From: Pirellulales bacterium
GTDB taxonomy: Bacteria > Planctomycetota > Planctomycetia > Pirellulales > JADZDJ01
Length of the DNA stretch: 64,000 nt
NCBI GenBank assembly: GCA_963719205.1
Contig: CAVRAW010000004.1
Coordinates: 17,765-81,764, forward strand
Direction: 5' to 3'
Shown: piece after piece, positions 1-64,000 of the stretch
Position numbering within the stretch: position 1 is the first letter of the stretch
Layout of the letters: every line of letters starts with the position of its first letter
The notes under the pieces: generated by a model
What the model saw: only the letters and a program-made list of their open reading frames with translations
Databases searched by the model: none
What the model was told of the DNA's origin: nothing
Position numbers and translations under genes: made by a program

Positions 1-2820
<2,820 letters not shown>

Positions 2821-2927
2821 GAGTGCATCCGTTGGCTAAATAAAAAAACGCGTGCTGTTTTCCGCCGGGCCGCCTGGTGGGACTGCCCGCAAAACCAGCC
2901 CGCGAGTGGTAATAAAGCGAAACGGCG

Positions 2928-2956
2928 AGTCTAACAACGCGCGAAAACAGCGTCAA
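2928..2956 (-). promoter_or_regulatory. sigma70-type promoter of ppdK
   Basis: Minus strand reads TTGACG-17 nt-TAGACT about 110 nt upstream of the start codon. Confidence 0.65.
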
Positions 2957-3021
2957 GGAAGCGGCGAGAAACGTGCTGAAAGTGGCTGTTTTCGTAGGCC
3001 GGTTGCCGAGGTGAAGTGTGC

Positions 3022-3060
3022 GCAACATAAAACCCAGGAACGAAGAATCGTTCCTGGGTT
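3022..3060 (-). terminator. intrinsic terminator ending an unannotated minus-strand transcript
   Basis: Perfect 13-bp inverted repeat aacccaggaacga/tcgttcctgggtt (3031-3060) running into TTTTATGTT on the minus strand. Confidence 0.7.
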
Positions 3061-3240
3061 GGGTGGAAACCCGAAAGTTGGAGGCACGCTGGAGGGCGCG
3101 AGAGGAAAACTTGCAAACCAGACACCTCGATCAGCAAACCAACCGCTGAATATCCAAAATGGTGGAGCGTGTTGCGATCGATATCCTTGTGTCTAGTTAG
3201 CAAGTTTCCGTCTAAGTAAGGAAGCGGAAACGGCCGCGGA
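3022..3240 (-). ncRNA. candidate small RNA (long rod hairpin, CCUCC-loop hairpin, terminator)
   Basis: Nested complementary segments 3104-3114/3200-3209, 3119-3125/3189-3195 and 3127-3132/3176-3181. G-U pairs favour the minus strand. No convincing ORF. Confidence 0.5.
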
Positions 3241-3311
3241 TTGTTACAGCCATTTTCGATCTAATTTCCCCCATGACGCCAAGCGGCCCGGACCGCTAAA
3301 ATCCCGGGGCT

Positions 3312-4379
3312 ATGTACCGACCATCGACACTCGCCTCCCAGCCCCCTCTGCCCTTGCTGATCACCGGCATTTCCGGCGTGCCGGGCTACAACGCCCTGCC
3401 CTACATTCTCGAGCGCTATCCGGGCCAGGTAATCGGCATCCGCCAGCGCGACAACTGGCGGCTGACCGGCCCGGGCATCGAAGTCTGCGATGCCGAAGAT
3501 CGCCAGCGACTGGAGCAATTGTTCGATCAGTACCGCTTCGCGGCCGTGCTGGATTGCGCGGGCAACTGCGCGCTTAAGTCGTGCGAACTCGATCCGGCGA
3601 TGGCCTGGCGAATCAACGTCGAGGGCGTGCGCAACTTGTTGGAAATCTGCCTCGAGCGCCAGGCCCGATTCGTGCACCTGTCGATCGACCTGGTCTTCTC
3701 CGGCACAGCCGCCGGCGGCCACGTCGAAACCGATCCCACCGATCCCGTGACGGTGTACGGCAAAACAATGGTGGCGGCGGAGGAGATGATTCTGGCGGCA
3801 GGCAGCAAGCGGCAGGCGGCTGGCAGCCAGCAAGCAACGGCCAGCAGCCAGCAGCCTGCCGCCTGCATCCTCCGCATTTCGCTCCCGATGGGTATCAGCT
3901 TCAACGGCCACGCCGGCGCGATCGACTGGATTCAATCGCGCTTCAAAAAATCGAAGCCCGCCACGCTGTACTTCGACGAAATCCGCACGCCCACCTACAC
4001 CGATTGCCTGAACGAACTGTGCGAAGTGGTGCTGGGCAGCCAATTATCGGGCCTGTACCACGCCGGCGGCCCGCGCCGCTTGAGCTTGTTCAACATCGCG
4101 CAAGTGATCAACCGCGTCGGCGGCTACGACCCCAAGCTTTTGATGGGCTGCCCGCGCCGGTTGGCCGGGCCCATCCCGCCGCGCGCCGGCGATGTATCGC
4201 TCAACTCAAGTAAGCTCGCCGCGGCTCTTGGCTACGACCCGTTCGATCCCTGGCCGCTGGCCGAGGAATTTGTCCCCACGCATCCCGAGTGGCACTTCGA
4301 GCGCAACACTTTTTGCGGCTCCAAACACCTGCTGGCCGAAGTGCTGTACCGAAACCCTGCGAAAGCGACCAACGGTTAA
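3312..4379 (+). CDS. RmlD/RfbD-like (dTDP-4-dehydrorhamnose reductase family) extended SDR
   Basis: ITGISGVPG Rossmann motif, HLSIDLVFSG, YGKTM in place of YxxxK, DEIRTPTY and GLYHAGG. Confidence 0.85.
   Translation: MYRPSTLASQPPLPLLITGISGVPGYNALPYILERYPGQVIGIRQRDNWRLTGPGIEVCDAEDRQRLEQLFDQYRFAAVLDCAGNCALKSCELDPAMAWRINVEGVRNLLEICLERQARFVHLSIDLVFSGTAAGGHVETDPTDPVTVYGKTMVAAEEMILAAGSKRQAAGSQQATASSQQPAACILRISLPMGISFNGHAGAIDWIQSRFKKSKPATLYFDEIRTPTYTDCLNELCEVVLGSQLSGLYHAGGPRRLSLFNIAQVINRVGGYDPKLLMGCPRRLAGPIPPRAGDVSLNSSKLAAALGYDPFDPWPLAEEFVPTHPEWHFERNTFCGSKHLLAEVLYRNPAKATNG
3794..3866 (+). repeat. degenerate 7-bp array inside the SDR gene
   Basis: ggcggca ggcagca agcggca ggcggct ggcagcc ... agcagcc agcagcc tgccgcc, encoding AAGSKRQAAGSQQATASSQQPAA. 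Confidence 0.75.
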
Positions 4380-5414
4380 TTCCTGAGCTTGCGGCGAAGC
4401 GCGATAACTGAAACCACAAAGCCGCCAATGCCCAGGAGTGTCAGCGTCGTGGGCTCTGGGACGGCGACGTTGTAGCCGATCACGTCCATCACGGTGATGT
4501 CGCCGGCGGAAACGCCCATTTGCACGCCGATGGTGGGAGATTCATTGAACGAGTCAACGGTTGCGCCGGCCCAATCGCTGAGGTCGCCGCCGGCCGTGCC
4601 GTTGAAGGTGTTGATCACCGTTGTGCCGCCGTCGATCGAGAAGTAAGCGCCGTTGGCTGGCACGAGATCCAGCACACCGGGCGAGGAATATCGGAACAGA
4701 TCAATCGGCGAATAGCGTCCCGAGGCCGCGCCGTTTTGCCCCAGTCCGAAACGGCCCAGCACTTCGCTGATCTCGTGCTCGGCGACGCCAATGAAATCAT
4801 ATTCATTCGGAACGGCCCGATTGTTGGGGTCGAACGTGAAGGCGACCGTGCTGTTGAAACCGACATAGCCGTCGATGCCCGGCGCATTGGCGGACACCAG
4901 TCCCAACGCTTTGCCTTCGGCATTCGACATTGTAAAAATGGCGCCGCCGGTGGGATCGGTTGCCGGCATGTTGGCGACGGAGGTCTGGTCGGCTGCCGAC
5001 TGCGCGTCGCCAGCCATAGTGGCTTTCACTTGGCCATAGGTGAAAAATCCCGGCCCAGTGGCGAAGCTTTCACCCAGCGCCCCGGCGGGTTCAGAGTCTG
5101 GTTGTTAATCGTTCCCCAGCCAACCTGCAGATTAATAGTGATCGGATCGGTGAACGTCGTTGCATAAAACTGCAACGCGCTGTTGAATGCCGGCAGGAAT
5201 CCGGCCGGCGCAGAGTGGCGCTGTTGTCGAAAGTCAGATGGAATGACAACGCCTGGGCCGACGGCTGAACCGGACCAAGCAAGGCCCCGAGGACCGAAAG
5301 CAAGAAAACGGGCGTGACCCGAAAGAAACCGATCTTATGTGGAGCGGCGCCCAACCCGAGTAGCAGAGCGGCGCGGGGGCGAAGAGACTGTTGACGACGC
5401 GCAGGCAATGCCAT
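4376..5414 (-). CDS. PEP-CTERM-anchored secreted zincin-like protein (resembles the NF038122 family); frameshifted
   Basis: C-terminal VPEP-TM-RRKLRN, KALGL...DGYVGF, AEHEISEVLGR, DLFRYS. Signal peptide and ALSFHLTFD..FTDPITINLQVGWG lie in upstream frames. Confidence 0.8.
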
Positions 5415-5649
5415 TCGACATTCCCGACGTGGTTCACCCCTGGCGATTATTATTAGCAGGCACCCCCCTCAGAGACTAGTGGGCGATAAGCCATTTCTTA
5501 TGTTTGACGGCGTGCGCAGATTTCATGCTTCCTCTGGCCGCAATCTCGCCCCAACAGATTTCGCGACGGCATTCCGAGCGCACCTGCTTCCGCGGCTCAA
5601 AAGCGCTACTAGCCGAAGTGATTTATCGCAATCCGGGAAGACAAGCCGG

Positions 5650-5913
5650 TTAGTCCGACTCGTTGCCGAGATCGCTTTGCCGCACCGGCAGTAATGGCAT
5701 CAAAACCCCGACCACCGCCGGCATCAGTGACAGATTTATGGCGACCAACATCCCGATCGTTAGCTCGCCGGCATTCGTGGTGTTTCGGCAAACGGCTGTG
5801 ATTCCGAAATACATCAATGCCGGGCAAAGAGCAAAACAAAACCATTGCCCGAATCTACGATCCGCTCGATCGCTGGTTAGCTTCGCCAGCAAAAGTTTCT
5901 TGAGCCAAGACAT
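5650..5913 (-). CDS. small two-TM hypothetical membrane protein
   Basis: GGAGGT SD before ATG 5913 and two hydrophobic segments. Confidence 0.6.
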   Translation of the reverse strand: MSWLKKLLLAKLTSDRADRRFGQWFCFALCPALMYFGITAVCRNTTNAGELTIGMLVAINLSLMPAVVGVLMPLLPVRQSDLGNESD

Positions 5914-6032
5914 GGCAACCTCCGGAGAAAAGCAGCCTGCTCCAGACAACCGACCATTTCTGTCTTGCCGCATTATAGCAATTCTGCTAGCAACCGCGGT
6001 TCGAAATTGCGCACTCTCTTTCGGGCCGCCTA

Positions 6033-8495
6033 ATGCACGACGAAGCTCCCGCCGCGCTGACCGATTTGGTAGCACGTTTGCGCTGGCCAAGCCGGAGCAA
6101 GTACGCGCCGTGCGGCCGTTGGCCCGCGGTTTGGCCCGCGGCCTGCCGCTGTTTGAATCGGTGTGGGTCGATGCGTTGGTGCAGGCGCGGTTGCTGACGC
6201 CCTATCAAGCCACGGAGATTAATGCCGGCCGCGGCGAGCAACTGCAGGTGGGGCCATATGTAATCCAGTGCGCTTACGGTGAACGGTTGGGATACGCCGA
6301 ATCGTTCGTCGCCATGCATGTCGACTCGAAACGATCGGTGCACCTGTTGGTCAAGCGCGGAGCGGATTCGACGTGCAACGAGGCCGCGTCCGCACTCAAA
6401 TCTCTGGCCGAGAAATTCGCCGCGCTAACAACCGGTCCGCTTCCGCCGCCACCTCCGAAGATGAGGCGGCAGAAGCAATCGAAACACTTGAGCTTATTCT
6501 CCGCCATTCAGGCAGCAGGCGCAGACAACCAGACGCTCTGGGCGGCCTTTGCCCGACCACAGGAATTTCGGCAGGCCAATGGGTTTCGTGGCATGGAAGA
6601 TTGCCGCCGGTGGTGGCGTTGGAAATCGTCCGGCAGATGGCTGCTGCGCTGGCGACGCTCGAAGCGGCCGGCATCACGCACGGCGACATCGCCGCATCTT
6701 CAATCATGTTGAACGAAAACGGCAACATCCAACTTGCACGCGCTGCGGTGCGAGGCGTCTTTCGACCAAACGAAAGCGAATCGCCCGAGCGGTTGCCGAT
6801 TGAAGCGTTCGACTATTTGGCTCCGGAGCGAATGCAGATCGCCTCGCGAGAGACGCGGTTAAATGCGGCCCACGACATGTATGCGTGTGGATGTTTGTGG
6901 TGGCACTTGCTCACCGGACGCACGCCGTTGGCTGGAGGCGATCACGCGGCAAAATTTCTAGCGGTGAAGGCGGGAAAAATTCCGGACGTGCGACGCTTGG
7001 CCCCCGATGTGCCGAAAATCCTGGCCGAAGTGATCGAGCGCTGCACACAGCGCAATCCGGCGCAGCGGTCGGCCTCGTTTGCCGAACTGTCACAACAACT
7101 GGGCCCCTCGACCAGCACCGGCAGGCGCCGTTTGGCCGACGTATTGGCACGCGCGGGCCGTCGCACGGCGCAGGTCAATTGGTCGTGGCGTGCGCAGGAC
7201 CGGTTTGCAGCGCGAGGCCGGGCAGTTGATGGCCACTGCGGCTTGCTTGCTGTTGCTGGCGGCCGCGACCTGGCCGCTTTGGCGCTCGCGGCATTCGCCG
7301 CCGGAGCACGGAGCGCACGCCGCAATAGCCAAAGCGTCCCAGCCTACGAAGATCGCCAAGTTAGTAGCCAATCCTGGGATTGATCCGGCTGTGCGGCAAG
7401 CAAATTATCAAGCCACCAACAGCCCGCTTGCCGAATCGACGGCGGAGCATGGTTCGGCGCACGATTCGCCAACAGCACCCCAACCTGTCGCGCTAGCGCC
7501 ACCGCGGCCCGTCATCGAACTAGACGCCGACAAGGAAATTCCGGCCGCGTCGCTGCGATTGCAACCCGGCGCCATTGTGCGCGGGAAAGGAGATCAGCGA
7601 CCGCGACTGCTCACGCCCGCCACCGGGCTGACCATCAGCGCAGACAACGTGCGGTTTGAAAACATCGATTTCCTCTGGCGCCAACGGCCCGAAGCGATCA
7701 CCACGCCTGGTCGGCAGGCGAGTCATCGATTTGCGCACCGCACACGCCGAATTTGTAGGCTGCACGTTTCAAGCGGTGGCGGCGGGATCGTTCGAATTGC
7801 CGACGGCGGTGCGACTGTCGGGCAATTCGCAGCGCAGCGCACTCGCGCCGGCAGGGCAGGTGCGGATCGAGCGCTGTGCGCTGACGAGCGTTGCCTGCGG
7901 CGTGGATTGCGCTGCGTCGCGCCGGCTGCGGTCGAAGTCTGCAACACGCTCTATCTGGGCAGCGGTTCGCTGGTGCGATTTTCTCAGCCGCGCCGCAGCG
8001 ATGCCCCGGCCTCGGTCACGCTCGACCAGATCACGCTGCGCGGTTCCACGGCCGTGATCGAAATCAACGCGCCAGACACCGTGGATGAGCTCGCGCCGCT
8101 AAGCATCACGGCCAACGGCTGCGTGCTGGCGCCGGAGGCGGGCGGACTGTTGATATTCACCGGCCGGCGAGCGACAGCATCGTTGGCGGGCAAGCTGCGC
8201 GGCATCGAATGGCTCGGAGGAGGCTCGCTGACTCCGCCCGGCACGTCGGTGGCGATTTGGCGGCATGACGATGCCACCGAAACGCTCCCCGACGACGAGT
8301 TGTCGATGGATGGGCTGGTGGCTAGCGCCGTGGATTTCGTCGGCCCCGCGACCAACGATCCAGCCAATTCGCCGCCTGAAAAAATGGTCGGCGCCAGTGC
8401 AATCCGAAGCGCCACCGGGGATCGCCGACGATGTACCCAAACTTCCCAGTAGTGAATCGGCAATCGCCAGCTCGGCAGTCGCAGAAAAAAAATAG
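6033..8495 (+). CDS. Ser/Thr protein kinase-like membrane protein (probable pseudokinase) with extracytoplasmic beta-rich domain; several indels
   Basis: LLTPYQA..G N-terminus typical of planctomycete kinases, HGDI, YLAPE, DMYACGC..LLTGRTP, TM helix, beta-rich C-terminal part. Pieced together from ORFs 5663, 6373, 7079, 7656 and 8265. Confidence 0.78.
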
Positions 8496-8530
8496 CCGCC
8501 GGATTAACTCCGACGGCTAAATGGTTTTTT
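8484..8530. terminator. bidirectional terminator between convergent genes
   Basis: A-run, tagccgccgga/tccgacggcta stem, T-run. Confidence 0.65.
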
Positions 8531-8575
8531 CATTTCAGCGCAGGTTGAATGGCAACCACGCCGATTGCGAGCGGC

Positions 8576-8800
8576 TTATTCGCGGGGGCGAATGATGCCG
8601 GTCAGCCCGCTGTAATCGTGGCGATCCTTGGGATGCCACAGCGGCACACCCATCTGGATACGCTTGGCCAGCGCGTCGATCTTCGCCCGCGAACCCGCGG
8701 GCACATCGGTGGGCACGAATTCATCGGTCTCCACCGGCGCGAATGTTTCGTCGTGGCCGTGATCCAGGATCGTTTCAAAGACGTTTCGATGTTTACGCAT
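8576..8800 (-). CDS. small hypothetical protein (PTDxPAGS..KI..L..R...G.PLWHP.D motif)
   Basis: 74-aa ORF with GAGGA SD and protein-like composition. The motif is recalled from planctomycete hypothetical proteins. Confidence 0.8.
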   Translation of the reverse strand: MRKHRNVFETILDHGHDETFAPVETDEFVPTDVPAGSRAKIDALAKRIQMGVPLWHPKDRHDYSGLTGIIRPRE

Positions 8801-9052
8801 GTGTCTTCCTCTATTAATGTCCGATTGAATGCGATACGTGCCCTGCGGACGGTTGGTTCGTCAGATCGATAAAATCTGGGCGCGAACTCAATCGCCTGGA
8901 CGGATAAGTTGTGAACAGAACCCGACTTACATTAGACCTTTCCCTCGCGGAAGCTCCCCTTCTCGCTCAAGATAACTATCACGAGCGCGGGTTCCGGACG
9001 TTAGGCAGGTGGGCACTTCCGACGTCTCGCCTTACTTCTTTGTAAGCCACCT

Positions 9053-9080
9053 ATTATCGGATTGACGTCGAAAATGTCAA
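9053..9080 (-). promoter_or_regulatory. sigma70-type promoter giving a ~245-nt leader for the 8576-8800 gene
   Basis: TTGACA-16 nt-GATAAT on the minus strand, overlapping a TTGAC-N9-GTCAA inverted repeat. Confidence 0.55.
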
Positions 9081-9173
9081 CTTTTTTGCGAAGTTTTCCG
9101 CACGGCGACGTAAGTCAAGGAATCAATTGTCAACTTGGTAAAATGGATAATCTATTCGGCCTCGGAATCGGAC

Positions 9174-9620
9174 ATGTGGTTACAGCGCAAAATTGAGCTT
9201 CCTGCACTCGGCCGCGGCTTCCACTTGATTACGCAGCACGTGGTCGAATCGCTGCCGGAGCTGCGCGACGTGGACGTTGGCCTGCTGCACGTGTTCATTC
9301 AGCACACCAGCGCGTCGCTGACAATCAATGAGAACGCCGATCCCGACGTACCGGTCGATTTGGAAACGTCGTTTAGCGCTCTGGCGCCAGAAGATTTTGG
9401 CCACCGTCACACGGTCGAAGGCCCCGACGATATGCCCGCCCACGTGAAGGCGTCCCTGCTGGGCAGCTCAGTGACGGTGCCCGTCAGCGGCGGCCGGCTG
9501 TGCTTGGGAACCTGGCAGGGCATTTATCTCTGCGAGCACCGCAATCGCGGTGGCCGCAGGAAATTGGTGCTGACACTGCAGGGGGACAAGAAGAAAGAAG
9601 AGGAGAAAAGCAGAAGATGA
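9174..9620 (+). CDS. yjbQ: YjbQ/UPF0047 family (secondary thiamine-phosphate synthase)
   Basis: HTSASLTINENADPDV, EGPDDMPAHVK, LGTWQGIYLCEHR. Confidence 0.93.
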   Translation: MWLQRKIELPALGRGFHLITQHVVESLPELRDVDVGLLHVFIQHTSASLTINENADPDVPVDLETSFSALAPEDFGHRHTVEGPDDMPAHVKASLLGSSVTVPVSGGRLCLGTWQGIYLCEHRNRGGRRKLVLTLQGDKKKEEEKSRR

Positions 9621-9702
9621 AATGAGGAGCGGCCAGGCACCAGCCGGAGGTCAACGACCTCCGGAGGCCTCGCCACTTGGTCACCGCTTCTCACCGCATT
9701 CT

Positions 9703-11347
9703 TCACTTGCCCGAGGGCTCCACCGGCGGCAGGGGCAGCGGCACGGTCGATTCTTCCGGCGCAGGCGGCGCTGGCTCTGGCGCGGGCAGCGTCGAATTTG
9801 GCTGCGGCTTGTTCACGGCTTCGGCGTTTTTCCCGTCCACGGTCTTTCCGTCGGTCAGCGGTTGCTGCGGCGAATTGTCGCACGGCACGACCCAGCCGCC
9901 GCCCAATGCCCGATAGACTTGGATCAATCCTTGCGCGATCTCGCCGCGCAACAGCGCCCACTGATCTTGCTGCGTGATCAGGTTCTGCTGAATCACCGCG
10001 TATCGGTTGAAATCGGCGCCGGCGCCGGCGGCCTGCGTCGGGTTTTCATACTGCGCGATGATCACTTCCAGCGCCAAATAGGCGGCATCGACGCTTTCGC
10101 GCAGCAGCTTTTCACGTTCTTGCGATTTCAGAAAGGTGACGATGCCGTTTTCCACTTCCTGGTCCGCGGTCAGCGCCGTCTGCTGATACGTGACCACCAG
10201 TTCGTTAAACGTGGCGTCTTGCAGGCGCATGTTGTTGATGATCCGGCCGTAGTTCAAAAGATTCCATTGAAACGACGGACCCACATTGCCATTGAAGGCC
10301 TGCGGCTGGAACAAGTCGCCGAATCGCGCCGCCGTTCCGCCCAGGGTGCCGGAGATCGTGAACGCCGGGTACAAATCGCTCTCGGCGATGCCGATGCGTT
10401 CCGCTTGGGCCGCGGCCAGCCGTTCCGCGCACCGCACGTCGGGACGGCGGCGCAGCAGGTCGGCCGGAATGCCCACGATCGCGTACTCCGGCGCAACGGG
10501 AATGGTCGAAGCGCCGGAATTCAAATAACCATCCAGGTCTTGAGTTGGAATGCCCAGCAGCGTACACAACGCGTTTTGCGCCAAGCGCATGTCGATCTCC
10601 AACTGCGCAATTGCCGCCTGGCTCTGCTTGAGATTGCTCACCGCCTGCGCGATCGAGATTCGTCACGGCGCGGAAACCGACAGTCAATTGATCGGTTATG
10701 TACTTCAGCACGTTCTCCTGGATGATCACCACCTGTTTGAGCAGTCGGATGCGTTCCTGGTCGGTGCGGTATTGCACGTAGTTGCTGGCCACGTCGCCGA
10801 TCAGCGTGATCATCACGTCGTCGTAATCGAAAATCGAGGCTTCCAGCGTTTCTTCCGCGGCGATGATCGCCCGGCGGAAACGGCCCCAAAAATCCAATTC
10901 CCACGCCAGATTGAAGCCGTAGTTCCAAGAGCTGGCATACAGTGGACCAGGAACGCCGGGCCGGGCAAACCGCGTATAGCCGCCCGTGAAGTCCTGCACC
11001 TGGGGGAAGAAGTTGCCGCGGGCGATACCCAACTGCGCCCGAGCTTCGAGCACTCGGAAGCCCGCCTCGCGCAGCGTAAGATTTTGCTGGGTGGCATTGA
11101 TGATCAGACCGCCCAGGATTGGATCGTTAAAAACCGTCCACCAGGTGCTGAGATTGGCCTCTTCGCTTCGGACCCGCTTGTCCGCAGCGTCGATCCAGTG
11201 CTCGGCCACGGGCGCAGGCGCCCGTTTGTAATTAGGGCCCACCTTGAGCCCATGGCGGAGGTACTCGGGCAAGCTGGTGCAGCCGCCGGCCGCCAGCGCC
11301 ACGGCTGTGACCAGACAGACAATCAGACGCGGGAGTCGGCAAGTCAT
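9703..11347 (-). CDS. TolC/NodT family efflux outer-membrane lipoprotein; indel near 10645
   Basis: Lipobox-like LAAGGC, WELDFWGRFRR, PADLLRRRPDVR.AER, YRALGGGW. Confidence 0.9.
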
Positions 11348-11607
11348 GCGGCCGGAAGAGTCCCTAAAAGCGCGCGGTGCGGAATAAGACGCGACAAAGG
11401 CTTCTACAGCGCTATCGACACAACGGCTACAACCGGGCGCTGCGTCGTTCCCCGCCACGCTAGAACCGCAACGCCCCGCAGGGTTTGCCAGTGCAATTTG
11501 CTCGAGATTTCCCACGGTTGATAAAATTTGACGATTGGAAAAAGATTGGCGAAATGCTGTCGTCGGCCACCCCCTCACTTACTTCTACTCAATTTGGAGG
11601 CGGATGA

Positions 11608-11862
11608 ATGAATATCAAAACAATTCGCAGGACACTTCTCTGGTGCTTCGTGATCAACTTCGTGTTGATCATGCTCTGGTTTCTTGCCGTCTGGCTTGGG
11701 CACGACTGGATGTACGATGCCAATCGAAAATGGAGTCGGATTTCGGTCGAAGAGTTTGATGCCGTGAATTACGCCGGCATCGCGCTGTACAAACTCAGCA
11801 ACTTGCTGTTTTGCCTGGTGCCGTGCGTCGCGCTGTATCTCGTTCGGCCCAGCGCCGATTGA
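11608..11862 (+). CDS. DUF6868-like small membrane protein
   Basis: LLWC.VINF..L.LWF....H.W...F.....Y.G...YK....LF.LVP pattern and GGAGG SD. Confidence 0.75.
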   Translation: MNIKTIRRTLLWCFVINFVLIMLWFLAVWLGHDWMYDANRKWSRISVEEFDAVNYAGIALYKLSNLLFCLVPCVALYLVRPSAD

Positions 11863-11910
11863 TCGCGCGCAAGCACAAAGAATAGAGAGCCGCTCGGTCG
11901 AACCGTGCGA

Positions 11911-12213
11911 TCACATCTGCGTGGCGGCCGCCGCTTTCGCAATCGACAAGCCGTAGGCCAGCCAGCCGACGTAGCACGAAAATCCAATTCCCCAGGCCAC
12001 ACACATCAGCGGCCACACAGGCTTGGGAGCTTTGGAAATGAAGATCAGCCCCACGATGCCGCACACAATGCTCACACCCACATACACAAATGAGGACGTG
12101 GGGTCCTGTGCCAGATACATTGTGAGTGCCATGATCGAAGTCACCGGACTGACGTAGGCCAACCAATGCCAGGAGGGTTGTTCGGCGGTTGTTTCTTGCA
12201 CTGCGGAATCCAT
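11911..12213 (-). CDS. hypothetical three-TM membrane protein
   Basis: 100-aa ORF with GGAG SD and three hydrophobic segments. Confidence 0.6.
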   Translation of the reverse strand: MDSAVQETTAEQPSWHWLAYVSPVTSIMALTMYLAQDPTSSFVYVGVSIVCGIVGLIFISKAPKPVWPLMCVAWGIGFSCYVGWLAYGLSIAKAAAATQM

Positions 12214-12369
12214 GGAAAGCTCCGAATATTGCGACTCTAAGATTTGCTATCGGACCGTGCGGCCGATCCTTCGATTGTAGCATGCGGCGAAACACAACGA
12301 AAAGCGGCCGCCCGATCGCCGCCGCCTGGACCCCATTCGCAACGGTATGGCTACAAACCCGCAGACCCG

Positions 12370-12399
12370 TTGACTTGGCGGGCTGTCGGCGGGCATACT
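12370..12399 (+). promoter_or_regulatory. probable promoter of infC-rpmI-rplT
   Basis: TTGACT-18 nt-CATACT. Confidence 0.5.
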
Positions 12400-12484
12400 C
12401 ACAGGTTCGTGCGGCGCGGCGGCCGTGGCCACGGCAGCCCAGAGCGCAAAACGTTCCCCTGAATCATCCCGGAGGATGCTAGCC

Positions 12485-12985
12485 ATCGACAAGCACCATC
12501 GCATCAACGACCAAATTCGCGTCCCGCAAGTGCGGGTCATTGGAGCAGACGGAACACAATTGGGCGTGCTGGCCACGGAAGCGGCTCTTGCGGCAGCCCG
12601 AGAACGAGGCTTCGACCTGGTTGAGGTGGCCCCTACGGAAAAGCCGCCGGTTTGCCGAATCATGGATTTCGGCAAATTCAAGTACCAGCAGAAAAAGAAG
12701 TCGCACAAGCAGCACTCGCACCATGTGAAAATCAAGGAAATCCGCATCCGCCCCAAGACCGGCGACCACGACATCGAAACCAAGGTCAATCAGGCCCGCG
12801 GATTCCTGGAACACAAGGACAAGGTGATCGTCTCGGTGGTGTTCCGCGGCCGAGAACTGGCCCACATCGAGGAAGGCCACCGCGTGCTCAAGCACCTGCT
12901 GCAATTGCTGGATACCGACGGCAAACTCGAGACGCCGCCGATGCAGCAGGGCAAACGCATCGTCTGCACGCTGGTGCCCAAGTGA
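12485..12985 (+). CDS. infC: translation initiation factor IF-3 (probable ATC start)
   Basis: [24 protein letters not shown]...[31 protein letters not shown] at 12471-12475 is 9 nt before ATC 12485. Confidence 0.97.
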
Positions 12986-13014
12986 CCGGCCGGATTGATA
13001 ACCGGATTGATAAA

Positions 13015-13037
13015 TAGCCCGACTGTATCAGTCGGGC
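13015..13037 (+). repeat. TAGCCC REP-like hairpin
   Basis: tagcccgactg-tat-cagtcgggc, related to the hairpin at 13736. Confidence 0.55.
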
Positions 13038-13125
13038 CAGCCTTTCACGGCCCTTTCGGTTTTAGGATAAACCGGGTAACATGTTGGTTTCGCCAGTCGG
13101 GAACGGTCGACGCCAGGGTAATTCG

Positions 13126-13329
13126 ATGCCGAAGATGAAAACACACAAAGGCGTGAAGAAGCGCTTCCGCGCCACGGCCAAGAACAAGGTGAAGCACCGC
13201 CGCGCCGGCACCAGCCACCTCAACAGCCGCATGACGCAAAAGCGCATCCGCCATTTGCGCCGCACCGGCGTCTTGGCGCCTCCCGACACCGCCCGCATCA
13301 TCGCCGCCCTGGCCGGAAACAGTTTGTAA
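13126..13329 (+). CDS. rpmI: 50S ribosomal protein L35
   Basis: MPKMKTHKGVKKRF...SHL....KR.R.LR, located between infC and rplT. Confidence 0.97.
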   Translation: MPKMKTHKGVKKRFRATAKNKVKHRRAGTSHLNSRMTQKRIRHLRRTGVLAPPDTARIIAALAGNSL

Positions 13330-13332
13330 ACA

Positions 13333-13358
13333 TTTAGCCCCGGGCTTGGCCCGGGGGT
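13333..13358 (+). repeat. TTTAGCCCCGGGC-N3-GCCCGGGGGT REP-like element, copy 1
   Basis: Near-identical to copies at 23880 and 27980. Confidence 0.85.
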
Positions 13359-13367
13359 AGCGTCATC

Positions 13368-13727
13368 ATGCGTACTACCAGCGCCGTCCCTCGAAACCGT
13401 GCCAAGAAGCGACTCTTCCGCAAGGTGAAGGGCTTCGTCGGCGGTCGTCGCAAACTGCTCCGCACCGCCACGGAAACATTGGTTCGCAGCGGCGTCTATG
13501 CTTTCCGCGATCGCCGGCACCGTCGCCGCGACCTGCGCAGCCTGTGGATCATCCGCATCAATGCCGCTGTGCGTGAACGTGGTCTCCGCTACGGACAGTT
13601 CATTAACGGGCTGGCCAAAGCCAAAATCGAACTCGACCGCAAGACGCTCTCCGAATTGGCCATCGCCGATCCGGCCGCCTTCGACGGCGTCGTGACGCTG
13701 GTCAAATCGGCGCTGGGCGTGAAGTAA
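13368..13727 (+). CDS. rplT: 50S ribosomal protein L20
   Basis: [42 protein letters not shown]. Confidence 0.98.
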
Positions 13728-13735
13728 TCTGCACA

Positions 13736-13763
13736 TAGCCCGACCGTGCCGGTCGGGTTTTTT
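13736..13763 (+). terminator. intrinsic terminator of the infC operon
   Basis: cccgacc/ggtcggg stem followed by a T-run. Confidence 0.8.
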
Positions 13764-13770
13764 CATGCGC

Positions 13771-14494
13771 CTATTGCGCCGCGGCGCGCATAAGATCGTA
13801 GCCGATGGCGAAAATCCCGGCATCGACCAGCAAATGGCTGGCCCAGGGCCCATAGATCGAGCCGCTGCGCTGGTATAGCCACGCCCAAAATCCGCCGCCG
13901 ACTGCGGTAGCCAGCGAGAAAAACCACGTCCAGGGATTCGTCCAGCCGAAATACAGTGCCAGAACAATCACGTGATGCGCCATGAAGCCGATGCTGGAAA
14001 CGACAATTGCCGGCGCAAGAGCAACAAGCCGATTCAGCCGACCAAACACAAACCAGCGCCAGTAATATTCTTCCAGCAGCGAATGCAACAGCGAATAAAA
14101 CAGCGCCACGCCGCCGTAAACCACAGGGCTCGTAATGCCGATGCCACTAAGACGCCGAAGCATTTCGCCGCCGGCTGCGGCAAAAGTGCCCGCCGATTTG
14201 AACCACCCGAAATATAAAACGAACATTCCTCCGACAATCAGCGCGCACCAATCCGATTCCCGCAGCCAAGCCGCGCCGATTGAACGCCGGCCAGCGCAGC
14301 GATTCCCGGCAAATCAACCCGGCCCAAACCAGCGGCAATGCGAACTGCATTGCCTTTCCAACTCCATAGGCCGCCTGTTGCAGCGAAGAAGAGTGGCCCG
14401 CCAGCCACACGAAATAGACCAGCGTCAACAGCGACGGATACACCAGCGCGATTAGTAGAACCAGCCCTTCGAAACGAGCGCGCCCTTCACTCAT
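13771..14494 (-). CDS. CPBP (CAAX/Abi) intramembrane glutamic endopeptidase; indel near 14245
   Basis: EEYYWRW (EExxxR), FMAHH (FxxxH), SHLLVD, multiple TM segments. Confidence 0.88.
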
Positions 14495-14978
14495 CTTCCG
14501 CCAGATCGGCCTCGGTAATCATGTTGAAGCCCTTGCTGGCCAGCGTTTCCAGCCCCATTTCGATGTTGTCGACCATCAGGGCCACGGCGGGCCGGCCGTG
14601 CGGACGCAGCATTAGCGGATAAGCCTGCACGATGTTCACTTCGGCCTGCAACAGCGCCGTGCAGACTTGCAGCAAAGGCTGATGGCCTACCGGAAGCTCC
14701 ACGCCGATCAGATCGCTTTCGATCATCGCCAGGCCGGCGCGCTCCAGAATTTCGCGCCCCTGTTCCGGATGGCTGAGAAGGAAACGCACAAAGGCGCACT
14801 CGGCCGAATTGGTGATCGACAGGGCGACGATCTTCACCCGGCTCCCCTCGAATCGCCGCACCACTTCCAGGAGCTGCCCCACCCGGTTTTCCAAAAACAC
14901 AGTGAACTGGCGGATGGAGGGATAGTTCCGCCCGCGCGCGGTGGCAAATTCGGTGTCAATCCCTTCGCCGAAACTCAT
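14487..14978 (-). CDS. tandem ACT-domain protein
   Basis: QFTVFLENRVGQL, VNIVQAYP, ALMVDN. Confidence 0.85.
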   Translation of the reverse strand: MSFGEGIDTEFATARGRNYPSIRQFTVFLENRVGQLLEVVRRFEGSRVKIVALSITNSAECAFVRFLLSHPEQGREILERAGLAMIESDLIGVELPVGHQPLLQVCTALLQAEVNIVQAYPLMLRPHGRPAVALMVDNIEMGLETLASKGFNMITEADLAEDE

Positions 14979-15080
14979 GCGTAGCCTGCCGCGGCATTGG
15001 AGGGGAGGGCCGTGTCGAAAAGCGACGCCAAACGCCTGAAAATATAGGGCAGCTACAATGTTCCGTCAATGAGTGAGTGC

Positions 15081-15160
15081 GTGTCTGGTGTCTTGTGCCT
15101 AGTGTCTGTTCAAATCACCAATTGCTAACCAGCCCACTAGACACCAGACCACCAGACACC
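15081..15160. repeat. inverted 7-bp array directly upstream of a start codon
   Basis: gtgtctg gtgtctt gtgccta gtgtctg ... tagacac cagaccac cagacac c-ATG. Confidence 0.75.
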
Positions 15161-15550
15161 ATGCTCCGAGAGCACGACCTCCAAATCCGCGTCCGCTACC
15201 AGGAAACCGACGCTCAAGGTCGCCTGCACCATGCCAACTATTTCACCTACTTCGAAATGGGGCGCACGGAACTATTGCGGGCCTCGGGGATGAGCTACGG
15301 CCAGGTCGAAGCAGCCGGCTACATGCTGGTGGTGGCCGAGATCGGCTGCGAATATTTTCTGCCGGCGGCCTTCGACGATTTACTGACGCTGCGCACCACC
15401 ATCGTCAAAGCCAAAGGCGCGCGGATTTCGCATCAATACGAAGTCTTCCGCGGCGACGAACTGCTGGCGCGAGGTCGTTCGCTCGTGGCCTGCGTCGATC
15501 GCAGCGGCAAGCCGAAGAGAATCCCCGTCTGGCTGTTGCCTGATCGCTAA
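15161..15550 (+). CDS. YbgC/4HBT family acyl-CoA thioesterase
   Basis: RVRYQETDAQGRLHHANYFTYFEMGRTE. Confidence 0.92.
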   Translation: MLREHDLQIRVRYQETDAQGRLHHANYFTYFEMGRTELLRASGMSYGQVEAAGYMLVVAEIGCEYFLPAAFDDLLTLRTTIVKAKGARISHQYEVFRGDELLARGRSLVACVDRSGKPKRIPVWLLPDR

Positions 15551-15598
15551 GAAAGTGATCGTAAGCTGGCTTAGTTCGCCAGGCACACTTGACTCGTG

Positions 15599-16483
15599 TC
15601 ATCCGCCGGCGTTTCGCGCGCCTGGCTGTGGATTCACCAGCTCGTGTTTGATCGAATCCTTTAGGGTGCGCTTGACTGAATACATCAGGTCGTCGGCGAT
15701 CTTCAGCACCTCATCGATCGAAGCCGGCGGGATGATGAAGGTGGCCGCCCCAATGCTGAACGTCACCGGCCAGTTGCGCAGCGCCATCGCCTCCCGCAAC
15801 TTCGACTGCATACGATAAATGAACCGCCGGGCCGCATCGTAGTCCATCTCGGCGGCCAGGATCACAAACTCGTCGCCCCCGAAGCGGGCCGTCAAATCGC
15901 TATCTCGGGTATTGCAGCGCACGCAATCGGCCACCGCCTGCAACACCCGATCTCCTTCGGCATGTCCGAAGCGATCGTTCACATTTTTGAATTGATCCAG
16001 ATCGATGAAGATGGCCGTCAAAGGCTGTTTATTGCGGCGGCAGCGGGCCAGATCGCGCGGCCCACCTTCGAACAGCGAAGCTCGATTCGACAAGCCCGTT
16101 AGCTGATCGTAATGGCTCAACTGGTATTCGCGGTTCATCGCCCGCCGCATGCGAGTCAGCGCGTACGCAAAGGCAACAAACACCGCAAACCGCGTGAGTG
16201 CCTGCCAGTATTTCGCCAGATACGGAATGGGATCAGGCGGGCAAAATACGTCGTCCACGATCCACAGGATCGAGCTGAAGAACGACAGCACCACGGCCGC
16301 CCGAAAACCAAGCAACCAACATCCCAGCGACACGATCGGAAAATACAAGACGTAGACGGTATAGCGCTCGCCGCTAAGCCAATCGGCCACAGCCACGCCC
16401 AAGGTCAGCGCGAAGAACAGCGCCCACAGTGCGGCGCGCGGCCAGCGCGACAATCGGTCGATCAGCGGAAAATAGCGAAACAT
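15599..16483 (-). CDS. membrane-anchored diguanylate cyclase (GGDEF)
   Basis: N-terminal TM helices, DQLTGLSNR, DLDQFKNVNDRFGHAEGD, RDSD I-site, RFGGDEF. Confidence 0.93.
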   Translation of the reverse strand: MFRYFPLIDRLSRWPRAALWALFFALTLGVAVADWLSGERYTVYVLYFPIVSLGCWLLGFRAAVVLSFFSSILWIVDDVFCPPDPIPYLAKYWQALTRFAVFVAFAYALTRMRRAMNREYQLSHYDQLTGLSNRASLFEGGPRDLARCRRNKQPLTAIFIDLDQFKNVNDRFGHAEGDRVLQAVADCVRCNTRDSDLTARFGGDEFVILAAEMDYDAARRFIYRMQSKLREAMALRNWPVTFSIGAATFIIPPASIDEVLKIADDLMYSVKRTLKDSIKHELVNPQPGARNAGG

Positions 16484-16595
16484 GGCGGTCGGGCGTAGTC
16501 CTGGTAGCCAACAGGCGCAGAATTTCCTCCTCAAACATAGCTTGCACTTTGCCGCGGTTTTTCGCCCCCGGCCCTCGCCGGCCAAACGAAAAACC

Positions 16596-16991
16596 CTACG
16601 ATCTCGGCCGATACATCTGCCCCGGATCGGCTAGACGCTCGGCCACGATTTGATAGCCTTGCGGCGTCTGGCGGCGGAAAAAACAACTGCGATAACCTTC
16701 GTGGCAGGCCGGGCCGGTTTGCCGCACTTTGAGCAAGATCGTGTCGGCGTCGCAATCGACGTAAATCTCTTCGACCTGCTGCACGTGCCCGCTTTCCTCC
16801 CCCTTGCGCCACAGCTTTCCGCGCGATCGGCTGAAATACACCGCCTGCCCGGTCGCCACCGTTTGGGCATAGCTCTCGGCGTTCATCCACGCCATCATCA
16901 ACACTTCGCCCGTGCCGGCATCCTGCGCGATCGCCGGCAAGAGGCCGTCCCCCTTGGAAAAGTCAGGAATGTTGGCTTGAGGTTGAGCCAT
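16596..16991 (-). CDS. hisI: phosphoribosyl-AMP cyclohydrolase
   Basis: [33 protein letters not shown]. Confidence 0.96.
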
Positions 16992-17083
16992 GGCAATGAC
17001 GACATGCGGCGCGTGATTTGGTTCAGAATAGCCGACGCACCCGCGAATCGCCAGCGTAATCTCGATATACTGTGGGCCGACAA

Positions 17084-18495
17084 ATGAAGAGCGATCAGAC
17101 ACAACTTGGACCGCTCGACTGCACAGCGGCCGACGAAAAACTCGTGCAGCAGTTCGTCGGGATGAGTGCAGACGCAGTCCGGCGATTTCTTAACTACGTC
17201 GCCCACCAGAGCAGCCGCGCAGGCCTGGATTACATCAAGGACGACGGCACGCGGATTATCATTCCCATTACGCCCGCGCCGGCCATTTTCTCGGCCGATC
17301 AAGTGCGCGAACTGAGTCGGGCCTTCGCGGCATTGGCGGCCGCTGTGGCGAAAGTGGCCGCCGCCTGGCTCGATAGCGCCGCCTTGCAGCGCGTGTTGCC
17401 CTTGGAGCCCTACGAGGCCCAGTGGCTGGAACTGGCCAACGCCGCCCCCGGAAAGCCAGCCCAGCGGATGTTTCATCGCTGGGATTTCGCGATGAGCCTG
17501 GCCGACGATCCGGGCGCAGGGAATTTCAAACTGTTCGAAGTCAACTCGGTCGATGTCGGCGGCATCCACTATGCGGCGGCAGCCCGCAACGTCATGCATG
17601 CAGCGCTTGCGCATCAGGGTCTGGGCGATTTTTCGATCGCTGTGGACGATTGCGGCGACGACTCCCGCCTGATTCTCGAAACCGCTTTGCAAGATCACGC
17701 CGCGCACCTGGGAAAACCCTTGGCCCCCGTCGCCATCGCCGAGAATCAGGATTTCACCACCGGCATCACCGAAGCCGAATCGCTTCGCAAATACCTGAGC
17801 GATCGCGGCATCGAAACCCAGTGCGTCGACGCACGCAAAATCGCGGCCGATACTTTCCAGATCGTGTATCGCAACATCGAGCTTCGCGACCTGGCCGATT
17901 TGGAATCCGCCGGCGGCGACGTATCCGGCCTGCGCCCGCAGCCCGTCAAGGCGAATTGTTGTCGAGCCCCTTCGGCGAACTCGATCACAAAAGTTTGTGG
18001 GAGGCGCTGGGAAGCGAAGAATTCGCCGAGTTGTTCACTACCGACGAGCGACAGATGATCGCCCGCCACGTGCCTTGGACGCGCCTGATTTCCGAACGCA
18101 AGACAAGCGATGCCGGTGGCAAGCTAGTCGATTTGCACGATCATGTCCGTCGCAACCGCGAAACACTCGTCATGAAGCCCAACCGCAGTTGCGGCGGCCA
18201 AGGGGTCACCATCGGCTGCGTGACATCACAATTCCATTGGGAACACGTCTTAAATGATTCCATCCAATCGCCGAACACCTGGATCGTTCAGGAGTTCATC
18301 CCCATTCCACGCCGGCGAACTTGCCGTTTGATTGAAACAGGATGCTTCGAGGCGGAGGAAGTGTTTGCGGTCTACGGTGGTTACCATTCCGCCGGTGGGG
18401 TCGCTTTCGTCGGCCGCGCCAGCCGTAGCCCTGTGGTCAACGTGATGCAAGGCGGTGGCCTGCTGGCAGTGCTGGGAAGAATGCGGCGACAGTAA
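17084..18495 (+). CDS. glutathionylspermidine-synthase-like / circularly permuted ATP-grasp ligase; indel near 17940
   Basis: [58 protein letters not shown]. Confidence 0.75.
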
Positions 18496-18603
18496 CGGTC
18501 ATTTGCCCGTAAAAACTGCGTCGGCCACTTGGCGGCGGCTTTTCAGGCGGTTAGATTTTTATTTGCCCGAAACGTCTTTTCTCCATTCTGAGCGCTTCCG
18601 ACC

Positions 18604-19320
18604 GTGAGCACCGCCACCGCTTCGCTTGCCAAGTTGATCGATCTGGGCCTTCATCACCCCACGCTGACCGACGCCCAACTGCGTGCCGGCTGCGAAAAGG
18701 CGAAAAAGCTGCGCGTGGCAACCGTGTGCATCAAGCCGCACGCGGTGAAATTGGCCGCCGATATCCTCAAAGGATCTGACGTCGCCGTCTGCACGGTGAT
18801 CAGCTTCCCGCACGGCACTTCGGCCACCGAAATTAAAGCCGCCGAAGCGCAAAAAGCATGCGACGACGGCGCCGTCGAACTCGACATGGTCGTGAACATC
18901 GGCAAAGCGCTCGGCGGCGATTGGGAGTTTGTCGAGCGCGACATCAAAGCCGTCCTTGACGTCGCCCACAAGAATGGGGCGATTCTTAAAGTCATCTTCG
19001 AAAACGATTACGTCTCGGACGACGTGAAAATCAAGCTTTGCGAAATCTGCGGCAAGCTCGGCGTCGATTTCGTGAAAACCTCCAGCGGCTACGCCTACGT
19101 GCGGCAACCCGACGGCACTTTCCGCTCCAACGGCGCCACAGAGCACGACGTGGCCCTGATGCGCAAACATTCACCGGCGAATGTGCAAATCAAGGCCGCC
19201 GGCGGCGTGCGCACCCAAGCCGACGCCTTGAAGCTGGTCGAACTCGGCTGCACGCGCCTCGGCGTCAGTTCCGCCGAATCAATCCTCGGTACTTCTACTC
19301 AGAACAGCGAAGGTTATTGA
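18604..19320 (+). CDS. deoC: deoxyribose-phosphate aldolase
   Basis: TVISFPHG, ELDMVVNIG, LKVIFEN, DFVKTSSG, IKAAGGVR, RLGVS. Confidence 0.95.
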   Translation: MSTATASLAKLIDLGLHHPTLTDAQLRAGCEKAKKLRVATVCIKPHAVKLAADILKGSDVAVCTVISFPHGTSATEIKAAEAQKACDDGAVELDMVVNIGKALGGDWEFVERDIKAVLDVAHKNGAILKVIFENDYVSDDVKIKLCEICGKLGVDFVKTSSGYAYVRQPDGTFRSNGATEHDVALMRKHSPANVQIKAAGGVRTQADALKLVELGCTRLGVSSAESILGTSTQNSEGY

Positions 19321-19329
19321 GGCTTATTC

Positions 19330-20169
19330 ATGCTCCACCAAATTCCAAAAATCAAAGAGGCCGCCGAATATATCCGCAGCAAGTGGCCCACCAAGCCTCG
19401 CGCGGGAGTCATCCTCGGCACCGGCCTGGGCAACCTGGCCGACGCCGTCGAGAACCCGACCTACATTCCCTATCCGGAAGTTCCGCACTTTCCGCGATCC
19501 ACGGCCATCGGCCACAAAGGCCGCTTTGTGTGCGGAACCTTGTCGGGCTTGCCGGTGATCTGCATGCAGGGCCGCTTTCACTACTACGAAGGCTATCCGA
19601 TGTGGCAAATCACGCTTCCCGTGCGCGTGATGAAGGCCCTGGGCATCGATCTGCTGATCGTTTCCAACGCCAGCGGCGGCATGAATCCGCAATATCGCGC
19701 CGGCGACGTGATGGTGATGGAGGATCACATCAACCTGATGGGTAATAACCCGTTGATCGGCATCAACGACGATTCGCTCGGTCCGCGCTTTCCCGACATG
19801 AGCCAGCCATACAACCGAGAACTAATCGCCCGCGCCCTGGAAATCGGCCGCAAGGAAAACTTCGTCGTCCACTGCGGCACTTACGTCGCCGTCGCCGGGC
19901 CCAATTATGAAACCCGCGCCGAACTGCGCTTCCTGCGCAAAATCGGCGCCGACGTCGTGGGCATGTCGACGGTGCCGGAAGCCCTTGTGGCAGGCCACTC
20001 CGGCCTGCGCTGCTTGGCCCTCTCGACCGTGACCAACGAATGCCGCCCTGACGATCCCAACCCCAAGCCCACGACCGGCGAAGAAGTGGTCGCGACCGGC
20101 GCGAAAGCCGAACACAAAGTCCGCACCATCGTGATGGGAATTTTGGCGCAGGAAGCGAAGAAGAAGTAA
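19330..20169 (+). CDS. punA: purine-nucleoside phosphorylase (trimeric PunA/XapA type)
   Basis: ILGTGLG, QGRFHYYEG, GPRFPDMS, GPNYETRAE, VGMSTVPE. Confidence 0.95.
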   Translation: MLHQIPKIKEAAEYIRSKWPTKPRAGVILGTGLGNLADAVENPTYIPYPEVPHFPRSTAIGHKGRFVCGTLSGLPVICMQGRFHYYEGYPMWQITLPVRVMKALGIDLLIVSNASGGMNPQYRAGDVMVMEDHINLMGNNPLIGINDDSLGPRFPDMSQPYNRELIARALEIGRKENFVVHCGTYVAVAGPNYETRAELRFLRKIGADVVGMSTVPEALVAGHSGLRCLALSTVTNECRPDDPNPKPTTGEEVVATGAKAEHKVRTIVMGILAQEAKKK

Positions 20170-20222
20170 TCAAAAAGCTGTTTAGCATAGGCCGTTGGCG
20201 TCGGCCGCCAGGCCGAGTCGCA

Positions 20223-20262
20223 ACTCACCTACTCACCTACTCACCTACTCACTTACTCACCT
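20223..20262 (+). repeat. 5 x 8-bp tandem repeat (ACTCACCT)
   Basis: actcacct x3, actcactt, actcacct, ending 3 nt before ATG 20266. Confidence 0.9.
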
Positions 20263-20265
20263 CTT

Positions 20266-21564
20266 ATGAACATCAACCCGGTCGGCGTCATCGTCAAGAA
20301 ACGCGAGGGTGGCAAGCTCTCCACCGAAGAGATCAAGGAATTCATGGAAGGCTTCGTCGCCGGCGATGTGCCGGAGTATCAAATGGCCGCGCTGGCCATG
20401 GCCATCTATTTCAAGAGCATGGATGCCACGGAAACCGCCGCGCTCGTGGACGTCATGCTCCGCAGCGGCGCGACGCTGCAGTGGAACAAAGATTCCGGCA
20501 CGATGGTCGACAAGCATTCGACCGGCGGCATCGGCGACAAACTCTCGCTCCCATTGGCCCCGCTGTTGGCCTGTTGCGGCTTAAAAGTGCCCATGATCTC
20601 CGGCCGCGGCCTTGGCGCCACCGGCGGCACGCTCGATAAGCTCGAAGGCATCCCCGGCTTCCGCACCAACCTGTCGATGGACGAGATCAACAAAGTGGTC
20701 GCCAAAGTCGGCTGCGTGATCACCGGCGCCACCGCCGATCTGGTGCCCGCCGACCGAAAACTGTATGCCCTGCGCGATGTCAGCGGCACCGTGCCCAGCA
20801 TTCCGCTCATCTGCGCCAGCATCATGAGCAAAAAGCTGGCCGAGAACCTGCACGCCCTGGTGCTCGATGTGAAATGGGGCTCCGGCGCCTTCATGAAGAA
20901 GCAAGAAGACGCCCGCGCATTGGCCCAGGCGATGGTCAACACCGGCGCGCGGATGAACGTGAAAACCACCGCGCTCTTAACCGACATGAATCAGCCGCAC
21001 GGCCGCATGGCGGGCAACTCCGTCGAAGTGGATGAATCGGTCGCCACCCTGCGCGGCGAAGGCCCGCCCGACGTCGTCGAGCTGGTCCTCTCGCTGGGGG
21101 CCGAACTCCTGGTCTCCACCGGCCTCGACAAATCAACCGATGCCGCCAAGCAGCGCCTGCAGGGACACATCAAGTCCGGCGCGGGCTTGGAAAAATTCCG
21201 CGAAATGGTCGCGGCCCAAGGCGGCAATCTCGACACCAAGCGCACTATTGCCCCGGCTTCCGATGTGCCCTCAGAGAAGGCCGGCTACGTTACCGCGATG
21301 AATGTCGAGCAGCTAGGTATGTCGATCATCGAGCTCGGCGGCGGCCGCAAGAAACTGGGCGACAAGCTCGATCATTCCACCGGCTTGGAAATGTTGGTGC
21401 GCCTGGGAGACAAAGTCGACCGCGGCCAGCCCCTCGTGCGCATGTTCGCCCCGCCCGACAAAGCGCCACAAGCCAAAAAGATGGTGCTGGAAGCGATCAC
21501 GATTTCCGATTCGCAGCAGCCGGTGCCCAAGCTAATCGTCGAACGCATATTGCCCAAATCCTGA
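20266..21564 (+). CDS. pdp: pyrimidine-nucleoside/thymidine phosphorylase
   Basis: DKHSTGGIGDK, SGRGLGATGGTLDKLE, YALRDV.GTV.SIPLI.ASIMSKK. Confidence 0.95.
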   Translation: MNINPVGVIVKKREGGKLSTEEIKEFMEGFVAGDVPEYQMAALAMAIYFKSMDATETAALVDVMLRSGATLQWNKDSGTMVDKHSTGGIGDKLSLPLAPLLACCGLKVPMISGRGLGATGGTLDKLEGIPGFRTNLSMDEINKVVAKVGCVITGATADLVPADRKLYALRDVSGTVPSIPLICASIMSKKLAENLHALVLDVKWGSGAFMKKQEDARALAQAMVNTGARMNVKTTALLTDMNQPHGRMAGNSVEVDESVATLRGEGPPDVVELVLSLGAELLVSTGLDKSTDAAKQRLQGHIKSGAGLEKFREMVAAQGGNLDTKRTIAPASDVPSEKAGYVTAMNVEQLGMSIIELGGGRKKLGDKLDHSTGLEMLVRLGDKVDRGQPLVRMFAPPDKAPQAKKMVLEAITISDSQQPVPKLIVERILPKS

Positions 21565-21586
21565 ACCCTGAACCCCGCACCCTCTT

Positions 21587-21994
21587 ATGTCCAAACTCAC
21601 CGACCAACAGCGCAAAGATCTGGTTAAAGCGTGCTTGGACGTTCGCAAGAACGCTCACGCCCCGTACTCGAAGTTCCACGTCGGCGCCGCAATTCTTACC
21701 CAATCGGGAAAGATCATCACCGGCTGCAACATGGAGAACGCATCCTACGGCCTGACGATCTGCGCCGAACGCGGCGCCGCCTGTACCGCGATCGCGATGG
21801 GCGAAAAAAAGTGGCTTGCCATCGCCGTCTCCACGCCCGGCGGTTTTACGCCCTGCGGCGCTTGCCGGCAGGTCATCGCCGAGTTCGGCCCCGATATTCC
21901 CGTCTTGATCGTCGACGCGGATAAGCCGGACGCCGTCAAAGAAACCGACATGGAAACCCTGCTCCCCGGCCGGTTCATCTTTTCCAAAGACTAG
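21587..21994 (+). CDS. cdd: cytidine deaminase (homotetrameric type)
   Basis: APYSKFHVGAA, GCNMENASYGLTICAER, PCGACRQ. Confidence 0.96.
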   Translation: MSKLTDQQRKDLVKACLDVRKNAHAPYSKFHVGAAILTQSGKIITGCNMENASYGLTICAERGAACTAIAMGEKKWLAIAVSTPGGFTPCGACRQVIAEFGPDIPVLIVDADKPDAVKETDMETLLPGRFIFSKD

Positions 21995-22109
21995 TGGCTC
22001 GCCTAGTGGTTTGTCGGCGCACCGCAGGTTATGATCACGAAGCTAATCGTTTGTCTCGTCGCTGGCCAATCAAACTCTTCCGCTACCCATCTAACCCGCT
22101 GACGAAAAA

Positions 22110-23852
22110 ATGGAACCTCCTCCGTCCCTAGAAGTCCCAGTCGATAAGCACGACATCCCGAAGGTCACCAAGCACGTCAAGCCGATGCCTTTTGCCTGCG
22201 CCTCGGCATCCTGGTGGTGATTTTCGCCGTGGGCATCGCGGCTTACGTCTTTAAGGATCCTATCGGCCTGCGGGGGCAATCGGTGGCGGGCATCATCTTC
22301 TTCATTGGGATCGTGGGGGCGTTTTCCTCGAACCTGCGCGGTGAACTGGAACACTATTCTCTGGGGCATGGTCTTGCAGGCGGTGTTTGCCGTGTTAGTG
22401 CTGAAGGTCGATGCCGTCAGAAACGGCTTTGAGCAAATGGGCAAAGCAGTCAGCACCTTCATGGATTTCTCGGACAAGGGCGCTAAATTCGTGTTCGGCG
22501 TATTGGCCGATGCCCCAGCGATGGAAAAAACTTTCGGCCCTGGCAACGCAATTGTCTTTGCGTTCAAGGTGCTGCCGCCGATTCTGTTCATCTCGGCATT
22601 CTTCACCGTGTTGTACCACTTTGGCGTCTTGCAGTTGATCGTGCGCGGCATGGCGCTGGTCATGACATATTTGATGCGCACCAGCGGCGCCGAAACGCTC
22701 TCCGTGGCCGCCAATGTGTTCATGGGACAAACAGAGGCGCCCCTGATCATCAAGCCATACGTACCTAGCATGACAAATTCGGAATTGTTCGTGCTGATGG
22801 TAAGCGGCATGGCTCACATCTCCGGCAGTTTGATGGTCGTCTACATTGTCTTGGGCGCTAGCCCTGTGGCAGTGCTGACCGCCGTTGTGATGGCCTGTCC
22901 GGCAAGTATGTACCTGGCCAAGTTGTACTTGCCGGAAGTCAGCACCCCCATCACCGGCGGCGGCGTGCCTTACAAGAAAGAGCCTTCCCCCTACGTGAAC
23001 GCGATCGACGCTGCCGCCAGCGGGACTACAGTCGGTTTGCAATTGGCGCTGAACGTTGGCGCCATGCTGATCGTGTTCCTTGCTTTCGTGGCGATGTTCG
23101 ATGCGGCCCTGGGCGGCTTGCACCATCCGCTGCGATGGGTGGGCATCGTCGGCGACGGCAAAGAGCAAACTTTGATCATCTCCGGAACTCCAACGACTGG
23201 CAGCTACGTCGTCTCATATACCGATTCAGCAAACAAAGTCTCTCAAACGGCTCCTATTCCATTCAATGCATCCGCCGATGCTGTTCAAACCGCGCTCCGA
23301 GCATTGCCCGGCTTAAATAGCGTTAACGTCACAACCTCCGGAAAAAGTCCCGACGTTACGCAGACTATTGCGTTTACTGGTGTCGAAGGAGACCGCGTCG
23401 CACCCTTGGCCGTGACCAACACATTTGACCATGGCTCAATCAGCGAACGAATGAATCCGCCCGAGTGGCTAGAAGATATGTCGTTGGGAAAACTATTCGG
23501 CTGGATTTTTTCCCCCTTGGCATTTTTGATGGGCGTGGCCGTCGACGATGCTGGCAAAGTTGGCAAATTGCTCGGTTTCAAGCTTTCGCTCAACGAGTTC
23601 GTCGCCTTCATGAATATGACGGAATGGAAACGCACGGCCAACTTCATGTCGGAGCGTTCCTATGTGCTAGCCGCCTTCGCCCTGACCGGTTTTGCGAATT
23701 TCTCGTCGGTCGGCATTCAATTGGGCGGCATCGGATCCCTGGCCCCCAATCGCCGCGCCGATCTGGCTCGACTCGGCCTGCGAGCCTTATTCGTAGGCTT
23801 CACCACCTCGCTGTTGAACGCCGCCATCGCCGGCGTGTTTTTGCCGGCATAA
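22110..23852 (+). CDS. nupC: concentrative nucleoside transporter (NupC/CNT) with an inserted ~95-aa domain; N-terminal indels
   Basis: SGAETLSVAANVFMGQTEAPL.IKPY, NAIDAAASG...GL.LALNVGAMLI.F, K..LNEFVAF, FALTGFANFSSVGIQLGG. Confidence 0.92.
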
Positions 23853-23879
23853 GCAAGGCGGTCAGAATTCGTCGCACCC

Positions 23880-23905
23880 TTTAGCCCCGGGCTCTGCCCG
23901 GGGGT
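23880..23905 (+). repeat. TTTAGCCCCGGGC REP-like element, copy 2 (between convergent genes)
   Basis: tttagccccgggc-tct-gcccgggggt. Confidence 0.85.
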
Positions 23906-23921
23906 GGCGCAACGCGTCGCA

Positions 23922-25516
23922 TTACCTGTCGAAAACGTCGGCCCACCACGGATCGAGCTGAAACACCGGCTTGCGTGGAGTTTCCGACTGGGTGCGCGGT
24001 ATCTCCAGCGACGTAAGCTGCCGCGCCGGCTGCGCCTCGCGCTCATCCGCCAAGCGCTTCATGAAATCGGGCGAAACCCGATCCAGCACGATAATCTCGC
24101 TTTTGGCCTGGGGATCGGCCAGCGGCCGCACGATGCAAATCATCTCGGCCCCTTCCGCTTTGTCGCGCAGCGCCTCCAGAGAGGCCTGTTCACTGGCCGT
24201 CAACCGCTGGCCGCCGCCGTCCACCGCCGCTGGTTCCCGCACCGCCACCGGCTGAAGCTGCCGCACGCCATTCTCCCTCTCCCCTTCGGAGAGGGCCGGG
24301 TCGACGACTCGCCGTGGCGAGGTAAGGGTGCCCGGCTCCGCCTTCCGCCTTCTGCCTTCTGCATTTGAGTGTCCGCCTCCTGCCGCCACCTGCGCCCTGC
24401 GCCCTGCATCCTGGCCCTGCCCTGGTCCTGAAAAGCAAATGCCAACCCGTTTCGATCCAGCATCTCCTCCACCACCGACAAGTGGGAAAACTCTCCTTCG
24501 TTATCCTGCGGGTCTCCCGCGTTGCACACGCCAATCACCAATCCCTCGGGCGTGAACAGTCCGCCGCCGCTGCGCCCCTGCACCGGCTGGAAACCGATTT
24601 GCAGATTCGCCGGGCCGCCATAGCGATTGATCGACTTGATCACGGTTTCTTTGGCCGTCGCATCCTCGCCGCCGTCGCAGCCCACGCTAATGACATGGTC
24701 CCCTTTGCGAATGGCATAGCCCGCGGGCGCCAAATGGGCCACCGTCACCGGAAAATCGACCTCAATGCTCAACAAGCCCACCTCGGATTTCAAATCGTAA
24801 TCGATCAGCCGCCCCGGAACTGCCTGCGGTGCGCCGGGCCCAAACATATCGACCATGATCTGGCTATCTTTGTCGGCCTCGCGGAACATGTGGCCGCAGG
24901 TAAGGATCAGCGCTTCCCCCTGCCGCGAGTCGATGATCGTGCCGGAGCCGCAGGAAACGCCGCTATGGTCTTCGATGCGCAGTCGCACGCTGGCGCGGAT
25001 GAGCTGATCAAAAGGCGAATCATTCGCGCTGGCCGCCGCATCGAGCTCATTCTTTCCGCCGCCGATCGACCGAGACAATTTCCGTCTCAGGCCGCCCGTC
25101 GCGATCGGGCCCCGCTGGATCGGTGGCCGGAAACGGAATTGCCGCCACTTCATCCGTGGGCAATCGCGGCGCCTTGCCGGCGCCACGCCCGTCGTCCCCG
25201 GCTCGACGCCGTTGCGATGAAACATCGCCTCCAGCCGCCCGCGATCGGTGGCCCCCACCACCCGATCCACTTCCTTGCCGCCCACCAACATCACAAAACA
25301 GGGCAACCCCTGCACGCCGTACTTCTCCGCCAGCGCGTGCTCTTTGTCGACATTCACTTTTCGCACGGGAAAGCCCTGCGCGGCAAGCTGGCCGACCACC
25401 GGCTCCATCTGGCGGCAGTATCCGCACCAATCGGCGCCGAAATCCAGCAGCACCGTGTCGTTGTTAGCAGGCGTGCCCAGCGCACAGATCGCCGCCGCAA
25501 GATGCAAAAGATTCAT
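23922..25516 (-). CDS. secreted thioredoxin + trypsin-like peptidase domain protein; indels
   Basis: Signal peptide, WCGYC, GSGTII, LTCGH, QGRSGGGLF, and a C-terminal AEMICIVRP..SEIIVLD domain in another frame. Confidence 0.82.
24275..24430. repeat. CCCTCTCC/GGAGAGGG palindrome plus 7-bp arrays inside the gene linker
   Basis: ccctctcc-ccttc-ggagaggg at 24275-24295, then ccttccg ccttctg ccttctg and cctgcgc cctgcgc cctgcat. Confidence 0.65.
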
Positions 25517-25852
25517 CGCTCCCTCCGAACGTCACGCGGTAGTATGGGAGCGCAGTAGGCGCGGTCGTCGAATCCGCCGCAAACGGGCGGCCGAATTCCA
25601 TTTCGGCGGCCGATCAATTCAAACGGGGCGCAAATCCGGCGGGCAGGGTCGATCGGCGAGCATTGAACGGCGGGACCGCGAACCAGACGCCACTCCCTGG
25701 AGTCTGGGACGTCGGATGATCCTCTAGCACCTCGAATCCAACAAGGTCAATCCAGGCGGCTCGCACGTTCCCCATTCCGCTTTCGACCGCCGCTGCGCTA
25801 CAATAGCCGCACCGCGCGCCGTGCCTGTGCCAGCACCGCCCCCCAAATTCAC

Positions 25853-27940
25853 ATGACCGCCCGACAAATTCTCGTCACCGCCGCCCTGCCCTACGCCAAC
25901 GGGCCGATTCATTTGGGCTATCTGCTGGAGGCGATTCAGACTGACATTTGGGTGCGCTTCCAAAAGCTGCGCGGCCACCAGTGCATCTATCTCTGCGCGG
26001 ACGACACGCACGGCACGGCTATCATGATCCGCGCCCGCCAGGAAGGCCGCACCGAAGAAGACCTGATCGCGCAGATGCAAGCCGAACACGAGCGCGATCT
26101 GGCCGGCTTTCAAATCCAGTACGAAAACTACGGCAGCACGCACAGCCCCGAAAGTCGATCGCTGTGCGCGGATATTTGGAAATCGATCCGCCAGGCAGGG
26201 TTGGTCAAGGAAGAAAATGTGCAGCAGCTTTACGATCCCCAGTCCAAGACGTTCCTGGCCGATCGTTTCGTGCGCGGCACCTGTCCCCGCTGCAAATCGC
26301 CAAATCAGCCGGGCGACAATTGCAGCGTGTGCGGGCATCACTACAGCCCAGCCGATCTGATCGATCCGGTCAGCACGCTATCGGGCACAAAGCCCGAAAT
26401 GCGCAGCGCCCCGCACCTGTTTATCCAACTGGAACCGCTGCACAAGTTCCTCGAAACCTGGACGCAAACCGGCGGCCACCTGCAGCAAGAAGTGGCCAAT
26501 TATCTGAAAGGGCACTTTCTCGGCGAACCGCTGCGCGATTGGGATGTTTCCCGCCCCGCCCCTTACTTCGGCTTCGAAATTCCCGACAGCCCCGGCAACT
26601 ATTGGTACGTGTGGTTCGATGCTCCCATCGGCTACATGGCGTCGCTGCAACAATGGTGCGACAAATCCGGAAAGAAGTTTGAAAAGTGGTGGCCGCGCGG
26701 AAAGGATGCGGAAAAATCCCCCGCCGAAATCCACCACTTCATTGGCAAAGACATCACCTATTTCCACACGCTCTTCTGGCCGGGCATGCTGAAGACGGCC
26801 GAGTTCAAGCTGCCCACCAAGGTTCGCATTCACGGCTTCCTGACCGTCAGCGGCGAAAAAATGTCGAAGAGCAAAGGCACGTTCATCCTCGCCGCCACGT
26901 ATTTAAAGCATCTCAACCCGGCGTATTTGCGCTACTACTACGCAACGAAGCTGGGAACGCGGGTCGACGATTTCGACTTCAACCCCGACGAGTTTGTGAC
27001 CAAGGTGAATTCCGACCTGGTCGGCAAGGTCGTGAACCTCGCCAGCCGCACCGCGCGCTTCATTGAAGAAACCGGCCTGTCGCCAAAATATCCCGACGAC
27101 GACGGCTTGTTCGCCTCAGTGGCCGCGGAAGGCAATTCCATCGCCGAAGCCTACGAAGCCTGCGACTACAACCGTGCCATGCGCCAAATCATGCTGCTGG
27201 CCGATAAAGCCAACCAATACGTCGACGCCAAAGCTCCTTGGACGCTGCGTAAAGACCCTGCGCAGGCAAAACAGCTCCAAGACATCTGCAGCGTCTCGCT
27301 GAATCTTTTCCGCCAATTGGCGATTTACCTCGCTCCAGTATTGCCTCAATTAGCAAAACAAGCCGGCGAGCTCTTGAACGATTCCATTACGCATTGGGAT
27401 CAATCCAAAACGCCGCTCGCCGGCACAAAAGTGAACAAATTCCAATCGCTGCTAACCCGGGTCGAACCCGCACAGGTCCAAGCCATGATCGACGACAGCA
27501 AAGATTCTTCGGCCGCTCCAAGCGCCCCAGCCCCATCTGCCACCGCAGCCCCCGGTTCCACCGGGGGATCGGACAATGGCGACGCGCTGGCCGCCGAACC
27601 TCTTGCCCCGGAATGCACGATCGACGATTTCACCAAAGTCGATCTCCGCGTGGCTCGCATCGTCACCGCCGAAGAAGTACCCGACGCACGCAAACTTCTA
27701 AAGCTCACCCTCAGTCTCGGCGGCGATACGCGCAAAACCGTCTTCGCCGGCATCAAAAAAGCCTGCCCGCAGCCCGACAAGCTCGTCGGTCGCCTGGTGA
27801 TCTGCGTGGCCAATCTCGCCCCGCGGCAAATGAAATTCGGCTTGAGCGAAGGCATGGTGTGCGCCGCCGGCACTGGCGGCGACGAAGTGTTCCTCCTCTC
27901 GCCCGACAGCGGCGCCAAACCCGGCATGCGCGTCCACTAG
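25853..27940 (+). CDS. metG: methionine--tRNA ligase with C-terminal tRNA-binding domain
   Basis: [19 protein letters not shown], zinc knuckles, [42 protein letters not shown]. Confidence 0.98.
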
Positions 27941-27979
27941 CCCCGCGCATAAAATACGGGAATCCATTGCCGGAACGAG

Positions 27980-28005
27980 TTTAGCCCCGGGCTCGGCCCG
28001 GGGGT
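27980..28005 (+). repeat. TTTAGCCCCGGGC REP-like element, copy 3
   Basis: tttagccccgggc-tcg-gcccgggggt, 7 nt before the polX ATG. Confidence 0.85.
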
Positions 28006-28012
28006 TGGCTAC

Positions 28013-29760
28013 ATGAACAACGCCGAAATCTCCGCCGCTTTCCAGCTTATCGCCGACATCCTGGAATTTCAGGCGGCCAATCCCTTCCGCGTGCGCGCCT
28101 ATCAGAACGCCGCCCGCACAATCCAAGATCTGCACGAGCCGCTGGAAAAAATCGCCGCCGATCCCCAGCGCGAACTCACGGACCTGCCGGGCATCGGCAA
28201 AGATCTGGCCGAAAAAATCCACACGCTAGTCGAATCCGGCTCGCTGCCGATGCTCGAGGAACTCAAAGAGCAGGTTCCGCAAAGTGTGCTGGCCATGCTT
28301 CGCATTCCAGGCCTAGGGCCCAAAAAAGCCGCCGTGCTGCACAAAGAACTCGGCATCCACACGCTGGAGCAGTTAAAAGTCGCATGCCAGGAATGCCGCG
28401 TGCGCGAACTCAAAGGCTTCGGCGAGAAAACCGAAGCTGCCATCCTCGCCGGCCTCGACTTCGCCGCCTCGCCCGAAGTGCTGCGCATGTACTGGGCCGA
28501 GGCCGACGTCTACGCTCAGCTGCTCTTGGCGCATTTGAAAGCCTGCCGCAGCGTGAAACAGATCGACATGGCCGGCAGCTACCGCCGCGGCCGCGAAACC
28601 ATCGGCGATCTCGACGCCGTCGTCGAAAGCAAAAACGCCGAGGAAGTGATGGATCGCTTTGCCCAATTCGATGGACTGGCCGCTGTGCTCGGCGCGGCCC
28701 CACCAAGATGTCGATCCGCCTGGGCATCGGCCTGCAAATCGATCTGCGCATCGTCGAAAAAAATGCCTACGGCGCGGCGCTGGTCTATTTCACCGGCTCC
28801 AAGGCACACAACGTGGTGCTGCGCGGAATGGCCAAAGATCGCGGCCTGAAAATCAACGAATACGGCGTATTCCAAGTCGCCGGCAAAGGCATCAAAAAAG
28901 GCGAAGAAAAGTACGTCGCCGGCCGCACGGAAAAAGAGGTGTACGGCACGCTCGACTTGCCCTGGATTCCCCCCGAGCTGCGCGAAGACCGCTGGGAATT
29001 CCGCTGGGCCGCCGAAGGCAAGCTTCCCAAGCTCGTCGAACTATCGGACATGCAGGGCGATCTGCACATGCACACCACCGAAAGCGACGGCAAGGCGACG
29101 CTGGAGGAAATGGTCGCCGCGGCCAAAGCGGAAGGCTTGAAATACATCGCCATCACCGACCATTCCCCGCGCGTCTCGGTGGCCAACGGCCTGACCCCCG
29201 ATCGCCTGCGCCGCCAGTGGGAACAAATCGACAAGCAGAACGCCAAGCTCCGGGGCTTCAAGGTGCTCAAAGGCGTCGAGGTCGATATTCTCGAAAAGGG
29301 CCCGCTCGACATCGATGACGATTGCCTGAGCGAAGCCGATTGGGTGGTGGCCAGCGTCCACTTCGGCCAAAAGCAACCGCGCCAGCAAATCACCAAGCGT
29401 ATCGTCGACGCCCTGGCCAATCCGAACGTCTGCGCCATCGCCCATCCAACCGGCCGCCTGATCAACCGCCGCAAAGCCTACGACGTCGATCTTGAAGCGG
29501 TGTACGACGCCGCCAAAAAGCACCACAAAATGCTGGAGCTCAACAGCAATCCCGCGCGGCTGGATCTCGACGACATCGCTTGCGCCGCCTGCCGCCAGCG
29601 CGGCATTCCCGTCGTCATCTCGACCGACGCCCACAGCGTCACCGGCCTGGCCGCCATGCGCTACGGCATCCTGCAAGCTCGCCGCGGCGGCCTCTCCAAA
29701 GCCAACGTCGCCAACACCCGCTCCTGGCCCGACGTAAAAAAGCTGCTCGGGCGAAAATAA
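28013..29760 (+). CDS. polX: DNA polymerase X / PHP 3'-5' exonuclease; indel near 28695
   Basis: NPFRVRAY, GSYRRGRETIGDLD, QIDLR, YFTGSKAHN, DLHMHT, TDHS, AHPTGR, STDAH. Confidence 0.95.
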
Positions 29761-29817
29761 TCTCGGGACGGCGAGGCTCCCGCCGAGCCGCAGCAGCGCG
29801 AACCTGAAGCGCACTGC

Positions 29818-30276
29818 TTAAACCATCGCCCGCTTTTCGCGCAAAAACTTCATGTGATGCTGAAAGTGCCACGAGGCGAACGGCACTATCTCCCCCAGCG
29901 TCATCCGCCCGCGCTGGCTGTGTGTTCCGGCACGTTCAAAAACCTCATCCTTCAATAGCCGCAACAGCGCCGCCATCGCCTGCCGATTCTTCGCAAACAG
30001 TTCGCACACCAGCGCCGCATCCTGCTCTTCATAATGCAGCCTCGCGGTGAATTTCGTCTGATCGAAGCCCAACAGCGTGGGATTATCTTCCGCGATCACC
30101 CGCTTCATCCGATCGGCGATCACCAAATCGGTATCCACGATGTGCAGCACAATCTGCTGAATGCTCCAAGTCCCCGGCACCGGAAAAGCCAACATCTGTT
30201 GGCACGACAACCCGGCAATCGACTTGGCCAATTCCGGCGCCTCGGCGGCGTAAGCTTCAATGACTTTGCGGTCCAT
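29818..30276 (-). CDS. DinB family protein
   Basis: GTWSIQQIVLHIVD, GTHSQRG.MTL, WHFQHH. Confidence 0.88.
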   Translation of the reverse strand: MDRKVIEAYAAEAPELAKSIAGLSCQQMLAFPVPGTWSIQQIVLHIVDTDLVIADRMKRVIAEDNPTLLGFDQTKFTARLHYEEQDAALVCELFAKNRQAMAALLRLLKDEVFERAGTHSQRGRMTLGEIVPFASWHFQHHMKFLREKRAMV

Positions 30277-30386
30277 ACGGCGAGCATTATAGGCCGAACC
30301 GATACGCCCGGGGAGGTGTCGAGGGTTGCGACTCATCCCCGTTGGGGCTATGATTTTAGATCACCTTTTACGCCGTATTTCCTCGC

Positions 30387-30946
30387 ATGCGACACGTCAT
30401 CTCCGCCGTCGTGCAAAACGTTCCCGGGGTGCTGGCGCACATCTCCGGCATGCTCGCCTCGCGCGGCTACAACATCGACAGCCTGGCGGTCGGCGAGACC
30501 GAAGATCCCCATCTTTCGCGGATGACGTTCGTCGTGGTGGGCGACGACCGCGTGCTCGAGCAGGTCCGCAAGCAACTGGAAAAGATCGTCACCGTGGTGC
30601 AGGTCGACGACATCAGCTCGCAGGATTACGTCGAGCGCGACCTGATGCTGATCAAGGTGCGCGCCTCCGGCGGCAAGCCGCAGCGAAATCCGCGAGCTGG
30701 CCGAGATTTTCCGCGGCCGGATCGTCGACGTGCTGCGAAAGACGAGGTGATCATCGAAATCTCCGGCCAGGAGCAAAAAATCGAGGCCTTCATCGACATG
30801 ATGCGCCCCTTCGGCATCGTCGAGCTGGTCCGCACCGGCCGGATCGCCATGGTCCGCGGCGCATGCCGCCCCGATCCGGCGCGCCCGCGGTGCCCGCCGA
30901 GGCCGCCAACCTCGACGACGAAACAGTGCGCGGCTCGTTGGCCTGA
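30387..30946 (+). CDS. ilvN: acetolactate synthase small subunit; indels
   Basis: VQNVPGVLAHISGMLASRGYNIDSLAVG, QVRKQLEK, ELVRTGRIAM. Confidence 0.93.
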
Positions 30947-30995
30947 CGTTTTGCGAGACAAAATTTCCCTCATCTCCACTTTCTCCACCTAACCG

Positions 30996-32003
<1,008 letters not shown>

Positions 32004-32010
32004 GCTTGCC

Positions 32011-32307
32011 ATGGAAACGGTTCCCGCCTATCCCAAAACCGAGGCCGAAGCGCAGTCGCGCCATTTGTTCACCGAGCTAAAGCCCGGCGACCGCATCGAG
32101 GTCACCCACGAAGTCAACGTGGGCGAAAAACGCTGGCGCACCAAAACCGTCGGCACGGTCGTGCGCTGCGAACGCCGCCGCCACGGCCTGCACTTCCGCC
32201 GCCAGCTCGACGACAAGGTGTTCAGCGACGTGATCATCCTCAAGCGCGACAACGGCGAGCTGACCACCGTCACCATGGACGAATTCACGGTCCTGCGCCG
32301 GCTGTAA
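32011..32307 (+). CDS. hypothetical protein, SH3/KOW-like beta barrel
   Basis: 98-aa ORF with host-like codon usage, LKPGDRIEV, starting 7 nt after ilvC. Confidence 0.75.
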   Translation: METVPAYPKTEAEAQSRHLFTELKPGDRIEVTHEVNVGEKRWRTKTVGTVVRCERRRHGLHFRRQLDDKVFSDVIILKRDNGELTTVTMDEFTVLRRL

Positions 32308-32388
32308 TCACTCCTCTGTGATTGTCCTGTCGCCACGCGTAGAATTCCGCTGGCGGTTTAGCACGCCCCGCCGCAGGACGCTCCTCTC

Positions 32389-33253
32389 ATGACCTCACTT
32401 TTCACACAGCACGAGCGCACGTTCGAAAACTTCCGCTTCGTGTACCCGGTGCTCAGCCGCCGGGCGGGCGGCATCTCGCTGGGCGTGAATCTGAATCCCG
32501 ACAAAGTCTGCAACTTCGATTGCATCTACTGCCAGGTCGATCGCACCACCGCGGCCGAAACCACCTTCGTCGACACCGCCCAATTGCTGGATGAGCTGGA
32601 AATCGGTCTGCGGCTGATCCTTTCCGGCGACATCTACCAGACCGAAAAATTCCGCCACACGCCCCAGCAACTCCGCCGCTTCAACGACATCGCCTTCTCC
32701 GGCGACGGCGAGCCGACCACCTACCGCAACTTCGACGATCTGATGCACCAGTGTGCCGAGATCAAGCGCCGCCACAAACAGGACGACGTGAAAATGGTGC
32801 TGATCACCAACGCCAGCATGTTCCACCGCGACCACGTCCAGCGCGGCCTGGAAATTCTCGATGAGAACAACGGCGAAATCTGGGCCAAACTCGAAGCCGG
32901 CACCGAGGAGTATTTCAAGCTGGTCGACCGCACGACGATCCCTTTCCAGCAAATCCTCGACAACATCACCGCCGCCGCCAAGGTCCGCCCACTGGTGATC
33001 CAAGCCCTCTTCATGCGCATCGAAGGCAATCCGCCCCCGCTCGGCTGAACTCGAAGCCTTCTGCGATCGCCTGAACGAAATCACTGCCGCCGGCGGCCAA
33101 CTGAAACTCGTGCAAATCTACACCATCGCCCGCCGCCCCACCGAAAGCTACGTCACCCCACTCACCAACGCCGAAGTCGACAACCTCTGCGAACTGGTGC
33201 GCAGCCGTACCGATCTAAAAACCATTGGCTATTACGGCACCACGGATTATTGA
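32389..33253 (+). CDS. radical SAM protein (COG0731/TYW1-like Fe-S oxidoreductase); indel near 33045
   Basis: YPVLSRR.GG.SLGVNL, CNFDCIYC, FSGDGEPT. The C-terminus (VQIYTIARRP) is in a shifted frame. Confidence 0.88.
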
Positions 33254-33352
33254 GTGTCGCCTCGCCGCTTGCCGCCGCGCGAACCGTGCGTTAACTTGGC
33301 GACTCATCATTCCAACAATTGACCACGGACCACTGACAACTAATCACTCCGT

Positions 33353-34585
33353 ATGTCCGATCCGTATTTCCAATCCCGATTCGCCGAACGCATCGGCGGC
33401 GCCAATTACGGCAAAGGGACCGAAATCTATAAGTTCGAAAAGATCAAGCGCGCGAAACGCAAGGCGCTGGCCGATCATCCCGATCGCAAGCTGATCGATT
33501 TCGGCATCGGCGAAAACGACGAAATGGCCCCTGACAGCGTGCGCCAGGCCATGGCCCGCGAAATCAATCGCCCGGAAAACCGCGGCTACGCCGACAACGG
33601 TATCGCCGAGTTCAAGGAGGCCGCCGCCCGCTTCATGCAACGCAACTTCGGCGTGCAACTCGATCCGGTGACCGAAATGAACCACTGCATCGGCTCGAAA
33701 ACCGCGCTGGCGATGATTCCCGCCGCGTTCATCAACCCCGGCGACGTCACGCTGATGACCGTCCCCGGCTATCCCGTCGCCGGCACGCACACGAAATACT
33801 ACGGCGGCACGGTGCATCGCCTGCCGCTGGAGGAAAAGAACAACTTTCTGCCCGATCTGGCATCAATCCCCGCCGATGTGCTAAGTCGCACGAAATTATT
33901 GGTGCTCTGCTACCCCAACAGTCCCACGGGCAAAACCGCCCCGGTCGATTTCTACAAGCGCGTGATCGAATTCGCCCAGAAGAACAAGATCGTCGTGATC
34001 CAGGACGCCGCGCACGGCATGCTCAGCTACGATCAGCCGCCATCGAGCTTCCTGAGCGTCCCTGGCGCGAAAGAAGTCGGCGTCGAAGTGCACAGCATGT
34101 CGAAGGGCTTCCACATGATCGGCTGGCGCCTCGGCTGGGTCTGCGGACACGAGCGCATCGTCCGCGCCTTCGCCGACGTGAAAGACAACTGCGACAGCGG
34201 CCAATTCATCGCCATCCAGAAGGCCGCTGCCGCTGCGCTCGATGACGATGCGATTCCCCGCGCAGTGCGGGCCAAATATCAGCGCCGCCTGAAAAAACTC
34301 GTCGACACGCTCACCCGCTGCGGCTTCACCTGCAAAATGCCCGGCGGCACTTATTTCCTTTACACCCGATCGCCTAAAGGCCTCGCCGGCGGCCAGAAGT
34401 TTGCGAATGCTGAAGCCGCCAGCCAGTACCTGATCAACGAGCACTCCATTATCACCGTCCCCTGGGACGACGCCGGTCCGTTCCTCCGCTTCTCCGTCAC
34501 CTACGAAGCTCCCGACGAGAAATCTGAAGACGCCCTGATGGCCGCCACTGAAAAGCGCCTCAAAGAAATCAAGCCGATTTTCTGA
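33353..34585 (+). CDS. dapL: LL-diaminopimelate aminotransferase
   Basis: YKFEKIKRAK, DFGIGE.D, GSK.ALA, YPNSPTG, HSMSKGFHMIGWRLG. Confidence 0.85.
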   Translation: MSDPYFQSRFAERIGGANYGKGTEIYKFEKIKRAKRKALADHPDRKLIDFGIGENDEMAPDSVRQAMAREINRPENRGYADNGIAEFKEAAARFMQRNFGVQLDPVTEMNHCIGSKTALAMIPAAFINPGDVTLMTVPGYPVAGTHTKYYGGTVHRLPLEEKNNFLPDLASIPADVLSRTKLLVLCYPNSPTGKTAPVDFYKRVIEFAQKNKIVVIQDAAHGMLSYDQPPSSFLSVPGAKEVGVEVHSMSKGFHMIGWRLGWVCGHERIVRAFADVKDNCDSGQFIAIQKAAAAALDDDAIPRAVRAKYQRRLKKLVDTLTRCGFTCKMPGGTYFLYTRSPKGLAGGQKFANAEAASQYLINEHSIITVPWDDAGPFLRFSVTYEAPDEKSEDALMAATEKRLKEIKPIF

Positions 34586-34595
34586 GCGGAGTTTG

Positions 34596-34735
34596 AACCG
34601 CAGAGACGCAGAGGCGCGGAGGCAAGCATTAATAAGGAAACCAGGAAGCCAAGAAATCAAAATCGCTGCCGTCTCTTCCTGGTTTCCTGGCTTCCTTACA
34701 AAAATGCCACTCTGCGTCTCCGCGTCTCAGCGGTT
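34596..34735. repeat. nested inverted repeat built from two 8-bp arrays; probable bidirectional terminator
   Basis: Outer arms 34596-34621/34710-34735, inner arms 34633-34655/34676-34698. Confidence 0.85.
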
Positions 34736-37700
34736 AGTCTGCCCGTTGGTCGTCCGAGGAAGGCGCGAACCCGCGGCGCAGCGTGTTCTCGGTAATCGTC
34801 CGCGGCAGGACGAACTGCAGCAAATAATCCGGCCCGCCTGCCTTGGTGCCGATGCCCGATAGTTTGAATCCGCCGAAGGGCTGCCGGCCGACCAGTGCAC
34901 CGGTGATGGCGCGGTTCAGATACAGATTGCCGACCATCATTTCGCGGCACGCCCGATCCAAATGCGCCGGGCTGCGTGAAAAAATCCCGCCGGTCAGCGC
35001 GTAATCCGTGCTGTTGGTGATCCGAATCGCTTCGCTCAGATCGCCCGCGCGAATCACCGCCAACACCGGCCCAAAAATCTCCTCCTGCGCCAGCCGGCTC
35101 TCCGGCTTCACGTCGGCAAAAATGTGCGGTCCGACAAAAAATCCCTGCTGCGCAACCGGTCCCACGTCCACCGCCAACACCTCGCGGGCTTCCTTGCGCC
35201 CAACTGAATGTACTGCTGAATCCGCCGCAGACTCTCCGCGTCGATCACCGGCCCGACGCTGGTCGCGGGATCGTCCGCCGGCCCCACTTTCAAACTGCGC
35301 GTCGCTTCCACCAGCCGCTTCACAAAGGCGTCGTAAATCGACGACAGCACGATCGCCCGCGAACAGGCGGAGCATTTTTGCCCCTGATAGCCGAAAGCAC
35401 TGCGCACCACGCCCAGCACCGCTTCATCCAGATCGGCGTCGTCATCGACGATGATCGCGTTTTTGCCCCCCATCTCGCAGATCACGTGCTTCACATAACC
35501 AATGCCCCTTGGCCGAAACCTCCGCCGCCTTGGCATTGATGGCCAACCCCACTGCGCGAACCGGTGAAAGCGATCAAAGCCACGTCCGGATGTTCCACAA
35601 GCGCCGCCCCAATCACCTCCCCTTGCCCCGGCAGATATTGCAACACGCCAGCCGGCAAATCGATTTCGCGGAAAATCTCCATCAGCTTGGCGGCGATCAC
35701 GCTCGATTGCTCCGCCGGCTTCATGATCACGGTATTGCCGGTGGCCAGCGCCGCGGTGGTCATGCCCGTCAAAATCGCCAGCGGAAAATTCCACGGCGAA
35801 ATCACCGCCGTTACCCCGCGCGGCATGTAGATGAACCGATTCTCCTCGCCTGGCACATCCACTTCCTGCGACTGCTCCAGCGCGATCGCGCCGCGGGCAT
35901 AGTATTCGCAAAAGTCGATCGCCTCGCACACGTCCCCATCCGCTTCGCGCCATCCCTTGCCGCATTCGTACACTTCCCAGGCGGCCAGCTCAAACCGCCG
36001 TCGGCGCATTTCTGCCGCAGCTTCCAGCAAAAAATCCGCCCTCCGACGCGCGCCCAGCGAACTCCACTCCGCCAGCGCCTCCTTCGCCGCCGCCACCGCT
36101 GCCGCGGCATGCTGCGTTTCCGCCTTCGCCACCGTTCCCACCGCTTCCGATAGATCCGAGGGATTCCGTGAAATAATCTCCGCCCGGGTTTCCACATCCT
36201 CGCCATGGATGACCAGCGGATACGACCGCCCAAGCTGCCCTCGAACTTCCTGCAGTGCCTCGCGCATCGCTTTCCGATTCCGCTCGATGGCAAAATCGGT
36301 CGGCGGCTCGTTGCGAAACGGCGGCAAATCGCCCCCCAGCGCCGGATGCTTGATATGAATCGGCGATTCCTCTGCCGCCGGCTCGCTGGCCCGCCTGCCG
36401 CGCAACGCATCAGGATGTTCTACGGGATTCATCAACAATGCCTCCGGAGCCACCTGCTCGGTAAAGCTCGCTCGCAAAAACGAATCGTTCGAAGTATTTT
36501 CCAACAGCCGCCGCACCAAATACGCCATGCCGGGAATCAACTCGCCGTACGGCATGTAAATCCGCAGCCGGTAGCCGGCATCCACAATGGCCTGCTTCTC
36601 CGCGTCGGCCATGCCGTAGAGCATCTGCAACTCGAAAGCTTCGCGAGCCAGCCCCAAATGCTGCGCCACCGCAATGCCGTGCGCCAGCGAGCGCACATTG
36701 TGGCTCCCCAGCGCCGGCCGCAAATGCTCGTGATTGAGCATCACAAACCGCGTGGCCCTCTCGAAACTGGCATCCGACTGCCACTTCTCCTGGAAAACCG
36801 GGATCGGCCAACCGGTGGCGCGGGCGTGCACCGTTTCGTAATCCCAGTACGCTCCTTTCACCAGCCGCACCCACACCGGCGTGCCCCGTCGCCGAGCCCA
36901 ATCGCGCAGCCGAATCAAATCCGCCTCGGCATCGTGCAGATAGCACTGAATCACGATGCCCACGTCGGCCAAACCGCGAAACTCATCTTCCATGAGAACA
37001 TTTTGGAACACATACAGCGTGAGATCCTTGATCCGATATGATTCCATATCCACGTGCACGTGCGCCCGCTGTCGCTTCGCCGCCCGCAAAATCGGCCGCA
37101 GCCGCTCCGCCACCCGCCGCAGACTCCCCTCAGGGTCGATGGGGTCGAACTGGCTATCCAACGCCGACAATTTGATCGACACATTCACCCGCGGCATCGG
37201 CCCATGCTCGTCCCGATCGATCTGCGGCACTTCCGGCCAGGCATTCACCGTCGGCCCCAAATTCTCAATCAAATCGATGTATTGCCGCTGCCAGGAATCC
37301 GCCTCCGCTTCACTGGTGACCGCTTCCCCCAGCACGTCCAGCGTGAACACCCGCCGCTGCCGCCGCTGGTGCAGCGCCGCGGCCAGCACTTCCTTGGCGT
37401 CGGTGCCGGCGATGAACCGCCGGGCATGCGCCATCGCATTCCGCCGTGCAATGGCGGCCAACCCGCGCCGGCCCAGCGAAGTCGGATTCGCCACCGCCAA
37501 TCCAAACCGCGCGGCCGATGGCAATCGATCCCCCACGTCGCATAAATATTCTTCCAGATGCCGCGCAACTGCGTCGGCGTCCTTGAGCATCGGCAGCACG
37601 TCGATAAAGCGAAACAACTGGACCTTGATCGCCTCATCGTGCATTGCCCAGGCCATGATCCGATCATCCCACCAGCGCCGCTCCCAGGGGCTCGGTCCGC

Positions 37701-37811
37701 TGGTGTTCAGATGCTCAAACAGATACGCCCAATCTCCTGCGTGCCGCGCTCGACCGCCGCCAGATCGTGGGGCGAGAAATCCTCGGCGGCGTGTAGCGGC
37801 GCAGTAGCCAT
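34734..37811 (-). CDS. putA: bifunctional proline dehydrogenase / P5C dehydrogenase; indels
   Basis: SIKLSAL, RLVKGAYWD, FELQMLYGM, YLVRRLLEN, SPWNFPLAI, CEMGGKN, GQKCSAC, EEIFGP, QPFGGFKLSG. Confidence 0.95.
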
Positions 37812-37942
37812 AGAATGCTCTAAAGCATTCTACGTCGCCCCGAAAAATTGGCGAAGGTGAGTAGGAGCGCGCGAAATCGTGCAATGACCAACGGGTGGCA
37901 CGTCCTGGGTCCGCGAAGGGCGTGGGGAGACGCTGGCTCCAA

Positions 37943-38959
37943 CTAATCCACTACCCATGTGTCGCCCGCATTGAACAGCGCTTCTAGATTCCCCGGCCGC
38001 TTGGCCTTGGCTTCTTCAATCTGCGAGTTCAATCGCTCTTCATAGCGCGGACGATCCACAGCCCGAAACACGCCGATCGGAGTCGGGAACTCCGGATTTC
38101 GCATGCGGCTCAGTAGATATGCCAGGCTCGGCTCCTGCAGCTTCTCGTCGTGGAACAGCAGATCGTCTTCCTTGACGCCTTTACCCAACTCCACCACTTC
38201 CAACTGCATGCCGCTTTGCCGGACGCCCTTGTCGCGATTCTTACCAAAGATCAGCGGCTTGCCATGTTCGATTTCCACCACGCTATCCAATTTGGTGTCG
38301 CGGTTGGTGGCCCATTCAAACGCCCCGTCGTTGAACACATTGCAATTCTGATAGACCTCGACGAACGAGGTGCCCCTGTGCTCGGCAGCTCGCTTCAGCA
38401 CGGCCGTCAGGTGCTTCGTGTGCACGTCGATCGATCGCGCCACAAAAGTCGCCTCGCAACCGATCGCCACCGAAATCGGATGAATCGGGTTATCGACCGA
38501 GCCGACCGGCGTGCTCTTGGTCACTTTGCCCAGTGGCGAAGTCGGGGAGTACTGCCCCTTTGTCAGGCCGTAAATCTGGTTGTTGAACAGCACGATGTTG
38601 ATGTCGAGATTCCGCCGGATGGCGTGCATCAAGTGATTACCCCCGATCGAGAGCCCGTCGCCGTCGCCGGTGATCACCCACACCGAAAGATCGGGCCGCG
38701 CCGCTTTCAAACCGGTCGCTACCGCCGGCGCCCGGCCGTGGATCGAGTGCATCCCGTACGTGTTCACATAATACGGAAAGCGGCTGGAGCAGCCGATGCC
38801 CGAAATGAACACCGTGTTTTCCGGCGCTACGCCCAAGGTGGGCAGCACCTTTTTCATCTGGGCCAAAATCGAATAATCGCCGCAGCCCGGGCACCAGCGC
38901 ACATCTTGATCGCTGGTGAAATCCTGGGGAGTAAGTACGGGAAGCGTGCCGGTGGACAT
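37943..38959 (-). CDS. korB: 2-oxoacid:ferredoxin oxidoreductase beta subunit
   Basis: WCPGCGD, SGIGCSSR, GDGD..SIGGNH, YGLTKGQYSPT. Confidence 0.94.
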   Translation of the reverse strand: MSTGTLPVLTPQDFTSDQDVRWCPGCGDYSILAQMKKVLPTLGVAPENTVFISGIGCSSRFPYYVNTYGMHSIHGRAPAVATGLKAARPDLSVWVITGDGDGLSIGGNHLMHAIRRNLDINIVLFNNQIYGLTKGQYSPTSPLGKVTKSTPVGSVDNPIHPISVAIGCEATFVARSIDVHTKHLTAVLKRAAEHRGTSFVEVYQNCNVFNDGAFEWATNRDTKLDSVVEIEHGKPLIFGKNRDKGVRQSGMQLEVVELGKGVKEDDLLFHDEKLQEPSLAYLLSRMRNPEFPTPIGVFRAVDRPRYEERLNSQIEEAKAKRPGNLEALFNAGDTWVVD

Positions 38960-39025
38960 GTTGGGGAGTTTCGGGTTTCGAGTTGCGCGATTTCGGGGTG
39001 AGGCTTCGAGTCTCGTCTTAGGAGT

Positions 39026-40909
39026 CTACTTCAACATCGTTTCGATCTTGTGCACCAATTCGGACACCGTAAACGGCTTGCCCTGCACTTTATTGTATCC
39101 GACCGCGTCGACGAGGAATTGTCCACGGATCAACAGCCGCAATTGGCCCAGGTTCAGTTCGGGGATCAGCACTTTTTCGTACCGCTTGAGCACGTCCCCC
39201 AAATTGCCTGGGAACGGATTCAAATGCCGCAGGTGGGCGTGGGCCACCGACCCGCCGCGCGATTGCACCTGGCCGACCGCCGTCGCGCAAGCCCCGTACG
39301 TCCCGCCCCAACTGAGCACCAACACCTTGCCATTCGTCGGGCCATCCACCTCCAGCGGCGGAATATCGCGCACGATGCCGGCCACCTTGGCCGCGCGAAT
39401 GTTGACCATGTGCTGATGGTTATCCGGATCGTAATTCACGTTGCCGGTAATATCTTGCTTTTCCAGGCCGCCCACGCGGTGCATCAACCCCGGCGTGCCC
39501 GGCAAGGCCCACGGCCGAGCCAACCGTTCGTTGCGAGCATAGGGCATGAACGCCTGCCCGCTAACGGCTGGGCCAGGATGTTCTACTTCGATCGGTGTGA
39601 GCTTCGTCGTATCCGGAATCCGCCAAGGTTCCGAACCATTGGCCAGGTAGCCGTCGCTCAATACAAACACGGGTGTCATGTACCGCACCGCGATCTGCCA
39701 CGCTTCTTGCACAATCTCAAAGCAGTCGCCAGGACTGCGGGCCGCCAACACGGGCACGGGGCACTCGCCATTGCGACCGCACATCGCCTGCAGCAAATCG
39801 GCCTGTTCGGTCTTGGTGGGCAGCCCTGTGCTCGGCCCGCCGCGCTGCACGTTGACGATCAGCACCGGCAGCTCGGTCATCACCGCCAGTCCAATCGCTT
39901 CCTGCTTGAGCGCGATGCCCGGCCCGCTGGAGGTGGTCACTGCCATCGCGCCGCCGAATGACGCGCCGATGGCCGAAGTCATGGCGGCGATCTCGTCCTC
40001 GGCCTGGAAGGTGCGCACGCCGAAATTCTTGTAGCGCGTCAGCTCGTGCAAGATGTCGCTGGCCGGCGTGATCGGGTATGAGCCCAAAAACAGCTCGCAA
40101 TTGCTCCGCTGTGCCGCGGCCATCAGGCCCCACGCCAACGCCTGATTGCCGGTAATGCTCCGATAGGTGCCCGGCGGCAGCTTCGCTTTAGGCACTGTGT
40201 AATGTGCGGTGAATGCCTCGGTCGTTTCGCCGTAGTTGTAGCCCGCCATCAGGGCTCGGCGATTGGCCTCGGCGATATCGGGCATTTTGCCGAATTTATC
40301 GTCGATGTAGCGTTGCGTCGGCTCCAGCGGCCGATCGTACAGCCAGAACACCAGCCCCATGGCGAAGAAGTTTTTGCAGCGGTCGGCTTCTTTCTGGCTG
40401 AGCCCCAGCTCCTCTACCGCCGCCTTGGTGAGCTTCGTCATTTCGACCGGAAACACCCGGTAGCTCTGCAGGCTGCCGTCGGAGAGCGGATCCTTTGCGT
40501 AGCCCGCCTGCTCCAGCCCCTTGGAGTCGAACGAATCCTTGTTGACGATCAGAATTCCGCCGCGCACCAGGTCGCACAAATTCGTGGTCAGCGCCGCGGG
40601 GTTCATCGCCACCAGCGCATCGACCTGATCGCCCGGCGTAAAAATCTCGTGATTGGCGAAGTGAATCTGAAAACCGCTCACCCCCGCCTTCGTGCCGCGC
40701 GGTGCCCGAATCTCCGCCGGGAAGTCGGGAAACGTGGCCACGTCGTTCCCCATCAACGCCGACGTGTTGGTCAACTGCAAGCCGGCCAACTGCATGCCGT
40801 CCCCCGAGTCGCCGCACAGTCGTACGGTCGCCGCCTCCAAGGACTGCGTGGGCTTTTGCGATTGCGGGGGTGCGCTGACGGGAATCGGCGTCTCGGTGGT
40901 GGTCGCCAT
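39026..40909 (-). CDS. korA: 2-oxoacid:acceptor oxidoreductase alpha subunit
   Basis: [48 protein letters not shown]. Confidence 0.94.
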
Positions 40910-41271
40910 TTACCAGATTTCCAAACCAGCCGAAGCTGGGAAGTGATTGCGGGTGATGGGTTCGTTACGGGGCCGGTTCTTCCAAGGATCGGCCGGCCCA
41001 CGGTTTAGGGATGATTCAGGGGTGTTAAACAACGAGTTTGCCGGTCCCGCCGCAGGGTGTGTCCCATGTAGCGCGGCCGACATGCCGCCACCGGCGATAC
41101 CCAAGGGTTCGCCTTGTGGCGCGAGATACGGCTTGGCTCGCTGGGCCATGGCCGTGTGCCGCAGGTGTTTCACGTTCACCGTAACCCCCGGATAAGGCAA
41201 CGATCGAAGGCGGGTGTCGCGGCCCAATTTGTGCGCGACCGGCAACCGTCGCTTACCAATTATTACGCTCT

Positions 41272-41292
41272 GTACATTGATTACGAATGTAC
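41272..41292. promoter_or_regulatory. candidate operator upstream of korAB
   Basis: GTACATT-N7-AATGTAC inverted repeat in an AT-rich promoter-like patch. Confidence 0.4.
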
Positions 41293-41458
41293 CATGCACA
41301 CCGGGGGATTGAAAACCGAAAAAAATGACGAGATTTGAGCTTTTTTCGCAAAAATCGGGCCAAAATGCCTTTCGCTTCCGCATCCTCGGCGACGGCAAGA
41401 CAGTTTCACTGGCTGGTGCCGACAAGACGTCGCACAGCGCCTGCCTCGACCGCTAGCG

Positions 41459-42790
41459 TCACGTCATTCGGGCGATCGACTGCTCAATCAGCTCCGGCAG
41501 ATTCTCCAGCCGCCGCAGCTCATCGGCCACCCGCGGATGAGCAAAAATCCGCACCCGTTTCACGTAATCGTCGAACTGCTCGCTGGCCAGCGATTTGACG
41601 ATCGGCGACACCTCCGCCAGCGGCCGATACCGATTTTCCTTCGCGAAGAAGATCTCGACTTCGAATTCGATCTCGCGCTTCACCGGCGGCGCGTCAAACA
41701 GCACTTCATGCGGCGCGACCCGACAGCCCAGCGCGGTGCTGGCCACTGCCGCAAACTGCTCGCCGCACGCCGCCAGCCACTCATAAGGTCGCCGCGCCAA
41801 TTGGTCATAGAGCTCCTGCTGCTGGAAAAAGCTGTACTGCGCCAACCGCTTGTACAGCCGGCGCGTGGAGCCGAACAAGCCGTCGAGCAACTCCGCGGCG
41901 GGCCCCTCGCCGGCCGCTTGCCGCAAACCGTCGACCATCGGCCCGTCCGTCAGGCGAAACAAAGCGTCCAATTCCAGCGACGAATGCAACAGGTAAAACG
42001 CCCGCTGAAACATCGCCGTCGCCGACCGCACCGCGTGATGCCAATACACCTCGCTGAACATGATGTACCGGGCGAAAATCAGCATTTCGGCCGCCGTCTT
42101 GCCCTTATCCGTCAAAGCCAGACCATCCCCGGCCTGGTTCAAGCACAAACTGCCAATCAGTCGCTGCTGATCGAAGTGCCGCCCATAGGGCACCCCGGCA
42201 TGCAGACTGTCGCGCTGCAGATAGTCCATCTTGTCCACGTCGATCGGTCCCGAGAGCAAACTCGAAAGAATGCGGGAGCGAATCTCGCGGGGCCGCTCCG
42301 ACAACAACGCCACGACGTCGCGCGGATTGATGTTCCACTCCTCCCGCAGCACGTCTGCGATCTCACCTTCCAGCAAGAAGCTGTTGGCAAATAGCTCGTG
42401 ATGCGGCACGCTCGGCAACCGCAGGTCTTCAATCGGGTGGCAAAATGGCCAATGCCCCAAATCGTGCAACAGCGCCGCCACCAGGAATAGTTCGGCTTCC
42501 TGCGGCGTAATGGCCGCCGTGAATCGCTCGTCGTCCGCAAGCTGCATCAGATACAAAAGCGCCAGCCGATAAACCCCCAGCGAATGCTCGAACCGCGAGT
42601 GATGCGCCGCCGGGTACACCAGCGACACCAACCCGACCTGGCTGACGTGCGCCAGCCGGCGAAATTCGGGCGTGTCAATCAATTGCCGCACCCGCGCCGT
42701 CAGCGGCACATCCAATTCCGGCGGAATCCGCACCAGCGAGCGGCGAGCGCCAAGGCCCGATAACTCTGGAATATCGCGAAGCGTGGGCAT
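41459..42790 (-). CDS. HD-domain phosphohydrolase (dNTPase/SAMHD1-like family)
   Basis: HSRFEHSLG, LLHDLGHWPFCH, DVDKMDYL.RD, VYWHH. Confidence 0.9.
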   Translation of the reverse strand: MPTLRDIPELSGLGARRSLVRIPPELDVPLTARVRQLIDTPEFRRLAHVSQVGLVSLVYPAAHHSRFEHSLGVYRLALLYLMQLADDERFTAAITPQEAELFLVAALLHDLGHWPFCHPIEDLRLPSVPHHELFANSFLLEGEIADVLREEWNINPRDVVALLSERPREIRSRILSSLLSGPIDVDKMDYLQRDSLHAGVPYGRHFDQQRLIGSLCLNQAGDGLALTDKGKTAAEMLIFARYIMFSEVYWHHAVRSATAMFQRAFYLLHSSLELDALFRLTDGPMVDGLRQAAGEGPAAELLDGLFGSTRRLYKRLAQYSFFQQQELYDQLARRPYEWLAACGEQFAAVASTALGCRVAPHEVLFDAPPVKREIEFEVEIFFAKENRYRPLAEVSPIVKSLASEQFDDYVKRVRIFAHPRVADELRRLENLPELIEQSIARMT

Positions 42791-42792
42791 TG

Positions 42793-42816
42793 TTTAGCCC
42801 CGGCCCTCAGGCCGGG
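42793..42816 (+). repeat. TTTAGCCCCGG REP-like element, variant copy 4
   Basis: tttagc-cccggcc-ctca-ggccggg, with compensatory stem changes. Confidence 0.75.
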
Positions 42817-42819
42817 AAA

Positions 42820-43488
42820 TTACAGCGGCGGCATCCCCATCGTCAGTCGCAGTAGCACGCAAACCACCACATACAAGGCGTAGTGAAAGCACCCGCTCGT
42901 GAAATCCAGATCAAATGTCGAAAGCGCCGTCAGCGCCCCGATCACCAGCGGCGGAATGCCCAAGTACAGCCAGTTGAACATCTCCCTGGTCAACGCCTCC
43001 GGCAGGAAAGCGTGGGCCAGCCAGAGCACCGCGTACACCGCGGAACAAATCCCCGCCCGGATGAATAGCGACCGGCCCCGGTACGGCTCCAGTTCCTGAT
43101 TACGCAAAAACGTGTAACCGCCGACGACCAGCGGCGGCGCCAACAGCACCGCCCCCAGCCCCAGCACCAGCACCGGCGGTTTGTGATCGGTGGACCGACC
43201 GATCACCCAGGCGATCACAAACGCCATCACTGCCGCCCCCAACATGCCCACCACCATCACCGGCTGGACCTTGGTTTCCACCCGGGCCACCGGCTTGAGC
43301 ACCGCCCGGCCTTTGGCATCTTTGCCCCCTTCGGCAAATTGCTCCGGCTCATGAATCTTGACCTGGTCATCCAGCGCCGGAATGTTGATCACGCCCTTGC
43401 ATTTCGGGCAGGGCCCCTGCTTGCCGGCGAATTTTTCGCTGACCTGGAATCGGGCCCGACAGCTCGGGCAGACGACGACAATTGCCAT
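42820..43488 (-). CDS. zinc-ribbon membrane protein
   Basis: CPSC..F.V....AGK...CPKC followed by several TM helices. Confidence 0.82.
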   Translation of the reverse strand: MAIVVVCPSCRARFQVSEKFAGKQGPCPKCKGVINIPALDDQVKIHEPEQFAEGGKDAKGRAVLKPVARVETKVQPVMVVGMLGAAVMAFVIAWVIGRSTDHKPPVLVLGLGAVLLAPPLVVGGYTFLRNQELEPYRGRSLFIRAGICSAVYAVLWLAHAFLPEALTREMFNWLYLGIPPLVIGALTALSTFDLDFTSGCFHYALYVVVCVLLRLTMGMPPL

Positions 43489-43651
43489 AAGAGTTGAAAC
43501 CGCCAGATCAGCACGAGAAAGCGGGCAGCAATCCCTTAGTGTTGGCTTACGGCGGCTGCCAGTCAAGGATTGCAGCGCACCGCGGGTCCGGAAGCTCTGG
43601 CAACCTAAATCCCATGCCATTCGGAGGTTCCAGCCAACCGGCCGAAGCCAG

Positions 43652-43691
43652 TAGACAGGCGGCGAACCGTCTGATATACTTAATACGTATA
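43652..43691 (+). promoter_or_regulatory. promoter and overlapping candidate MarR operator
   Basis: TAGACA-17 nt-TATACT, with a TATAC-N7-GTATA inverted repeat (43675-43691) over the -10. Confidence 0.55.
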
Positions 43692-43699
43692 AACATTAT

Positions 43700-44254
43700 A
43701 TGGAAGTGAACGAAATGCTAAAAACCAACGGTTTCTCCGCCTCGTCCACGGGTAAACTCGGACGCGCCGGCCAGCATCGGGCCAACGGCAAAGCCGCCAA
43801 CGGCGCCCCCATGCTATCCCGCAACGCGGGCACGCAGGACCATCCCCGCCAGCTATCCTCCCTGTTGGTTGCCCTGGCCCGCGGCATGTTTGGCGGGGAC
43901 GACCACATCGCCGAGCTCCCCCTGCGCCAGTTGCGTGTTTGCAGCATCCTCTACGGCGGCGTCAAAACCATGTCGGAATTGAGCCGCCAGCTGGGCGTTT
44001 CCCTCAGCGCCATGACCCAAATCGCCGACCGGCTCGAACGCTCCCACCTCGTAAAGCGCTCCTTTGAAGGTACCGACCGCCGCGTCCGGTGTTTACAATT
44101 AACAGCCCGTGGCCAACGAATCATGCGCCTCCGCGAAGACGCCCGTACCCACCGCGTCTCCCAGGTGCTCCGGCGCTTATCCGCCGGTGAACAAGCCTCG
44201 GTGATCGGCGCTCTGGAAATCCTGTTGCGGGCTTGCGAAGAAACCAAATCGTAA
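43700..44254 (+). CDS. MarR family transcriptional regulator (start uncertain)
   Basis: TMSELSRQLGVSLSAMTQIADRLE...V.R....DRRV..L.LT.RG. Confidence 0.9.
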   Translation: MEVNEMLKTNGFSASSTGKLGRAGQHRANGKAANGAPMLSRNAGTQDHPRQLSSLLVALARGMFGGDDHIAELPLRQLRVCSILYGGVKTMSELSRQLGVSLSAMTQIADRLERSHLVKRSFEGTDRRVRCLQLTARGQRIMRLREDARTHRVSQVLRRLSAGEQASVIGALEILLRACEETKS

Positions 44255-44318
44255 CAAAGCGGCAGCCTGTTTACGCAAGAATCATCGATCGAATCATCCC
44301 TACTTTGACTCCGCTCCC

Positions 44319-45856
44319 ATGAAGAAACTTATTTTCGGATTGATCGCCCTGGGTGTGGTTGCCGGCGGCGCCGCGTTTTATTCGAAATTCCTCGGCGCTT
44401 CGACACCCAATAGCTTTCGCACGGTCCCCGTCAGGCGCGGCGACCTCTCGGTCACCATCGGCGCCACCGGCACGCTGGAGCCGGAAGAAGTGGTCGACGT
44501 CGGCGCACAAGTCGTAGGACCGATCTTGAAATTCGGCATGGATCCTCGCTCCCAGACCGATCCTGCCTTCAAAGACAAGCGGATCGATTACGGTTCGCCC
44601 GTGGAGGAAGGAACCGTCCTGGTGCAAATCGATCCCGCCGTCTACAAGGCCAACCTCGCCCAGTCGCAAGCCTCGCTGCTCCGCGCCAAAAGCGACCTGG
44701 GCCAGCTCGTGGCGCATCGCAACCAGGCCGAAGCGGAATGGAACCGTGCCCAGAAGCTCCGCTCTATCAGCATCAGGAATCTTTCACCGACCGGCGACCG
44801 GCTAGACGCTGCTTCTCAGCCAATCAAGGCCATCTCCGATAGCGACTACGATCTGGCCAAGGCAAACTTCGAAGTCGCCAAATCGAACGTCAACGTCGGG
44901 GAGGCCACCGTGGCCCAGCGCAGGCCGTGCTTAACTTGTCGGAAACCAACCTCGGCTACACCACCATCAAGTCCCCCGTGAAGGGCACCATCATCGATCG
45001 CCGCGTCAACGTCGGGCAAACGGTGGTTTCCAGCTTGAATGCCCCCAGTTTGTTCCTCATCGCCAAAGACCTGCGGCAAATTCAGGTTTGGGCGTCGGTG
45101 AACGAGGCCGATATCGGCCGGCTCAAAGTCGGCATGCCGGTGCGCTTTACTGTCGATGCGTTTCCCAACGATGTCTTCCGTGGAAAGATCGCCCAGATTC
45201 GTTTGAACGCCACGATGACGCAAAACGTCGTGACCTACACCGTCGTGATCGCCACCGAGAATCCCGATCTGAAGCTGCTGCCGTATCTCACGGCGGACGT
45301 GAAGTTTGAAGTCAACGATGAGAAGGACGTCTTGCTGGTGCCCAATGCCGCGCTCCGCTGGCAGCCGAAACCCGAACAAATCGCCCCGGATGTCCGCAAT
45401 GCTGCGGAACCTCCCGCCGGCAGAAAGCACAAACGTGATGAGGCCAAGTCCGGGTTATCCCCAGGTGCCGAAAAAACAGCGCCCGCTTCCGTCGAAAATG
45501 CTTCCGCCAACAACGTTTCCGCGGACAACGCCGCTCCTCGCTCCGGCAATCGCCGCGAAGGCGGAGTCCTGTGGGTTAAGGATGGCGACTATGTCCGGCC
45601 TGTTCGCGTGCAGGTGGGGCTGACCGACAGCATCGACACGCAAGTCAGCGGCGACGAGTTGTCCGACGGAATGCAAGTCGTCATCGGCGAGAACACGGCC
45701 CGCACCAATGCCGAAGTAACTACCAATCCCTTCGCTCCGCAGTTCTTCCGCGGCGGCCGCCGCGGTCAAGCCCAAGGACAAGGCGAGAAGGGAAGCGGCC
45801 AGGGACGCCCCGGAGGCCAAGGACGCCCCGCAGGACAGGGTCAAAAGGGCCCCTAA
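44319..45856 (+). CDS. macA: MacA-like efflux periplasmic adaptor; indel near 44925
   Basis: ATGTLEP...DVGAQV.G, IKSPVKG.II.R.VNVGQTVVSSLNAPSLF, VNEADIG, LLVPNAALR. Confidence 0.88.
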
Positions 45857-45873
45857 ACGCCCAAGGATGCACC

Positions 45874-48235
45874 ATGGAACTCGTCCGCATCGAAAATATC
45901 CATAAGACCTACCACCTGGGCGAAATCGACGTCCCGGTGCTCAACGGCGTTTCGTTCTCGATTCAGCGCGGCGAAATGGTCGCCCTGATGGGCGCCTCCG
46001 GCTCAGGCAAAACCACGCTGATGAACATTCTGGGCTGTCTCGACCGCCCCAGCTCCGGAAAATATTGGCTCGAAGGCGAGGAGATGAGCGAACTCACGCC
46101 CAACGAGCGCGCCCTGGTGCGCACTTCGAAGCTTGGCTTTGTGTTCCAAAGCTTCAACCTCCTGCCGCGCACCTCGGCCATGAACAATGTGCTCATGCCG
46201 CTGGATTATTTACCCGCCCGACTCAATTCCGCCGAAATCGAAGATCGCGCGCTCAAGCTTCTCGATCGGGTGGGGCTCAGCGACCGGCTCGAACACGAGC
46301 CGTCGCAAATGTCCGGCGGCCAACAGCAACGAGTCGCCATCGCCCGCGCCTTGATCAATCGCCCGGCCCTGCTGCTGGCCGACGAGCCCACCGGAAATCT
46401 CGATTCGCACACCAGCGTCGAGATCCTGCGAATGTTTCAGCAGCTCAACGCCACAGGCATCACCGTGATCCTGGTGACGCACGATCCCAAAGTGGCCTCC
46501 TACGCCCATCGAGTGATTCGCATTGCCGACGGACTCATCGAAAGCGACACGGCCAATCAACCCGGCAGCGAGGCGGATTTGGCCAGTGCCTCCGGGCCGC
46601 ACCGATTGGGCATCGCTGCAACCAGTGATAACGGTCATCCGTCGTCCAATGGAAATGGTCAGACCAATGGTGAGCCGGACGGCGGCGGAACAGCCGGCAC
46701 CTCAGGAGGCGTGGCAACACAAACTCGAGCCAGTGCCACACGACTGCAAACGGTCGCGGAGCGGGCAACCTCGGTCGATGTCGAAGCCGAGCCGTTGCTC
46801 TCCGACAAACAACAAACCCGCCTGCGCTGGCGCCATTGGTGGTCGATGATGCCTCCGACCTTTCGCACGGCCCTGGGCGCCCTGCGCCGCAACAAAATGC
46901 GTTCGGCCCTCACGGCGCTGGGCATCATCATCGGCGTCGGCGCGGTCATCGCCATGATGGAGATCGGCCAAGGTTCCAAGGCCGCCATTCAAGCCTCGAT
47001 CGCCAGCATGGGCGCCAACAGCCTGATGGTCCAGTCCGGCGCAGCCTCCAGCGGCGGCGTCAGCTTCGGCGCCGGCAGCGTGCTGACCCTTACCCCGCAA
47101 GACGCGGAAGAAATCGTCCGCCAGTGCCCCGCCGCTGAAGCGGTGGCGCCGATCGTCCGCGTCCGCGCCCAGGTCATCTATGGCAATCGCAACTGGGTGC
47201 CCATGACCATCTACGGCACCACGCCCGACTACCTCGAAGTCCGCGATTGGAAACAGCTCGATGAAGGCGACATGTTCACCGACCGCGACGTGATCAGCGG
47301 CAACAAAGTCTGCGTCGTCGGCCAAACGCTCGTCCGCGAGCTGTTCCAAGGCGATTCGCCCGTCGGACAAGCGATCCGCGTCCAAAACGTCGCCTTGCGC
47401 GTGGTCGGCGTGCTCAGCCGCAAAAGGCGCCAACACGATGGGCATGGACCAGGACGACATCGTCCTGGCCCCCTGGACCACCATCAAGTATCGCGTCGCC
47501 GGCAACAGCGCCGGCAACGTGAATCAAAGCGCCGCCAGCGCCACAACCAGTGCCGGCACCTCGGTGACGGTCAACACCGTCAACACGCTGAGCAACCTCT
47601 ATCCGGGTTCGACCGCAAAGTATCTCACCCCTTCGACCACCCAGGCAGCGGATACGCCCCAGCCGGTGCGCTTCACCAACGTCGATCAAATCATGGTCAA
47701 GGCGTGGACAGCCGAAGACGTTCCCAAGGCCATCGAAGAGCTGACCGACGTCCTGCGAGAACGGCACCGCCTGCGCCCGGATGAGCCCAGTGACTTTAAC
47801 CTCCGCGATATGACCGAAATCACCAAAACCATGACTTCCACTTCCGACCTGATGACCGTGCTGCTCTTGGTCGTGGCGGCGATCTCGCTGGTGGTCGGCG
47901 GCGTCGGCATTATGAACATCATGTTGGTGTCGGTTACCGAGCGCACTCGTGAAATCGGCCTGCGGATGGCCGTCGGCGCCCGGTCGCATCACATCCTGCG
48001 CCAGTTCTTGATCGAAGCCGTCGTGCTGTGCCTCTTCGGCGGTATTCTGGGAGTTTGCCTCGGCCGCGGTGCTTCGATGCTAGTGCGCGAAATCATGCAC
48101 TGGCCCACGCTGATTTCGATCCCGGCAATCATCGCCGCCTTCGCCGTCTCGGTGACGGTCGGCATCGTGTTCGGCTTTTACCCCGCGTGGAAGGCTTCCC
48201 GCCTCGACCCGATCGAAGCCCTGCGTTACGAATAG
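45874..48235 (+). CDS. macB: MacB-type ABC transporter ATP-binding/permease fusion; indel near 47425
   Basis: [70 protein letters not shown]. Confidence 0.92.
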
Positions 48236-48248
48236 CCGCGCCCTTCCG

Positions 48249-48280
48249 TTTAGCCGCGACGCGCCAGCGGAGCGCGTCGC
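48249..48280 (+). repeat. TTTAGCC-led REP-like hairpin (different stem)
   Basis: tttagcc-gcgacgcgc-cagcgga-gcgcgtcgc. Confidence 0.6.
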
Positions 48281-48435
48281 CGCCCGGCTCACGACAGCAT
48301 CGCTAGCACCGTCCCCCGGATTGAGGTCGTGGCGGCTGCGACAATCCAGTACGCTCTTGCCCCTTGACTCAGCACACCGAGATCCCGGCGCCTCTGCCTG
48401 CTGGGCAACTCTCTTCTCCACCGAGCCGATTGCTC

Positions 48436-49443
48436 ATGCGCCGATTTCTCCTGGCAAGCATTGTTGTATTCGGCGCCGTCTGCGCGCGGGCATCCCGTGC
48501 CCAGGCCGACTATCCGCCATACACCTCCGCTTTGGCCCCCAGCGATCAGTTCCGGATTAGCGAGCCGCCGATCGCGCCGCAGGCCGCTGCGTCCACGCCG
48601 TCAAGTTCGCCGCGGCAGGATCTGCCCCCCGAGGTCCCTTGGGGCCAGCCTGCCCGTCCTTCGAATAGCCCGGCACTAATGGCGCAAAGTCCGACGCCCT
48701 ACGCGGCCGGCGACCAGGCAGCCACCTCCACCATTATCTCGCCGGCGCCGCCGGTCGCCGATGAACAGCTAATCGAATCGACTTTGTACATCCGCACCGA
48801 CTACTTCCACTGGAACGAGCGCCTCTTCGGCGCCGATTTCGTGAACGAAGACGGTGAGCTGACCACCCTCGGCTACGTCCACCGCTACGGCGTGCAGCGA
48901 GTCCGGGGCGAGGTCTTCGGCGGCGAAGTGAATTACGGCGCGCCTCTGCCCGGCGATTTCCTCTCCTCGCACACCGATTATCTGGGTCTGCGCGGTGAGT
49001 ACGAGTTGATTTACGATCCCGACGTATTTCCCAGCCTCAGTCTTTTCGCCGGCCTCGGCACTCGCTTCTGGCTCAGGAATCTGCCCGACGCCGTAACCAA
49101 CAATGGCGTCCCCATCTTCGGCTATCAAGAGAATTGGTGGACCATTTATCCATACCTCGGAGCCGAAACGCGGCGGACCGTGCAGAAGGATACCGAGCTC
49201 TACGGCATGGGCCGAATCGGCGTCACGGCAATCACCTGGGAGCGCGCCACCATCAACGACGTCGCACTCTATCCGCGCCCCGGCGTCACCAGCCAATTGG
49301 AAGGCGGCCTCCGCGGTCAGCATCTCTTTCTGGCCGCGTTCTTCGAGGGCATGAACTGGGCGCAATCGCACCCAGCCCAAGGCTGGCTGCAACCCGCCTC
49401 CACGATGGTCACCGTCGGCCTCAAAACCGGCTACAGCTTCTAA
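48436..49443 (+). CDS. putative outer-membrane beta-barrel protein with Pro-rich N-terminal linker
   Basis: Signal peptide, amphipathic beta strands, C-terminal VGLKTGYSF beta-signal. Confidence 0.7.
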   Translation: MRRFLLASIVVFGAVCARASRAQADYPPYTSALAPSDQFRISEPPIAPQAAASTPSSSPRQDLPPEVPWGQPARPSNSPALMAQSPTPYAAGDQAATSTIISPAPPVADEQLIESTLYIRTDYFHWNERLFGADFVNEDGELTTLGYVHRYGVQRVRGEVFGGEVNYGAPLPGDFLSSHTDYLGLRGEYELIYDPDVFPSLSLFAGLGTRFWLRNLPDAVTNNGVPIFGYQENWWTIYPYLGAETRRTVQKDTELYGMGRIGVTAITWERATINDVALYPRPGVTSQLEGGLRGQHLFLAAFFEGMNWAQSHPAQGWLQPASTMVTVGLKTGYSF

Positions 49444-49492
49444 ATTCAGCCCGCGTCAGCTGGAATTCACCAGCCCTGCAGGCCATCATTAG

Positions 49493-49565
49493 CTCCCCGA
49501 GTAGGACTCGAACCTACGACCCAGCGGTTAACAGCCGCTTGCTCTACCAGCTGAGCTATCGGGGA
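49493..49565 (-). tRNA. tRNA-Asn(GTT), CCA not encoded
   Basis: TCCCCGATAGCTCAGCTGGTAGAGCAAGCGGCTGTTAACCGCTGGGTCGTAGGTTCGAGTCCTACTCGGGGAG folds into a full cloverleaf. Confidence 0.98.
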
Positions 49566-49713
49566 ATACGGGCAAGCCGCTCATCATCGACGTCCCAACG
49601 CTAAGTCCCGAAGTGCCGGCCCTTCTTATGACCATGAGCTATCCGGAAATGCGCGTTGGGGGAAGCAGAGTTCAGCGAATCGAATGTCTCAGTGAACCAA
49701 GCTTTCTCGTCCC

Positions 49714-49742
49714 AGTTTTGGCATCTTGCGAGGTATTGTCAA
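49714..49742 (-). promoter_or_regulatory. probable tRNA-Asn promoter
   Basis: TTGACA-17 nt-AAAACT on the minus strand. Confidence 0.55.
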
Positions 49743-49779
49743 CACCTTTCGATGGCGCGGAAGGGATTATGCTGGAGGC

Positions 49780-51642
49780 ATGAACGGATTTAGATCTGCC
49801 TACGAACCGATCCAAACTCCACTCGCGCTGGCCGGAGTCCTCTTGATCGCCGGCCTGACGCTGCTGGTCTACCTGCCTTCACTGCACGGCGACTTCATCT
49901 TGGACGATGAACGGTATGTGACCGAGAATCCGCATATTGCTTCGTCAGATGGCCTGTATCGAATATGGTGCACAAACCAACTTATCGATTACTGGCCGCT
50001 GACCTATACCACGTTCTGGTTTGAATGGCGGCTGTGGGGAATGAATCCAACCGGGTACCGCGTAACGAATCTGCTTCTGCACATTATCACGGCTCTTCTG
50101 GCGTGGATGATTTTTCGGGAATTATCAATCCCCGGCGCGTTCTTGGCAGCCCTCCTTTTCGCCGTCCATCCTGTAAATGTGGAATCGGTGGCTTGGATTT
50201 CGCAGCGTAAAGAGATGCTGGCGGCGCTATTTTTTATGTTGTCGATCCTGTGGTATCTGCGTCGAGAGGAGAAAAGAAGCGAGGGAAAGCTCGGCGTTGC
50301 TAGTGCGTGCCGCTGGTACTGGCTGAGTTTGTTGGCTTTCGCGTTGGCCATGCTCAGCAAAAGCTCTGCGGCGACTTTGCCGCTGGTGCTGGTGCTGATC
50401 GTGTGGTGGCTTCACGAAAGGGTCACGAAGTGGGATTTCTGCCGATTGCTGCCCTATTTTTGTGTCGCGGCGTTGTTGACCTTGGTTGAAATCTGGTTTC
50501 AAACACGCGGCGACCCGCACGCTCATGCCAGTTTTGACGAACGTTTATGCGGCGCTGGGGCAGTGGTGTGGTTTTATCTGTCCAAGGCCCTCTTGCCGAT
50601 TGACCTGACCTTCATCTATCCCCACTGGAACATTCGCACTGGCCATCTACTCTGGTGGCTGCCGCTGCTGGCAACCTTGGGTGTCACAGCCTTGCTGTGG
50701 CGGCGCCACAATTCGCCGCAGACGAACTCGCGCAGGGCCTTGTTTTTTGCTTGGGGTTTCTTTTGTGTGGCGCTGGCACCAGTGATGGGCTTTGCCGAAG
50801 TGGGCGGCATGAGACTTTCTTTGGCAGCCGATCGTTATGAGCACATCGCCCTCATCGGCGTCGTGGCGCTAGTCGCCGCGGCCTGGAGTTATTGGCACGA
50901 AAGCGTTAGCAAACCGGCTCAGTCCGTCGCTTCCGCTCTGGCAACTGTTGTGGTGGGTGGTCTCGTCGTGCTGACCTGGCAACAAAGCCGGCTCTTCGGT
51001 GATCGCATCAAACTGTATCAAGCCACGCTCGCCGTTAATTCCTTTCCTCTTGCTACGATTCCTTTCCACAACAATCTGGCGGCGGCGCTGATTGTCGCGG
51101 GACGATCACAAGAAGCGATTGAACATTGTGAAGAAGCTCTGCAACTTCAGCCCGATCTACCTCAAGCTTTCTACAATTTGGGCAAAGCTCACATGCAATT
51201 GGGCCATATGGATCAAGCCATCAAAAACTATCAGCACGCCATTTCCCTCAAGCACGACTACGCCGAGGCTCACTTTGGCCTGGGGAATGTCCTATTCAAA
51301 GCCGACCGTCGACCGGAAGCCCTTGAACAATACCAGCTCGCTGTTCGATTCAAGTCAAACGATTCCGACGCCCACGCCAATTTGGCGGTCGCGCTCGCTT
51401 GTCAAGGCAGACCGCAGGAGGCGCTGGAACACTATCGACAAGCCTTGCTGCTCAAGCCCGACAACATCGACGCCCTGGCAAACCTGGCGTTGCTCTATGC
51501 CGCGATCGATCGCCCCGTCGAGGCCGTCGACGCAGCCCAAAAGGCTTTGGATTCGGCTCGAGCTCAAGGCGAATCGGCACTGGCCGATCAAATCCTCGAT
51601 TGGTTGACAAAGTACCGTGACAGCGACCGTGTCAAAAAATGA
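49780..51642 (+). CDS. TMTC-like multi-TM (GT-C type) protein with C-terminal TPR repeats
   Basis: FILDD, YWPLT, FAVHPVNVESVAWISQRK, LSKS, ADRY, about 5 TPRs, GGAGG SD. Confidence 0.88.
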   Translation: MNGFRSAYEPIQTPLALAGVLLIAGLTLLVYLPSLHGDFILDDERYVTENPHIASSDGLYRIWCTNQLIDYWPLTYTTFWFEWRLWGMNPTGYRVTNLLLHIITALLAWMIFRELSIPGAFLAALLFAVHPVNVESVAWISQRKEMLAALFFMLSILWYLRREEKRSEGKLGVASACRWYWLSLLAFALAMLSKSSAATLPLVLVLIVWWLHERVTKWDFCRLLPYFCVAALLTLVEIWFQTRGDPHAHASFDERLCGAGAVVWFYLSKALLPIDLTFIYPHWNIRTGHLLWWLPLLATLGVTALLWRRHNSPQTNSRRALFFAWGFFCVALAPVMGFAEVGGMRLSLAADRYEHIALIGVVALVAAAWSYWHESVSKPAQSVASALATVVVGGLVVLTWQQSRLFGDRIKLYQATLAVNSFPLATIPFHNNLAAALIVAGRSQEAIEHCEEALQLQPDLPQAFYNLGKAHMQLGHMDQAIKNYQHAISLKHDYAEAHFGLGNVLFKADRRPEALEQYQLAVRFKSNDSDAHANLAVALACQGRPQEALEHYRQALLLKPDNIDALANLALLYAAIDRPVEAVDAAQKALDSARAQGESALADQILDWLTKYRDSDRVKK

Positions 51643-51789
51643 TCGTCCCGGACGATCGTCTCCAAAATCCGTAATGCAAGCAACACCATTGCCAACCAGT
51701 TCAATAGTTGTACCCCCGCGATCCTTGAGATAGATTGTAAATAGGCCTTTCGAGCCGACGCAGTGGCTTATCTTTTCGTCGGAGCGTCA

Positions 51790-52500
51790 ATGGTATTGGA
51801 GTTCTTTTGTCCCAACGGGCATCGGATCGTATGCACCGAAGACCGCGCGGGAGAAAAAGCCCGCTGTCCCAAGTGCAACGTCCTGTTCCGTATCCCGGGG
51901 CCGGATGGCGCCAACACCACCGCCAAAGCGTCGCTGTCGGGAGTCGGAATAACGGGGAGCTTGAGCTTGGGAAATCCAGGAGCCAGCGGCGTGCCAGTGT
52001 CCGAACCCGGAAAATCGGGGGCCGGCAAGGAGCAGATTATTTTTCTCTGCCCCAACGGTCATCGCGTCAATGCCCCGCCCAGTTTGCAGGGCCGCCCCGG
52101 TCAATGCCCGATCTGCGGCGCGCAATTCGTGATTCCCACGATGTCCGAAGTCGTTAAAACCGAGGAATTGGGTTTCGCCGACGACGTTGCCTCGGGTAGC
52201 GCCACTCGCCTGCCGACGCCGCAGCAAGAGGCCTTACAAACCGCCGGAGCTCATCCGCTTTGCAATATGATGCGCAAGCTCTGGGACGAAAAACAGCACG
52301 GCGGAATCATCGAAATCCATCTCGCCAACGGAGCACTGCTGACGCCCGATTGGTTCGACGAGAAGCACTCGCGTCTGTCGCACGGCCTGTTCGCCGCGCA
52401 ATCGGCCGACGGCACCGTCACCATGACCATCGTCGCCTGGGACAGCATCCAGCGCATCGTCGTGCGCAACGTCGAAGGCTTGCCCGAAGGCATGTTCTAA
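51790..52500 (+). CDS. double CPNGH zinc-ribbon protein
   Basis: CPNGH...CPKC and CPNGH...CPIC. Confidence 0.82.
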   Translation: MVLEFFCPNGHRIVCTEDRAGEKARCPKCNVLFRIPGPDGANTTAKASLSGVGITGSLSLGNPGASGVPVSEPGKSGAGKEQIIFLCPNGHRVNAPPSLQGRPGQCPICGAQFVIPTMSEVVKTEELGFADDVASGSATRLPTPQQEALQTAGAHPLCNMMRKLWDEKQHGGIIEIHLANGALLTPDWFDEKHSRLSHGLFAAQSADGTVTMTIVAWDSIQRIVVRNVEGLPEGMF

Positions 52501-52528
52501 CAGACGGGTGCTCGCGGCCGCTGAGCCA

Positions 52529-52918
52529 TCATTCCCGCGGGGGCAGCTTGCCCTGCTTCATCAATTCGCCGTAGGTCGGCGAGTTCGGATCCTCCGGCTC
52601 GGCCTTCATTTTGAGCACTGAATCGAAGGCCTCGTCAATTTTCGCGGTGTCTTTTTCGTTGTGCAGCAGTTTGGCCAGTTCGCGGCCAAAGGCGTTGCGG
52701 TTTTTCTTGCTTTCGCCCATGTGGCAAATCGTGCACTTGGCCTTCACCGCGGAGTCGGCAAACGATTTCTCGTTCGGATCCGTGCTGTCGCGATTGATGA
52801 ATTTCGACGCGAACTCTTTGCTGTATTGAGGCCGCGATTGGGCCTGCTGCGCGCTAAATAACAGCACGATTGCGCTTGCCGATACACCGACGATCGTGGC
52901 CAATCTGATCCGCTTCAT
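52529..52918 (-). CDS. small exported c-type cytochrome-like protein
   Basis: Signal peptide, CTICH haem-binding motif, RNAFG. Confidence 0.78.
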   Translation of the reverse strand: MKRIRLATIVGVSASAIVLLFSAQQAQSRPQYSKEFASKFINRDSTDPNEKSFADSAVKAKCTICHMGESKKNRNAFGRELAKLLHNEKDTAKIDEAFDSVLKMKAEPEDPNSPTYGELMKQGKLPPRE

Positions 52919-53137
52919 GCCATCTTGCTCCTGCGATTGGAACTCTGCCGCGCCGTCGAAAGCGGCGCTAAGCGGTGGGTAATTGATTAGAAATGCTCGT
53001 CGCACCCGGCGGGCTGCCTCTAGGGTGGCTAGCGGTAGGTTCGTCCAGTAGAAGCGTTCGGTTGCCCGGCTGTCAAGCGCACCCCTTGCTAGCTTGGCGG
53101 CTGGCGGCGCAGTTCGCCGCCACATCATTGGTCCTGT

Positions 53138-53884
53138 TTACAAATGGCTTTCCAGCAGCAGCCGCAGCTTCCGCAGCTCGCCGGTATGATCGATATCGGG
53201 CATCGGTGTGATGTGCACGCACAGCGCCCGATTGTAATCATGCATTCCCAATTGCGTGATCAGCCGGCTATACTCGATCTCCCCTTGTCCAACGCGCACC
53301 TGGAATTTGTCTTTCGTCGAGTCGCGCAGATGCACGTGCACCGTGTGCTTGAATACCTGGTTATAATTGCCCCCTTTGTGCGGACCGTGCACGAAGTGAC
53401 TGGGATCCAGCGTCAGTCCAAGCCCCTTCACCTGCTGGCACAGCACGACCGCGGTTTCCGGATCTTGTGAAATGCGACCCTCTTCGGTGAGCACTCCCAC
53501 CAGCGCGCCCCCTTCGGAGGCAATCCGCACTAGTTCGCGCAGGCGCTCGATTTCCGCGTTGAACGGCGTGCCCAATTCGCCGCTGCGGACCATGATGGTC
53601 ACGACCTTGATCGCTTTCGCCAGCCGGCAACAAGCCCCGAACTGCCGATAGTAGTCGTCCCCTGGATCGGGATCGACGGCAAAAGCCAGCGGCGTGAGCC
53701 GCTGCGTGTTGCGGCATCGGGCAATGGCGCGCTCCGTGTCGGCCAATACTTCCGCCGGCTTCAGGCAGCCGTCCTCGGCGCGGATGCTGATTTCAACCCG
53801 GCTGAATTCTAAATCCGCCAACCGGCCCACCGCTTCGTCCAACGACGCGCCGGGAAAACAATCAGTAGATGCGGCAACAAGCAC
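53138..53884 (-). CDS. sugar phosphate isomerase/epimerase (AP endonuclease 2 TIM barrel)
   Basis: LTLDPSH, HVHLRD, VGQGEI.Y. Confidence 0.85.
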   Translation of the reverse strand: MLVAASTDCFPGASLDEAVGRLADLEFSRVEISIRAEDGCLKPAEVLADTERAIARCRNTQRLTPLAFAVDPDPGDDYYRQFGACCRLAKAIKVVTIMVRSGELGTPFNAEIERLRELVRIASEGGALVGVLTEEGRISQDPETAVVLCQQVKGLGLTLDPSHFVHGPHKGGNYNQVFKHTVHVHLRDSTKDKFQVRVGQGEIEYSRLITQLGMHDYNRALCVHITPMPDIDHTGELRKLRLLLESHL

Positions 53885-54096
53885 TCCGTTTCTCCTTCCT
53901 CTTCCGCTTTATCCAATCCGTGGTCCGTGGGTGTAGCTTACTGCCCAATGCCCCGCTGTGGCAACACCGTCTCCAGCACTCGCCATGTCTCATTCCTGCA
54001 TTAGCCAGACTGTGTCGGTCGGGCCACGAGAGTACAATCGCAAATAGAGCAGTGCTTTGCTCTTGAGCGAGTTAACCTCCTAATTTTCGTCAGCGC

Positions 54097-57081
54097 ATGT
54101 CCGGATTTCGGATCGCCTTCGACGCCCCCTGGTTCCTGCTGCTGCTGGCGGCGCTGCCGCTATTGTGGTGGTTTGGCGCGCACAGTTTGGCGGGCCTCGG
54201 CCGCGTTCGGCGGTCAATTGCGCTCGCCATGCGCTGCGCCGTGCTGGTGCTGATCATCCTGGCGCTAGCGGAGTTGCAACTGGTTCGCACCAGCGAAAAG
54301 CTGACGGTCATGTATCTCCTGGATCAGTCGGCCAGCATTCCGCCCCACCAGCGGCAAGAAATGACGGACTATGTCAACGCCGAGGTCAAGAAACATCGCC
54401 GCGGCGAACTCGGCGACCGCGCTGGAGTGATTGTATTTCGGCGCGACGCCACGGTGGCGTACCCGCCGGTCGACGATTATCTGCGCCTCAGCCGCGAAGC
54501 GGAAGTGCACGGCGATGCCGACCACACCAATATCGAGGCCGCCTTGCGCCTAGCGATGGCTTCCTTCCCGTCCGATGCCGCACGGCGTGTCGTTATTGCG
54601 ACCGACGGCAATGAGAACATGGGCAACGCGCTCCATCAGGCGCACAGCATGGCCGACGCTGGCGTCGGAATCGACGTCGTACCGCTGCGCTATCCGCCGC
54701 GCAGCGACGTGGCCGTCGAGCGCATCACCGTTCCGTCACAAATCGGCCGCGGCCAGCCGTTCGATTTGCGCGTTGTCTTGAACAACACCGTCGGCCAGGA
54801 TGCCCCATCCGGCGGCCAAGTGAAAGGCCATTTGGAAGTTACCCGCAAATCCGGTGAAAGCGAAAAAATCCTGGCCCGCGAACCGTTGATCCTGGAACCC
54901 GGCAAGCATGTGTTCAGCTTGCGCGAAGAAATCGATTCGCCAGATTTCTACACCTACCTGGCCCGATACATTCCCGACGATCCCGCGCAGGATGCCGTGT
55001 CCGCCGACAATCGGGCCACCGCCTTCACGCACGTTCGCGGGCAGGGGCAGGTGCTGCTGATTGTCGATGCCGAGAACCCCGGCGAGTTCGACTTTCTGAT
55101 CCAGCGGCTGCGCAAAGAAAATTTGCACGTCACGCTACAGCCGAGCAACCAGTTGTTCACTTCGCTGGCGGAACTGCAGCCGTTCGATGCCGTGATTCTG
55201 GCCGATGTCCCGCGCGAGAATTTCACCGCCGCCCAAGTAAAAAAGCTGGCCCTCAATACGCAGCAGATGGGCTCGGGCCTGATCATGCTCGGCGGACCCA
55301 ACAGCTTCGGCGCGGGCGGCTGGGCCAACAGCGAAGTCGAAGCGGCCATGCCGCTGGATTTCCAAATCAAGAACACGAAAATGCGCCCGCCGGCGCTGGC
55401 GCTAGTGATCGATCGCTCCGGCTCGATGACCGGCGAAAAACTCGCCATGGCCAAGGCTGCCGCGTCGGCCTCGGTCGAAGTGCTCTCCCCCGGCGATTAC
55501 GTTTCCATCATCGCCTTCGACACGGCCGCCAATCTCGTCGTGCCGTTGACGAAAAAGGAGGATTCAACAGACATCCTTTCGCGGCTCGATTCCGTCGGCG
55601 CCGCGGGCGGCACGAATATGTATCCCGCCCTGACGCTAGCTTACGAGCAGCTTGCCCAGGCCGCCGACGCCGGCGTGCGCCACATCGTCCTCCTGACCGA
55701 TGGCATGACCGAAGGCGCCGGTTACCAGCAACTGGTCGAACAAATGCGAAAGGATCAAAACGTCACGCTCTCGACCGTGGCCGTGGGCGCCGACGCCGAC
55801 GTCAAGCTGCTGGAGCAATTGGCCCGCGCCGGCGGCGGGCGATTCCATCAGGCCCTTTCCCCCAGCTCCCTGCCACGCATCTTTCAGCAAGAAGCTCGTA
55901 TCGTCGCCCGACCGTTGATCTTCCAGCGTGATGCCGGCTTCCAACCACGACTCACGATGCCGCACGAAATCCTCAAGGGCATCAGCGACGCGCTGCCCCC
56001 GATTACCGGCTATGTGCTGACCAGCAAGAAAGAAAATCCATTGGTCGAAGTCGCGGCGATTTCTCCCGTCGGACCCGACGACTCCACCGCCGACAACCGC
56101 ACGATTCTCGCCGGTTGGACCTATGGCCTGGGCAAAGCTGTGGCGCTGACCACCGATGCCGGCCAGCGTTGGGCGAGCTTCTGGACCAGTTGGCCGTACT
56201 ACGACAAGCTCTTCGCGCAGATCGTCCGCTGGTCGATGCGCCCCGCCGGCGATCAAGGAAAATTCAGCGTTGCCACCGATCTCGACGGCAGCAGCGTGAA
56301 CGTCACCGTCACGGCCTTGGACATGCACGACGAGTTTGTGAATTTCCTGAACATGACCGGCCACATCGTGAGCCCCGAAATGAAACCGATCGAGTTGAAG
56401 TTGCGCCAAACCGCGGCAGGCCGTTATGTCGGCCGGTTCGACGCGCCCTCACCGGGCAGTTATTTCCTGATGCTCAATCCCGGACCGGGCATGGCCCCGG
56501 TTCTCGCCGGTGTGAACATGCCTTACTCGGCGGAATTCTTGGACCGCGAGCCGAACGAAGGTTTGCTCAAAGCTTTGGCAGCTTTAACGCCGAAAGGGAC
56601 AACCGAATCCGGCCTGCTGATCGCCGATGCGCACGGCCAGGCGCCGGATGCACGTTTGGAATTCGATACGTTTCGACACAGTTTGCCCAAGGCCAGAAGT
56701 TTGCAAGCGCTCTGGCCGGAACTGGTTCTGGTGGCGGCGTGTATCTTCTTTCTCGATGTGCTGGTGCGTCGAGTTCGGCTGAATTTCGCCGCGTTGCCGC
56801 GCCTGGCCGACAGAGCTTTTGCCCAACTTCGAAACCGCCAGCCGCGACCCGCTCCGTTGGAATCGATCCAGCGGTTGCGCAGCCGCAAGGCGGCCATTTC
56901 GCAACAGATTGCCTCCCAGCGCGCCGGAGCGTATCTCGAAGCATCGGCCGACAACGTGCCTGCCGACATCAATCCGGAACGATCCGCCATCGCTCTCCAA
57001 GGGGGCCCCGCGGAAACTGAATCCCCCTACATTGATCGCCTGCTCGAGGCGAAGAAGAAAGTCCGGCAGCAGCGAAACTGA
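54097..57081 (+). CDS. membrane protein with two VWA domains and a glutamine amidotransferase-like domain
   Basis: BatA-like N-terminal TM, DQSAS and DRSGS MIDAS motifs, TDG, GGPNSFGAGGW, YGLGKAVA.TTD. Confidence 0.88.
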   Translation: MSGFRIAFDAPWFLLLLAALPLLWWFGAHSLAGLGRVRRSIALAMRCAVLVLIILALAELQLVRTSEKLTVMYLLDQSASIPPHQRQEMTDYVNAEVKKHRRGELGDRAGVIVFRRDATVAYPPVDDYLRLSREAEVHGDADHTNIEAALRLAMASFPSDAARRVVIATDGNENMGNALHQAHSMADAGVGIDVVPLRYPPRSDVAVERITVPSQIGRGQPFDLRVVLNNTVGQDAPSGGQVKGHLEVTRKSGESEKILAREPLILEPGKHVFSLREEIDSPDFYTYLARYIPDDPAQDAVSADNRATAFTHVRGQGQVLLIVDAENPGEFDFLIQRLRKENLHVTLQPSNQLFTSLAELQPFDAVILADVPRENFTAAQVKKLALNTQQMGSGLIMLGGPNSFGAGGWANSEVEAAMPLDFQIKNTKMRPPALALVIDRSGSMTGEKLAMAKAAASASVEVLSPGDYVSIIAFDTAANLVVPLTKKEDSTDILSRLDSVGAAGGTNMYPALTLAYEQLAQAADAGVRHIVLLTDGMTEGAGYQQLVEQMRKDQNVTLSTVAVGADADVKLLEQLARAGGGRFHQALSPSSLPRIFQQEARIVARPLIFQRDAGFQPRLTMPHEILKGISDALPPITGYVLTSKKENPLVEVAAISPVGPDDSTADNRTILAGWTYGLGKAVALTTDAGQRWASFWTSWPYYDKLFAQIVRWSMRPAGDQGKFSVATDLDGSSVNVTVTALDMHDEFVNFLNMTGHIVSPEMKPIELKLRQTAAGRYVGRFDAPSPGSYFLMLNPGPGMAPVLAGVNMPYSAEFLDREPNEGLLKALAALTPKGTTESGLLIADAHGQAPDARLEFDTFRHSLPKARSLQALWPELVLVAACIFFLDVLVRRVRLNFAALPRLADRAFAQLRNRQPRPAPLESIQRLRSRKAAISQQIASQRAGAYLEASADNVPADINPERSAIALQGGPAETESPYIDRLLEAKKKVRQQRN

Positions 57082-57097
57082 CCCGAGGTATCCAACG

Positions 57098-57715
57098 TCA
57101 TTTTCCGCCGGCACCCCCGCCTCCCGGCTGGCCGGTTTGCGCTACCAAATCGATGTACCATGTGCCGCCGATTTTTTTGAATGCCATTTGACTGGTTTGC
57201 TCTTCGCTGCCCAGCTTCACTTTGACGGTCCCTGTCGCAGAGTCGCCCTCGGCTTTGACGCCGCTCAGCTCGGCGTGCGAATAGGCGTCCATCTTTTCAG
57301 CTCGATCCTTACCGGCCGCATTACTTTCCATCCACGCCATCATCTCGGCGAAACAACCCGCCCTGTCCTTCACGTCAGCCACGAGCGCCTTCATCGCCAT
57401 CCGAGGGTCTTGCCCTTGCAGCTTCGTCGGATCCGGCTTCTTGATGCCGCATTTTTCCACCACTTTCCGTGCGTCCTCCGCCTTCGCCGGATCGACGCCG
57501 AAGTACATGTTCATCGCCAATCCTCCCATCATCACGTCCTGGCTATCGGGAGTCATTTGCGCAAAACCGCCCTTGTAATCCTTGCTCTTCATCGCCGCTT
57601 TAAAGTTCTCAAACACGCCTTCGGGCGAAGTTGCGCCGCCGGCGGCCAGGGCGACCAGCGGAAATATCAAAGCGGCCCCCATCGCCCACGCAATCGCCCC
57701 TGCTTTGGTAGTCAT
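57098..57715 (-). CDS. exported hypothetical protein (NTF2/DUF4878-like)
   Basis: Signal peptide, SPEGVFE.F..A...KDY, EGD.ATG.V, FKKIGG.WYI. Confidence 0.72.
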   Translation of the reverse strand: MTTKAGAIAWAMGAALIFPLVALAAGGATSPEGVFENFKAAMKSKDYKGGFAQMTPDSQDVMMGGLAMNMYFGVDPAKAEDARKVVEKCGIKKPDPTKLQGQDPRMAMKALVADVKDRAGCFAEMMAWMESNAAGKDRAEKMDAYSHAELSGVKAEGDSATGTVKVKLGSEEQTSQMAFKKIGGTWYIDLVAQTGQPGGGGAGGK

Positions 57716-57845
57716 GAATCAGATCCTTGTAAAGCTGTTTTGGATTTCGGCGCCCGGCGAGGGCTTGGTGTTCACTGTCGCCGCTGACAAGTTGCCCGTC
57801 AAGTGGGTGCTAGCAACCGCCCCCACGACCGCCAGGGCGCCGTTG

Positions 57846-58910
57846 CTAGACCGATTCGATGCGTTTGCCTTGCCACGTGTCGCGGCGACTCAGCTCGGTT
57901 TCCAGCGCGGCACGCAAGCCGGGTTTATCCAGACACCACGACGGCGCCACGAAATAATCCGGCGGCGCCTCGCCGCTCACGCGCTCCACTACCATCTCCG
58001 GCGGCAAAAGCTCCAGGAAATCGACCAGCACCTCGATGTATTGGTCACGCTCCATCAACCGCACTTCGCCCCGGGCCACCTGATCGGCCAGCGGCGTATT
58101 TTTCACCGCATACAAGTTGTGGAGCTTGACGGAATCGAGCTGCAAACGGGCCACCTCACGGGCGGTGGCCAGCATGTCGGCGTGCGATTCCCCCGGCAGC
58201 CCCAGAATCACATGCGCAAATTTCGAAGCCCCGCCCCCGGCTGCGCTCGATGGCGTCCAAAAAAGCATCATGATAATGCCCGCGATTCATCCAATCCAGC
58301 GACCGATCGTGAATTGTCTGCAAGCCGTACTCGACCGAAAGGTACGTGCGGACGGCCAGCTCGCCCAGCAATTCCAGCACCTCGTCGGGCACGCAATCCG
58401 GCCGCGTGCCGATCGCCAAACCGACGACTTGCGGATGCTCGATCGCCGCCTCGAACAGCGGCCGCAGTTTTTCCACCGGAGCGTATGTGTTCGTGGCCGG
58501 CTGAAAGTAAGCCATGAACTGATCGCAATCATAGCGCCACTTCAACCGCCGGATCCCCTCCGAAATTTGCCCCCGCACGTCGCGCGGGCTCATCCGCGGG
58601 CTCCGCCGGCTGGGGCTGAAGCTCCGGTTATCGCAAAACGTGCAGCCCCCTCGCGCCACCGTACCATCCACATTCGGGCAGGTGAAACCGGCATCAATGC
58701 TCACCTTTTGCACGCGCCGCCAAATTTCTTGCGCAGGAAAAAGTTGTACGAGTGGTAGCGTAGCCCCGCGGTACGCCACGCAGCATTCGCGCCCTCCGCT
58801 TCCGGCCCCGGAGAAACCACTCCGGCAGCCCGCAGCCTTTTAGGCGATACGCCCGCTGCCGGCCGCATTTCGGCTATGGCATCAGTTTTTTTCGGCTTGG
58901 CGGGCGGCAT
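57846..58910 (-). CDS. TIGR01212/YhcC family radical SAM protein; indels, start uncertain
   Basis: DAGFTCPNVDG..ARGGCTFC, AYFQPATNTY, GTRPDC, EYGLQT, HVILGLPGE, VKLHNL. Confidence 0.92.
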
Positions 58911-58915
58911 TTTAG

Positions 58916-58945
58916 TTGACCCCCCCTGGGTCGTGTGCATAGATT
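58916..58945 (+). promoter_or_regulatory. probable promoter of FHA-rsgA
   Basis: TTGACC-18 nt-TAGATT. Confidence 0.4.
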
Positions 58946-59041
58946 CAATTGGTGGTTGGCATCATCATTTTTATCACCGGTCATAGTAAGTTGAAACGGG
59001 GGGATTAGCATGCATCCGCGATTTCCCTCAGGGAGCTTTTC

Positions 59042-59512
59042 ATGTTGGGCGAATTACTTCCGCTGGGCGGCGGCGATCCCATTCCGCTGTTGAAGCAGCA
59101 GCTTTTGGTCGGTCGCCGGGAAAGTTGCGACATCGTGCTGCGGTTTGCCAACGTCTCCGCGCACCACTGCCAATTGAGTGTCCAATCCGGCTACTGGTAC
59201 GTAAAAGACATGGGGAGCAAAAACGGCATCAAGGTCAACGGAGTCCGCTATGCCGAGCGGCGGTTGGATCCGGGAGATCAGCTTTCCGTGGCCAAGCACG
59301 AATACGAAATCAAATATTCTCCGGCCGAATTGGGCGCCGTGGGACCGCCGCCGGCGAACGAAGAGCTGCCCAACGACATTTTCGGCAAGTCGCTGTTGGA
59401 GCGCGCCGGACTGGCCAAAAAGCCGCTCAATTTGCCCGACGACGGGCACAAGCGCTACGATGTAGCGGACGACTCCGCCGGCCAAATCAAAGACCGCAAC
59501 CGGCCGACGTGA
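59042..59512 (+). CDS. FHA domain protein
   Basis: VGRRESCDI, VSAHHC, DMGSKNGIKVNG. Confidence 0.93.
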   Translation: MLGELLPLGGGDPIPLLKQQLLVGRRESCDIVLRFANVSAHHCQLSVQSGYWYVKDMGSKNGIKVNGVRYAERRLDPGDQLSVAKHEYEIKYSPAELGAVGPPPANEELPNDIFGKSLLERAGLAKKPLNLPDDGHKRYDVADDSAGQIKDRNRPT

Positions 59513-59514
59513 AG

Positions 59515-59570
59515 AGCTGTTAGCTTTTAGAATTTAGCTATTAGCCAGCTAAAATCTAATAGCTGTTGCT
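59515..59570. repeat. AT-rich 7-bp array upstream of rsgA
   Basis: agctgtt agctttt agaattt agctatt agcc ... agctaaa atctaat agctgtt. Confidence 0.7.
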
Positions 59571-59571
59571 T

Positions 59572-60753
59572 ATGTCCAAACGCAAAATCCGCGCCGACTT
59601 TCGCAAGAACCGCGCCACTCGGCAGCGCGAAACCGATCGGACACGCCGCTTCGATCGGGATAGCATCGAGGATGCCGACGAACCGCGCCAAGAGCGCATC
59701 AGCGGCAAAGGAGAGCTCACCCGTCGCCGGACCGTCGTCGGCACCGAGTTCGAGCAAGACACCGGCGGTTTCGCCGTGCAGCCCGACGTCGATCTCAGCC
59801 AGTGCCGCCAGGGCCGGGTGCTGGTCGTGCACGGGTTGCTGAGTATCGTCGAGGCGGACGACGGTACTTATTTCCGCTGCGCCACGCGACGATTGTTGCG
59901 AACGATGTCGACCGATCAGCGGCACGTCGTGGCGGCAGGAGATCGGGTTTTCTTCCGCCCCGCCGATGCAAAAGCAGCCGGCAATATCTCGGCTGCAGAG
60001 GCGGTTGCCGAAGGGTTCATCGAACGGATCGAGCCGCGCTACTCCGCGCTGAGCCGCACGGTGCGCGGGCGCCAGCATGTGATCGTCGCCAACGTCGATC
60101 AAATGGTCATCGTCTCCAGCGCCGCCGAACCGCGTCTGAAACCCGGCCTGATCGACCGCTACATCGTTAGCGCCGAAAAAGGACGCCTGCGTCCCATCGT
60201 GTGCATCAATAAAATCGACCTCGTGGACTCGGCCGATCTCGAGCCCCTGGTCGGCGTCTTCAGCCGCATGGGATACCGCGTGCTGATGGCATCCGCCACC
60301 ACCGGCTTCGGCATCGACCGCTTGCGACGCGAACTGGTCGGCCAGGCCAGCGTCGTCGTGGGTCAAAGCGGCGTGGGGAAATCGTCGCTCTTGAACGCCG
60401 TCGATCCGGATTTAGGTTTGCGAATCGCCGCCGTCAGCGCGGAAACACAAAAAGGAAAGCACACAACCACTGCCGCGCGTTTGCTGCCGCTCACTGGCAG
60501 CGTAGGATACGTCGTCGATACCCCCGGCATCCGCCAGTTTCAACTCTGGGACGTGAGTCCCGCCGAAGTCGCCGGCTACTTCCGCGACCTGCGGCCGTTT
60601 GTCAACCGCTGCCGGTTCCCGAATTGCACGCACCGCCACGAGGCCGACTGTGCGGTGAAAGACGCCGTAGCGGACGGCTGGCTCGATGCCCGCCGATACG
60701 AAAGCTACTGCCAGCTTTTCGAAGAGGACCAATTGGAGAAAGAAAGGCGATAG
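59572..60753 (+). CDS. rsgA: ribosome small subunit-dependent GTPase A
   Basis: ANVDQ, NKID, GQSGVGKSSL, KGKHTTT, DTPG, CRFPNCTH..E.DCAV. Confidence 0.96.
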   Translation: MSKRKIRADFRKNRATRQRETDRTRRFDRDSIEDADEPRQERISGKGELTRRRTVVGTEFEQDTGGFAVQPDVDLSQCRQGRVLVVHGLLSIVEADDGTYFRCATRRLLRTMSTDQRHVVAAGDRVFFRPADAKAAGNISAAEAVAEGFIERIEPRYSALSRTVRGRQHVIVANVDQMVIVSSAAEPRLKPGLIDRYIVSAEKGRLRPIVCINKIDLVDSADLEPLVGVFSRMGYRVLMASATTGFGIDRLRRELVGQASVVVGQSGVGKSSLLNAVDPDLGLRIAAVSAETQKGKHTTTAARLLPLTGSVGYVVDTPGIRQFQLWDVSPAEVAGYFRDLRPFVNRCRFPNCTHRHEADCAVKDAVADGWLDARRYESYCQLFEEDQLEKERR

Positions 60754-60864
60754 CGGCAAGATATTTGCACTATCGACAATCGTGCGGCACGCTGCCATTT
60801 TCGGCAGAATGGCCCGCAGCGCGGCACATCGTGAAAAGTGGCACAAAGTTATGATGTGGTACAG

Positions 60865-61056
60865 TATAATGCCCCATCGACCAAACGGCCGATTAAAATA
60901 AAAGAACTCGCCGCCGGTTTGAACCCCGCGGCACTTGTACCTGTCTCCCATGCACCCAGCGAGGTCGAATGAAACAAGGCCCTGCTTGCCTCTCGTGTAA
61001 TTCAGTCGCAGCCTCGCGGGAAGTACAACCAGCCATCTCCGGAGGCCCCGCCAAGC
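60865..61056 (+). promoter_or_regulatory. TATAAT box and structured ~180-nt leader of hflX
   Basis: TATAAT at 60865-60870. Nested pairings across 60910-61046 include the GGAGG SD. Confidence 0.5.
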
Positions 61057-62440
61057 GTGATTGAACTCAAACGCACGGAAAGTGTAGTCAGCGAAGCGGC
61101 ATTCCTCGTCGGCGTCCTTATGAACGGACGCTCAACCCAGGAACACCCTTTGGACGAATTGGAAGGCTTGGCCGTCTCGGCCGGGGCCCATGTGGTCGGT
61201 ATACTGACCCAGCGCCGGGAAACCCCCGACGTGACCACCTATCTCGGCGGTGGCAAGGTCGAAGAGCTGGAGCGCCTCGCCGCGGCCGCCGAAGCCGACG
61301 TCGTCATCTTCGACAACGATCTCTCCCCGGCCCAAACTCGCAATCTCGAGAAGGCGATCGGCCTGAAGGTCCTCGATCGCACCGAGCTGATTCTCGACAT
61401 CTTCGCCAGCCGCGCCCAAACGCACGAAGCCCGCCTGGCGGTCGAGCTGGCGCAGCTTCGATATTCGCTGCCGCGGCTGAAGCGCATGTGGACCCACTTG
61501 TCGACGCATCAAAAGGGGCATCGGCATGCGCGGCCCCGGCGAAAAGCAGTTGGAAGTCGACCGCCGCCTGGTCGAAAAACGAATTCACGATCTCAGCGAA
61601 GAATTGCACTCCGTCCATCGCCGCAAGGAGCGCCAGGTGGCCGCCCGCGGCGACCGCATGACCGTCTCGCTGGTGGGTTATACCAACGCCGGCAAGAGCA
61701 CGCTGATGAACGCGCTTACCGAAGCCGGAGTCCTGGCGGTCAACAAACTGTTCGCCACGCTCGACACCCGCACCCGCCGCTGGCAGTTGCCCGGCTGGGG
61801 CCCCGTGCTGTTGAGCGACACGGTCGGCTTCATCCGCGATCTGCCGCACCATTTGATCGCCAGCTTCAAGGCCACGCTCGAAGAAGCCCGTCAGGCCGAT
61901 CTGCTGTTGCACGTGGCCGACGCCTCCAGCCCCATGGCCCGCGAGCAAATCACCGCGGTCTACAACGTGCTGGAAGAGCTGGGCATCCAGGCCAAGGACA
62001 CGATGCTGGTGCTCAACAAAATCGATGCCGCCCGCGACCGCGGCCAGGTGGAAATGCTTTTGAATCGCTACCCCAACGCCGTGCCCATCAGCGCACGGCG
62101 GCGCATCGGTCTGGACAAGCTGGCCGACCTGGTCAGCCGCACGCTCAGCCAGAATTTCGTCGATATCGACGTGGAAACCGGCGTCGACAACGGCCGCTTG
62201 CTGGCCTATCTGGCGGCCCATGGCGAGGTGCTTTCGCAGCGCTACAATGGCTCGACGATGATGATCCACTGCCGCCTGGCTCAGAAATATCTGGGCCGTT
62301 TGCACGACGAAACCGCCGTCATTCGCCCACACACCAACGGCAACGGCGCGAATGGCAACGGCGCAGGCGGCAATGGCGCAGGCGCAAACGGAACGCCGCA
62401 CGCCGTCGACCGCAGCCAGAATGGCAACGGCCGTCATTGA
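61057..62440 (+). CDS. hflX: GTPase HflX; indel near 61515
   Basis: DRTELILDIFA.RA.THEA.L.VELAQL.Y.LPRL, RGPGEKQLE.DRR, GYTNAGKSTL, LFATLD, DTVGF, NKID. Confidence 0.96.
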
Positions 62441-62463
62441 GCGGCCGCACGCGACCCTTTCCC

Positions 62464-63217
62464 ATGCTGCCGGCCATCGAAATTCTCTACGAAGACGATC
62501 ATGTCCTGATCGTCAACAAGCCCTCCGGCCTCTCGACGCAGGCACGCGCGGCATCGATTCGCTCGAACTGCAAGTCCGCGCCTATCTGCAACGCAGCGTG
62601 AACGCCGACATGATCTACTGGCAGGCCGATCCATTGGGGCAGGCACCGAAGTTTACCTCGGCCTGCCGCATCGCTTGGATCGCCCCGTCTCCGGCGTCAT
62701 CGTGCTCACGAAAACAAAAAAGGCGGCGCGCAAAATTTCCCGCCAGTTCGAGCGCCGGCAAGTGCGCAAACTGTACTGGGCCGCCGTCTCCGGAACCGTA
62801 AATCCGCCCTCCGGCACGTGGACCGATCGCCTCCGCAAACTCCCCGGCGAAGCGCGGGTCGAAATCGTACCCCACGATCATCCTGAAGGACAAAATGCCG
62901 TACTGCGCTTTAGCACCCTCGGCCAAACGTCCCACGGCTCGTGGCTGGAAATCGAACTGGAAACCGGCCGCATGCACCAGATCCGCGTGCAGGTGGCCTC
63001 TCGAGGCTGGCCCGTTTTGGGCGATCTGCAATATGGCAGCCAATTGCCATTCGGTCCGCCGTGCGATGATCCGCGCCAGCGGGCCATCGCGCTGCACGCC
63101 CGGCGACTATCCCTGGTGATGCCGGTCACCCAGGAGCAACGCACATTCACTGCTCCTCTCGGCGAGGCGTGGCACAGCCTCGGCATCCGCGAAGACGCCA
63201 GCACCACAGCGCAGTGA
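62464..63217 (+). CDS. RluA family pseudouridine synthase; indels
   Basis: ILYEDD..LIVNKPSG, HRLDRPVSG, ETGRMHQIRVQ, PVLGD..YG, ALHA. Confidence 0.92.
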
Positions 63218-63231
63218 CGACGGCCGCTCGT

Positions 63232-64000
63232 TTAGCGACCGTAAGAGTTCGTCGATTGCTTGGTGGGATCGTATGTGCGCGCCGAGGGATCTGTGTTTTC
63301 AAGCGGCGCGGCGTATGAGTTACCGTAATTGCCTCGCTGCAGAGTCGGCAATTGTCCCGGCGCAAACTTTTGAATCGATCCTAACCCCGCCCCCAAAGTG
63401 GCTGTCGGGCCGGCGGCTCGAACGCTGGGGCTCTGCCCGCCGGCCGCATACGGCGCAACAATCGATGGATACCGCGTCGGACTGGAACCATAACTGTACG
63501 AGCCGACCGGATCTTTCTTCAACCGCGCATCCACGCCCGAATCCATGTCATCCGCTGAGGCGGTTTGACCGCCCGTGCCCGGCTGGCTGAGAGAGCGCCG
63601 CGCTGCATCAGGCTTCGATAGGTCGACATCGACCCAGGAGCCGAACGTCCGCTGCCCGGAGCTGTGCTGTATCCCTGCGGATTTGGCTGTTCGGTCGGCC
63701 CGGGCGCCTTGCTGACACTGTTGTCGCCCGGCGCGGGCGAACCATTCGGATTATTGGACTGCGGTTTGGCAACGGCGGTGCGCGGCAAAGCAGTGGGCGT
63801 CTTATCGTTGGTCAGCTTGTCGTTCAGCGCCTGTTTGGCCCAATTGTCCGTTCGCGGGGAGATATCGCGCCGCATCGCTTCTTTTTCTGCCGTGGCGACG
63901 CCTCCGACGTTCAATGGCAGACTGTTATCGCCGCGTTCCATGCTGAAATTCGTGCGCGGCGAAGTGGTGTCGGAACGATTTCCTTTGCGTTGCTGTTGCT
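63232..64000 (-). CDS. C-terminal part of a low-complexity Pro/Ser/Gly/Tyr-rich hypothetical protein (start outside window; indel near 63545)
   Basis: Adjacent minus-strand ORFs 63519..63941 and 63232..63546 with similar composition. Confidence 0.5.

Follow-up and report, generated by a model that had tools for sequence, protein, structure and literature searches.

A predicted genus-restricted small RNA gene with a putative ECF-type promoter in an uncultured bacterium of the Pirellulales

Background

The region between two divergent genes, ppdK and a reductase gene, raises the question of whether the long, strongly structured element that it holds is a small RNA gene in its own right, the leader of one of its two neighbours, or a regulatory region acting at the level of the DNA. 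The element was found in a stretch of 64,000 nucleotides from a bacterium of the order Pirellulales, referred to here as the window, which belongs to a genome of 3.28 Mb (79.9% complete, G000 below); all the genomes involved in this analysis are assemblies from uncultured organisms. The gap in which the element is situated measures ~600 nt. On one side of it, ppdK is encoded on the minus strand, with its catalytic core beginning at MIYLFSK near position 2706, and on the other side an ORF on the plus strand (3312-4379) has matches to RmlD_sub_bind (E = 1e-32) and to the NAD-dependent epimerase family. An initial annotation, made from the letters of the sequence, had placed a standalone transcript of about 200 nt at this site. 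In our reading the locus encodes a standalone sRNA of a putative ECF regulon, apparently restricted to one genus. The features of the region are listed in Table 1.

Table 1. Features of the ppdK-reductase intergenic region (window coordinates)
Feature	Position	Strand	Basis or remark
ppdK promoter TTGACG-17-TAGACT	2956-2928	minus	consensus promoter scan
Intrinsic terminator: 13-bp stem, 4-nt loop, tail UUUUAUGUU	3024-3060	minus	terminator scan
C/U-rich single-stranded linker GCCUCCAACUUUC, then hairpin GGGU-UUCC-ACCC	3061-3085	minus	
Hairpin GCGC-CCUCCA-GCGU	3086-3100	minus	stem kept in G002; loop sequence not conserved
Rod, ~110 nt, stacked helices with small internal loops	3101-3210	minus	minimum-energy fold and three-genome consensus
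Apical domain: variable terminal loop flanked by invariant blocks UCGAUCGCAACACGCUCCACCAUU and AGCGGUUGGUUUGCUGAUCGA	3127-3182	minus	
Predicted transcription start	3212-3214	minus	~6-10 nt past CGCT, at the foot of the rod; from promoter geometry
Promoter block TGTAACA-N15-CGCTTCCTTAC	3216-3248	minus	read as ECF-sigma-type -35 GTAAC and -10 CGCT
Reductase promoter ATGACG-18-TAAAAT	3273-3302	plus	sigma-70-like, just upstream of the reductase ATG

Results and discussion

Fold, strand and terminator

The sequence from 3022 to 3240 was folded on both strands, as the initial annotation had proposed, and both folds were far more stable than those of shuffled sequences, with the better z-score on the minus strand (-85.2 kcal/mol, z = -7.27, against -81.3 kcal/mol, z = -4.60, on the plus strand; 0 of 200 shuffles as good in either case). 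The rod with nested helices that had been described was recovered, its helices 3104-3114/3200-3209, 3119-3125/3189-3195 and 3127-3132/3176-3181 being found both in the minimum-energy fold and in the consensus of three genomes (the window and its relatives G002 and G003, see below). The two small hairpins, GCGC-CCUCCA-GCGU and GGGU-UUCC-ACCC (3061-3072), also folded as predicted, and the statement that mismatches turn into G-U pairs on the minus strand only was borne out by five G-U pairs of the consensus (alignment columns 4/219, 8/113, 21/99, 42/85 and 120/151), each of which would turn into a C-A mismatch on the plus strand. The initial annotation had likewise announced a 13-bp terminator with a U-tract for the minus strand. 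It lies at 3060-3031, where a stem of 13 pairs, seven of them G-C, runs into TTATGTT, and no other terminator-like site was found between 2600 and 3450. The terminator tail GGGTTTTATGT is invariant in the three-genome alignment, and the longer sequence GGGTTTTATGTTGCGC is identical in the window, G002 and G003. The T-tract terminator, the G-U asymmetry, the better z-score and the promoter described below favour the minus strand as the functional one.

The initial annotation had mentioned, as an alternative, a CsrA sponge, on account of GGA motifs in the loops of the plus strand. Such a plus-strand RNA would present GGUGGA twice, plus GGAGG, and would titrate a CsrA paralogue. Nine CsrA paralogues are encoded in the genome, the plus strand folds well (z = -4.6), and the two GGUGGA motifs, which are the complements of CUCCACC and UUUCCACCC, are invariant. 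However, only these two GGA sites are conserved, whereas sponges of the CsrB/RsmY type contain far more than two. The plus strand also has no terminator, because the hairpin is followed there by TTGGGTGG and not by a T-tract, and a conserved plus-strand promoter is absent. Beyond the terminator conservation is low (15/39 in G002), the RmlD-like gene has a TAAAAT box of its own, and the five G-U pairs become C-A mismatches. With promoter, terminator and G-U pairs all on the minus strand, such a plus-strand sponge is disfavoured and appears extremely improbable. A sponge of the CsrB/RsmY type was rejected for the minus strand too, as none of its four GGA motifs in the window is conserved in G002 or G003.

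A coding function was also considered, since a 90-aa ORF (2931-3203, minus strand) spans the terminator. It was rejected, as this ORF contains two separate 1-nt indels in G003 and the region is conserved in blocks without codon period.

Distribution and covariation

Whole intergenic DNA was used to search 40 relatives, and the element was found in two genomes of the same genus, G002 (89% identity) and G003 (73%). Conservation begins sharply at TGTAACA (3248) and ends at about 3022, the flanks being ~35% identical; after the terminator 15 of 39 positions are identical in G002, and for G003 the alignment does not reach this segment. A covariance model built from the three sequences matched only these same genomes (G000, G002 and G003) among the 11 genomes of the family, and no others among 151 genomes of the order. 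A weak match to the model in G005 (E = 0.012) was discarded, as it corresponds to the terminator of another gene. Exact-pattern scans gave five stretches in the genome collection, namely G002, G003 and three from unrelated taxa matching only the pattern, and five in the metagenome collection, none of which is homologous past the pattern. A fourth, partial version is carried by X1, a 238-nt contig of a relative that covers 2933-3147 plus 23 more letters, with two differences in 3060-3147 and 16 in 2933-3023. By these searches the predicted RNA is restricted to one genus. Within its own genome the element is single-copy, other matches having E values of at least 0.6 with the exception of the terminator's own inverted arm, and a fuzzy search of this genome with the 34-nt and 24-nt 5' blocks returned the locus itself only; it is thus not a dispersed repeat.

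The region 2500-3500 was compared to Rfam 15 on both strands with permissive filters. Four matches were obtained at E values up to 10, the best at 2.2, and the two that overlap the element are miRNA models with scores of 15.3 and 14.2 bits against thresholds of 120 and 62 bits, respectively. No family reached its gathering threshold, in line with the initial proposal of an undescribed RNA. As judged from these comparisons, the predicted RNA represents a family not described so far, of a kind that is itself known, that of the sRNAs.

The three-sequence alignment contains 64 consensus pairs, for which 96.3% of the cells are paired. Five of these pairs are changed on both sides (the outer rod and the small hairpin contribute two each, the terminator one), a number reached in 2 of 500 column shuffles; controls in which the partners were shifted by 1-3 columns showed 0-2 such changes. 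Helix 2 (20 pairs, 98.3% of cells paired) accounts for two both-side changes, from A-U to U-A and from A-U to G-C in G003. The apical helices 3 and 4, with 15 pairs, are invariant and therefore uninformative on covariation either way. Two further compensatory pairs were found in the terminator of X1 (3039/3052, A-T to G-C, and 3042/3049, G-C to T-A). The covariation support is real but, with five pairs, thin, since the three complete versions and the half one are all closely related.

The same data bear on the possibility that there is no RNA gene at all and that the conserved block is a regulatory region or palindrome of the DNA, for instance an operator array. The divergent intergenic position would suit such a function, and long inverted repeats are able to serve as binding sites of dimeric regulators. 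On the other hand, the compensatory changes preserve pairing rather than sequence, the G-U pairs are strand-asymmetric, a canonical terminator with a U-tract is present, and the promoter motif is common to unrelated genes. We consider a purely DNA-level function highly improbable.

A putative ECF-type promoter

The 5' block (3216-3248) is identical to the window at 33 of 33 positions in G002 and 26 of 33 in G003, against 25/65 and 22/67, respectively, in the adjacent flank on the reductase side, and A/T-rich sequence is found directly upstream of it. This 33-nt block, TGTAACAATCCGCGGCCGTTTCCGCTTCCTTAC, recurs elsewhere with both ends kept and a variable middle. Seven TGTAACA-N15-CGCT sites were counted in the own genome, compared to a mean of 0.78 (maximum 5) for 40 permuted-word controls and to three in the reversed sequence. 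For the relatives the counts were compared to those of the pattern read backwards, and were 10 versus 2 in G002, 10 versus 0 in G003 and 12 versus 0 in G007, with a marginal 6 versus 4 in G001. Of these five genomes, four (the own genome, G002, G003 and G007) thus show enrichment of the motif above control level, and several of its sites are orthologous across genomes.

The six other sites of the own genome lie 27-95 nt ahead of start codons. They precede genes for an RTX-repeat protein, for a thioredoxin-like protein and for a small secreted protein rich in Cys, a gene for a DUF6166 protein that has a PEP-CTERM protein gene behind it, and two tiny basic ORFs in tandem. In G002 and G003 the two-block motif stands ahead of a gene whose product is a secreted His/Cys/Asn-rich protein, and in G007 the protein encoded behind it has a signal-peptide-like N-terminus; judged by eye alone, most sites in the relatives precede ORFs with N-termini of this type.

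Read as a -35/-10 pair, the motif becomes TGTAAC-N16-CGCT and displays the architecture of an ECF promoter, with an AAC core, a CG core, a spacing of ~16-17 nt and a small regulon. The closest published parallels that we compared are the ECF16 consensus, given as tGTAACc-N16-CGAA in the study of EcfF of Bradyrhizobium japonicum, where transcription starts 6 bp past the -10 box (PMC3420878), and the promoter of BcrS of Brucella melitensis, given as TGTAAC-N17-CGAA (PMC8315932). They share with the present motif the -35 GTAAC, a spacer of ~16 nt and a -10 element starting with CG, and the regulons, as presented in these two reports, are small and include envelope or oxidative-stress genes, as the one described here seems to do. 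The -10 element is CGCT(TCC) here and CGAA in the published promoters, and membership of ECF group 16 is not claimed.

The genome contains no fewer than 11 sigma genes of the ECF type. The motif is missing from the 1.5 kb upstream of all 12 Sigma70_r4_2 loci of the own genome, which is 79.9% complete, and none of the 30 distinct motif sites examined in G001, G002, G003 and G007 precedes a sigma gene, as judged by inspection of the ORFs; an autoregulated sigma/anti-sigma operon bearing the motif was thus found neither in the own genome nor at the examined sites of the relatives.

If the 5' block is a promoter, transcription by an alternative sigma factor of the ECF type would proceed from 3248-3216, begin where the rod has its foot (near 3213) and stop at the 13-bp terminator (3060-3031) and its U-tract, while the downstream ppdK gene would be driven from its own sigma-70-type promoter. 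The initial annotation had the transcript span all of 3022-3240; its length is now predicted to be ~190 nt (about 3213-3024), the 5' part of that interval being read as promoter. The predicted unit shows a putative promoter of its own, an intrinsic terminator of its own and a conservation that is confined to it. On the minus strand, the interval from ~3248 to 3024 is probably a complete gene in itself, encoding a small non-coding RNA of ~190 nt; for this gene model taken together with an ECF-type promoter our confidence is no more than moderate. Since the motif is shared with genes for signal-peptide-like products (small Cys/His-rich, thioredoxin-like and RTX-repeat proteins), the RNA looks like a non-coding member of their regulon, which itself looks like one of envelope or redox stress.

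Independence from the neighbouring genes

Between 2600 and 3450 the scan detected two sigma-70-like promoters, one of which belongs to ppdK and the other to the reductase gene. The former had been postulated downstream of the terminator in the initial annotation, and it was found conserved as TTCCTTGACG-N17-TA(G/C/A)ACTCGC in 10 of 10 aligned genomes of the family, those devoid of the RNA included: G001, G009 and G010 are without the element, yet keep the ppdK promoter. In G001, which belongs to the same genus, the same two genes are separated by only a few tens of bases from the reductase start to the ppdK promoter, and the RNA is absent. In G002 a gene for a 139-aa Imm5-like protein (E = 1.5e-27) is inserted between the terminator and the ppdK promoter. 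The persistence of the ppdK promoter where the element is missing and the intervening gene of G002 agree with the earlier view that the predicted RNA gene is a standalone one, separate from ppdK. The TAAAAT box of the RmlD-like reductase gene lies 11 nt upstream of its ATG and is kept in G002 and G003; as the reductase has its own conserved box, the element is not its leader either.

The arrangement could nevertheless be that of a cis-acting leader, an attenuator or riboswitch in which conditional read-through drives ppdK or, in G002, the inserted gene. The element is in the same orientation as ppdK, its terminator lies 75 nt ahead of the ppdK promoter, and the Imm5-like ORF of G002 begins ~50 nt past a weakened terminator and has no obvious promoter of its own. 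A switch by alternative pairing of GUUUCCG with CGGAAAC had been suggested as well. The complementarity is indeed present in the window and would permit it, but the promoter reading turns the GUUUCCG arm into untranscribed promoter spacer, and both arms are altered in G003 without keeping the pairing. Moreover, no Rfam riboswitch matched, the fold ensemble has no antiterminator that competes with the 13-bp stem, and the promoter found in all 10 family genomes, including the element-less G001, G009 and G010, speaks against a dependence of ppdK on read-through. A leader function is, in our view, very unlikely.

Conserved motifs and possible mode of action

In the standalone RNA predicted here, the apical domain shows identities to the window of 50/57 in G002 and 50/56 in G003, with every difference falling within the terminal loop. 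The invariant apical blocks include CGCUCCACC, which is also found at the loose end of X1, together with a loop like that of G003. A second invariant sequence, GGUUUCCACCCAACCCAGG, lies ahead of the terminator, so that UCCACC is present twice. These conserved motifs are moderately accessible, the mean unpaired probability being 0.31-0.39 for the apical CUCCACC and 0.46-0.80 for the pre-terminator motif. For the linker GCCUCCAACUUUC the unpaired probability is ~0.97-0.99 (window and G002).

The initial annotation had attributed an anti-Shine-Dalgarno function to the CCUCCA loop of the small hairpin. This assignment is not supported, as the loop is found in the window only and is absent from G002, G003 and the partial X1, and the second CCUCC is absent from G003, where the site of the small hairpin is occupied by a different hairpin that is 18 nt larger. 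What is common to all versions is a largely unpaired C/U-rich stretch between rod and terminator, which is also seen in the corresponding RNAs of a second genus (g3, see below). This feature fits a loose anti-RBS pairing without being evidence for it.

We tentatively propose that the RNA may act in trans by base-pairing, its CGCUCCACC apex, the linker and the pre-terminator UUUCCACCC pairing with purine-rich ribosome-binding regions of target mRNAs, in a manner that would resemble the sigma-E-dependent sRNAs of enterobacteria; this anti-RBS mechanism is a possibility to which we give less credence than to the gene itself. Against it, the apical CUCCACC is only partly accessible and the fully exposed CCUCC motifs are not conserved. 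Duplexes of the sRNA with the ppdK leader and with the 5' end of the reductase gene, predicted by RNAduplex for the three genomes, were within the range of 100 shuffles each, the method being a crude one. No match to Hfq (PF17209) was found in the own genome, at its completeness of 79.9%.

That both apical arms are invariant suits a seed region no better than a platform for protein binding. With an unchanged gene model, the minus-strand RNA might accordingly serve as a protein-binding RNA or decoy, with the apical helices and their GUUUGC bulge as the platform. The 15 pairs of helices 3 and 4 are invariant while the outer rod and the terminator vary, the conserved motifs are only partly unpaired, Hfq gave no match in the 79.9%-complete genome, and the nine CsrA paralogues indicate a genome rich in RNA-binding regulators. 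However, no partner gene adjoins the element in any genome, its neighbours being the RmlD-like reductase gene and ppdK, neither G002 nor G003 conserves any of the four GGA motifs that the minus strand has in the window, and in three genomes so closely related the lack of variation may be due just to the short time available for change. We consider a protein-binding or decoy function unlikely, although it shares the gene model that we prefer.

Comparison with known RNAs

The size class and the long irregular rod that dominates the fold recall 6S RNA (RF00013). This candidate was rejected, since RF00013 matched nothing in the region and, at E values up to 1, nothing in the own genome, and since the fold is different: in the consensus the partner of the 5' end is column 114 (of 221 columns) rather than the 3' end. 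RF00013 did not match in five relatives either, so that the model may be blind in this clade. The element further differs from 6S RNA by its additional hairpins and its terminator, by its restriction to one genus and by its stress-type promoter.

C-rich or anti-SD motifs are known from the sRNAs RsaE/RoxS of the Firmicutes and AbcR of the Rhizobiales. The C/U-rich CUCC, CCUCC and UCCACC motifs in the loops and linkers of the element could similarly mask ribosome-binding sites of the GGAG type. In contrast to these sRNAs, with which there is no homology, the exposed CCUCC of the element is not conserved and its conserved CUCCACC is partly paired.

The sRNAs of the MicA, RybB and MicL type have a short single-stranded 5' seed. 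The element is far longer and more structured, with its 110-nt rod, has a planctomycete host and shows no sequence or Rfam relationship to them. It is nevertheless similar to these sigma-E-dependent sRNAs in being separately promoted, in its putative membership of an ECF-sigma regulon with envelope proteins and in its intrinsic terminator, and its presumed role would likewise be that of the repressing arm of a stress response. MicL is the subject of PMC4102768.

A similar locus in a second genus

In two genomes of the genus g3 (G005 and G008), the same gap contains GTAACA-N15-CGCT at the same spacing, followed by ~190 nt that are conserved between both genomes and by a C/U-rich tail with a terminator-like hairpin. 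The body of this sequence differs from that found in the genus of the window (g1) and is not seen by the covariance model, so either the RNA has diverged past recognition or the slot has been refilled. One could imagine that the RmlD-like gene and ppdK enclose a cradle for sRNAs, kept under one ECF-type promoter and holding unrelated bodies in two genera, and that the apical domain of the g1 RNA docks a dedicated protein, perhaps a CsrA paralogue or an unknown chaperone in the place of Hfq. We regard this combined idea as quite unlikely. If it were true, the regulatory input would have been conserved while the RNA body was replaced, and the RNA with its docked protein would stand for a new class of ribonucleoprotein regulators under ECF control in Planctomycetes.

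Conclusions

According to Table 1 of a 2022 review (PMC9029176), annotated sRNA families number 8 in the PVC group versus 345 in the Proteobacteria. Regulatory RNAs of Planctomycetes are almost unknown, and the candidate described here has cleanly delimited ends. Its promoter motif defines a small putative regulon of secreted-looking products (small Cys/His-rich, thioredoxin-like and RTX-repeat proteins), and would offer a handle for finding further RNAs driven by alternative sigma factors in these genomes. If the gene and its promoter are confirmed, a distant phylum would share the logic of the sigma-E envelope-stress response, in which a sigma factor induces both repair proteins and a repressing sRNA.

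Neighbourhood of the candidate sRNA gene in related genomes

The region between ppdK and the RmlD-like reductase gene, in which the candidate sRNA gene lies on the minus strand, was compared among genomes of the same family, and the coordinates of the features discussed here are listed in the table. Only in the same-genus relative G002 are the sRNA terminator and the ppdK promoter separated by an inserted gene, which encodes an Imm5-like putative immunity protein; no adjacent toxin gene was found within the stretch seen. The genus g3, represented by G005 and G008, carries at the sRNA position a different conserved RNA-like unit of ~190 nt, with the same GTAACA-N15-CGCT motif as the sRNA gene, preceded by an A/T-rich stretch, and with a C/U-rich tail followed by a terminator-like hairpin, the U-tract of which is weak. 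On the other side of the locus, a TAAAAT box, kept in both same-genus relatives (G002 and G003), is situated just 11 nt upstream of the ATG of the RmlD-like reductase gene and, judging from this spacing, the mRNA of this gene would therefore be leaderless or almost leaderless.

Features of the locus and of related sites (G000, the genome of the window; G002, G005 and G008, same-family relatives)
Feature	Location	Strand	Evidence
ppdK N-terminal extension region	window 2706-2831	minus	comparison with relatives
ppdK 5' leader stem-loop and U7	window 2840-2905	minus	fold -32.8 kcal/mol, z -2.2
RmlD-like reductase TAAAAT box and ATG	window 3297-3314	plus	
Imm5-like putative immunity gene, 139 aa	L010:1027-1446 (G002)		PF21805, E 1.5e-27
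g3 RNA-like unit	L088:357-577 (G005); L012:1756-1997 (G008)	minus (both)	
Six TGTAACA-N15-CGCT sites outside the window	G000 C2:30177, C3:414114, C3:526033, C3:919978, C3:920201, C5:575009		
Two tandem ~223-nt units outside the window	G000 C3:919978-920420		

Leader and reading frame of ppdK

The 5' leader of ppdK contains a long stem-loop followed by U7, which has no match in Rfam; it is a possible leader attenuator of this gene. A GC-rich stem followed by a T-run can be seen at the equivalent position in seven of the ten family genomes compared (that of the window, G002, G003, G001, G005, G008 and G010) and is not clear in G004, G006 and G009.

The ppdK genes of G002, G008, G009 and G010 begin ~40 codons before the catalytic core and encode a basic N-terminal extension that is conserved, MATVTKRR(K/S)KS... 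In the window, a 1-nt difference in length from G002 places the equivalent ATG (position 2831) and the core in different reading frames, and the extension forms a 40-amino-acid ORF (41 codons including the stop) whose terminal ATGA overlaps the ATG of the core. The extension of G003 likewise leaves the frame directly past a MIYYFSK motif, and ppdK is in frameshifted pieces in several of these MAGs. The break in the window stems from either an assembly error or a genuine frameshift.

RNA-binding regulators and 6S RNA

Nine CsrA paralogues (PF02599), all above the curated cut-off, are encoded in the 3.3-Mb, 80% complete genome G000, in which Hfq was not found. The 6S RNA model RF00013 had no match in G000 or in five relatives.

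Further sites of the putative promoter motif

Each of the tandem units of G000 combines the TGTAACA-N15-CGCT promoter motif with a AAAGGAAAGG ribosome-binding site and a 34-codon ORF, the product of which is very basic (MPDG.RNRRFSKNAAKRAWYARHRA...). Nine nucleotides of the promoter spacer (CCGTCTGGC) are exactly complementary to the start-codon region (GCCAGACGG). Copies of this unit are also carried by G002, G003 and G001.

The genes downstream of the six further motif sites in G000 encode an RTX-repeat protein, a small Cys-rich secreted protein and a thioredoxin-like protein, and another site precedes the gene of a DUF6166 protein, followed by that of a PEP-CTERM protein. Paralogous small His/Cys-rich secreted proteins are often encoded downstream of the motif in the relatives. 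Taken together, the six sites of G000 constitute a putative alternative-sigma regulon.

Follow-up and report, generated by a model that had tools for sequence, protein, structure and literature searches.

The concentrative nucleoside transporter (CNT) encoded in the 64,000-nt window, as we call the whole stretch of Pirellulales DNA analyzed here, carries in one of its loops a 98-aa segment similar to the decoration modules of phage virions. In our reading, to which we give a probability of about 60%, this is a phage-type module that was inserted once, is kept by selection and serves as a predicted periplasmic accessory on a working CNT.

The transporter and its gene neighborhood

The main open reading frame of the gene (22305..23852, + strand) matches the Pfam families Nucleos_tra2_N, Gate and Nucleos_tra2_C with 64.2, 54.0 and 207.3 bits, exceeding the cut-offs of all three (27, 29.6 and 32.3, respectively). 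The Nucleos_tra2_C match consists of two stretches with the insert between them. TIGR00804, the NCBIfam model of the nupC subfamily, matches the intact orthologue P0002 in the same manner, in two stretches on either side of the insert (E 4.2e-114); the score of 381.7 bits lies under the curated cut-off of 442, plausibly as a result of this interruption. P0002 is also similar to vcCNT (E 1e-81). In the alignment to 4pb1_A and 3tij_A, the motifs GQTEAPL in HP1, NEF in HP2 and GFAN.SS in TM7 are identical in P0002 and vcCNT, and a valine in TM4 of vcCNT is aligned with leucine. The glutamate of NEF and the F..N..S residues of TM7 presumably act in the nucleoside site. The HP1 and TM4 residues of this site are those named in bioRxiv 10.1101/2023.02.03.527023. 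Since the substrate-site motifs are all intact, nucleoside import by the elevator mechanism has probably been retained. By sequence, we assign the gene product to the concentrative nucleoside transporters of the CNT/NupC (SLC28) family, in which vcCNT (PDB 3TIJ, 4PB1) and E. coli NupC are its relatives. It is the single CNT copy found in the genome of the window (G000).

Two additions distinguish the window CNT from vcCNT. One is an N-terminal tail of ~55 aa with one extra hydrophobic helix, which is common to the whole planctomycete/verrucomicrobial CNT clade. The other is a predicted folded module of 98 aa between TM6 and IH3. Orthologue residues 58–347 correspond to vcCNT chain positions 12–296, and residues 456–579 to positions 297–422; residues 348–455 of P0002 (108 residues) have no counterpart and fall between vcCNT positions 296 and 297 in both 4pb1_A and 3tij_A. 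The first part of the core comprises the scaffold and the first half of the transport domain.

The features of the locus are listed in Table 1. The synteny with the phosphorylase is conserved in two related genomes (G001 and G002), and a cytidine deaminase gene lies upstream of nupC in these two and in G003. A promoter and terminator scan found no promoter-like site, and terminator-like sites are no more frequent than expected from shuffled sequence. The idea that the whole protein is a phage tail or capsid protein was rejected, as the CNT is encoded in a chromosomal salvage operon with housekeeping genes on either side.

Table 1. Nucleoside-salvage genes and parts of the CNT/NupC gene in the window.
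Feature	Coordinates	Strand	Basis or remark
Pyrimidine-nucleoside (thymidine) phosphorylase	20266..21564	+	Pfam Glycos_transf_3, Glycos_trans_3N, PYNP_C; heads the nucleoside-salvage cluster
Cytidine deaminase	21587..21994	+	Pfam dCMP_cyt_deam_1, dCMP_cyt_deam_2
Whole CNT/NupC gene	22110..23852	+	ATG at 22110 to stop codon
CNT start and N-terminal tail, frame of the main ORF	22110..22197	+	ATG aligns with the starts in G001, G002 and G003
CNT segment readable only in a different frame, with the additional hydrophobic helix of the N-terminus and the beginning of TM1	22198..22340	+	Translation in the 22214 frame matches homologues
CNT core part 1, TM1 to end of TM6	22341..23150	+	Nucleos_tra2_N, Gate, first stretch of Nucleos_tra2_C
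Inserted 98-aa module, phage virion decoration type	23151..23444	+	Predicted to face the periplasm
CNT core part 2: IH3, HP2, TM7, TM8, stop codon	23445..23852	+	Second stretch of Nucleos_tra2_C

The first-pass annotation had described the transporter as otherwise intact. This holds for the orthologue of G003, which is complete at 581 aa with the insert, but in the assembly of the window two frameshifts interrupt the first ~78 codons, and the starting frame contains an in-frame stop. Compared to G001, G002 and G003, one base is lacking near 22198 and two bases near 22341, in a GCGCG run; the contig of a relative has 'GC' inserted at 22335. Because of the two frameshifts and the stop, the gene could be a decaying one, i.e., a pseudogene in this strain in which the insert is carried along functionless. 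We consider this unlikely, since the defects are assembly-wide: 85 frame-shifting gaps of 1–2 nt separate the window from G001 in 32.2 kb of alignment, and 19 of 45 ORF comparisons, spurious antisense ORFs included, are spread over different frames. A 698-aa ORF is found in five pieces, and a neighboring protease gene is also split. Nine out of 17 in-gene breaks lie within 12 nt of TGCGC/GCGCA, versus a background of 9.5%; the motif was picked after inspection, so that the p-value is inflated. Furthermore, G002 has its own indel in the same GCGCG run, and the rest of the window gene has a dN/dS of 0.10 and no stops. Both N-terminal frameshifts are probably sequencing errors.

The insert and its relatives in phage virions

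Alignment with homologues delimits an extra in-frame segment of 98 aa at 23151–23444 (GDGKEQTL...DHGSIS), preceded by '...FDAALGGLHHPLRWVGIV' on the left and followed by 'ERMNPPEWLEDMSLGKLFGW' on the right. The bounds proposed initially, 23163–23447, were correct within a few codons, and the placement of an in-frame domain in the short, outward-facing TM6–IH3 loop of a CNT is borne out by the alignments with homologues and with vcCNT. Measured between the invariant anchors D332 and L460 of P0002, this loop has 11–37 aa in 113 out of 116 CNT homologues. Three proteins alone, that of the window together with P0002 and P0003, have 126–127 aa here, which argues against the long loop being a common feature of CNTs. 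L084 and other long CNTs were considered as further carriers of the insert and rejected, since their added length sits elsewhere. An intein or another self-splicing element was also discarded: in place of an initial Cys/Ser/Thr and a terminal His-Asn with Cys/Ser/Thr behind it, the insert has G-D-G-K at its start and S-I-S at its end, with E as the next residue. Hint and intein families are absent from the Pfam matches up to an E of 1. A search for junction repeats or a target-site duplication yielded only chance-level repeats, distant from the junctions.

The low GC content reported for the insert in the first-pass annotation was counted exactly (122/240 for 23161–23400), and the insert is indeed below the background (0.524, versus 0.567 in the remainder of the gene and 0.606 in the window), but 19% of in-gene windows of the same size are equally low. 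The foreign compositional signal lies in codon position three, with a GC3 of 51/98 for the insert versus 298/404 for the gene remainder (Fisher p 4.8e-5), and the GC3 minimum of the gene falls within the insert in G000 and G003 alike. In three genomes, GC3 of the insert is 0.52, 0.67 and 0.64, versus 0.70–0.81 in the flanks.

Among 1.84 billion representatives, a profile made from three CNT inserts matches 1903 proteins at E≤1e-3, of which 485 reach E≤1e-10, a sequence similarity to this module family well beyond chance. The family has no entry in Pfam or NCBIfam. In the predicted structure of the module, one conserved helix packs on ~seven strands; the initial term 'beta domain' thus fits the strands but is imprecise as to the helix. 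Judging from the model, the fold of the insert is that of the virion decoration domains of mycobacteriophage Bxb1. Bxb1 gp23, of the Dit/tail-tip cage (PDB 9D93), contains three tandem copies of the module, which the insert profile matches in three stretches (E 7.4e-16 to 9d93_Ma; the Bxb1 record gives the same result). The major capsid protein gp14 (9D9W/9D9X) has another copy as its C-terminal domain, and a further one is present in chain 9D94_Jh of the connector assembly, probably the tail tube as read from chain length and record annotation. The Bxb1 modules are only ~25% identical to the CNT insert and belong to virion proteins, not to a loop in a cellular transporter of the inner membrane. 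In gp23, the copies match no further than the first ~65 positions of the profile; the CNT insert, at 98 aa, is the long form.

The module family is overwhelmingly virion-associated, and its cassette is promiscuous, occurring in numerous unrelated carrier proteins. The CNT insert retains the family consensus, and no CNT-specific conserved surface was identified on it. One carrier, P0265, has 26 repeats of Pfam ADGRF3_N, each scoring only ~2–3 bits to the module, which does not establish a relation between the two; HisG_C and CBM_4_9 match a few family members with E ~0.01 and were not used for the module.

The closest relatives of the insert are found in a family of ~540-aa phage structural proteins, here called A3. 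The A3 cassettes, which are of the long form as well, are 45–57% identical to the CNT insert over 92–97 aa, and the two have a PD/NxTH/QT..F motif in common. An alignment-based scan of viral contigs in IMG/VR recovered A3 in 43 viral loci (the single query P0151 gave no matches), where the genes lie near one for a major head protein; members are also present in several Pirellulales genomes. A3 proteins contain one to seven modules. The module is not obligatory in these proteins: it is inserted in a loop of a CBM-like domain, and one member from a Pirellulales genome cleanly lacks it. Both A3 and the CNT accept the module as a loop insertion; the former is a soluble protein and the latter a membrane transporter. 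The module tree, from which the G002 insert was left out, names no donor class (sister-group support is only 66). Searches of G000 detected neither a donor copy of the module elsewhere in the genome (E≤10) nor a member of the A3 family.

The fusion of a CNT with a phage-type decoration module is rare and limited to a few uncultured soil Pirellulales. A junction-spanning query had no match at E≤1e-25 in 400 other Planctomycetota genomes, and there are no CNTs among the best 150 carriers of the module or among 22 metagenome loci. A motif scan of a species-genome collection retrieved the G003 record and one unrelated locus, nothing else. The word-indexed search with the P0002 insert was uninformative, returning P0002 alone among 283 candidates. 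No CNT with such a fusion was found in the literature search or the wider databases searched, in line with the initial remark that none had been described.

Inheritance and selection of the insert

The insert is present in three assemblies of one Pirellulales genus, including G002. The numerous small assembly errors described above, together with the presence of at most 7% of the sampled words in any sequencing run, would be compatible with a chimera in which the insert was joined to the gene by misassembly. This is effectively refuted by the occurrence of the insert at an identical codon position in two separate assemblies, G002 and G003, and in P0003, by short-read contigs from other soils and by the preserved frame and family consensus. 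Reads spanning both junctions had been proposed as a check. A 257-nt contig of one soil run bridges the right junction, with five mismatches, and two more contigs from two other runs fall within the insert; the left junction is bridged by none of the contigs listed and is seen in the three assemblies only. The sequencing runs closest to the stretch share only 5–7% of the words, too few for a read-level check of the strain or a statement on its habitat.

The three CNT inserts form a single clade (SH-aLRT 96), from which we conclude that the insertion has a single origin, within a small lineage of Pirellulales. The first-pass annotation's suggestion of a recent capture does not stand: the insert is common to lineages separated by dS of 0.8–1.2 and to P0003, whose branch lies outside the clade of the genus. 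The dN/dS of the insert is 0.11 versus G002 and 0.18 versus G003, almost as low as that of the transporter core (0.10). No indels occurred in the insert across dS ~1 in the three lineages for which DNA is available, and P0003 differs by one residue in length. The insert is thus under purifying selection. However, low dN/dS is not proof of function, because an essential hinge in which misfolding is selected against would give the same result.

The latter consideration is central to an alternative in which the module is a passenger tolerated in a permissive, already lengthened loop with no benefit to the cell. The passenger would stay folded because an unfolded or truncated TM6–IH3 hinge segment would cripple the sole nucleoside importer. 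The loop of this CNT clade has 25–32 aa even without the module, whereas other homologues have 11 aa, so that the site seems permissive. The CNT of G001, the genome-wide nearest relative, lacks the insert, and contig joints show that relatives devoid of it are also present in the same soils; the module may therefore be dispensable. The promiscuity of the cassette and its adherence to the family consensus, with no surface particular to CNTs, are also consistent with a passenger. On the other hand, a neutral segment would be expected to shrink or vanish more often than observed, G001 being the only one of five clade members with an insert-less allele, and neither the absence of indels nor a dN/dS close to that of the core is readily expected of it. 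We regard this alternative as a real possibility, albeit on the unlikely side.

The insert-less allele of G001 differs from the insert-bearing one of G000 in more than the module. Between these genomes, nupC has a dS of 0.93 and a dN of 0.104, versus 0.09–0.43 and 0.005–0.026, respectively, for six other genes, and its DNA identity is 0.71–0.84, versus 0.90–0.97 in its surroundings. This divergence, the variable presence of the insert in otherwise close genomes, the virion association of the module family and the A3 members in several Pirellulales genomes would fit a device for interaction with phages, with the periplasmic module acting as a decoy or blocker against virion proteins that contain this module or compete for its ligand, stopping entry at the inner membrane, or else as a handle used by phages for DNA entry. 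The alleles with and without the insert would in that case represent a phage-driven, arms-race polymorphism, with the module captured from a Pirellulales phage, a scenario that we consider improbable. The case is entirely circumstantial, and the divergence would be explained equally well by one recombination import without selection. Moreover, it concerns a single genome pair, as no such excess is seen in nupC between G000 and G002, and no further copy of the module or of A3 was found in G000. We also know of no phage of these bacteria. Overall, a device of this kind seems doubtful.

The module at the hinge: possible role and implications

According to bioRxiv 10.1101/2023.02.03.527023, which describes the topology and elevator architecture of CNTs, TM6 belongs to the scaffold and IH3 opens the second transport sub-domain. 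The module is therefore inserted exactly where the scaffold passes to the moving transport domain. Because both termini of CNTs lie in the periplasm and the chain crosses the membrane six times ahead of the insertion site, the module is predicted to project into the periplasm. It would be an accessory on the hinge, outside the translocation path, and may act as a weak binding or tethering unit for an envelope or periplasmic ligand.

Such a binding or tethering role is, tentatively, the most likely one for the module. It is suggested by analogy, because the relatives of the module decorate virions, where comparable domains bind cell-surface glycans. Decoration domains of phage Douge are described as binding glycans on the host cell surface in PMC13033339, and carbohydrate-binding modules in 'evolved' Dit proteins are covered in PMC6669499 and PMC9128512. 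Like the module, the Ig-like and carbohydrate-binding decoration domains of phages are surface-exposed add-ons at the same virion sites, namely capsids, tail tubes and 'evolved' Dit proteins, but they belong to different fold families, and Douge entries are absent from the sequence and fold matches of the module. The glycan-binding idea thus derives from other fold classes in other phages, and a tolerated passenger is nearly as likely as the binding or tethering role.

Whichever role applies, the hinge of an elevator carrier, leading from scaffold to transport domain, tolerates and conserves a predicted folded domain of 98 aa. Linker length and freedom at the CNT hinge are thought to be important, and the Pirellulales transporters amount to a natural experiment on the size of the cargo that this hinge can bear. 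The TM6–IH3 site may also lend itself to the engineering of CNTs with tags or sensors; the human SLC28 carriers, which transport drugs, belong to the same family. For the module, a widespread but nameless virion decoration domain that acts as a loop-insertable cassette, the transporter would provide the first cellular context. The presence/absence alleles and the diverged locus raise the question of phage-driven selection; if it were at work, the 2- to 10-fold excess divergence of nupC would be a footprint of conflict. In the reading that we favor, a phage structural domain would have been domesticated by a housekeeping membrane protein.

Position and authenticity of the insert in the nucleoside transporter

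The only CNT found in the genome to which the window belongs (G000; 3.28 Mb, 7 contigs, 79.9% complete) is encoded by nupC, part of a conserved nucleoside-salvage cluster. In its main open frame the Nucleos_tra2_C match falls into two stretches. Alignment of the window protein with 17 of its 120 best homologues delimits a segment of ~98 aa, bearing out the in-frame insertion proposed by the first-pass annotation. Only three proteins have it: the window protein, P0002 (the 581-aa orthologue from the same-genus relative G003, 83% identical to the window protein) and P0003 (a 578-aa CNT branching outside the genus clade, 75%). Measured between two invariant anchors in 116 homologues, the corresponding stretch is 11–37 aa long in 113 and 126–127 aa in these three proteins, confirming that the insert is not a common feature of CNTs.

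Coordinates of the insert and neighbouring genes in the window
Feature	Coordinates	Strand	Remark
Pyrimidine-nucleoside phosphorylase	20266-21564	+	Upstream of the cytidine deaminase and CNT genes
Cytidine deaminase	21587-21994	+	Followed by the CNT gene
CNT main open frame	22305-23852	+	Pfam Nucleos_tra2_N, Gate, Nucleos_tra2_C
Insert	23151-23444	+	Alignment boundaries
Thioredoxin and trypsin-like peptidase gene	24200-25516	-	Remaining part in ORF 23922-24389, in a different frame

Residues 58–347 and 456–579 of the orthologue align with chain positions 12–296 and 297–422 of the Vibrio cholerae CNT (vcCNT) structure, so the 108 extra residues lie exactly at the TM6/IH3 boundary. According to a NupC preprint (bioRxiv 10.1101/2023.02.03.527023), CNTs have both ends in the periplasm; TM6 is a scaffold helix, and the mobile transport domain has IH3, HP2, TM7 and TM8 as its second half. 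A periplasmic start followed by six crossings would place the insert loop in the periplasm. The acidic (pI 4.6), Cys-free module would thus hang from the TM6-IH3 hinge into this compartment. The substrate-site motifs are intact in the alignment of the orthologue with vcCNT, and judging from sequence the insert-bearing protein is probably still a nucleoside importer.

CNTs of the planctomycete/verrucomicrobial clade carry other additions as well. A conserved N-terminal tail (M.PP.SLETPV...) and one extra hydrophobic helix, preceding the vcCNT-aligned core, are found throughout the clade (window 22110-22340; P0002 residues 1–57); were this helix to cross the membrane, the protein would start on the cytoplasmic side. 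Other members (P0031, P0034, P0039, P0051, P0061, P0069, P0097, P0120 and L084:3001-4629) possess, after TM1 and ahead of the following conserved block, a ~54-aa segment resembling two additional hydrophobic helices, and most of them also have long low-complexity C-terminal tails.

The insert is not an artefact. It occurs at the same codon in G003, where the gene is intact, and in a second same-genus relative, G002, where the gene has frame breaks of its own. No public sequencing run was found to contain the window strain. Among contigs from public soil runs, aligned at 80% likeness, one (257 nt, 5 mismatches) spans the right junction, and two further contigs, from two additional runs, fall within the insert; others skip over it, as expected of insert-less relatives. 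None of the contigs listed bridges the left junction.

Relative to G002, G003 and the insert-less congener G001, the window lacks one base near 22198 and two near 22341. Between these gaps, the coding sequence for the additional N-terminal helix and the beginning of TM1 lies in a different frame, and the frame of the start codon runs into a stop. A true pseudogene in the window strain is the less likely reading; the missing letters are present in the relatives' contigs, and 32.2 kb compared with G001 contain 85 frame-shifting gaps of 1–2 nt. We think that both frameshifts are assembly errors, because such gaps are so numerous, 19 of 45 ORF comparisons are frame-split (spurious antisense ORFs counted), the neighbouring thioredoxin-protease gene is also split, and the same GCGCG run contains a separate indel in G002. 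Of 17 in-gene break points, 9 are close to TGCGC/GCGCA, versus a 9.5% background, the motif having been picked post hoc; the pattern points to systematic errors of sequencing at a single, possibly methylated, motif. Across window 1-33300 many conserved genes are frame-split relative to G001 (e.g. 5991-8067, 14246, 19941, 24400-24840), one 698-aa ORF corresponding to five pieces; the thioredoxin-protease gene (23922-25516, minus strand) is a single ORF in G003.

A module of phage structural proteins

No Pfam or NCBIfam model covers the insert. Its relatives include phage tail proteins, as the first-pass annotation had proposed. When a profile of the three CNT inserts was searched against the PDB, it matched three consecutive parts of 9d93 'tail tip cage, gp23' (E 7.4e-16) and, more weakly, the Bxb1 capsid protein. 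The entry is described in a preprint as the Bxb1 tail; gp23 is annotated 'tail tip cage/Dit' in the phage record, and its modules were confirmed at 270–322, 330–386 and 390–447. PHROG matches include tail sheath (2.4e-7) and major tail protein (2.3e-5) families, and 221 of 227 matching cultured-phage records are Mycobacterium phages, the matches falling mostly in tail sheath genes. The AlphaFold2 model (54-sequence alignment; pLDDT 93.5, pTM 0.84) agrees with a domain having its own fold, with about seven strands plus one helix, and hence not purely the beta domain first described. In BFVD the model comes closest to a major tail protein of a Microbacterium phage (E 4.9e-5); Foldseek matches elsewhere are weak (best E 0.012).

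The module has 1903 matches at E<=1e-3 in a set of 1.84 billion representative proteins. No CNT is among the best 150 of these, which divide into 74 members of an uncharacterised ~540-aa family and 76 multi-repeat proteins (the longest 7591 aa), some on viral contigs and one from a Planctomycetaceae MAG. An example in big planctomycete proteins is L005:1360-3152 (G005, same taxonomic family as G000), a run of large ORFs whose module copies adjoin an HExxH zinc-protease-like motif. The eukaryote-like P0265 (3038 aa) has 26 Pfam ADGRF3_N repeats and a regular but very weak series of module matches (~2–3 bits each) around 'INAS.EAV..LRAL', which could be remote homology or coincidence.

The insert is 45–57% identical over 92–97 aa to single modules of the ~540-aa family, and all 22 JGI metagenome loci sharing its most conserved motifs belong to this family, with no CNT among them. 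The family, with members such as L087 and L088 (viral contigs) and L131:1498-2829 (G092), has no Pfam or PHROG assignment of its own. It occurs in 43 IMG/VR loci, where genes for a major head protein and for another virion structural protein lie within a few kb. Its C-terminal part is weakly CBM-like, and variants carry up to 7 modules. In Pirellulales genomes some members lack the module, leaving a clean alignment gap; the module thus behaves as a loop-inserting cassette. In the module tree the three CNT inserts group together (SH-aLRT 96), and no sister group is well supported. GC3 of the insert is 0.52, 0.67 and 0.64 in three genomes versus 0.70–0.81 in the flanks, and the gene's minimum lies inside the insert in both genomes scanned, G000 and G003. 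A phage donor is likely.

History, rarity and possible role

Capture of the domain had been considered recent, which the divergence contradicts. Insert dN/dS is 0.11 (dS 0.82) between G000 and G002 and 0.18 (dS 1.22) between G000 and G003, versus 0.10 for the CNT core in both comparisons, and neither contains indels; low dN/dS, sizeable dS and lack of indels indicate an old, constrained insertion. The CNT tree, built without insert columns, is (P0003,(G000,G002,G003,G001)), its nodes supported at 100/100 and 100/99. Since the insert-less G001 lies inside the insert-bearing clade, two changes are needed. G001 is the nearest genome to G000 genome-wide, yet its nupC is far more diverged (dS 0.93 and dN 0.104, versus 0.09–0.43 and 0.005–0.026 in six other genes), forming an island at window 22000-24500 (loci L142-L145) with DNA identity of 0.71–0.84 versus 0.90–0.97 in the flanks. 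No such excess is seen between G000 and G002. The divergence from G001 is most simply explained if recombination replaced one allele by another, in which case insert-bearing and insert-less alleles would both be circulating.

On virions, relatives of the module are found as decorations of capsids, tail tubes, sheaths and Dit proteins. Differently folded decoration domains are described as binding cell-surface glycans in phage Douge (PMC13033339) and lactococcal phages (PMC6669499, PMC9128512), and by this analogy we favour a weak binding or tethering accessory in the CNT. A tolerated passenger comes close behind; a part in phage conflict is a bolder alternative to the favoured binding or tethering.

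A junction-spanning 181-aa query found no match in 400 other Planctomycetota genomes at E<=1e-25, and in the species-genome collection a motif scan hit just the G003 record plus a single unrelated locus. The belief that no such CNT fusion had been described is consistent with a literature search, which found no relevant paper. The finding is real and rare. The phage module was already known, though uncurated, and so was the transporter family; the domain architecture that combines them is new.
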